The notes: a model not told the origin generated them from the letters alone. Shown: positions 1 to 64,000, counted from the stretch's first letter. The stretch is DNA of 64,000 nucleotides from Phoronis australis (GCA_002633005.1 NMRA01000005.1:1913048-1977047); one strand, 5' to 3'. Program-made: numbers and translations.

Positions 1-469
1 AAAATGAACTGATAACTATTTTCTTAGTGTTTGGAGCAATAATCAAAACTTTACAACCTTTTGCTGTTGAAAACAGAAGTGACGACAATTCTCTTGCATA
101 ACTCAAAAATGAATTTAAATGAGATATCCTAGCACACGATTGTTTCTCTAAGTATTGATGACTAATTACTACAAAAGCTTTGAAAACTGACTGATTGCAA
201 AGAAATACTAGGCAAAGCTTCACGAACCGAGATAAACTTGATTGAAGTTAAATTATCTGGCAGCTCTGTTTGGCTAAGTTACGCAATATGTTTCATTAAA
301 ACAAATTGTTTTTCTGCTGTAAATCAAATGACCAGATACTTGATGAATGCTTACAATCTCAGCCTGTTAACAACTTAAATGTATTTTTGTCATTTTTTGT
401 TACAAAATGTGGCCTATTAAAACTGGCTAATCAGTGGGCTAAGCTTATAAACGGTTCATTGTCCAGACT

Positions 470-705
470 CACTACATATTGTGGAATAACTGTCCACTTC
501 CTTTACGCCAGGTCATGGCTACAAGTCCCGCTGGGGTGCACACTAGACTTTTGAGTCAGGTCTCTAGCTCCTTAGCTTGGTTTTTAAAAGATATATTGTT
601 GATAAAGTATAAAGATGGTTCTAAGTGATCAGTGCAACGAGCCCACCATAGCGGTCTGTGCACTTGTGGTACAATGTGCATCAGAGTGCCTGCAATTATT
701 TTTTT
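470..705 (+). mobile_element. Degenerate tRNA-derived SINE-like element, same family as 61808-62049
   Basis: Shares the motifs tcaggtctctagctccttagcttggtttt, tcagtgcaa..gccca, tggtacaa and cctgcaattattttttt with the reverse complement of 61808-62049. Confidence 0.7.
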
Positions 706-1240
706 ATTGGTGGAAAGCTTATCCTTAGTCTCCACATGGTGCCTAGGGGGTGCATAAGGCCTCTGGCTACTGTATTTATAGGTTTGCAGTTTATAGTCAA
801 ATAATCCTTAAATCTTAAGCATTATGGCTCAGAACAATATCCTGGTCACAGGTTTCAAAATATATGCAAAATGGTCCAGAAGGAGAACTGCATGCTCTCG
901 CCTCGTAGCGGGATTGAGTCACAAACTTGCTAAGACAGGAACTGGGTCAGGTGCTCTCGTAAAATTTAATCTGCTGACTTTGAAACAGAACCTTGGTAGA
1001 TGGGTTACCTGGTGGCGGTTTTCATTTCATTGTTCATACACTGTACGTGGCCGTGTAACGTGAATGATTTGCAAATTTCCTTGACACGATTACCAGAAAC
1101 CAAGGAACTCGTATAGAATGTTGGGAATATTTCTGGCAAATTTTTTTTTGCATTATTTTCAAAGTAGGTAACAACGTCAAGGCGAAATGTAGCTTTAAAT
1201 AATGTGCAGTGTTTGTAACATTGACTTTCCTTTCTTTTAG

Positions 1241-4200
1241 GCTGCTAACCAAGAGGCACTGGAGGAAAAGATCCGCACAATGATTGAGGAAGATTTGACA
1301 GTAAGTTTGGACACGTTCTGGGTTGCAGTCCGTAGATGCAAGAAGCTTGACAGAAGCGCAAGTCACACACGCGTTTGTGATGCATATCGACATGCATTAA
1401 AAGTGAAGCACCTGATAACACTGGCTTTATTCGCGAGTGTCTGGCGTCTACGGAACGCAGCCCTGGGTGGTCGATTTCATGCATCATGGTGAATTTATTG
1501 GAAGTCACTAAATTTGTTAGTGGAGGTTGCTTGATTTCAAATTTGAATTTGTGTTGGAGGTTGCTAGGTGTTACACTTTTGTTTTGCTAGAAGTTGTGAA
1601 ACTCATTTAGTGATCATAAATATTAAACGGCTTAGTTTATTAGCTGTGTTCATGGTTCATTTCTTTATTAGTTCACTTTAATAAAATATGAGATTCCAGA
1701 CAGATTTCAGGTCTCAATAATATATATGAGGGTGAAAGTGGTAACGCAGTGGTTGAGTGCTTGCCAATGGTAATTATGTATGAGGGACTGATTTCTTACA
1801 CATATTATCTGTACGCTCTACTTGACTGATGTGAAAATGAGTACTGGGGTGGGGTTGTGTATGCCTGTGCAATATAACCAATAGAGGGAGTAGGAGCATC
1901 TTGACATCAACCCTTCTTACTTACAATGGCACAAACTAAAGGTGGTTGTAAAATTCTTTTTAATGATTAATGGACAAGCATGGCAATTAAAGCACCATGC
2001 AGGCCTGAGGAACAGTAGTTTGGCTTCGTCCATTGAAATGTGGTTTCAGGCTATAATCAAATATTTAAAAAATGAGCAAGCATAGCATTGTAGCTATGGT
2101 GAAATCTCACCAACTTAGGAGTTCACAATATCATGATGACTGACAGGTGAAATTTCGTATTTTTTGTATTTTCATAAAAGTTGTTCGTAATAGCTAAATA
2201 CGTTTTTTCATTTCAAAGTTCTACAACAGTAATTTTGTAAAATGTGCTTCTGGTGAATCATATGAGCCTTTTTTAGCCACTCGCTAACGTTCAGTTGCTT
2301 ATTAGCTGAATGGTTAGCGACACTCGTCGGTTTTATCGGAGTTGCTGGTTCGATTACACGTCGGGTAATCTCGGCTATTACTACAGTTCTAAACCATAAC
2401 TACCACCAGAGCTATGTTTTGAGAAATTGTGGTCTTTCAACATTATGAAAAAAGGCTAACTTTGATAACTATTTTTGTCCGGCAACATTGGTGAGATTTC
2501 ACTCCAAATCCTCCAAAATTGTGTAGTTTTGGAATAGTGTTGGCAGTAAGCAAGAGCTTTTAAGGGCTTCTGATGTTGCTAAAATGGAGTCCAAGATCAG
2601 TGGTTGGTGTTATCACAATGTGGCTTTTTAAAGAATTGTCGTTGAGGTTGTATAGGACTTTTCCTAATTTTGCTAATTTTGGAACATTTTATCTCAGAAA
2701 TAGATAATTGATTCATGTCATTGAATCTTTCAAATATTAGGCTTTTCACGCTGTTTTTACCCTGCTCCACTTTTGCATGACGGGCTATAAAATATGACTT
2801 TATGATTTCTGTAAAAAATTTAAAAGTTGTGTAAAACAAAAGAACAAAAGCCAAATGATAAGTTAGGAAATGTTTATGAGATTTGATTGTTAGCATTTAT
2901 GTTGAAATGAAATATGGGCATACTATTGACGTCGTTGTTTTGCTAAGAAGTGTACCTTTCATGTTTTTGCTAAATATTACTAATTAAAACATGTCCCAAT
3001 TACTGGCAGATTGGTAAAAAGTCAAAAAATGATTTTTTAAGGTTTTCTACTTCCAGAAAATATTATATTTTATGAGTTGAGATCCATAGATTTGTTGATA
3101 TATGGCTAACTTGTTAATAAGGTCTTGCATAATCCGTTGTCTGTTATAAGCAAATTGTGAAATGAAAGCACGTACCCACTGAATATAGATAAGCTGAAAA
3201 TCATATTTTCTCAAACATTCCTCCATACTTCATAAGATTGAATCTGAACGAATCGTAGGCTGTCCAGAGGGATTGATGCAGATGACTCGACAAGTGCTCC
3301 TCATGATATAATACCATGAACAAAAGGCTGTTTTTGTATGATTGGGTATATTGGTACTTTTTGTCACATTCATAGTTTATGAAAATAAGACTAATTGACT
3401 TGGTAACATCTGTTGGACGAAATAGCAATACCGTGTTGTTTTCATAGTCATTTTTCATCGTGATTATTTTTATTCACCTGCTGGTATGTTTGTGAGACGG
3501 CATCCATGCTTTTTGCTGTGGCCCATGTATGTGGGTTCATTGTCTGGCGACTGATTGGCTATTGATTGTCTGTGAATTGCCTGGTTGTATTTGTTTTGGA
3601 TTCCTCTATGGATATTAGGATTAGCAATCAACTTCGTGGATGAGGCAATGCTTCTGGAAAATTTTTCAAATACTTAATTGGCAAGGTTTTCACTTAAATG
3701 CTGTTCTTCGACAAGAAATTCTTTTCCCTAGTAATACCTGTTACTTATTTGTCACTCACTCAAATGTTAATGCCAAAAAATTGTTCAACATTCACTGGAG
3801 ATTGAACCATTCAAGAGTGCTTTTTAAAGGCTAAGTTGTTTGAACAATTGAAAGATCTTCCGAAGTTGTGCTCTTGCTGTTGCGAAATTATGCTGGCATG
3901 TGAACAACAGTGGTTAATAGCCTACTCTGCCCTCTGGTGGTGTTTTTTCTATTTGAAGTTGGTGGTCTGATTGATATTGTATTATTTGGAAGTGACATCT
4001 ATTGCAAAGATTTGAATGTGATTGGAAATGAACTTGAAGTATCTATTCGTCATTTGGCAGACGTCTATGTCTTGTTGTCAGGAGTTGATTAACAGTTCTC
4101 CAGTAATTGGTTAAGAGTTAATGGAACAAGTCTTGAGTTATTGGTCAGGAATTAATTGTTGCTACAATATGTCCATGCAATGCCATGCACCCGAGACACT

Positions 4201-4881
4201 AATAGTTTTTAGAAGGGTTCAGTTTAATGACTTGATCAAGTTGTCACCACCAAATCATGCGAGTTAAAGTTTTATTTCTTTTTCCAAATATTTTGGATAA
4301 GTGGTACACTTTTTTGTCTTCCCTGACATTTAAAACTTGAAACCGAGGCCCGGGGGTCTAATCCCTGCACTTGAAATGCCAACAGCTCGACAAGTTTGGA
4401 CTAAACTTTGAAATTTGTACTTGAATCATGCCCTGTGATTCTTCAGTTTGGAGTCACATATTAGATAGACCCTTACCTCTGTTTTCAGAAGTCAGTCCAA
4501 TTATTTTAAGTAATATTCCGCTCATCAAAGACATGAATGAATGCGACTCTTTATCACTTTCTTTTAACCTTACCAATGGATGTCACCCTCGCACAGCATG
4601 ACACCCTTTTGAAGAGGTTCGCGTATGTTTTGAAATTCGTAATATTATTGGTTAAATTATAGGTTAAATTATCGGTTTCAGCTTCATCCTCAGTTCGAGT
4701 TGTCTATGATTTGTCAGTAAAGATATGTGTTGTTTTACAGCTGAATGGTCCACAAAGAAAGTCTCTTGCTACCGACTACGCCAACAGTCAAGTGAAGAGA
4801 GCAGTGGAGACGAGACTTCTGAGTTTCCTAAGCTACAACTACTACCATCTACCATTCTATGCCAAGCCAGGAATGGTATAA
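1241..4881 (+). CDS. 3' end of an unidentified intron-containing gene (exons 1241-1300 and 4741-4881; 5' part upstream of the window)
   Basis: Exon 1241-1300 lies between ttttag and gtaagt and reads AANQEALEEKIRTMIEEDLT (phase 0/0). The terminal exon follows ttttacag and reads LNGPQRKSLATDYANSQVKRAVETRLLSFLSYNYYHLPFYAKPGMV*. AATAAA near 5368. Family not recognised. Confidence 0.7.
1329..1454. mobile_element. Short palindromic MITE (ccgtaga...tctacgg family)
   Basis: Terminal inverted repeat tccgtaga/tctacgga; related copies at 37219-37357 and 44149-44249. Confidence 0.55.
2236..2385 (+). mobile_element. ~150-bp TGTA...CTACA repeat with tRNA-like A/B boxes
   Basis: A-box-like tagctgaatgg, B-box-like ggttcgattac, ends in ctaca; homologous to 23903-24043 and 24290-24439. 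Confidence 0.6.
2560..3190 (+). repeat. Diverged interspersed repeat shared with ~15450-16050
   Basis: Colinear motifs tttgctaaat..tactaa, ttggt.aaaagtcaaaaa, tttctactt.ca.aaaa and ttgtt.ataaggtct occur in both places. Boundaries are approximate. Confidence 0.5.
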
Positions 4882-7852
4882 CTCGGTAAAAAGGTTGATC
4901 ATGACTTCAACTGCTTTACATACAGAAGGACTCGTCTCTGTTATTTGTAAATATGTAAGAATTTCAGTACAGAAAGTAAAACCATACTGCACTCTTTGTT
5001 CAGATTGCTGTGTAAAAGTAATATTCCCTTCTGACACCGTATGTTGCAACAGGATTTTAGTATCTTGGTGTTAAGTAACAGTTGTTGTATGCAAAAAATC
5101 TTTGACTGACATGAGAATTCACAGTTAATATGAGTCTGATCTTCATTAACACCTGCCTGCAGCTGTAGTTGTTCATTTTGAAAGGACTGAGAGGTCAATT
5201 GGTACATTTACCTGTGATAGAACTGAATGGTTCAAAGTAAACATTCCGTCTTATTGTATCGTAACTGTTTAAAACTTCTATGTTTGGAAATGAAATACAC
5301 AATGTAAATTCTATATATTTATTATTGTTATTGGATCTGTGTTCAAACATACAACATTACAGATAAAAATAAAGTCATGTGAATCAAATGAAACATTAAG
5401 TGCTGCCACAGAATTGAGAATTACATGCGATTGGTTCAAATAATCATTTCAGTTGTCTAAACATATAAACATTTCATTTAATAATTCTCTTCACAATAAT
5501 AACCAACTGAGTTAAAACAGGATTTTCTCATAAGAAATACACATCAGTCAGACAGTGTCATAGGCACAACTGAGTCTCACACCTGAGAATCAAATCCGTC
5601 ACACTAGATTCAGGGGTACATTTCATGAAAGTGATTAAGGAGTAATTTTGTCTGATAGTCCCACTTCACAATTGCTAAAGAAAGGTTCAACCGAGTAATT
5701 ATGAATAAATAATTTATAGGAATTACCTTGAATAAATAAGCAAACTAATTACGATAAAAAGTAAAACAGAAAATAAATGATGGTATACAATCAAGACACA
5801 CCGTGTAAGTTACTAAGAGTTACCTGTGTTTTCTCCCGAGACTGCCTTGTTGGTCAGGTGAGATTCAATCATTTTTCACATAACAGTCGTCTGAAGCACA
5901 ATTTACAAATTTCTGTCTTCAGTCTTAGGCTTCTTTCATGAAACAGGCCCAGGACAGCTCCAAGACAGAATCTGAGCAGAGCATCCATGCAGGACAAAGC
6001 CTGTGTAGGATGGTAGTCTCATTATTAAAGTTCTGCTGCTGCTACGACATCATTACTACAGTTCTAAACAGTTGCAAGTCAACTGAAGATTCCCAGGAAA
6101 TAACCCACTTAATGAAGTCTTAGAATTCTCTATAGCTGAAGTTCTAGGACTGAGTGTGACTGGCACTTGCAAGCGGGGTAACTTGCAATGTACTCCCAAT
6201 AAAACCTGATTTTGTCCATCACTGTGTGCAAAACATGCTGGCAGTGGAATCTCATTCAGATTGTTTCCAGGCAGTGTAAAATGTTCACTTTACTCTGCAG
6301 ACCGAGATATGTGACTGTGATTCATACCCACATGCTGGTAATCGAGCATCACAAACTGTCTTACAGTCCACAGTACATTTTCACTGCTAAGGTTTTCAGA
6401 GCACTGTCAAATCAAATTGACTTTTATGAATTACTGATGAGAAAAGTTGTTCACGTGCAGTTATTTCCACAAAATTATCATCGGGATTACAAACACATAG
6501 GAATAGGGTAACGAGCTGTCTGGTGGCTCCTGTGAATAGGGTTAAAATCTGTAAAATTAGTATTCATGTCTTGATAACTCACCCAATCCACACCTTTACA
6601 TGGATGGTTACACGTTTTGAAAATGAGGCGGGATATGATATTTAATATGAACTGACAACTGGATGCTGTCCACTTCGTATTCACTTTGACTTCGGTAGTA
6701 ATTTCCAGCACACTACTACTCATGTTTCAAACATGTGGCTCCCTAAGACATCAAAATGTCTTTACCCAAAGACAAATTCATAAACGTCTAGTTAGATTTA
6801 GACGCTTTTTATGAGATTACAAGTTACAGGAATTTTTTACTTATTTGACACAAAATATGGTTGACAAGTGACATTCTATTTTGTTTAAATTTCTCTGCAA
6901 AAGTGAGAATCAAGAACATTTTGGTCCAACACAAGCACAGATTGTGGTGTGTAGATGTCATAAAATAACATTTTGCTAAAACTGCTAAAACAGCTTTTTG
7001 ACAAATGGAAAATGACCATTCTGACAGTTATTTTGTGCAGTAGTTTCACTCTCAGATGACAAGTTGCAGTATCCCCATTTGAACAGATTATCTAAAGAGT
7101 AGGTTTTACTCAAGAGACACGCGGTGTTCCCACCAAGGAGCGGAGGTCACAATGAAAAGCGACACTGACAGAGAGATCACTAAGCTTCGTGCTCTTGGCA
7201 AAACTATTTTTCCAAATATATATTTAAGTCATGACTGATAATTATATCGATAAAAAACATTGAGATTCTGTGGTTTCAGATGACCTTATTTTTTGAAGCA
7301 CAGATGAGATAAAGTTGTCATTGGCTTGAATGGATCACAATATTAAACACTGACATATTTACAAATGGCTACACACTGGACAATCTTTTGAAAAGCAAGG
7401 ACTATTAGGCCTAGTTTAGGGCTGCACACTGTCAAGAATTATCAATGGGTCCAATATTGATATTTTCTTACTGATATATTATTGTATTGGACACGACAAC
7501 CATCTGCTTAGTATTGCTTTCGTGGCGAAGTTTATTAATAGAAAACTGAGTGTTAAACTCGCATTTCAAGATGAGGCTTCCTATTAACAAATCCACAGTG
7601 CATTCATTCCACCAAAACGAACATCGCCTTACGCAGCCAATTCAATGTGTTGAAGCTGTGACACATAATATCCACTGATTTTCTCTGGATTGATGAGAAT
7701 ACCCATTACTCTTGCAGGTCTTTCTTTAAGTTTACTATCGACATGTACCTGTACTTGAGTAATCATATGCAGCCTAGCCACGTATGCTTAAACAGTACAA
7801 CACAATAATTATGTTAAATTCTCGAGTCTTCAGTGTTAGTCTGACTCACTAT

Positions 7853-10800
7853 TCACTTGAACTCTGTAAAAGGTCTCTGCCCTAGTGCTGGTAAATGTGG
7901 AGACTGGCAGTCTACATAACCATCATTATCAATCTCCTTCTTGTCTTTTCTATGTGCCACATTCTTTTTGAATGCTTCGATGGGTGGCAATAGTAAGCCT
8001 ACACCAGGTGGCGCTTCCTTCGTTTTACGCACCGGCGTGCACAAATGAACCTTGGGCAGGAAGTCTTTGTTACGGGTCATTATTTCGTTAAACTTTGTTT
8101 TAGCTTCCTCGTGATCTAGTATTTTACCGTTCATAGTACCTTCTCTTAATAATTTAGATGTTTTCTTCGCGCGGATTCTTTCTGGGTTCATTGCATGAAC
8201 ACAGTTCTCGACCTGACGTCGTAAACCCCGCAGTGTGATACTCTCATAGTTGACGGGTCTGGAATCGGTTAAACTGGCGTTGTATATTTCTGGCACCGTC
8301 CTCTGCCTCACCATACGCAGAGACGCCTTAATGCCTTGAATCTCGCTCAGACTTTGTTTGTATGGTTTCTCTTCTAAAGATACACGGTATCGAAAAGCGT
8401 CTTTGTATTTGTCAACAAGCTTGGTATAAATGTTCAGTTTAGCTCGTTCTTGCTCATTTATCATGGAATTTAACTTGCGTCTCTTGCTTCTTATCTTATT
8501 GATGACATACAACCGTCCTTCCATACTATGTGCTGACTTGGCTGTAAACGTGTCATTGAGTCCACCCCAGTCTAAGGGGTCCTGCAACAATAAGCAACAG
8601 TAATTAAACATGTTAAGTTAAATCATTTTACTACACTATTAACTTAGAGCAAAAACTTTGTGGCATGTACGGATAATTTCCAAGAATAAGCTCATAGGCA
8701 GACAATCGAAAAACTACCTTTCAAAAATGTCAAATGAAACTGAATACAAGCACAGGAGTATTTTCCGAAAAGAGGGGTGTATATTTGGAAACTTTGACAA
8801 AATTTTTATGATGTAGTTTTAAAGCAAATAATTATCATTAATCATTCACTCAAGACTCATTTCAAGGAAGGTGATAATGTTAGTCACCAACTAAGACAAC
8901 AAAATTGCGTTTAGCTTTTTGACACCAGTTGAGATAGTAATTCTCCTGCTTTATCAACTGCAGCCACTGGCCTTTGTCATGGATACTTTGCAGTGGAAAA
9001 TGTATGGAATATGTTTGCATATTTTTGAAAGGCATTAGTACATCCCACAGCACGAAAGGCGTTAAAATGCTATTTACATTCATTATAGTAGCTTGAGACC
9101 TCCCATCCACAGTACATGGGACCTGTGTGTGGCGCTGTCCACAAAACACCTGATCGCCATCTAGTGGGATAGTGAATTTCAATATGGCACACTTATTTCT
9201 AAAGTCAGCTATTGAAAATGCCAAAAAATTTCGTACCAGCAAAATCCCATCAATTAAGGCACACTACGGTGGACAAGAGAATTTTTTTTTCACAAAGGAC
9301 AACTTAGAAGTATCAAATAGATGCTTCATGACTTACCTTCTATACCATACCTCCCAACAGATTAAGTATGAGAAAGTGTGACTATTTGAAACATGAAGAT
9401 CAATGTTGGTAATTCTTTTCAATTTTCAGTCAAAAAAAAAAAACAATTTTCAGCATCAATTTTTATCTCAGAAAATCAAGGGACTGTCTCAAATTTAAGA
9501 AGTCTTACCAAATACAAACTTATAAAAGAACAATTTGTACACTAAACACATTTAACTAATAAACATCATTTGGTTAAGAAACAAAAAAATATCTGGGACA
9601 AATGATGAACAAAAAATGGATCAATTGAGTTCTGAGAATACAAGGTTTTCGAATCAATATGAACACAGATCATACATATGCATTAGAGACCAATGGATAC
9701 GGGTTGCAATTTTAGATCACTTTAAAATTACAACTTACCTCATATCCTGTTATAACATCCTAAAAAGAGAAGAAACACTGGGTCAAAGTTACGCATACAA
9801 TAAAAACACACCAATTAAAGATACAATATGGTCAATAAGTGAAATTCTGCCTTCTTGTTTTTTCCATAAAAGTTTTGTAACACTAAAGTAATGGTGTGGA
9901 CAAGCTATGAACCATGGCGACCATCAGACAGTGTTTTGAAAACCTGTGGAGAGTCACAATGCTAGAAGACTTTAAAAAAAAATGAAAAAAGAACAATTTA
10001 GCAATACATTGGTGAGACTTTACTTTGCATAGAGAAAGTTTTAAACTACACAAATGCTCAACCAAGAAAGCAGACTACATTATATCAGGCCGCCAAATGG
10101 CGCTGAATACAAGAAAATTATTTACTCCAGGCGGATTTGGTATATTGTATACCCTTATAATGATCTAAGCACGATGGAGTCACTAAGCACCCAAAAATTG
10201 GCTGACTGTAACTCCATAAATTAACCTACATCAGCGAATAAACCCATTTGCATGGCAATAAACGTCCTCGACTTGAATAACCGACAGCAACAGTTCAATG
10301 CCACCATAATGGCCGATCCAACAAGAATGTGCAGGAAATATTAAACACCACTAAGGCACCCCTGAGTTTGTTTGCCCACAGACCCATTAGTATTCACTGT
10401 TATTGTGAAGTCTAATAGGCACTGCATTCATGCAAGTTATCCCTATTCATAAGACCCCATTACCTTTCCTCATATAATCACAACCAAGTGATGTCTGAAT
10501 GTTGGGTTCTGTTATTTTTGACGAGGCACTTAAAGACCACAGTTATTAAATATTAGAAATAATAACCACAGCACCAATATCAAACAGGAACGCTAGAAAG
10601 TCGAACTGGATTACACCAAAGTATTGTATCTCAAAAGGATCATAACCAAGTACAAGAATGTACTCGGTCAATTAGAGCCAAACCTTGTGCAACACGGCTA
10701 ATTTTCTCAATTGGTAATATTAAAACATGCTAGACAAACATGAAATTTTCACCATTTTCATTTGATACAATACCGTTTGTCCTGGTGAAAATATTTTCAT

Positions 10801-11373
10801 GATTTTAGACATAAAAATTAACATATTTTTCTTCATTAAAAACCTTACTTTGATAATTTCCATGTTTGAAATGAAGGAAGTTTTTGGCTGACAACTCTAT
10901 ATGTAAAAAAGTGTTCGCTGTAACATTAAAAAACTTATGAGGAGTTTTATTGACATTACTCAGCAGTAAGGCGAGCAAACATCTGTTAATGACCAGCACT
11001 TGGTTGAAAATCCAATATGGAAGATGGTGCAAATGGACCAAACACTGAACAAGCCCACCACCTCCAAATAGCTTCAAGACTTCAATATTAACACTTACTA
11101 AGTGGACCCTAAATTTAAGTATTTTTAATTCTTTGGCGACCAGCAGGCTGTGCAAAAAACTTGGAGAGAAAGAGCAGTGACAGCGCTACACCTAACATCA
11201 CACTTTCTGCTTGCTCTGCAATGCTGTTACCACATTAATAAACATAATGTTTATAAGAATAGCACTAGTAATAATTGTCGCGATGATGTTGCCACATATA
11301 TTGATTTTCGACAAAGCATGTCACAAAATTATGACCAGTTACCATCAGGCACACCTTTATTATTACTAATACC

Positions 11374-11411
<38 letters not shown>

Positions 11412-13654
11412 TATAACTATTAATTGGAATGCTACCATATTCAAACATCTTTGTATTTATATACGGTAGAAACTCACCAATTCAGGTTACAGTATGGTAG
11501 AAAACTGAATTTTTTTCATCAAAATTACAGTTTTACCATTGAGAAACTGTGGGCATTCCCAACAACCTTGAAATCTCTTGGCCAATATTTGGAGGTGGGC
11601 GTGTTTGCAGAAATTCCTGGTACCTTTATGATTACACAAGACCTTACTAGCAGGTATGTGCATTTATCCAAATATCTAAACATACTAAGAATCCCCTATC
11701 ATAATGGTAAAAGTAAAAATTTTCTCAAATTACAACTTTATACCAACCTGCCTTTATTTGTGTCTTTTTGTGGGAAATTAAGGAAAAAAGAAAGGCACGT
11801 TCACATCTAAACAAGAGCATCAACATCATGACTAAATAACTGGTTAAGCTACAACCTAAAAAATAATGTTTGACTTTTCTAAATTATCATTTTGTTTTCA
11901 TTTAACATAACATTGGATTTTTGTTTATAGCAATTACAAAAGTCCTATTTTTGATCATACCCTCATGCAAAATATAAACATTTCAAAAAACATTTCGAAG
12001 AACAGAGCATAAAATGTAGTATCTGAAAGTTTCATTTGAATATGATCAGCCATTTCTATGACGTGTGGAAGTGGGCCAAACGCGGATCTTTTCTCAGGTC
12101 CACCATAACCAGTTAAATGTTCGAAGTTTTCTCAGCAGATACACGGATGAGCCCGGTATGTATTATGTAATGAAACTCAAAATGCTGTTCAGACCAATAC
12201 AAATCAATACTAGCACACACTTTTAACATTTCTATTCCAGAAGATTAAAGTAATTAATTTTCCTATTTATTCAAGATTGATGAAATAAAAATGTAAGAGA
12301 AACTTCAATAAAGACAAATTTTACAGGAAAAAATCCAATGTTCACCTTACTAGGCATTAATCCAGTCAACTGTAATACAAAGGCATCGACTTATAGTACA
12401 GTCTTACTACAGGCCTTAGGCAGTGTGCTGATCTAATGTTTTTAAGTAACTGCTGAGGGATTGAACCACCATATCTACTGCTGTTTAGTTTGGTGTTTTT
12501 TAATTTATTTGTTTTTTTTATTTTGCTCAGTGTTACTCTACAGCTGGTGAAACAGGTCTGTAGCTCATGCTTACTGTTTTTTTTTACAACTGAATTTAGA
12601 ATAATATTGACTTTGACTTGACCAACTGCACTGCCGAGAATTTCACTAACACTACATTAACATTTCACTAGTTTCAGAAAAATATTACTAAATTTTACTT
12701 CTTTTAATTTCTAAGGACTTCTATGATTGCTGTGATTTACAGTTTTCCAAAACATTGCTTAATAGGAGCTTTGGAAAAAAAACATACTTTTAAATGCGAA
12801 AACATTTATTTTACAGATTAACCTTCACTTAAATCTCTCCCGAAATTGCGTTCTAAATTGTTGAGAATTTACAGAAAATCAAACTTTCTGAACATGGTAC
12901 CATCCCAAGCTACCTTTACCTACCTGTGACTTTCAACATCTTACCTGGTCTGGCGACAGCCGTTGCCCACACTACAAGGTGGAGACAAACGACCAGTGAC
13001 AAGAACAATGGCGCTTATGTCACACACGCACAACACCATTCAAAAAGCCCAGCGTAATAGCCATTTAAAGTATCAAATGAGACCAATGAGTGCAACCAGC
13101 TTATAATATTTCAGTTTTAATAACAAGACGTTTAGGATTGACTTGCTCAGTGAGGAATTAAGGAAGTGGTTTAGTTCTTACTTAGGTTATATGATACACA
13201 GCGACTAAATGATAAGAGGAATTTGGAATGCTTTTATTCATTAATTTTAATAGGTTGGGTATCTTCAGCTTATGTAACTATTTTAAACTTTAAATGTTAA
13301 TATAACTTCTTTTAGTACTATTTCCATTATCTGTTCACCTTTAATTCACATGCAAGAATTCCTGTAGTAGAATAGATTTTTGTCTAAGGTCATTCCATGT
13401 TATCTTGCAACACAAAACTGATCAGAGGTTTAAAATGTTATTAATACCTAAAACAGTTACAGCAAATAGCTAATATGAACAGTGAACAATATCTTATTAC
13501 ACTATAATCATTTCTATATAAACTTTGTGTAAAAACAAAAAAGTTAAGTACTGATAAAAATCTGTTCAAACCTTGAAAGAATGTTGCCATGACCACACCG
13601 TAAACAAAACAGTCAAAATAGCATGTGATTACTCACCTCAACAATAGGTGGCAT
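7853..13654 (-). CDS. Uncharacterised 264-aa basic/helical protein (exons 13654-13637, 12971-12945, 9759-9739, 8581-7853)
   Basis: All four exons are phase 0 with canonical polypyrimidine-AG/GT sites: MPPIVE | CGQRLSPDQ | DVITGYE | DPLDWGGLND...QRPFTEFK*. The last exon is a 729-nt open frame (ORF 7853..8611). The terminal exon is well supported; the small exons are inferred. Confidence 0.7.
11375..11413. repeat. (ATT)n microsatellite
   Basis: Run of attattatt... read directly. Confidence 0.9.
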
Positions 13655-13665
13655 TGCGTCCCGCT

Positions 13666-16600
13666 TTAAGTCACCATTTTCTTTTTTAATCGTAGATACT
13701 AAAAGGAAAACAAATAAAAAAATCTTTAGTACCACTTAATGATATTCTCAACTTTTGATAATCCATATTTACTGCGTTTTGTCAAACACAAATTTTAATA
13801 GGCTGGTTTTAATGCAAATAAAATACAGCATATTTACAGCTCTCACAAACTGTAGCTCTGGCAAAAAATGGTAATCAAATCACATCGAAATTATATTCCC
13901 AATGACCATTAAACAGCTTTCCCTGTGTAACATTTTTTGACTTTGAAAACTACGTTTTTTATAACTGATTGGCTTTTTGCTATCTAGCATTACCCGGTTA
14001 ATAAAGTTCAACTCAACAAAAGGCGCGTTAACCTGGTAATTTCTCAAAGAGCAACAGCCATAAGACCTTTAGCAACTAAAAGTAAATTCTGAGGGTCTTC
14101 AAAAATTCTAGCTTCAGTGTCCAATACACATGATCACTGGATTTCCAGTTCTGTTTCCTAAAGACTTGAATAGTTACAGAGTCACCAAGGCAACTGCCAC
14201 TACTTTTTGCTCACAAGGTATGACATTGTTGTCATGACAATATATCAGGAGTAGACACAAGGACATCAAATATAATATGTATTGACCTGTTGAAGTGGAT
14301 ACAATATGTATTGACCTGCTGAAGTGGAAACCAAAGTTTATGTGTAATAAAACAACACAGTAGTTTAGTATAGAATACCATGATGGTACTAATCAACTAC
14401 ATCATCAGGTATTAATAAAAATATTAATCTTTAATAATCAGCGAAGTAATGTCAATAAATTTGTATTAATATGGGATCGTCTAATACCTTCATGGTATAG
14501 CTATAGCAGACTTAAACATCAACAAATAACAGATATATTGGACAACACATAGCTTTCTCAATATTGAATCCTTTAGCAGTTATAACAGCAATACAAAGAC
14601 TTTCATTCAAGTTTAAAATACCACCTAGAATTTCTACAGTGTTTGCCAACCCATCCAAATTAATTCGGGCTAGTTCACACCAATGATAGAAACTCTTCAA
14701 ATTCCTTTCAACTGTAAAGACCAATTAGTTTTATGGCAAGGAAATTTCTGAGACCTGGAGTCTGAAACAGAACAGAGTTCATCAGTGTTAAACATCTTAC
14801 TCCATGTAAACACTGCTACAAACTGCCTTTCCTCAAGTGAACTTTAGCATTTGATTTTGATCTATTACCATTATAATCCTGATCTCAAATTGTTCCAGTT
14901 TTAAGGTAAACTGTAAATCCGTATTGTTCAGTGGGATTTGAACAGCCTTGATGTTATAAGTTAGAAACGAAAATGCTTCCATGAAGATTTTGGATCTTGC
15001 TCAGGTCAAGTCAAAGACTGCTAGTACTTACAAATAATAATATTCTTCACAAATTCTGCAAATTTGTTACCACTCATTCTTCACAACTGCTAACAGTCGC
15101 ACACCAAACTGAACTATGTCATATACTGGCTACCCTAGTACCAAATAGTGGCATTGTGTATATTGTCACCAACTGCAAGGTAGAGGACTTAAACACCTTA
15201 CACAACAACAATGAAGAAAGTTAATTCACTACAAAAACACAATGTTCAATGATCAAGTCTTTCTATGAAACCCCATGAAGTCTTGGGGACTCACAGATCC
15301 AGTTGAGGTTTGGTATATTGACTTATATTGACTTAGTCACACTTGCAAAGCTTCTGTACAATTAAGTTCGAGATTCTATGATTCTTGATGTGAACTGCTT
15401 ATTATGGTATAAGATACTTAGATATTTTAGAATTAATACCCATGGCAACATGAGAGCACTTGCAGGCTTATGTAGGATCCTTGAAAACTGTCAAAATATG
15501 GCCAACTTCGGAACAACATATCTCAAAAACTGATGATCAGATTCACAGGAAACTTTCCGATACCGTACTTTATGCATAGTTCTCTGATACTCTGCTAGAA
15601 ATTGTTTTTTAAGATGTTCCTCTTTTGCATAAAGGTCTACCGAAAAAATAGAAATTTCATGATTTTCATGAAAAAATTAGAGTTACATAATACGAAAACA
15701 AAATGCCAACTTAAAAATTGCAACATTTTTTTAGATTTCACCTTGAACCTCTCTATCAAATGGAATTTGGTTATTGGTAGCACTATTTTGCTCTCAAGGG
15801 GCCTTTCTTATTTTGCTAAATTTTACTAAAACATGGTCACGTGACACATTTAAAGGGAAGTTGGTGAAAAGTCAAAAATCGAACTCTACAGCATTTCTAC
15901 TTTCATAAAACATAGTTTTGCAGAGTTAAAATCTATATTTTTTGTAGATATTCGGTTAAATACAGATTTGTTGATAAGGTCTCAATTTTTATTTTTCTTC
16001 TGATTAGATCGAGAATATGATGAAACTTCATGAATTTCGATGGGATTTCAACCTTTAAAAACTATTGGAGCATACGTAACTACCATTAACACAAAACTGA
16101 ATTGAAGACTTGAGTACCAACTTAAAGCAAACGTAATAAACCCAAAAATAAGAGCTCAATGCCCGTCTTATACTTAATTACATACTACAGCCATAGAAAT
16201 TTGCTTCGGTAATTTTCCACTTGTTTCACACAAAAATAATTGCCAAAATTGTAATTTTCCCATTTTTCAAAGGCTGAATACCTTGATGCCAAATCTCGTT
16301 TTTGTATCATCCCCACAGTAAAAACCAAACTAATGCTAGACTAAAATATAACTAATCTGTGTTTTGTGGACAAAGTTGACAAAATAAAATTATTTGCTAA
16401 ATAAGCATAGACTTACTGTACATAGAATCAAAGCAGACAGGTTTACCTTGAGGCGCATAGCTCTGACAAGCGAATGTTTGACTGTAAACCGGCTCACAGA
16501 AGCATAAAGTTTATACGATGAATAACAATGACAGTATAATATTGCGCTTCATAAAGCCATTGTTCACTGATGATCCTGACCGCAAGATATCCCCAAAATT

Positions 16601-18717
16601 ATGCAGTGGATAAAGGTTGAAGGTATAGGCGCAACTAAATCTGGGAAAGCTTCAGGTTATACCCACCACAGGCAGCTCGTTAAACGTGACTTACTGGTTT
16701 AAGCTTGCAGCAGCGCTGGTTTCCCCGGTTTTGATTAGGAGATGATCTATTTTAACAAGGTCCACAACACAAGGTCATTATGTAACGGCAGAGAGATAAA
16801 TCTGCAACGTCACTCCAATGATGTTTTAAAACACTTAGCAAAAATAAATTTGGTATTCTTGGAATTCACAATACGTATATATGACGACAAGGACTATGAT
16901 TATGAATTGACTCCTCATTAAAACACACTATCTGAAAAAATAATGAAAAATTGTCTACTCTGAATACAGTGAAAGGGAATAAAAGATAAAATGGCTTCAG
17001 TGATGTGCAAATTAGTTGACCAAAGTATTAACTCACAGTAGCGGGACGCAAAATAAGTTGCTACATAGCTTCAGGGGTTTGTTTCATAATTGAGTCTCTG
17101 CTACCACCACTATTTATAAGCTTCATGATAAAATAAATAAAAAATAAGACACAAATCCTACACATGTGAAAATGACCAATTTGAGACATAAAAGTGCTAA
17201 AGCTTCCAAAGGCAGCAAAGATTAAAATAAGTGTCCCTAGTAAACTATCCACTTTTCATTCCAAACTTTTTTATCACAAAAGAGTTTTTCCAGTCTCTTT
17301 TGCCATTAATAAGATGTTTTAAGACCTGCGTGTAAAATAAGCTTTTCAAGTGGACTAAATGAGTCGAGTGACTTGAGATGAAAAAGTCTTACAAGTAATC
17401 CTGAAATACAAGTACAACTGAGTTTGAGAATATTCATAAGATATTAGCTCAATCATGCAATTGTGCGTCATTTGCATCTATAACAGGTTAGTCCTGAAAT
17501 AGCACAATACCACTCTAACGTGAAAATGTTCTGAAGTCGCTATCTCATATCTTTATCATTATATAATTCACCATGATTGTAGCGCAGACAAAATTGCATT
17601 ATTGCATTTTGAGATCCAGTGCTGACATAAAGAAATAGGAACATGGCTGCCAAGTCTCATTAAGATCCTGCAAGCGGTTTAGGAGACAGCAGCAGACTAA
17701 GGCGACAGCAGTGTGCACAAACCATGCACACACTACAAAATTTTCCCCAGTTTTTCAACTGATCCATTACAACATATATAATAATTACTCCTTTCTGCCA
17801 TATTCATGAATACTATATATGAAAACTACCTGGTTACCATTTAGTTACTGAATTTGTTGAGAATAGCACGTAGATAAAACTTACATTTTTACGACTTTCT
17901 ATAGCCTGTTGTATCCACAGCAACTCCATGGCGATATCTGTTCTCATTTTCTCCAGGCTATGCCTATTTCGAGGCAATGTAGGCTCAGCTTGGTCTGTGA
18001 ATAAATGACTAGCTATAAAAATAGCAACATGTTAAGATAAATATGAACAATGAACAATGCAGAGTTTGTACGGTACTCCTTATTGCAAACACTAGAGGGA
18101 GCAATGCCACATAAATTGAAAATGCTTGTCGGCGACACAGTGTTAGTCATTCAACCAGCTAACATCATCTTCTTGAAAATGAACATCGCTGCAAAATTTT
18201 ACGAATATTCATGATGCAGTTTGGCAGCTAACAAGAAGGACGTAATAGAACTGCTAGTAAAATTTGGTAAAAACTGATCAGCGCCATCTTAACTTTTACC
18301 AAAAGACTTCTAAAACACACAAAAGATCAGTTTTTGGTGTCAAAGGGCATACAATGCTACATATAAGTGTAAAACTATAAAAAAACAGCTACTGACCTTG
18401 CTGCATGGTGACATCAGTCAGCCAGACAGATGTCACATCAGAGTTACTGTCCAATCTAGTCAGCTCACACTGTTCATCCCCAGCGCCCACATCTGGGTGT
18501 GGTTGCTTTACGGGTGTACTGGTAATAGGACTATCCAATACAATACTAGCCTCGAGAACATGTGTTGGTTTAGTCCTCTGAAAACTATCCTCTACACGTA
18601 TGTTACTGACTTCAGGTGGCTCTGCTAAATAGGTTCGTGGTGGTTTTGTGTCATGGTCTGCAACCTGCATTTTTTCTTTTTCTTGCTGTTGCTGTTGGTA
18701 TTGTTGTTGCTGCTGTT

Positions 18718-18748
<31 letters not shown>

Positions 18749-21700
18749 TAGCTGTTGTTGTTGCTGTTGTTGTTGCTGTTGTTGTTGTTGTTGTTGTTCC
18801 ATGAAACTGTTCGATTTACGTTGGTCAATATCTGATATTGGAGGACTATCGATTGACATGGACACTGCTGAACTACTGCTGGTGGATGCTTGATAATCAG
18901 TTGGGCACCGTTGATGTTGTGAGAGCCCACTGTGATTATTTCCTTCAATATCCGATGTTGCCATATTATCAACTACATGGACTTCACCTGAAACACAGCT
19001 AGTATTCGATGACTCAATTTGTAGATGACACCCAGTAGTGTCTTGTAGTCGTTCTTTAGAGCTACCTGTCCTCTTGTTCCTCACACATGTACTATCCACA
19101 GATCCAGTCAAGCCACTGACTTGACCCACTTCCCCAGAGTCTGCACCGTGAACCTTCTTCGCACAGACAGTGAACCCTGCCTGTGAGCTAGGACTTCCCC
19201 CGCTGTGTGTTGCAAGATCACATTTCTTTGGCTCTTCGTTTCTTTTCATAGGAAAACTTGGCAAGCATAGTTTGGAGGATTTCCACACCAACTGAAACGA
19301 GGATTGAGACCTAAGTAACACGAGTTGATGACATCACACTTCTGAACACAGTAGGAACACAATGCCATAACATATTCAGTGCTACCACAGCAATTCAGTT
19401 CAAGATTTCAAAAAACCAGCAAATTTCCATATAGATGACCAAAAAGGTGACCAAAAACCAATTAGTTCTTTGATGAAAATGACAACACAATGTCATATTT
19501 TTGTACTATTGTAAGATGTAAGTCAGAGCTCCCTAGATTAGTACAATGATGACACCAGAGGGCGCTGATATCTTTTAGCTCATGATTGGCCATAGAAACG
19601 ACACCAAGCACCTTAGCAACAAATCCTGACCTTTCCAACAAGGGCACAGATTGGTCAACTCATAAGAACAATTTTTGTCTTTTAATTTCATCTTGATGTA
19701 TAACGGCAACACATAAATTTCAGTGTCTGTGTATATTGCACTGGTGCAACATCTATCAGGAAAAGTCAACTCATGTGACTTTTCAAATAAGGAAGTAAAT
19801 ACAGTAGCTTGTCTATGACTTTATTTTTGTCTTGTGCCAAGCCAACTGATAGAACGAGCCAAAGGACTCCCAAAAAGTAATCTTCGTGTAAAGGCAAGAC
19901 GAAAATATTTTGAAATTGGCCTTAGCTGAAGAACATTACCGTACCTTTTCTGCAAGTGGATCACCCAGGTCACTGATAGTTTCCTCATACTGTTTTCTGA
20001 TAGACTTGAGCTGCTGACGTACCAAGTGACCTCTTAACCAAGCCTGCAACAAGATGGAATTAAAACTGCTATTTCTACAAACAACTTGCAAACTAGTGAG
20101 AATATCTTGTTGCATCATGTCAACTAAAAATTAAAATTGACTATGTTTTTTTACTTTAAAAAACCCAACCCAAGAATATTCCTAAGTTACCAGATGAGAA
20201 GAAACCTTGAAACCATCTGTGACTCAAGAAAAAGTTTCAAAGTTAATTGAACTTGGACAACCTTAAATTGCATATTTGAAAATGGTGCATGTAAGAATTG
20301 CTCTTTACTCAAGGTGTTGGTCCATTTGGCAATAATTCAAGATCAGATGACCACAGTAATGACTTCATAACTGACTAAACAAGGATGATAGTCTGCTCGC
20401 TTTTAAACAAAATTTAGACTGCTCAAAAACCAACAAATATCAGTAACATTGAGAACGACTTCAGAGATAATTTGTAGTCTCAGTTCGATATGTATTTCGC
20501 CATATCCTCCTTGACTAAATTTCAAATTTCAACTTGGACATTTTTGGCGATCGACCTGAAATTTTTTGTTACTACCCGGCAAAGACAAACGCGTTATCTC
20601 CTTTACAAGCGCTGCCAGCAACTGACATTGAAACAAACCTTACCCCACATGTGAGCCTTACTTGAATGCCAGCTTAATTTCCGTTGTCATTTGTCATGCC
20701 GAGAACAACTACACTGCTTTTTTGCTTAGCTACAAACTTTGTTAAGTACAAGTGCAGCAAATTATGTCTCACACTGACTAAAACATCAAAGTCACGTTGT
20801 TATAAATACATTTTGCATGTAGATGGACACCTTAGGAGGTCGTCGTATTTACACCGTAGGAGGTCGTTGTATTTAATTCCTTCCAACTTGAACAAATACT
20901 CTTGTTATCAAACTTTTTCTTTGAGCAGTCCTTCATTCAGTTCCCAAAATCGCTAATATTTAAAACAACATGACTTTGATGTTTCAGTCGATGGTCATAG
21001 ACTCTATTCACGCGGCGGACATTAAAATCCAAAGCGAGGCTCACTGCGATAAACAAAGTGGAAATTTACATTGCGTGAGTTAAATGGCCGGTCTTGGAGT
21101 CCAACCTGAATATTAAATCTTAAAAAATGTGTCAATAATTAACCACAGAGACGTAGAAAAATACAGTTAAAGAACAAGTCAATGCACCGAAGAGTTGTCT
21201 AACGAAAGGATATATTTTTTTCCGGAAAACTAGGTTCGACTAAACATGAAAAGTAACATGACCAAATTGAGGCGATCGAAGTTTTACGGATTAGGTATCA
21301 TGCTGAATGCAGGGTTACGTTTCTTCTAATAAATTCTTGATAAAAATGCTTTCTACGCGAACCAGGTCATCTGGTCGTATTGTTGACGAGTTGAAAATAT
21401 ATTCGGCAGCGGTGGCTCATAGCATTTTGCTGTCATGTGCAATTAGTCACATCTGGTTTAATTTGTTGATCAAGAGTAGGCCTATTAGCCTCAATCACAG
21501 CCTAGGTCCTGGTGAGGTAGGCACTACCGGGACTAACACTTGATTTGTGATTGATCTGAAACAATACTTGATGTTATTAAATATATATTTTGATTACGAT
21601 AAAAAACTAGGCTCACAATTGAAAATAAAAATTATATGACCATCAATTCTGCTTTCTTGGTTTTAATAATTACGTCTATTTCATGTGTTATATTTTTTCA

Positions 21701-23229
21701 AATATCAATCTCGACCAAGTTGAATTTTAAAATTAAAACACCTAATTCTTTCGTCCAAAGCATAACCTCGTTTTAGAGCTTAATTTCAGTTAACTGGACA
21801 GAACACAGTGGCGGATTTAGAGGGTAGCCAACTTGGGGGCTATGCCCCAGCCCCCCTAAAATTCTCCCAGATTCCATTTGGCAGTTCAGGAGCGCGAATT
21901 TCTGACGGGCAAAATCCTAGCTAATACCCTGCCTTGCCCCCCCGAACTCAAAGTCCTGGATCCCCCCTGGAACAAGCATAGTTATCATGTTTCTTCAGAG
22001 GCCTCGTTCATATCCGGAGCCTGGGTAAAGGTGCCTCGATAAGTGTGCGGCCTTCTGAGAGGGGAACGTTTGGCCGAGTAACGGGTCAGTGAAAACTCTA
22101 CTGACCTCCCGAACACCATCAATAGCATCCAGCCCTTTTGCAAGCTCTCATAGCTCTGTCTCAAGTAGCATTTTCAGTCGGTGATCTAGGATACCATATA
22201 GGCCTAGTGAGGGGGGACCGACATCCTCGGAGAAGCGGGCAAAGCGCGATTGTGTGCACGCAGGCGGCCCAGAAGTTGCGGGCGCCGAGAATGTGTACCT
22301 TCTGCTCAGGAAATCTGTCGTTGGACTAACAAAATTAATAAAACCGAAGGTGTTTTCCCCCTAGCTCGTCCGCAGCTACCGGTCCTAGCTCGAACCCAGT
22401 ACAAATTGTCTCCCGCTTCACGTTTTGCTGGTTTATTTTGCTTGCAGCAGTCAAGGGGGGGGGGCGGGCCCCTGCCCCCCTCTAAATCCGCCTATGATTT
22501 TGTACTTTTTCAAATTGTCACCTCTGTGGTCACAGGTGATTTGAACAGTGGAGAGAAATTTTCAATCACAAAGGGGATTTTTAGGCCTCGTGGCCGGGAA
22601 TTTCGTGTGATTTTTCAATATTTTTTTAAGGGGAATAGGGCCGATATTTGGCCACAGAATTGAGGGATTGACGGCCCTGTCCTTTTTGTAAAAAAATGCG
22701 TCGCGCTTCAACCCATAGTCATGAAAACACAGCCTGGCCGCATTCAGTCCGAGATGCGACAAATTATGATTTGAAAACAGTAATAAATTTTACATGGACA
22801 TATATTCCTTCGTCGCGGCGTATGGCAAGGACCCAACGCTTCCGAATTCCAACGTCCTTGCGGGGATTGTAAAACAGAGTGTCCGTATTTTGTTCTAGCT
22901 GTTCGAGCAACTACGCGGAGTACAACTACGCGGATAAGCCACCAGAGCTATCGTAGCGAGCCTCGTTTTGGAACGCGCCTCCTGTCGGCGTGAATAGGGT
23001 CTATTGTCTAAGCATTTCATTGATGAAGTAGTTTCAAAGTCAACAAGCAAAATGCCAAAATTGACAAACTGGGTATTTCACTGTCATTTGGCTTGCACAA
23101 ATTCAAATCATGCAAATGATATACCACAGTTGTACATTCGGAAAATGACAGTTTACAATGAACTTTTACCTGTATTACAAGAATGTTTCTGTCAAAACAC
23201 TCATAACTCTCGTTCGCAAGACCCGCCAT
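13666..23229 (-). CDS. IQCC: IQ domain-containing protein C-like, 404 aa (exons 23229-23170, 20043-19945, 19291-18397, 18012-17885, 13698-13666)
   Basis: The spliced product has the IQ motif IQ|AWLRGHLVRQQLKSIRKQYEETI and the C-terminal block IAMELLWIQQAIESRKN|YLRLK. Both match my recollection of vertebrate IQCC ([46 protein letters not shown]). Splice phases are consistent (0,0,1,0). The exact exon 2/3 junction is slightly ambiguous. Confidence 0.85.
18683..18796 (-). repeat. Coding CAA/CAG repeat: Q15-L-Q16-Y-Q5 in IQCC exon 3
   Basis: ttg/ctg triplets on +; 36 Gln in 38 codons in the 18389..19321 ORF. Confidence 0.95.
20777..20989. mobile_element. MITE-like element with ~33-bp terminal inverted repeats
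   Basis: gactaaaacatcaaagtcacgttgttataaata vs tatttaaaacaacatgactttgatgtttcagtc (30/33 complementary); internal short tandem aggaggtcgt.gtattta x2. Confidence 0.6.
21806..21969. mobile_element. MITE with CAGTGGCGGAT/GGATCCCCCCTG ends and 5-bp TSD (hAT-like)
   Basis: Flanked on both sides by GAACA; an inverted homologous copy lies at 46664-46945. Confidence 0.75.
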
Positions 23230-23297
23230 TTACTCGGAAGTAGAACTCTCGTGTATTGGAGTTACAAAAAGTGAAAATAAGGAAAGGACATGAGGAG
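23222..23297. promoter_or_regulatory. Compact bidirectional start region between IQCC and archease
   Basis: 68 nt separate the divergent ATGs. A YY1-like CCGCCATTT overlaps the IQCC ATG, an ETS/GABP-like CGGAAGT sits at about 23235, and the flank 22800-23000 is CpG-enriched. Confidence 0.55.
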
Positions 23298-26200
23298 ATG
23301 GACACATCTATTCCACTACAGAAATATGAGTGTAGGTACTCACAGCACTTCTTACAAGTGTGGTTTGGTGGTACTAGTAGGTTTTCGGGTCCTGAATGTG
23401 AGAAGAATGGTTCTGCTTGGTAACGAATTAACCCGGTGTGATCCGTGCGGCATTGTATCAGTCAGTCACTGGCGTCGTAGCAACCTAGTCCAAACCTTGC
23501 AGTATTGCACCTGTGTTGTGAAACACTAGCAGTTTTTCCTGTTCCATTTTGCCGTAAACCTCGACTGCAAAATTGTAATTTAAACTAGCTCCTGGACCAT
23601 TCTAACAAGTGGTAATATCCTAAACTAACTAAAGACATTACTATTTAATTCGTTGCATAATATTGATATTATTATTATGGAACTGCCAGATACAAATATA
23701 CTGTTGCTGTAGTCATCAACATACAATTTTGACATAGTCATGTGCTGTCCATAAATTCCACTTGTTAAGTCTGGATTTTTGCTGAAGCTGTTCTGGTCTC
23801 AGCGATACAGCTTGACAGCATACTGTAGTGTAAGTAAACTCCATGAGACCTAACTAGTGAACCTGAGCAGTATAGTAATTACGACACAGGCCTCAATCTT
23901 GTCGTAGAGGTGCTTTCCATAAATCACGTGAGCTTCTGTTAGCTGTTTGCTTACGGACCATTCCCTATAAGTTGAATTAACTTGCTTTCCGGTTTTACCG
24001 GGGTTGCTGGTTTGATTCCCAGGTCAGGTTGGCAATTACTACAAATGACATAGTCAGCAAACTGTTGATGTGTCGATGAAGCATGACCAACTAGGACCCT
24101 TAGATGCTGCACATGTTATGATGATAGTGGAAATTACAGGAGTTTGGGACCTGTGTCATAGACAACCATATGTTCTCTTTATGTTGTGTTGGTAAAGATA
24201 CCAAGGGACGTCGATGACCTGTATGTGAGACAATCTGGTGTTTACCTTCCTGGTGGCACGCCTGTTTTCTGTGAAAAAGTTGGAAATGTTGTAGACTGGC
24301 TCCCACTGAATCATACATGTGTGATCCTTTGTTAGCCACTAATGACAATTGCCTATTGGCTGAACGATTGTCCCGCTTGTTAGTTTTATTGGTGTTGCTG
24401 GTTCGATTCCTGGATCCGGTAAGCTCGGCAGTTTCTACAGCCTCATTACTTTCTCACAGGTTCTGACTTCATGACGCTCATAGTTCTTTAAGAAAACTTA
24501 GAGTATTTCTTGTATTTTTTGTTTTCAGATTTGGACCACACAGCTGATGTTCAGTAAGTCGACATTTTCTTTATTATCTTCTGGTTTCTTAAAAACGTCC
24601 TACCGTATAATTATGTTACTGCTATGTGGTACAGTTTACGACAGGCTTCCAAATATTTTGCTCAAAAATAATTTCCAAAATTGTTATTTTCCGGTCTTTC
24701 AAAGCCTAATGTCACTGCACATAATGAAAGATTTACCAAAAATTGTTTTATGACATCTACATAGTACAAGCTATGCGAGTAATAGACTAATTTTTTCTTA
24801 ATCATTATTTTTGTTGAGAAGTTGGGCAAATACAGTTTCACTTGGGGTAAATAAGTTAAAATTACAGTATTGCATTTTTGTACTGTTATAATCAAGTGAT
24901 AGGTTATACGTATGACTGTGTAGTCTCTACTATGCTGTACCATAATACTGCCAACTTGTATTTCTGCTCGATGTTTCTGCACCAGAACTGGTCTTGTTGA
25001 TATTTTTGCATCAAACTTGTCAAAAACTGGTAGAGTGAAATTATATAAGTATAACCATGTTGTTGTCAATTTTCATTTCAGGTTACATGCATGTATCCTT
25101 TACAAGAGGCTGTCGAGTGTGTCTAGGCAGCTGACATACTCTCTTGAATGGAACAAACAAAGTAAACTGACATGAACTTAACCCCAGGATGGACACTTTA
25201 GGTTACAATCTGCCACTCTTTAGCTCACATTTTTGATTTTCTTAACCACATCTATTTGCGTTTTAAAAAATTTAAAGGTGTTAGTTTAACACTTGGAATT
25301 TCGTCGGTGTCTACTTCTATTCAAGTTGCGACTCAAAAGCACAAGTCCTTGTTTATTGTAGATTTGCAAATTTTCTCACAAATTGCAATGTACCTTTGTT
25401 GATTTACTTTAACAAAAATTCAAAGTAAGTGGTCATATTTAGTGGTCATTATGATGTATTTACGTCCTGGCTTGTGTTCCATAGAACTAAGGAGCTTACA
25501 AAAATACGGACTAACCAAGATATCGCCATGTATTGCCAGTGAAACGCGTGATATCACTAGTTTTATACACCAAATTCTCGCATCTACTACAGCTTTAATG
25601 AATTCCTTTTAATTGTGGTAAACGGGTTGTTGTCAATAGTTTCCCATACCAATTCCAGCCAGTAAAACACGTGCAAAGTCTATTATTGTCACACTATGAC
25701 AATAATCTTTCTAGTTTTTTTTACAATTGAATCAATAATTGTAATTGTTGAACTTAACTTGTACACCAGGGGGCGACACCTTGGAGGAAGCCTTTGAACA
25801 GGTGAGTTCAAGTAAAACATTTGATTGCCATAAATGTTATTTTATGTAAAACAGTTCTTGATGCATTTTGCTGAACATGATTTGATAGAAGTAAGTAAAC
25901 GGTCTGTTATGGGTAATTTGTTTACAAAATTATGAGTCATGATTCCATTAAAGCTGAGATAAACGCCTATTCTATTCAGGAAGCTAAGTTTTGATTTAGA
26001 CTTCTGTAAAAATAAATCGTTCTGAACTTTTTATTTCTGATATAAGAAGTCATTTCAGTGGGTGCAAAGAATTGACAGTTTGTTATTCCTCGAGGCCTTG
26101 CTCTGCCAAGCCAATATGAAGAACTGTAGGTTGTTTCGAAGCCACATAATTGTGAAAGGTCTCTTATTGGCTTGCAAAATAACTAACAAAAAATGGCCTT

Positions 26201-29200
26201 TGTTATGTTTTCTGTAGTTCATGTTGAAATGAGTTTAAGGTTGTGTTAGCCAAATTTATTCATTTTCTATAGTCTCGCTTAGCCTTAAGATATTGATGCT
26301 TTTTGGCTTTAGGTTCAGAAACTACATTCCTCATCCAGTGTAATTCCTACGCTCAGCTAATCACCCATTTACAAAATTTCCATTTACAGTACACATGATT
26401 GACAACGGTCCATCCTTACCAATCGACGAGATTTCCTTCCCTGTCTCAACAGAATTTTAAATCCCTAGATGAATGCTTCAGTCTTTGAGTAACCATTAGT
26501 CAGTTTCAGTGGAACCTTTTCTTGTTTGGCTGAGAAAATACCTCACTTTCCTGCTATTCTCTGAAGGGCATGTGAAATGGCTAATGCACACTCAAACATA
26601 AATTGCATTTGCAAAACCGGTTTAAAGCATTCTGATAAGCAGCACGTAGTCATGCAGCTCATTTTGCGCACAGGACAATTTAAAGATGTGCTGTGTAAAA
26701 GTTGTCACACTACTCTATAGCACTGTGCATGATCAATACAGTGTCTGCAATGTTTTTGAGTAATGCAAGTGAAGTCAATGTAACCTCCTGGGCATGAGTC
26801 CAATAGACTGCTCTTGTAAGCGCCCACCCCTGACTTCTCATAAATTTCGTTATTAATAAGTCATGTTAACGCCCACTTGCTGGTAAGTATGACATGGTAT
26901 ATTCGTTCACTTTCCTGAATGGACGATAAGTCATGCATTTCATTTTCTTTGTGTTTTTGTTCCAGGTGACTATAGCCATGTTTGGTTATATGACAGAAAT
27001 TGAAAAAGTTGATATGGAGCGGACAGAAGTTGTTGAAGCAGAAGGTAAATGATTCTCGCCTTTGGACTCAGCAGCATACACATTTCCATGGAAGACAAAT
27101 CAAAATTGGACCACTGGCGTCTGGTATCTGGACAAACATGGCTTAGTGTTACTATGTGGCAACCTGCTTCAGACTCTTACTTAAATTTTGTTTCATCCAC
27201 CTACAGCACACATCAAATGTATTTGGAAAAAATGACCCAGAATTCCCCATCGTGGCGGCTGGGTGGAAACCAAATATGTCATCACTGTCAACTCCCTGCA
27301 TGATTGAGAATAAACTTAAGGTGAATTAATAGGAAAGGTAGTAAAGCAGACTATAAAGCTGTATTTAGAATTTTCCTCCATGATGGTTATTAGCAGTAAT
27401 TCTTGGTGCCAACAAACTTGATCGTCAGGCCTTTCTCAAAATTTATGCATGACTCACATTCCAGACTCAGAAGGAGGCTAATATTGTTAAGTCTACAGGA
27501 AACTGCCTGTTTACAGTGAATTTTAAATGAACAATGGCACACTGCTGTGTCTCTTGCTGCACAAATAACCAAAGAAGAAACAAAGTGTTGTGATTTCATC
27601 AATTTCATACTGACAAAGAATTGATAAGATAGTGGCTAGTGAAGATTCGCAGATGCAGTGGGCCAACTTTGCATGTAAATTATTACACAATCTGGATGTC
27701 AGCCCTAGTCGAGTGTATTACCATTGGCCGTGATGCTTGAATAGATAGTAACTTTCAAGCACATCATTTCCTAGTAGCACTGTAAACATCTCCACAGTAA
27801 AACATTATTTTAAATGTAATGCATTTCAGCAATCCGGTGGAAAAATGATGTTTTTTAATCATTTTGTTTGAATTTGAAGAAGGTTAATTGGTCATTATGA
27901 AAACAGCTACAGAACTACAGTTTGGTAACATTTGTTTGACTAGTTAGAAGTATTGGCTCCTAATAATTACCAATGGATAACAATGGACTGTTGTATTTTC
28001 AGGTCATGATATGTTGTCCCTGCTTTTCCATTTGCTCGATGAATTTCTGTTTGCCTTCAGCGCTGAAACATTCTTTATTCCAAGAGTAAGTACTTGCTCT
28101 CACCGAATTCTGTGCTCACAATATGTAGCATGTGTTGGTTGTCCAGGGCAACAACAAAGAAGTCTGTAGAATGTCTAGTGCAGTCTCTTGCCTCTGGAAT
28201 TCGTGTATCATCCATCCTACATCGCAGTGCGTGTCTAGCCTTCCTGTCTAACCATTCATATTGTCAATTTTTAGATTTCAAATTGAACATTTTAGAGTTC
28301 TTCTAAATTCATTGTTTTTAATTTGTCTGTTGTTTCAAAAATGTCTTTGTTCCTTAGTTACAATTTTATCATAATTTTCCATATATTTCTTGCTTTTCTA
28401 ACTTGAAATATTACTAATGTTTAGGTAGGATGTGATGTTACTCATACCTTCTTGTCTGCTTTCAAATGTTTTATTCATCAAAGCCATTGTCACTAATTCA
28501 GTATTGTTGAACCACACGGTGGATTTGCTCAGTTTCGTGTTGTCTTGCTGCTTGTTCATCTTTATAGTAAACTGATATGATTATCTAATATTTCTTTCAG
28601 AAAGTTAAGATTACAGAATTCGATCGAGAAAACTTCAAGATTCACGCAGTTGGTTATGGAGAAACATTTGATATTGGAAAACATCCTCAGGTCTGGTAAC
28701 ATTTGCCACTCATGCAATTTCACCTTTAGTTAATTGACTGTAATGCGAAAAGCCCTCAAGCCTTTGCAGATTTTGTTGTTTGGTAACAGTACTAGAAATT
28801 GAAGGTGTTCTTTATCAATTTGTTGCTATAAATGAGTGCGTTAATGCAGCAAGGGAAAATGTCATTAGTCCCTTTCCTGCCATCTGTTGGCGTCTTGTCC
28901 CCTTTTATGGATTATTGGATTTTTGTTATCTACCACTGGTCCTAATAGCTCTGCCGACTCACTAAATCATGTCAACGGACTTGGGATTCAAATAGTTGGG
29001 GAATTTAATGAGGCACAATCAAGTGATTGCGGTAAACTGAACATTTTTGACCGGACGACAGGGTCATGAACGATGACAGTAACCTCTGTCTGACATTTAT
29101 GATATCGTATTACGTGGTCCAAGGCAGGAACGTCGTCACGTGACAGCAAGTCCACCTGACCTTCATTTTGAGGATGACCAAAGCCATTGAAAGTCTGAAA

Positions 29201-29977
29201 TGTTCAAATTATTGTAAGTACTCGATTGTGTCTCATAAAATTCACCTGATAGCTCTGTGGACTGAAGCCTGTAAAGACCAAGGTTCAGGTCATGTGATGT
29301 CACGAACAGGCGAGATGTAAGAGACTAATAATACTTGAATGGTTTTGCTTTGTTAACATTAGGTCATGCGTTACATATTTTTTTGCTTACTTGAAACTCC
29401 ACCTGTTCCACAGCATCGATTATTTTTGCTATAGATATGTACAAGAACTGCTGGGCCAACATTCCACACTATGGCAAGCTCTGATTCATTTTTTTTTGTC
29501 CACATCGGAACAATTATTGTATTAGCAATGAAATCAATAGTAGTTCTTTGAAGTGTGGTTGAAAACTGGCCTGTGAATCAGTGTGTGTGTGTGCGTGTGC
29601 GTGTGTGTGTGTGCAAAAGGTGCCAAGGAATGCTTCACAATATTACACCAGATCAATGTTTGCATTTCAGAACCACTCTGGTATGATACTCATGAAAGAA
29701 GTATGTCACGTGTCAAAGTTATCTGACGTCTGAAATGTATTGCTGATGTGTATTGTATTGTAGATATAAACTTCAGTATACCAAAGCATTTTTGACATGT
29801 AACCTTCAGATCCGTTTTGTCATTCGTAAGATAGGTTAATAAAGACTATAACCACTGTCTTGGTAAGCTAGTCCTGGTTTCCTTTTTTGACAGGGCACTG
29901 AAGTTAAAGCCATCACCTACTCCAACATGCAGGTGCACGAAGAGAAGAACGAAGTATTTGTCATTATTGACATTTGA
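23298..29977 (+). CDS. ZBTB8OS: Archease (RtcB tRNA-ligase cofactor), 145 aa (exons 23298-23331, 24529-24553, 25082-25092, 25770-25801, 26966-27044, 28003-28085, 28601-28690, 29894-29977)
   Basis: Spliced translation [45 protein letters not shown]...HPQGTEVKAITYSNMQVHEEKNEVFVIIDI*, with the archease hallmarks YLDHTAD, GTEVKAITY and terminal IIDI. All phases are consistent (438 nt). The start Met is inferred; there is an in-frame stop at 23241. Confidence 0.95.
23903..24043 (+). mobile_element. TGTA...CTACA tRNA-box repeat (degenerate copy)
   Basis: ggttttaccggggttgctggtttgattcc...attactaca, homologous to 2236-2385. Confidence 0.55.
24290..24439 (+). mobile_element. TGTAG...CTACA tRNA-box repeat
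   Basis: tgtag start, tggctgaacg A-box-like, ggttcgattcc B box, ctaca end. Confidence 0.6.
25093..25769 (+). other. U12-type (minor spliceosome) GT-AG intron in archease
   Basis: The 5' site GTATCCTTT is the U12 consensus. A CTTAAC branch motif lies about 11 nt before CAG and there is no polypyrimidine tract. Removal restores LHAWGDT. Confidence 0.88.
25590..25718 (+). mobile_element. 3' fragment of the HINE-like element (family of 58945-59805)
   Basis: ggtaaacgggttg.tgtca..ttcccata..aattccag, then hairpin attattgtca/tgacaataat and ctttctagttt; matches the reverse complement of about 58945-59070. Confidence 0.75.
29581..29613. repeat. (TG)n microsatellite
   Basis: gtgtgtgtgt... read directly. 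Confidence 0.9.
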
Positions 29978-31685
29978 AGATTAATGTTTTATTAATATGT
30001 AAAACCCAGAATGATTGTATTGGCGAAATCATACTTTTTCTGGGAACATTTAAAAATTGAAGGCCATTGACGTGCATTTGAATATAAGATCTTATTCAAA
30101 TATTAACTCCTTGGTTGAGTGGCGGAATTTCATGATAGGATTCAAATGGAAACATCACATGAACAGACCATTTCAGAGTGACTGGGTCTTATAAGCAAAT
30201 TAATGTGTTTCCTGGGATAATTAAAATCCACAATGTTCCCAACTATGAGGCCTTGCACGAATACAAGTCTATGCACCTGCATCGGGAATTTTCCGGTATT
30301 ATCGAAACAGGAACAGCGAACCATTTTGGAGTGGAACAGGAATGACACAGTTATGATACAGCAAAAACAAGACTCAAGCACCTTTCATCTTACAGAAGTA
30401 CTGCAATGGACAGGAATCACAGATAATTTTTATGTTTGATTTGTGTCATGCTTTGTGTCATGCTTTCAACAACTCACTTGGAATTTCTGTTTGCTGTCTG
30501 CACAAGATTTATTCTGTGATGTTTTAATTCATGCTAATATAGCCCTTATGTGCCAATCACTTTGCAAATGTGCTCATACTTTGAGTACATGATCAAGATT
30601 ATTTCTCAAAGGTGTCAAAATGTTATAAAATAGTTTATTGTGCTCAATAAACAGTTTCTTTTCATAATATTTGGTTTCTTTTTTTGTTGTGTGGATTTTT
30701 ACTGACAAAACTACTATTTTCTTTTGGTTGATACAGAACACACCAGATTACGTTTTTATTCCATTAAATAGTTTTATGCAAGACTTCTTCCAATCTCTGT
30801 TGCTTTATCTTTTAATGAAGATTGGTAATCTTTTGAAGTTCTAAGAATCTGACTTAAGTTCATTTTTTACTTAAGTCTAAGATTTATGTCAAATTCCGAA
30901 CTTTGAAACTTCTACATCTGATAAGATAATCAAAATTAAGACAAAATTTAAGTCAAAAACTTAACATCTTTTTTGAAATGATCTTGAGACAGACTTAAGT
31001 CTTATCTTAAAGTTGACTGAAAGTTAGCTAAGTCAGTTTTCTTGGAACGGGACCATAATTGCAAAACACAAAAATTGTTGAAATTGGCAGTACTGTATAA
31101 ATATCTTATACAACTTGCATGTTTGTGTTGAAAAATATTTGTAACGATGGCCATTAATTTTCCGCAAGTCAACAACTCCTTTACGTCAAGGAACACACAC
31201 ATAGTGCCATCTATAATGAACAGACCTCTAATGTCAGTTCTTGGCAAGATGGCCAGTAAAAGTTGAATAGTAAAAAGACGCTGTTTTACATCAGCGTTTC
31301 AATGTAACTCATCATCAAGATCATAGTACTCAGATGGGATAAATATGCACTACAAGTATGTTGTACATGTTTATATGTGGGTGTAAATTGCCCACAACAG
31401 GACCTTTATTAAATTTAGCAAGTGTATTTATTATATAAAGTTAACAACGGCAACGATTACTTTCAGCCAATTTCATTTTTTCCAATTTTCTTTCTTTCTC
31501 CGAAGTTCGTTGAGGGATTATTATGCAAATTTGGTAGATAATTTTCTATTAAAAACGTATTTTGCGCCATCTAGCGGCCATTTTTGTGATAGAAATAAAC
31601 ACCCCTTGAAGCACACTGTTTGCAGTGCATTGATGGGTGCATTTCAACGCTCCGCATTGCTCTTGTTACTTTGTGACGTACTAAA

Positions 31686-31818
31686 CATGGGCGGCGCACC
31701 ATGGGGGCTGGGGGGGGGGGGGGNAGTGCGCCACCGCTCATGGTCTATGGCCGGGCGGTGCACAACAGGGCGGTTAGTGGCTGTAATTCCCCATTTTTTC
31801 AGTGCTGCGCCGTCCATG
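31686..31818. mobile_element. CATGGGCGGCGCA dimeric MITE
   Basis: TIR catgggcggcgca/tgcgccgtccatg; TSD degenerate in this copy. Confidence 0.8.
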
Positions 31819-34800
31819 GTATATTACGTAACCTTTTCTATCCCCTCTTTACTGACTGAAGTTTATGTAATGGAATTGACAGGCTCAAGCAAAGCCTGAT
31901 AACACCAGATAATACCATGTAATGGACAACCAGCGCTGGTAAGACTGGTTCTGAATATGTTGTCCCAGCTTTACTACTTCTAGACTCACTGCACACAAAC
32001 CTTTACAGATGTTGCAAAGACTGTCACTGAAAACTGTCGCAATTATTTATGAATGAAATTTCTTACAACAGATGACTAAAAGGTATGTATCATGCATGTC
32101 TTCTCAACATAGCTTATATAATTCCAAAAATGTTACTAACTTGTTTTCTTTTATGATTTGAACTTTTCTCCGGTTTATTAATCAATCCCGAATACAGCAA
32201 AAAATGTGAATGTCATTCTGAAAATTATTTGATCGATTTGAATATCGTTTATTTTAACAGTGTGGTGTATAAAATGTGTGTGAGGGTGGTGGACATTGAA
32301 CCTGGAAAGTGGTCTTTCTTACTAGTAAGTGCCTACAACTCAGTTGTGTATGATGCCTTGGACAAGGTTTGTCGAATCTTTCAAACTTGCAAATTTGGTA
32401 TCAAATATGTAATATTGAATAATCTCTCAGTAATAGTGTAACGCGTGTATCATATTCAATCTGTTTTCTTTTGGAAAACAGTCTCTTTGACTTGTTGATC
32501 GATCATTCCCAGCATTCCTCACTGTGGGAAGGTGCACGAGTCCTTAGTGTGTTAGTCCTGCTTCATTCTAAAGAGATACGGTGTTATATGTCGATGCTTT
32601 GCCCTGAACTTACATATGGGTGACTGGTTTAAACATAGTAATGGTGTATTTCATAGTGACAAAACAAAAGCTTAAGGTGGTGTGTTTTGTTGTTGAAGAG
32701 TAGTGTTCCAAAATATTCATTTAATTAAAAATGCTGCCAATCTTGTAATTAGGCTTTTTCGTCTGCCTAAGCACTGATTCTTTCATATACTTCTGAAGAC
32801 TGGTTTTGTTATTATGCGCCTACTTATGTATTTGTGAGTACATATCGCAGCCATCTCTCCCTGGGCATCTGGTGTCCATCGCTGTGTGTCTCCTTAACTC
32901 CTTACAGGATCTTAATTAGATTAGGCAAATATGTTCCTATGAAGCTGACAAATGATGACAAGTTTTAGACGAATTCAACCACCACTGTGCATCTCCTTGT
33001 TGCAATTTTATGTGTCAATGGACGTTGTCCACTTTTGTGACGGATATGAGTGCTATTGTGCCCCACTTTTGTGGCAATTTAGTTTTTCATTTATCTCTGT
33101 ATCTTTGGAGATTCTTGACCGTTTGTCATATTTGGCAAATATGTCTATTTTCGAACAGGCTCGACATATTCTATACAGTCTTATAGAATTTTTTATGATG
33201 CTCATAAACGCCCCTATAAGGATGCCATTTGAGGTGCAGTTGTGGCCGGGCACATTTCTGCACTGTGTTGGTCTTGTTTACACTGGTAGTACTCCTTGAA
33301 CACTTTGTAAGTGATATGATATTAATATGCATAACAAGAGCTTGTGGCAAAGTATTTTCTTGTGATATGTTGCATATGCATTGATTATACCTCATTTGCT
33401 AATATGCCTGTTAAGCTTTTCGAATCCTCTTTCACATCACAGTGTATAGTATTTGCTAATGAATGCAATTCATGAATCAGCTAGTATCTCCATCTAGTAT
33501 CCGCTCATGGAACTAGTCTATTTCCAGTTATGTTACTTTTGATGCATAAAATGACGGTCCTGTCATTTCCTAGTTAGGGCTGTTCTTGTAAATCTTGTAT
33601 GGTTGGGAACTAAGGCACTTTTTTCATCAAACATTCTTCATTCAGTTATCTAAACCACTAATTGTACTAACCATAATAAGTAATAACTTTGAAACGCAAC
33701 CACTTATAGTTTTTAAAAAAATTATTTTGGTCACTAAAGGTACTTTAGTTACAGTAAAGTTTCTTCAAATCAGAACACAATATGGCGGAACTCTGAAACT
33801 TTATTTCATCTAAGTTTTCAACAAGAATAAACAAGAAGACAATTTTACTTCGTTATTTGAAAATTTTCCATAGTACAGCTGTCATTAGCAAACACAATAA
33901 AATTCTGAATATTTTTGGCAATACAGAGAGCATTTGAAAAATCAAAAAACGGAAATTTTGGCTATTATTTTTGTTCAAATTTAAGGAAACTATCATATAC
34001 ACCTAAGCTTTCACGTTCATGAAAACAATCATAAACTGTGTACATAGTTATTTCAGTTTTGTAATGGCAACTGGGACTAATGATGCAGAATGAACTGCTC
34101 ATACTCAATTATGTATGCATACTCAAAACATTTGCAGTCCCCGTGTCGTGATCTGCTGTACACTTCAGGGGTTTTTAGATCATTAAAGATTAAGAACGCT
34201 AGTTAAGCCTTTTATGAAGACAAGACAAGCCAATCTGTTGTATGACAACACAGTACGTTCAGTAATTACTGTCACTTGTGATCACAAACTTCCAGACTGG
34301 CAACATTAGTTGGAGCTATCACTAACAGCCATCTCTGTTTCCCTATCCCCAAACCTAAGAAACTCAGTGGTCACAAAAATGAATATGATTGTGGTCTGTG
34401 CTATTCTGTTCCATGTTGTGTGGGTCATTGGAAGTTATCAGTTAAAAATGGATTGTAGCCAGGTGTAGATAATCCATGGAAATTTGGTTTCGTCTGTATG
34501 TACTTGATTGTGTGAAATAGGCCATTATAATTTCCACGGCAACGGAATCAAAAACACCAACTACTTAAAATACGTTTTTTTAATTGCTCTTAACACAAGC
34601 ACCCATGATTTTTTATTTCAAGCGCCTCTCTCATCCTCCCCACTGACTTGGACTTTCCTGGCCCTTATTGCTCTCAAAGTCTTCGGCAGCATTGTTTGAT
34701 ATTCTGAAGTCCTAAAAAGTCACTTTGGGTTAGTTAAAAGTAGAGACCATTTTTATAGGGATAATTGGTCCAATCCCAAACTTGGTGTTTTTACACTGAG

Positions 34801-35898
34801 GATTAGTAAAGGTGGTTGCCTTGCTGTATTGCTTAGCGTGTTTATGTGACTTGTAAGGCCCTGTTGCTGGTTTTCGTTAGGGTTGTTTGTGCTATATTTT
34901 ATTCTGATGATCCTGCACTATTAAGCTAGTCTGTTTAGTGGTATTAAAATCGTTCTTGAAAATTCATGTCGTGCAGTTTTGTGGTATGAAATGTTTCGAT
35001 AGTGTTTTTTCAGTGTTTGATTTAAAGTGTCATTTTTCTAATCTTTAGATCAATTGTTGTTGTTTTTTCAATGTTCCACTAAAAGTGTCACCTTTAGCTA
35101 CAGTTTAGAATTAGTTTGGCTTCAATATTTGGCTGAAAATTCTCTTATCTATCATATTGGATACATTTTTGTTCTTTTTTCAATGTTTGATTAAAAGTGT
35201 CATTTATGTCTAACATTATAGACCTATCAGTTTGTAGTCTGTTTGAAATTGAATAAAGCAAACAGAAATCTAAAGCAATTCAAACCCGTTAACCACAGTT
35301 CAAAGCAAACCATCCATGTGATGAAATTATGTGCAAATTGGAATTTAAAAAGATAAAATGTGATACCAAGTTTTATTTTACATGAAAACATTAATGTTTT
35401 TACAATTTTGGTCAGTACTGTTATTTTTTAGAAAAATGAATAAAATTTCCCATTTCACTTGAAGCATGCATACTTCTATACACAACATGTACAGTTCACA
35501 TTAATTTGAGTTCATGTTTTCTCTCCTGGCTGGAGAGCCCAGTGTATACAGGTTCACAGTGGGTATGATTGATTGGCCATGAAAGAGTCCACGCGTGGCT
35601 CAGTGGTAGCCTACGCAAGAGGACTATTTTTAAACTGTGTAGACAATTACATGTCTATAAATGAGACCTTTGATGATATATGATATCGATAAATAAATAA
35701 ATACAATACACAACTAACAGCTGCACTCTCCCTTGAGAAGTTTTTCCTGAGAACCGACTGTCAGTGAGTGATCGTAACCCTGGCTCTCTCACGAGGGGTT
35801 TGGTGCCGGGTGATTTACAACGTCACTGGGTGTTCCTTACATCATCAAAAATAACACGTGCTTTACACCAATGGTCATCTAACTTCGATGCCTCTACG

Positions 35899-45123
<9,225 letters not shown>

Positions 45124-46663
45124 TGTCTACGCTTGACCTTCTCTAGTAGCAGTAGATTTCTTTTGCACACAGTTCAGTTGTGGTCGGCGTCTAAATAATG
45201 CTCAACAAGCAAAAATCGATCAAACGATGGTAACTATCTCTTGTCTGTGGAGAACAAAATATCCTTAGCATCTAACTATTGATACTATTGAGCTCTGACA
45301 ACGTATTGGCGGTGCGAACCTTCCAGGCGGACCTTCTAATATCTGTCATTCCTTACGGCTAGTGTGCGCAGCAAGCCAGCACGGCAAGCCTGATTGGACA
45401 ATAGTTACCTGCAATGCAGTACGGTGGACGGTAATTAACACCATATTGCAGGATTTCTTGAGACAACACACGACGGCTTAGTAAATTACATGTAATTTGT
45501 GCTGTGAAGATTATAAAGAATAAATGTTATGAGACGGTATGTGAACAAGAACTGTTGCTTAGTGACGAATGGCGACACGACTCCGATTTGATAAATATTA
45601 CATCATTAATATTTGAAGACGTTTTCCTTAAAAGGCAAAAGAAATTTTAATTAATTTTGACAGAAAACGTTCTGTTGGTTTACATTTAGGTTAAATTGAT
45701 TGTCTCGATCACTTTATTGGTTTATACACGTTAATTTAATAAATTTGACAACCGACACTTATCTTTTTATCCATGATTAGTCTTATGTGGTGTTTCGATG
45801 TCAGGTAAATCGCATACTGTCGTATTTAGGAAAAAAATAGTAAATTTAAGTTTGATATACAAAAGGAATATATAATCCGAAGTAAAATACCCTGCAAAGT
45901 AAATGATGTTGTGCAAACACAGGGATGGCTCAAAAACATCAAACCGTCACAGTTTACCTATCGAAATCCAGAAATAAATTAGAATAAGCACTTCAATGTT
46001 AAGTTTTTGTTGTTGAAGTTCTGCAAAGCATGAAGCTGCACCAAACATGCCTAATGAGAATTCATTCTGTAAAATATGTCCACTTTTAATTACTTTAACG
46101 TGTACATGCATAAATAGGCAATGATAACAACTTTAATTTCAGTTTGCAAAAATAGAAATTTTTGTCATTCGTTTTGACATTCTAAATCGATATTGGACCT
46201 CATTATACAATTGCTTTTGTTAAAGTTATATTGGGCGGGACCTGTTCAGGTATTATAACTATCATTTTGGGACACCCCGTTTCACACAATGGCGAGTGTC
46301 TAATGTTTTGATTTAAATTTTGCGATGGTCACAAAAACCCAGAGGCTAACAATAAAGTTAACAGCTTTTTTCTGTCGTGGGAATGTAATCCTTAGGTGTT
46401 ATTGTTGGGTTAATAAAATGGTTCATTTAAATCTTACTTTGAAGTTAGCCACAGACCCGCCGAAGCCGCACTCAAATGAAAACTTCTAGAACTTAAAAAA
46501 TTCCCGACTTCACCTTGATGAAATATACTCAACGATTTTGTTAGTTTCAACCGTCTAACAAACTGGTTTCGAAGAAGTTAGTTACGTCGTAATAGTTTTT
46601 ATGTAGTTAAATTTGAATTCTTGTCTTGTATTGATATGATAGTTTGCATGCTGACATAAATTT

Positions 46664-46945
46664 CAGGGGCGGATCCAGGATTTTAGTTAGGCATGGACAA
46701 CGCACCATAGGGGGCTAGGGGGGGTATAGCCCCACTTTTTTCAGTGCTATGCTGCCCATGGTCTATAGGCGGTGCACCACAGGGGGGGCTGGGTGGCTTT
46801 AACCCTCCACTTTTTTCAGTGCTGCACCGCCCATGTTAGGGGAGCCAGGGCAGAGTATTAGCCAGGATTTTGCATCCCCGAAAAGTCAAATAGAATCGGG
46901 GAGAGTTTGCCGTGGCCCCCTTGGCCCCCTCTAAATCCGCCAATG
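46664..46945. mobile_element. CAGGGGCGGATCC MITE (family of 21806-21969) carrying a nested CATGG dimeric MITE at 46692-46835
   Basis: Outer ends caggggcggatccagga / ctaaatccgccaatg; the inner element is flanked by TSD TTAGG. Confidence 0.8.
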
Positions 46946-47104
46946 GACTTAAAGCGGCCATAACCCCACCTCCCATCATCAAAATTTGCTTTTGACTTAT
47001 CCCAGTCACCGTTATGAGATTGGTTTCATATTGTTCTTAAGTCAATTAGATGTCAGTGACGTCATGGCTTGGAGATAACTGACTGTTCATTATTACGCGA
47101 GACC

Positions 47105-47369
47105 AGGGCCCGGAATCCAATCTTTGTACTCGAAACGAACTCAAAATTATTTTAGCAATTTCTCTGCTACTTTTGTGCGAACACAAGATAAGTGATTATT
47201 ACACTGTGCTCGAATACATTATAGTTTACGCATATGAGTTTCTAGTCCAAGTTTGCACTTGATGACCCTTATATTCGTGTTACAAACTCGAGTAAAACCT
47301 CTAAATTTCGAGTTCAAACTCATTAATTTCGAGTTCCATTTTGAGTAAAAAGCTTACATTCCAGGACCA
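47105..47369. mobile_element. MITE-like element with imperfect long inverted ends
   Basis: ggcccggaat..tactcgaaacgaactcaaaatt vs aatttcgagttccattttgagta..attccaggacc. Confidence 0.5.
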
Positions 47370-47910
47370 GATTATACAAAAGTTGGCTTGTCACGGCGTG
47401 TGATTTTTATGCGCTGACTGAGCAGTCTCAATGAATAACGAGCTGTCAGTTGTTTGTAAAGCCTGAAACCACTTCTCATCTGAATAAGTAGTTTAAATCA
47501 AAGTTCATTTTCAGGACGGAACGCGGCATTAAATAACATGTTGACTAGAGTTAAACATAAATGGAAGTAACTGCTAAGAACGGATTACTATAGTTCAGTC
47601 TGTTGTCTGCGAGTAAATATTAAACGTTGTGATATTAATTAGATTGCAATATTGAACAACATATGACTATCACCAAGTACATGTTAAATTTCGAAGAGAA
47701 GACAATGCAATCATTCGAGAAACAGAATTAATTAATATTACCTGAATGACGCAGACAAATTACAGCAGAATCGCCGAGAGCAACACTTCACCGCACCCCC
47801 TCCCCCCCCGACGTGCTTCCTCACAACAATCTCCCCGACCGCTACCTCTACAGCACCCCTTACACCTCATTTGGTACTGTGTACCTGGGCCAATTTGTTA
47901 ATCAGTGTTT

Positions 47911-48127
47911 NNNNNNNNNNNNNNNNNNNNNNNNNNNNNNNNNNNNNNNNNNNNNNNNNNNNNNNNNNNNNNNNNNNNNNNNNNNNNNNNNNNNNNNNNN
48001 NNNNNNNNNNNNNNNNNNNNNNNNNNNNNNNNNNNNNNNNNNNNNNNNNNNNNNNNNNNNNNNNNNNNNNNNNNNNNNNNNNNNNNNNNNNNNNNNNNNN
48101 NNNNNNNNNNNNNNNNNNNNNNNNNNN
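47911..48127. other. Assembly gap (N run)
   Basis: Run of n characters. Confidence 1.
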
Positions 48128-48201
48128 ACACACACACGCACGCACGCACACACACACACACATGCTCGCGCACACATACACATACACACACAAACACACA
48201 C
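48128..48201. repeat. (CA)n-type microsatellite bordering the gap
   Basis: acacacacacgcacgc... read directly. Confidence 0.9.
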
Positions 48202-49326
48202 AAGCCCAGGAGTAACTACAACACACAAATTCCAAAATAATTTATTTTTTGGCGACGGCCAAGGGGGTGGGGTGGGTCCCCTCCTTATATCTGCAACTGA
48301 CAGTTACAGCCATGAATCCTTAACAAACAAACAATGTACGCACATGATCACTAGCGACTTTCATTCTGTGTCTTCGTTTTCCCAGAGATTCGAATACAAG
48401 TGTTCAATTTACCCAGCTTTCCGTTTACCAAACATTTAATGGAACCTTGCATACATTGAAAGCAGCAGAGGTTTAGTTTATGATGACGTCAAAACACAAT
48501 TTCCTTACAAGATGGCTTCCACGAATAGAGTTCCTAAGCCTGTCTGTCGATTTTGGCACTTGATGGAACAGAGAACATTGCTCATCCCCCAAGAGCATCA
48601 GTGACGAAAATATAACGTAACACTTACTTATCACATCGCTTTATTGGTATGACAACAGTTAAAATCGCCATCAACATATTTTCCTGAAGAAAATGGCTCA
48701 TCAGTGGGGACCTATGTCCGGTTGCATTAAACAATCCTAAATAGGGACTCAATTGCGTTCCGTAAATCGCTTGCGTATGTGTTTCGTTATTTACTCACAG
48801 ATGAAATATTTCTCTATAATCATATTTTTATTGGGAGTTCCTATTTGTCTAATAACATCTTCCAATAATGTAACTAAAAACTGAGCACTTAATTCAGTCA
48901 AAATAACAAGCGACTTAGTCATTAAATCATAGGGGCGTATCATAAAAAGATCCCTATTCATTTTCAATAATATTGAGAATTCCGCGAAGAGCTCACTCTC
49001 GATTGGTATCAAAGTCAACAATTGACAAAGTAATGAGACCCAGACAGCATACGAAAGGGCAATCAGTGTTTTCACAAGCATACAATACGCAATAGATTTG
49101 AAAAACTCAGTTGAGTCCCTATTTGGTACTGTTTCATGCATCCGGGCACAATACCTCTAGCCACTGTCACTTTGTTGCGAACTGTAGTGCATTCTGTAGA
49201 CGCGAGCAGCTCGCGAAAACATAAAACTTCATAAAATATCGTCTTTCATACCACATTCTCTGCCTGAAATAAGCAATACAACCGTGAAATAACCCATTTA
49301 GTTATTCAACGGCGTTTAATAACATT

Positions 49327-49410
49327 TTGGCGGGAAACCGAGGCTGGTTTCGAACCCGCTCCGCAAGAGTTTCTGGTGGTCGACTTCACCACTGCAGCAC
49401 TCAGCAGCTG
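49327..49410 (-). mobile_element. tRNA-derived SINE head (degenerate)
   Basis: Minus strand tgctgcagtgg (A-box-like) ... gggttcgaaacc (B box); no clean cloverleaf. Confidence 0.45.
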
Positions 49411-49780
49411 ACGTCATCGAACGTGAAAACAGAGTACTTAAATGAGGACGCGCAACAGTCCCATGTTCAACAAAGGTCACTGTATCGACATTTATACGCT
49501 ATGAAAAATAAGACGCACAATTTCAATGAAAGCAACGTCTTTAATTCAGTAAGATTTATCTCTCATTTTTTCTCACTTGTAAACCATCGACCTCCAGTTT
49601 GAATGTTGGTAACGTGTAGTCGGGATCCTTTGACTTGGGCCTAAAACTGAGTAACCAGTCGTAACACACTTTAGCAGACGATATTTTCACGATCGAATCT
49701 TAGCTTGATGAAATGTGTAGTAAGCTACACTAGTTGCTTAAAAATTGTTTTATAGATTCACTTGATTTCTATGTTGTTAA

Positions 49781-51387
49781 AGGAGAATGCCACCGTATTT
49801 AATTAGTCTTTTTTACCGTCTTAATCGGTCCATATCCACATCACCTCTTATACGGTCGACCTCACCTTGCCGCGACCTCACCTTGCCGAGAGGTGTCGCG
49901 TTAACCTGTGAGGAAGGTGATAAACGACGCAGCGACGTCAGTGGTTCGTCTGCAGAGTGAATGCCGCTATATTGCGTTGCATCGTCCCCGCTTGTCCGGA
50001 CTATGAAGCTGCGAAGAAAGCGGGTATATCGTTTTTTCGACTTCCTCGAGAGCCCGAAATGCTTAGGAAGTGGCTCGCGGTAGTGAAGAATGAAAGGTAC
50101 GCTGTTAATAGCAAGTATGAGGCCGTGAAACATCTCCGTGTGTGTGGCCGGCATTTCGTCGACAGTGATTTCTCTGACGAATTCCGGCTTACCAAAGAAC
50201 TATTCATACGTTCCGTTGCATGTTCACGGCGCCTCTGTAGTATTTCTGGATCAGTGTATTCCGGTTCGAACTGATAGCCTGTGAAACCTAACGATCCGAC
50301 CCGTGAAGTCTTCGTCGGATGAGCTCTTGACCAAGTCGGGATTGGCGCCGGTCGAGTTGCCATGTAGACGTTTATTATTCTGTGTTCTGTTTCAAAATGA
50401 ATTATTCTCATCCTCACCAATGCTTATATAAAACTGAAACAAAGTCGGTCTCATTAGATACAATTTGTTAATATGTCTTTGGAGTAATCGTGAGTGCAAA
50501 TGTTGAGAAGCCAGCAATGAATAAACCACTGCGTTACCGGCTCTTGATGCCGGCAATAAAGGTAATTGACCGGGCACCGAGACCGTGTGAGCGCATGCTA
50601 ATTCCGTGCTTACTGACAGAAAGCTGTTGTGAAACAATTACTCGATTTTATATGCTATGGTTACATGTTAGGGGAATCTTTATTTATAAATACAAATACA
50701 TTATTTAAAACATTGTTACTGTACAACCTTTGCCCTGACGGTCTGTGGAAGGGGAACCTGACACATTATTTCTTTGGCTCACTATTATAGTCTTTTCGTG
50801 ACTGGAGGTTTAGTTTCCAACTCAAGATGGTTTATGTTCGTGCCAGTCCCGGCGGCCGCGACGGGCATGATCGGGTTTCGGCACTGGCCGGGATAACAAG
50901 CGTTTTGTGTGTTTAGACCTAAAAAAATCATAAGTCTAAACAACACAGATCTAGGTTCTCATGTCTGTATTTCACGGAAGAATACTTCGAATTTATCTCC
51001 GAGCAGACCCCAAACTCCTGCTACGGACCTTGGTAAATTGGCTGCCGAACTTTGTAGGCTACTGTGTGTCCAAATAACAATAAATTCGTAACAGCGAAAT
51101 AAAACAACACGTTTTTATAAGAACTCGGTGTATTTTTAAGGGTTTTACATCGAAGTTTGATGATTTATTAGTGTTAAACGATGAATTCAAGCTACAAGCT
51201 GACACCAGTAACCCGTGTTGTGAACTGCTGAACAGACTGCGTGTGAAACCAATGACGTCGTGGGATAATTTCAACACATCCGTCTGCCGTCAGGTGTCAG
51301 GTAACGCAACCGAACGTGCAGTTATCGAGTAAAACTACTCGATCTAAATTGATACAAAATAGGTTGTTTTTTGGGTGGCATTCTCCT
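49781..51387 (+). mobile_element. Non-autonomous Kolobok-type DNA transposon (1607 bp)
   Basis: Perfect 14-bp TIR AGGAGAATGCCACC/GGTGGCATTCTCCT, TTAA on both sides, purine-purine 5' end, and an internal THAP coding fragment. These are established Kolobok features. Confidence 0.85.
49969..50274 (+). pseudogene. THAP zinc-finger fragment (transposase N-terminus)
   Basis: RCIVPAC...SFFRLP..RKWL..LRVCGRHFVDSDF is the C2CH THAP signature. There is no in-frame ATG, no AVPTIF box and no catalytic domain. Confidence 0.8.
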
Positions 51388-54300
51388 TTAAAATTGTCAA
51401 TTTTTTGCGTAAAAATTTTATTTTAACAGAAATAACTCGGCGTTTCTTAAAAGGTCACGACTTCCGACCCCGAGCCTCTGACACAGAGAGTAGTTACAAA
51501 GCCGAAGCGAGTCGAAAAAGGCAAGTGGATTCATTGCAATGTTTATCGTTCAGGAGTTAGCCCCGAAGATGATAATCCACGAGGGCTCTAGACTCTAACT
51601 TCGCCATGTAATAATCTATATGTATTACGTGAAGTCAAGTCAATTCCTTTTTTGGAAAATCACGTGCGTTGATACTCGGAAGTGAAATTATGAATGTGTT
51701 GATGACATCAACACGGTATTAAAAGTATCAGTATTGTTGTAAGGCCGCCAATCTGTGTTGGGAGGGCCAGCCTATGACCAATCATGAACCAAAATAATTC
51801 GGAACCGCCTAGTCTTGTCCATGGTACTAGTCTATTAATCACAATTTTATAACTTTCTTCGTCTACGGAACTCCCCGGTGCGAAATTGTGGTAGGGAGTT
51901 ATCACAGGCTCCATGAAACTGTCAGCCTAAAATTCGTTTTAAATGTGCATTTTTGCGATTTTTTCAATCCAACTGTTCAAAGTACTTACACGTGTCCAAA
52001 ACATCAATTTTGACAGAAAAATACGGATTTTGGGTATTGGAGGTGCTGGGAATAACCTTCAACAGGTCGCTCATGGTTTCAAAAGAATTTCCATTCGAGT
52101 ATTTCCACCCACGAGTCTAGTTATGACCTTCTCTGGAAACCAGATTTCGCGGCTTTCAGTTTACAACCAAGATAAACCGTTGATCCGGCACCGCGCTTCC
52201 CATCACATTACAGTGGGAGGGGGGGGGGGGTAGTGTAGACTGTTTTGCTACTAATCTTCGGAATTCTCAATACCCGGCGTGCTTCTTGTGTCAGTAGCTG
52301 TACTGTTACCATAGTGACAGTGGTAATAGTGACGGCACAACTGTTATTTCAACTGTATTAAGCAGCAAATTAAAGGTGCTAAACTTATTCTAGAAACCAA
52401 TGACGTAGCAACGACAATGACCGGGACGCCCTATATTTTGCAAGTTAAACCAGGTCACTGCAACAGCGCGCGCGTCGATTAGACCGTTAAATTTGCAAAA
52501 TAAAAACTCAGGTTGATATTCAAATCGGGCTATAAACCATGGCGATCTTGTGTCCCAAAACAACTCTAGTTTCCAGACATATTTACGCTTCCAAAACAGC
52601 ATTATTGTATCTTGGCATTTGTCAGGAATGAAATAATAATTTGCCCAGGCAAATCCAATATGCCACTGAGTATCTCGAACTTTTAAGCTTGAACTGAAAC
52701 ATTAACACCGTGACCTGAAACCTTTTGAGCCTATTCCATCCCGAGTACAGAGATTCAAACTGGGTAGAGATCCAGATGAGACCAGTTTTATGAAGGTTCG
52801 AGGACCCTAAGTCATCAAAAGCTGGTTCACGACAGGAAGCATGGGATTAACACCACTTTAACTGTAAACTATACACGTATATTCATTGCAGCTCAAAAAA
52901 GAGTAGAGCAGACATGTTACTAAAGATTCCACACTGAGAAATTTGATTTCGTTAAATTTCCATCATATTCTGCAGTTTTTGAAAACTAAACATGCCCTAA
53001 CGAGCGTCCTGTGCACCCATTAGGACGGAGGTTCAGTCATCAAGCTGCCATCTAGTGGGTTAACCAATGGAATCGATGTGTTAAAGATGTATAGTGAATA
53101 TGCAAATTAATTAGTGCTGATTTACAAACATCCCCGGGTCCTCCAGTTACCATTACAATCTTACGAAAGTCTCTATTTGCTAGACTGTTTTTATGTAAAT
53201 TGGTATGGTAATATTTCATCATGGCGGACTAAAACAACAGCGAGGTATGGCTACTTGGCCGATACTCCTCGCGGTGACCACACCGAAAACTGTCGTTATG
53301 TAACTTCATTTTGTCGTCACCTTGGACAATATTCAACATAATGCCAGTTTGCGTCTCTGGTAGTGTACACACTTCTCGTCCACATTTCTTAGGACTACAC
53401 GAGAATCCCTTGGAAACCTCGGCTCTCTAAAGTTTTTAATATTTGTTTCTTTCGTTATCAAATAACGATTGCGTAATATTTTGAATTTTAAAAAGTGTAT
53501 CAGTTGTGATGTTTTCTTAGAAACCGCAATTTATTTACAAGTTGTTTCTTTTTCTCATTATACTTGTACACACAGTTCTCCAGGAAGTCACTAAGTGGCG
53601 CTTGCCACAAATTTAAATATTTACGGTTTTAATGAGACATAGCATCTTTAGCAAGTGCGACTTAGGGGATAATCTTATACATAAAGTTGTGTTTCACGTT
53701 GTCAGTATTTTTGTATTGGTGAGGGAATACATTGTGCAAACTACTTTGTAACAGTAAAACTCAAAGTTAAGACCACTGCTGTTTCGTTTAAATGAGATGT
53801 GAAAAAAACAACGACTCTAACTGAGAAATAGTTAGCTTTCCCTATACAAAACACATGCACACTGAGTCAATATTCATTCACTCAGGTCTGTAGCCGGTTG
53901 TCAGTACTATATATAGTGCAAATTATTCAATATTCAGTCAGGTCTGTGGCCGCTTGTTAGTACTATATAATGCACATTTATTTCTGTAGGTTGTGCTAAA
54001 AGTATCCTAAGCGGCGCATGATTTTTATTCAGGCCCGATTTGACGTTTCTTGTTTATTGGGAAGAAAACACGTTTCCAGTGGAAAAATATTTTATGATAC
54101 GGTCTGGTTTCGCTCACTTCACTCGAATAATATTTACGTCGTCTTGTTTCGTGGGAAGAAAGTAACGTTTGATTTATACCACTTCCGGTACTAGTCAGTT
54201 TGAAATTGTTAATTTCTCAGATTCAAAGTGATTTCCGGTCTTACAAAGAACCGACGGTTATTGTTCGGGACCATGCTCGGTGAAGGAAATCAGACACACC

Positions 54301-56427
54301 TTGACAAGCTAAGCTATAGCCGCCTCGTTTGAAGCAACAACGAACCGTCAATTCTTTGAAACTTGAAGCCTAGGACCTGTTTCTCCGATCAAGATTGTAC
54401 GGCCAAATGTCGATTTTTTACTTTGGCTTTTAGTCTGCTCCCGAGCAGGCTGCGGTCTTTTGGCTTCTTCGACTGACTTGCGGATGGATTTTCAGACTTT
54501 CAGCCTTAGTCTGGTTTCTTGAAACAAGCTAAGCCTCCAGTAGACTAGTTTTTAGACAAAATACAATAGATAGCGAGACTGTTCGAGAAACAAAACCCAG
54601 AAATCACACATATGCTGGCTAACGAACGATTAGAGACCAATTGGATATCACTAAGTCATTGAAGTTGGTTTTCGAGACGGAAAGTGGATAATTTATATGA
54701 ACAGAGGATGTTGTACTCAAATCAATGTTTTTTATTATTTACATCTCATTCATTTTGGTCTAGTATTTCTTAGAATTACACTTCAGACAAAAAAACAACT
54801 ATTACATTCCGCAAATACGAGACGACATCATATTACTCCGTCGATAGCGCAAATGTAGCGCTATTGATTTGACCTAATTTGATTTAAATGACTCGACTCA
54901 ATGAGATAATGAAGTAATTTGAGAGTGCAATCAATTGAAACAACGGGCAGATTTTTTTGTTTCAACATTACTTTATTTGAACAAAGGGCAACGATAAGGT
55001 ATCACAACTGGGGTATAATGAAAACAGTTTGCTCTGCTTTTACCGTTCCACTCATAACAACTCAGACAACAGGGACGGCGAGCTCTCGTAAACTTTAGAC
55101 TGCCTGTCGATCAATGCTAATCGAAAAAAAATTCCACATCCGTTTAAAAACACACAATGCCTATATACACCTACTTTTAAACCATACTTGTAAAATATCT
55201 GCAAATGGGGTTAGAACTGCCAATTTTTTTCTCAAGTGATTTTCCGCATCCAATGTTTTAATGTGACAGTCAAAATGTGGAGATAGAATGATTAGAATTG
55301 CATATGAAGAGAAAAAATGTGGTCTAAAGAAATTCTGTTTGTGCTTATTTGTCACCCACCCAATCAGGGTGACAAACTTGAAACCACTTCATCTTAAGGT
55401 CATCTTGTCATCCATAATGCACAGTCACAAATACTGCTAACTAGGTCGAAGCCACCTTAGCTTCATTTTAGTGTAAGTTTACCGTAACTTGCATTGAAAA
55501 GTCGTTGTAACTTAAAGGATGATGCCACTAAAAACAATGCATTTTGTATCAACTTAGCTCGAATAGTTCCACTCGAAAACAGCAAGTTCAGTTCTTTTAC
55601 CTGACACCTGTGCTATAGTTCAGGCCCAAATTGTCACAACGTCTCAAAAGTCCACTAAAAAGGCAGGAAATACCAAAATTCGTCGAATGCACAATTCATT
55701 TCTCTGAACGTAACCCGAGAATCTTCTTAAAAGGTCCACATTCTCAAAAATTGGAGCCCTCCCTTTTTAGGATGGGTGCGCCCATGCAATGGACCAGTTT
55801 TCAGGACAGGAAAAAGATATCAGAATTAAGTCCAGTTATAATTTAAAAAATAAAGAGTGCAAGTGTCCTAATGTCATTTTTCCAGGTGTAATTTATGGGC
55901 ATGAAACATTTCAATGAGGCCTGGAACGCGAAACTCGTAAAAGCACCATTTAAACATCACTTCCCAATTGCATAATCACAGTTGTTTTGTGCAAAATGAG
56001 CTATGTTTTTGTCGTGCCATACCAAATAAGGAGACGTGCTTTACCTTATGGGAGAAAAATCTGCTTAGTGACGAGCAGCTGACGGATCGTTTTTTGTAAA
56101 TTTGAAACTAAATGAAAATCAACATAAATTTAAAGTCTTTACGAACGAACCGCAAAAATGGCTAGTGAACAGTTTCAGTGACAGAGAACCACCTCAAGTA
56201 ATACAATTTAGTCTATTTTTTCACATTCTATGTTATGTAAAACGTAAAAAAGAACGTAAAATTTAAAAGTCTGTCTATACTTAGTGATTTGTCTGCGACG
56301 GAACCTTCGAGCGACCACCTTATCGTTAACTTAAGTCACAGCGTCTGTGCTAGACTCGTGGCTCCCCCATTGGACGACGCCCGTTGCTGCAACTTCAATT
56401 ACGCTTGCCCACACTGATGGACCGCGT

Positions 56428-56883
56428 TTTCTGATGCGCTGCGTCGAGAACTATCTCTTGGCACCCACCAATAGCTGCCATCCAGAAAGGTGAACCACAT
56501 TTATTGAGGCGTAGTCTGGCTTTTTTCGAATTCGAAACCTCTCTTAGAATTTAAGACCCGTCGACACTTAAACAATATTTCAACTGATTTTTCAAAATTC
56601 TTGCTCTTTGACTGATTTTCATTTGTAACACGAAATAAATTTACAGGCGTAAGTTGTGAGAATTATTTCCCTAACTCATTCCTTTCTAAAGTTATTGAGG
56701 CTTTTTCCCAAACGTTTGCGATTTTTTTGCGTTTCTCTGTTTCTATGGAAACGCGTGTCTAGCGGAAAAGTCTGACCATGCAGCACTGGTTTTTTTGATG
56801 CGCTGCGTCGAGAACTATCTCCTGATACCCGCCAATATCTGTCATTCCAGAAGGGTGGACCAAATTTATTGAGACGTAGTTTG
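56428..56883 (+). repeat. Two ~90-bp diverged direct repeats (about 56428-56519 and 56792-56883)
   Basis: tgatgcgctgcgtcgagaactatctc...ccagaa.ggtg.acca.atttattgag.cgtagt.tg occurs twice. Confidence 0.8.
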
Positions 56884-57639
56884 TCTTCCCGTCTCATACA
56901 ATGACTGGCCGTGTCGAAACATGAAACAACACAACGATAAGCGTTCTAAATCAAAATTAGTTTTTGTGATTCAAGACTGATTTACAGCTGCGTGCTTGAA
57001 GTAAAACGACTTCAAAATGACCATTGGTCAGTCCTAGATGTGGAATTCGTCAACGACACCTCGCAAACTGTAAGTGATATTAACGTTAACATTCACCAAT
57101 CGCGCCTTAATTTCGTACGTTCCACTCATCTTAATTTTATACATTTCACATAAAAACTAAACCAAACATTGAACACGACCAAAGCCACTCAAAGATACAT
57201 TTTTCTGAATTCAATAGTGGTAAGCCATCACTAGTGTGTCAGTCAAAATAAATAAATTTATAAAATCTTAGAACTAAACATGACAGGTCTCAGATATTAT
57301 CAACTCTATTTAAAACTATTGAATGCTGACACTTCAATGTAAAACGGTTGAGGTTTCCAGGTTGACCATGAAGCCAACGAAAAGATTTTTGTAATTAGAA
57401 GAAAATTTTGGATGAGAAGTCGGAAAGACTAATAAGTACTTCATGGGCATGAAAGTTTTGTCTGATTCTAACTAGTCACACAATAAATCCTTTGTAACGC
57501 TGAATTACTTAATATGTTTACAAAAATTACCATTTGTGGTGTAACTTTATCCATGTCAAAACTGCTTAAATATTGCGTTACTATTACAGCCTGTCTGAGA
57601 AGAATATTACATCACTCAAGTGTCCATCCGTTGAATGAA

Positions 57640-60600
57640 TCACATCAAACAAAGGTCACCGATGAAGCTACAGACCTCACCCGACCCTCCAGCGAGGTCA
57701 CTGATAAACCCTAGCACGTCACCTGCGACCGGCACAACATCACGTAGTAAGTTCATGACCTAAAACAAACAGATACAAGCCTCTTAAAAATCTTTCTCGC
57801 TCAGTTAAAAAAAGAAAAAAATGTAGTTGGCCTGATGTCATTTGCAGTGCATCATACGTGCGCAGACCTCATAGTTGGTCCCATTGCACCAAACGCTGAG
57901 CTAAAAGCACGAGAGCCCCATTACGGTTCTTCGTGAAGGAAGTTTTCAAGTCTGCCTGTCTCCTTTATGAAAACGGACAAACTTTTCCATTTTTTGCCAT
58001 GCACTATATGTTGTAGGCATGTCACAGTGCCATCAAGTAGGTTGCTCCTCAGACTATGAAAAGCTCAGGTTGACATTATTGAAATATTTGAGTCCAGACC
58101 ATTCTCTTCCAATTTTGAAAAGCATCCTAGTTTAGAACCCTGTTTCTGTTTTAAGGGTCAGTTTTCGTTTTGAGATAATTGGATCAGTTAACAAAAATAG
58201 CTAAGTACTACAAGTTTATTCCGAGTACACCTGCTGGGAATATGTCCACGTAAATTTTTATATGGAGAAGAGCAAATGGTGCAGGGGTTTACGTAAATTA
58301 TTTTGAACACAAACCCGCGGACATATGAACAAAATGTGTCAGCAGTCTCTTTATACAGTGTCGTCGTTGACGAAACAAATACATTTTTTCTTACATTGTG
58401 TATTGACCTTAATTTGTAAATAGGTTCCACTGATTACTGAAAACATTTTCGGCATATGATATATTAATCGTTTTACGAACGAATCCGAAAAAATTCTGAG
58501 CAGTTTTGAACCTTGTTTTTAAAACCCCTCATCAAACAGTAAGCAATTAATACTTTTAATTCTTTTGGTACATCGACGTTAGGAACGTTTTTTTATTAGC
58601 TTAAAATGATCTAGTTTTGATCTTATGTTTAAAAGCACCACATAATCAAATAAAAATATGATGGCAACTCAACGTCCTGAGACAGACAACTAGCTGTTGA
58701 TTGCATGGCGCGCTCTCCTTGCCAACGTACCGGTGGCGTTTTATCAACCTGCTTCTTCCATGTATGCCTCTCTCTAAGCCAACTGTTCTCGTCTCTCAGT
58801 CTGACATTCTCGGCCTCCAGGTTCAAGTTTTTGCGATCCAGATATTCGTTTGTGGCCTTCAACGAGGTCATTCCAGCTTCTAGGCTTGTAATTTTATGGC
58901 GACAATACTTCAGTTCGTTGCGAAGTAACTGTTAAGAACAACAAGAAACTAGAAAGATTATTGTCACGTCGTGACAATAACGGACTCTGCGCGTGCGTAT
59001 TACTGGAATTATTATGGGAAGTTACTGACAGCAACCCGTTTACCAATATGAAAAGGAATTCTTTAAAATTGTAGGAGAAATTACATATTAATTTTTTGAT
59101 GACCTTTCCACTAATTGACCTCTTCCGGTGCATTATGAGCCCCGATGAGGGAGTAATTGTTAACTCGATTAAAAGTGTGGTTAATGCTAATAATCACAGA
59201 TGTTTTACTTTAAGCACTTCAGAATACAAGATGAATGAAGTGGTCAAACTTTCAGAAGAAAAATGCACCTAATGACCCCATGGGTGCACCAAATAATGAC
59301 CCCATGGGTGCACCAAATGACCCCATGTTTGCACTAAATGACCTGAAACTTTGGATTCCGATTTTATTTACCTGTGGCAATCAAACCTGTCAATTTGAAG
59401 TGTCTAGCTCAAAATTTTAGTTTGCACCTAATGACCTTTGACCTATTTCACCTGATTGGATGACCCGATTACTTAGAAAAGTAATTTTTTAAATTGTCAT
59501 GTCGACATATACCTGTTCACCGAATTTGAAAAAGATAGCTTTAAAACTGAAGGAGGAGTAGCATTTTGAAAATTACATGACCTTTGCACCAAACGACCTC
59601 TTCCGGTGCAATATGGAATATGATTATATAACCAATCAAAATTCATATACTGTCAAAAGTCATGTGCTGAATTTAAAGACCGTACCTGCACCCATTTTGG
59701 AGTTATTAAGCCTCAAAGTTGGTCGGAAGAAGAATAAGAAGAATAAGAATAAAATCGAAGAAAACCCAGGAACAACAGTACTCTGCGCTTACACGCGCAG
59801 AGTAATTAGTAAGACCTCCATCCCCCGTTAATTTAAAGCTGGCGCAGGAATCGCAAGCAGACGCCAGTAAATTTTTCGTAATGGATTGTGGCTCAAAGTT
59901 ATATAGGAGCTTATGGACATGTCCCTGTATTTAGGCAAATATCTACAAAACCATAGATTTCAACTCAATAAAAGTATATATTAATCTGAAAACTTGTAGA
60001 ATTTGAATCAAGGTATCTTGTCTCTTTGAAAAAAGTTAAAGAAGACGAAAAGTAGCAAAGCAACAACACCAATAACTCAACGGCCCCGATAACACAACGG
60101 CACCAATAACATCACCCAATTTCATTTGTCATAAATGTTCAAGTCACGCAATCTTAAAAACGCTGTTACAGTTTTCAAAATCATCATTTAAGTTTCGTTT
60201 CATGCAACTTTTGATGTTTTTTCATGAAAAATCATAGCTCCTTTTGCAAAAGTGAGACATTTCAAAAGCAATATTTAACAAGGTTTTGAAAACAGTTTAG
60301 AATCTGAAGATTTCATACAAGTACAGTCAGCCGTTTCAGTCTGAGATGTGGTGCTCCGAAGTTAGTCAAATTAAGTTTTTTAGAATCCTATATCAACCTT
60401 AACAATACTCCTTGCGAGTTCAGTAATGAGATTTATGGCACTCTGACATAAATCCTATTATTTGGGCAAATAACATTATACAGCCCTTCATGCTTCATAT
60501 CCAACTCCTAGTTAGTTCCTACCAAGTCCGATGGTAGCGCTGTTTGTTCTTTCTCTCCAGCTTCCTGTTGGCCCAGCCTCAAGCAACAGTACGTTCACTC

Positions 60601-61786
60601 GTAAGTTTTCCTAATTAGCCAATTTTATACTTCTCCCACCCTCCCTACCCTGGGTACCACGACATCTCCTCTCAACCGATTCATACCTTTCCCACACTCT
60701 CTCCTTTTCGTCGAACAAAATCTGCTGTTGGTTATTGTTGTTTTTGCAGTCCCTGCTGGTACCTTCTTCAGGCCCGGAGCGTCATACCGTCTGGCAAGAA
60801 CCAACGTCATTGGCTAGCGACCCAACCTGTACTCGAGCATCTATCACTGCAGCTTGCTTCTCTCCACCCCGGTCACAGCTCTCGGCACATACTGAGCCAC
60901 AACACCACGTTCCTTACAATATCTTTTTTATCACTCCGGCTGGTCTGCTCACTCAGCTTGTCCGGAACCCTGCTTTGCAGGTTGTTATAGCCCAGTTGGC
61001 TGTTTGGTGTACCCACTTGGTACTTTATATGATATTTGCCCATTTGGCAGTTTGTACCCACTTGGTACTTGTTATTGAATTTGCCGTTTTGCTCGACCCA
61101 GTTGGTAGGCAATCGGCCAATACCCATTTGGTATTATGTACCCATTTGGTACTACGCTAACCTGTGCCACTTAGCATCCGATACTCAGTTCTACTTTGGG
61201 TATCGGAAATGTGTGTGTGTTATCTCTTGTAATTAAGGAACCCATCTGGTTCCTTCTGTGAAATAGTTATTTGTAGAGCTGTGACCCTGAAATGCCCAAT
61301 ACAACTTAAAATATACATTATTCTTGTTGTTTTATTTGTCCCCAATAAAAGAAATTGCGAAACGAGCTTTTCCGCAAATCTTCTAAAACTTATCCCCGAT
61401 TGTTTTTCAATGAACCCCGACGTGCATTTTTTCAAGATGGGTGGAATTCTTTTGAATTTTGGTGGTGCACTAACAAAATGAAAGTCCCTGTAGAATGATA
61501 CTTAACTAATGAAAAAATAATAGTAAAACACAAATACATGCAAATTATCACTTAATAAATTCTGCTTAAGATAGTAGCAGTGTTAGTGACAGTTAACGAT
61601 GTAAAGTTGTGAAAGTAAATAGAGCGGTATATTTCAGTTGTCTACGTTTGGATCAAAGTTCATGTAACCAACTGAGGAACAAGCAGAAAATTTTTGTGAG
61701 CTGAAGAACTTCGAACAAAAGCACCAGACTCGGAGAGATTTAAACGAATTCTAAACATACCTTTATCTCCTTCAAAACATCATCCA
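57640..61786 (-). CDS. 3' part of an uncharacterised coiled-coil protein (exons 61786-61761, 58928-58749, 57759-57640)
   Basis: Phase-compatible exons with good splice sites give DDVLKEIK|LLRNELKYCRHKITSLEAGMTSLKATNEYLDRKNLNLEAENVRLRDENSWLRERHTWKKQ|VMNLLRDVVPVAGDVLGFISDLAGGSGEVCSFIGDLCLM*. Heptad leucine pattern; start not found. Confidence 0.6.
58945..59805 (-). mobile_element. Helentron-associated non-autonomous element (HINE/DINE-1-like)
   Basis: 5' stem tactctgcgc/gcgcagagta (59779-59804), adjacent AAGAAT microsatellite, internal tandem tgcacc.aatgacccca repeats, sub-terminal actctgcgc copy (58984-58992), 11-bp hairpin 58958-58980, then CTAG and a T-run on the minus strand. Confidence 0.75.
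60990..61155. repeat. Degenerate tandem repeat (tacccacttggtact-like units)
   Basis: Repeated ccca(c/t/g)ttgg cores; they produce the repetitive THLVL ORF 60735..61160. Confidence 0.7.
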
Positions 61787-61807
61787 CTGAAATGAAAAAT
61801 CAACTGA

Positions 61808-62049
61808 TTAAAAAAAAATAATTGCAGGCGGCCTGGTACACGTTGTACCAGACGTGCGCAGGCCGCGCATGTGGGCGCATTGCACTGACCACCTGGAAAT
61901 AGTTTTGTGCTTTATTAATCCATAGTTAAAACCGAGCTGAGGAGCTAGATACCTGACTGAAGGGTCTAGCAGTGTGGCCCAGTGGGACTCGAACCCACGA
62001 CCTCGAGTAAAGAAGGCGGGCACCATCACACTAGGCCACACTGCCTCCT
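61808..62049 (-). mobile_element. tRNA-derived SINE-like element with structured tail
   Basis: A box tggcctagtg, B box ggttcgagtcc, 3' hairpins and T-run; second copy at 470-705. Confidence 0.8.
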
Positions 62050-64000
62050 CAAATCAACTAATTACTATTTATTGCCTAACCCACTTGTCTTTTGTTCATT
62101 GACTAAGGTGTTTTTGTGCGGAGCCGTGTCGCGCTTATGTCTGTTATGGGTTCTTTGGAATCAATCGCCACTGGTGTTCAGTGCTACGAGTATCGGAGAT
62201 AAGAACAAAATGACAACTGCACAGTTTTCATTTCGTGTCTATAAAAATCTAAGGCGAAGAAAATATAAGCATTTCAAAATAGTAAACCATTCATTATTAT
62301 GTAACCACCCATTCTCTGAAATCCCTGTTTCTAAAGACGTGTACTTGCTCTACACTGCAGAAAGCAGGTATACTTTAAAACCACATCTCAAGTTTAGTCG
62401 AAAATACAGTTAAACTTCTCATAAAGTTGTATATCCCACCGAAAGTGATCTCTAAAATTTTTCTGACCGCTGTAAGTCTTAATTCACGCTGCCTTGGAAA
62501 ACATTCAGGGCACTTACGAGCAAAAAACACCTCTCTTCAGAAAGTCCCTGGCCTAGTCAACCCTTTCAGTACTTTCTCCTTCAAATATTCCATCACAGGT
62601 CATCTCACAGTTCCAGCTGAATGCTGAAACCTATGTTACCATGGCAAGGGGGATTGTTAAGCACTGTTCAACAGGCTAATAACAATGTTTCTTCATTTCA
62701 CTTTAAGCATTACCAGGGGGAAAGCGAATGCAATGAATAAACCCAACGGTTAGACATATTGTCAAATTTCAACACTTGTGAAGTGTGCCGCCCTTGAACA
62801 ACAGCGCCTACGGAAGTGAGTTCACAGCCAATCCCTTTGCTTGCAACCGAATCTGCATATCTGTATTGAATCAGTTTAGCAGTGAAATCACGGCGTTGTC
62901 GAGACTTAGGGGCCCGAGTTATTTCCACTACTCCATTATAGAATTGGAAAGATAAAAGTTCTACAGCACAAATACTTCTCCCAGTGTGTTTTAAAACCTT
63001 TTGTAGAGCAAATGATGTCATTTTCCGATGGAAACGAAAAGTCTATGACGCACTTTCGCTTTCGATTTTGTTTATAGCCACAATAGTCCTTACCAAACTT
63101 GACCGAAACGCGAAAGCAAAGATAATGAAACCGCAGCAAGTCCGTATATCGACTAGACATTTTTTATCATATGTTTGCTTCAAAACTTTGTAAATTCATC
63201 GTGAGATGTAATCACTTTTAAATTCAACATGTACTAATATTGCTGCCCGTTTCAAGGTTTGCGTACATTGCGACTACAACACACGGCAACAGGTTTTAGT
63301 CACTGACTAGAAAGTTCCCTATTCATTAGAACTTAAGACATCTTACTGTTCCTTGGACTATCCCCTGCTCAGTCGTCAGAAAAATGTCAGATGTGTTGAT
63401 TTCGGCAGCGTTTATCATTGTCGGAGGGCACCGCCGGGCTGGAAAACCCGGGCAAAACACCTCGTCATGACGGACCCGCCGATGCTGTGTCAACTTTGTT
63501 ATTTGCACCCTAATGCACTGTATCGCGCAAGTATATAGTACAGGGCTCTATTCAGTAGAAATAAAGAGCGAAAGGGTAATTTCAATTGTTCATTTGTTTT
63601 CGTGCACCAAAGCCGCACTCACGCCGGTATAATAGTGTACAATAAGTAGCTTTCACGGAAAGGGTTTTGAAAAACTTTATTGCCTTTTCAAGTGGAAATT
63701 AGGGCGAAAAAGCGTTTGGGCCAGATAACAAATGTACACCATAAGCGATATGATAAGGCACAACTTGTAGGTCAGGTGATATAGATGATAAGGGAGCAGC
63801 TTCTGCCCTATTCTGGCGTTGGCTCAGTGTGTAACTCAATTAGCATGTGTGATTTGAATTCTTGAAAGAAGGGCAGTACCTTATTCCAGTATGTTATAGA
63901 TGTTCAGAGTCTGTGCCCAGTTGCATGAAGCAGTCCAAAACAGGAACTCAACTAAATTATCAAAGTCTACATGTGTCTTTCCTTTGCTCACAAGTTAGAC

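Follow-up and report, generated by a model that had tools for sequence, protein, structure and literature searches.

The 64,000-nt stretch of Phoronis australis DNA analysed here (the window) carries on its minus strand an IQCC gene and a second gene, ORF2, which were found joined in one mRNA. The processed mRNA covers both open reading frames (ORFs) by three chained joints, the 5' IQCC exons lying outside the read coverage, and neither a broken fusion gene nor an assembly error accounts for the locus, which gives rise to a dicistronic mRNA. This dicistronic splice form is real and was found in one species. ORF2 may well be made by ribosomes that reinitiate at a nearby ATG after the IQCC stop on this single spliced mRNA, a reading to which we give a probability of about 0.5. 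The features of the locus are collected in Table 1.

Table 1. Features of the IQCC-ORF2 locus, in window coordinates
Feature	Position	Strand	Remarks
IQCC exon with IQ motif, predicted	19945..20043	-	AG/GT ends, open frame; matches Pfam IQ weakly (E 0.045)
IQCC large low-complexity exon with poly-Q tract, predicted	18397..19291	-	open frame; chain translates to stop
IQCC penultimate coding exon, conserved C-terminal motif	17885..17994	-	joint 17885>13698, 9 reads; 49% identical to L001, 58% to L002
Shared 62-nt exon	13637..13698	-	last 10 IQCC codons, TAA stop, 11-nt spacer, first 6 ORF2 codons; DNA and RNA joints
A-rich slippery-type heptamer, IQCC frame	13681..13687	-	probably chance; 44% of synonymous recodings carry one
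IQCC stop codon TAA	13666..13668	-	ancestral position; L001 same codon after same phase-0 intron, L002 4 codons earlier
Likely ORF2 start ATG	13652..13654	-	first ATG past the stop; heads a 255-codon frame in the splice form backed by RNA; use predicted
27-nt in-frame candidate microexon	12945..12971	-	good splice signals; zero depth, skipped in all reads seen
21-nt in-frame ORF2 microexon	9739..9759	-	joined by 8 reads upstream and 12 downstream; loose-end consensus
ORF2 main coding exon, 729 nt	7853..8581	-	32 relatives (E<=1e-3); X1 and X2 each about 8 reads deep
Long 3' UTR	5300..7852	-	sense depth in every bin to 5500 (end of the stretch examined); probable end from AATAAA at 5323

RNA evidence was drawn from three raw-read runs of one study (X1-X3) and one contig set (X4), chosen by species label; approximately 18-19% of each raw run was read, and joints were examined on 5500-18400. 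The joint 17885>13698 was carried by nine stranded RNA-seq reads (X1 6, X2 3, X3 0), 13637>9759 by eight (X1 4, X2 3, X3 1), and 9739>8581 by twelve (X1 4, X2 6, X3 2), each with GT-AG ends and on the gene's strand. All of the GT-AG joints listed chain IQCC to ORF2. At least three reads carry both joints flanking the 62-nt exon, a number that overlapping mates could cut to one molecule per run. Six of the seven X1 reads were loose-ended at 13698, where they matched the IQCC exon, and three at 13636, where they matched the 21-nt microexon and exon 8581, with at least two reads showing both ends. The whole exon was spanned by four reads in X2, three with the upstream joint, at least two with the downstream joint, and at least one with both. 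Five further joints on 5500-18400 did not have GT-AG ends and were taken as repeat artefacts.

The original prediction had offered, as one of two readings, a single spliced mRNA with two cistrons, and this was borne out at the RNA level, both joints lying on the same reads with no other entry into or exit from the exon seen. Donor 13637 was used by eight reads and, among the joints listed, exon 8581 was joined only via the chain. Two microexons and a 729-nt exon had been placed downstream; the 729-nt exon (8581-7853) and the microexon 9759-9739 stood, and the microexon 12971-12945 had zero depth in 4/4 runs and was skipped by all eight donor reads. Of the two joints expected on one molecule, 17885>13698 was thus found with 13637>9759, and 13637>12971 was used by no read.

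Depth around the exon was low, at 1-7 reads per run: records on 12900-13800 numbered 7 in X1, 6 in X2, and 1 in X3, and the X4 contigs contributed 0. All eight reads of X1 and X3 matched this stretch at 99% or more, as did four of the six X2 reads, the other two matching at 95-99%, and no indel or substitution was listed there in the reads. The A runs of the exon were covered by ten reads, none with an indel, indicating that the exon length is not an assembly slip.

In the DNA, the predicted 62-nt minus-strand exon was present with its acceptor and donor at 13698-13637. IQCC frame 0 runs through ten codons to a TAA at 13668-13666, as claimed, and the ATG that begins MPPIVE was confirmed at 13654, 11 nt beyond the TAA and in the -1 frame relative to IQCC, with G at -3 and C at +4. 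The further suggestion that the exon, being open throughout in the second frame, may be dual-coding in its 5' half was rejected. The second frame over the IQCC tail stayed open in 89% of 20000 synonymous recodings, which puts its openness at chance level, and once the RNA is spliced a TAA immediately before the 62-nt exon closes this frame.

The predicted IQCC chain (20043-19945, 19291-18397, 17994-17885, 13698) encodes 378 residues, with 20 ATGs before the stop. Two scans did not find exon 1 or the start codon, and 378 codons and 20 AUGs are minimum figures for the ORF. Reads were placed up to 18400 only, and the link from the 17885 exon to the IQ-motif exons is predicted. The acceptor of the penultimate exon is likely 17994 rather than the in-frame alternative 18012, since depth was zero in the bin 17999-18400. 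An N-terminal IQ motif, matched weakly and below the cut-off in Pfam (E 0.045), and a C-terminal ELxWIQQAI-S-RK motif are both present, in a layout shared with L002. The gene is presumably IQCC, a name taken over from the original prediction; the searches returned no named IQCC match, and a word-index search with the IQCC exon gave no match, which is a weak negative.

IQCC was compared with two loci, L001 and L002, both distant, from the 490 candidate stretches of a metagenome scan. The phase-0 intron and the 10-codon tail recur in L001, which also stops at the same codon, whereas L002 is intronless and stops four codons earlier. Because the relative with the same intron ends at the same codon, the comparison indicates that the TAA is IQCC's ancestral stop. 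Past its stop, L001 lacks a GT[AG]AG donor for 367 nt and an ATG for 100 nt, and no ORF2-family match was found on its 8358 nt. The IQCC-ORF2 pairing was found in one species only.

ORF2 encodes 255 aa in its RNA-supported splice form, the 21-nt microexon keeping its frame. A phmmer search returned 32 relatives at E<=1e-3 (182-428 aa, 20-33% identical), of which 30 were looked up; all 32 stand alone, and the IQCC N-terminus occurred in 0/32. ORF2 thereby falls into a family of animal proteins that has no name. Among the coding variants listed in the main exon, four of five were silent and the fifth was V>I. The stand-alone relatives and the mostly silent variants together indicate that ORF2 is a real and separate protein-coding gene. 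The named relatives are uncharacterised proteins of molluscs, Capitella, and Branchiostoma; one cluster also contains a 1039-aa model labelled methylcrotonoyl-CoA carboxylase. In a quick tree search, ORF2 fell on a long branch beside an amphioxus protein, with a long-branch warning, a placement that need not mean orthology.

Word-index searches with ORF2, at near and longer lengths, gave no matches and are weak negatives, since phmmer then gave 32 relatives. No Pfam family matched ORF2, and 33 aligned sequences produced only two stray single-member matches in Pfam; ESM Atlas matches were all <0.9, and no PDB sequence matched the ORF2-family profile. An AlphaFold model consisted of one long helix and three short helices (pTM 0.47). 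With this model, Foldseek returned nothing at E<=0.001 and VIA-align only generic long-helix matches (Z<=7.1); ciliary entries among the VIA-align rows carry no weight, and ORF2 is assigned no function.

A second in-frame ATG lies at 8524, near the onset of family similarity. The 33 codons between the ATGs at 13654 and 8524 are open, which has a probability of about 0.07-0.10 by chance and mildly favours ATG 13654 as the start.

Several properties of the joined RNA bear on how ORF2 could be translated. At least 20 AUGs precede the IQCC stop; under established scanning rules this makes leaky scanning implausible, and the route was set aside. In mammals, the junction decay rule places the limit at 50-55 nt, although it may not hold in this animal. 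The last junction lies 29 + 21 = 50 nt beyond the IQCC stop with the 27-nt microexon skipped, and 77 nt beyond it with the microexon included; because it is only 50 nt past the stop, the joined RNA likely escapes junction-dependent decay. Approximately 3.3 kb of RNA follow the IQCC stop.

The order of events that we propose is as follows. The terminal exon of IQCC would have gained a donor 29 nt after the stop and thereby captured the downstream gene; ribosomes would then finish IQCC, cross the 11-nt spacer and restart at ATG 13654, and ORF2 would be translated from the joined RNA, probably at a low ratio. The 11-nt gap falls within the roughly 20 nt of termination-reinitiation cases; in viral examples, stop and start lie within 20 nt of each other (PMC10275272). 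The TURBS core (TGGGA) was absent within 150 nt upstream of the stop in the spliced form, and TURBS was rejected as the element involved. According to one account, five human transcripts reported with coupled reinitiation are also without a TURBS core, reinitiation after long cellular ORFs is "presumably very rare", and the CASQ2 reinitiation product is about 82-fold below the upstream product (PMC5972666).

The chief rival holds that the joined RNA is a read-through product in which ORF2 is mostly 3' UTR, and that most ORF2 protein is made from a monocistronic transcript with its start at ATG 13654 or 8524, supplied by a tissue-specific internal promoter or a trans-spliced leader. We regard this as possible, at odds well short of even. 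In the FlyBase survey, one or both genes also occur in monocistronic form at 114 of 159 dicistronic fly loci (45 + 69) (PMC4528330). Six of the 32 relatives are annotated as starting at a Met that lies one alignment column away from ATG 8524, although two of these six have longer cluster mates, and the RNA examined comprises three raw-read samples from one study. Moreover, scattered sense reads, which over six bins amount to about 14 read-equivalents in X1 and 5 in X2, were present in intron 13636-9760, and four bins of the upstream intron (14120-15412, 16706-17136) were empty; the former could reflect slow splicing or an internal promoter. However, no monocistronic form of either gene was seen at a depth of 1-7, and every joint listed chains the two genes. 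No leader sequence was found at 13698, the loose end there being the IQCC exon with an agreement of 1.0 in nine reads. Depth in the microexon bin was approximately that expected from the spliced reads alone (4.3, 7.9, and 2.7 reads), and the depth over ORF2 (about 8) was near that of the shared exon (4-6).

A stronger form of the reinitiation reading, which we consider doubtful, is that ORF2 belongs to an exclusively dicistronic young gene, made wholly by TURBS-free reinitiation, with the 27-nt microexon as a decay switch. If this were true, skipping of the microexon would keep the junction at 50 nt, and its inclusion (77 nt) would lead to nonsense-mediated decay and lower both proteins.

Internal ribosome entry for ORF2, independent of IQCC termination, is unlikely. 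FlyBase curators suggest that IRES use may be common, because most fly pairs fail scanning requirements (PMC4528330). At the present locus, however, the spacer is only 11 nt, so that such an element would sit inside the IQCC coding sequence, and folding downstream of the stop was at shuffle level.

The probability is smaller still for a -1 frameshift at the heptamer 13687-13681 that would yield an IQCC-ORF2 fusion protein as a minor product. The heptamer has the right phase, and no stop interrupts the -1 frame between it and ORF2, but a heptamer was carried by 44% of synonymous recodings and the frame was open in 89%. For the stimulatory structure expected 5-9 nt downstream, pseudoknot-free folding gave no stable candidate (z -1.0 to +1.2 over 15 windows), and no fused protein occurred among the 32 ORF2 relatives; L001 also has no heptamer, although it has no ORF2 either. 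Given the chance tests, the upstream closure of the frame and folding at shuffle level, neither dual coding nor frameshifting finds support beyond geometry.

Equally improbable is the second reading of the original prediction, in which two transcripts share the 13698 acceptor, IQCC running through the donor to an AATAAA and gene 2 starting in the last IQCC intron. An AATAAA is present at 13238, and one X2 read pair maps to 13023-13192, though downstream of it. Depth was zero on 13210-13612 and 13706-13800 in 4/4 runs, and both joints occur on single reads. Neither the eight donor-side nor the ten acceptor-side reads entered the adjoining intron (0/8 and 0/10); at this depth, two such transcripts were not seen, and 0/8 at the donor still permits up to about 30% read-through (hand calculation, 95% bound). 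With no read past the donor, read-through to the AATAAA was rejected as IQCC's principal form.

A fused IQCC-ORF2 gene split by an A-run assembly error or a recent one-base loss, which the 62-nt length (a single extra base would keep the frame) and the open second frame might suggest, can be practically discounted, being contradicted by the ten indel-free reads over the A runs, by the stop at the ancestral codon in L001 and nearby in L002, and by the 32/32 ORF2 relatives that stand alone.

Dicistronic mRNAs are documented in several systems, to which the present locus can be compared. FlyBase 6.04 lists 159 dicistronic pairs in Drosophila, 45 of them exclusive, and the ORF gaps of exclusively polycistronic loci range from -34 to 319 nt (PMC4528330). 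Like these loci, the present one has a processed mRNA with two full-size, unrelated ORFs, and its 11-nt gap falls within the fly range. It differs in the animal and the gene pair, and in that ORF2 starts in the terminal coding exon of the first gene, two introns lying beyond the first stop. With calicivirus and influenza B TURBS, human CASQ2 and mouse GAD, it shares a long first ORF and an out-of-frame stop and start no more than 20 nt apart (PMC10275272, PMC5972666). Unlike the calicivirus and influenza B cases, it has no upstream TURBS core and its ORFs do not overlap, and coupling here is presumed. The upstream ORFs MIURF, PYURF, and ASDURF are small. The STREMI upstream ORF likewise is a microprotein, and MIURF-MIEF1, PYURF-PIGY, ASDURF-ASNSD1, and STREMI-SLC35A4 resemble the present locus in that a single mRNA encodes two conserved proteins that arose separately (PMC13303939). 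In contrast to these human pairs, the first ORF here has at least 378 codons.

In green-algal pairs, too, conserved proteins with separate origins are encoded together by one mRNA, and the data on them favour leaky scanning (PMC7896298); the long first ORF here, with at least 20 AUGs, sets the present locus apart. Operons resolved by spliced leaders are similar in that neighbouring genes are co-transcribed (PMC7896298), but in our case the mature RNA is cis-spliced over both ORFs, with no leader at 13698. No report of a bicistronic or read-through IQCC was found among the matches listed, in a search that had most subscription journals outside its range.

The locus is of limited surprise as a dicistronic mRNA, since flies have many such mRNAs and these two genes were found paired in one species only. 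Few examples of reinitiation after long ORFs are on record in cells, and most of them have been inferred. The locus offers a compact natural test of this process, in which the spacer measures 11 nt, leaky scanning provides no route and the stop lies right at the limit of the junction decay rule. Gene finders would miss, truncate or fuse ORF2 in such an arrangement. The locus also points to a possible route by which a dicistronic unit may originate, in which a terminal exon gains a donor just past its stop.

Across 17999-18400 (-), RNA-seq depth was zero, which points to 17994 rather than 18012 as the acceptor of the IQCC penultimate coding exon. The large IQCC exon carries a CAA/CAG tract at 18690-18800 (-), encoding a long poly-Q run.

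Sense-strand (-) reads were scattered over 9810-13257, in the intron downstream of the 62-nt exon shared by IQCC and ORF2 (the second frame on the same spliced mRNA), with approximately 6 sense-strand read-equivalents at 9810-10240 in the stranded RNA run X1. These reads may be attributed either to slow splicing or to an internal promoter. Intronic depth was inflated because short interspersed repeats attract reads originating elsewhere.

Features in the window, by position
Feature	Position	Strand	Basis or remark
Short interspersed repeats	about 9020-9190, 12010-12060, 15470-16280, 17650-17680		RNA-read depth
Candidate acceptors, IQCC penultimate coding exon	17994 and 18012	-	in frame with each other, 18 nt apart
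Putative calmodulin-gene exon	36657-37037	-	identity suggested by sequence
Overlapping open frames	49813-50423	both	open reading

The ORF2 family, which has no name in Pfam, comprised several divergent subgroups from molluscs, one annelid, and amphioxus in alignment A1, and a C-terminal LPP-type motif was kept. Among ORF2 relatives, P0014, P0041, P0020, and P0021 had longer N-termini. In P0014 and P0041, an intron-like stretch ended directly ahead of a DPL motif, as happens at the 8581 acceptor, hinting that other species may have exons upstream of this region.

The IQ-motif gene shares its strand with the exon that we take to belong to a calmodulin gene and lies approximately 17 kb downstream of that exon. 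The + frame at 49924-50274, which by its motif resembles a THAP-type zinc finger, is possibly transposon-derived.

In the IQCC frame, an ATG in strong context (13677-13675, -) lies three codons ahead of the IQCC stop, and L001, a distant locus with an IQCC relative, has Met at the matching codon. If RNA began here, this ATG would open a 3-codon uORF.
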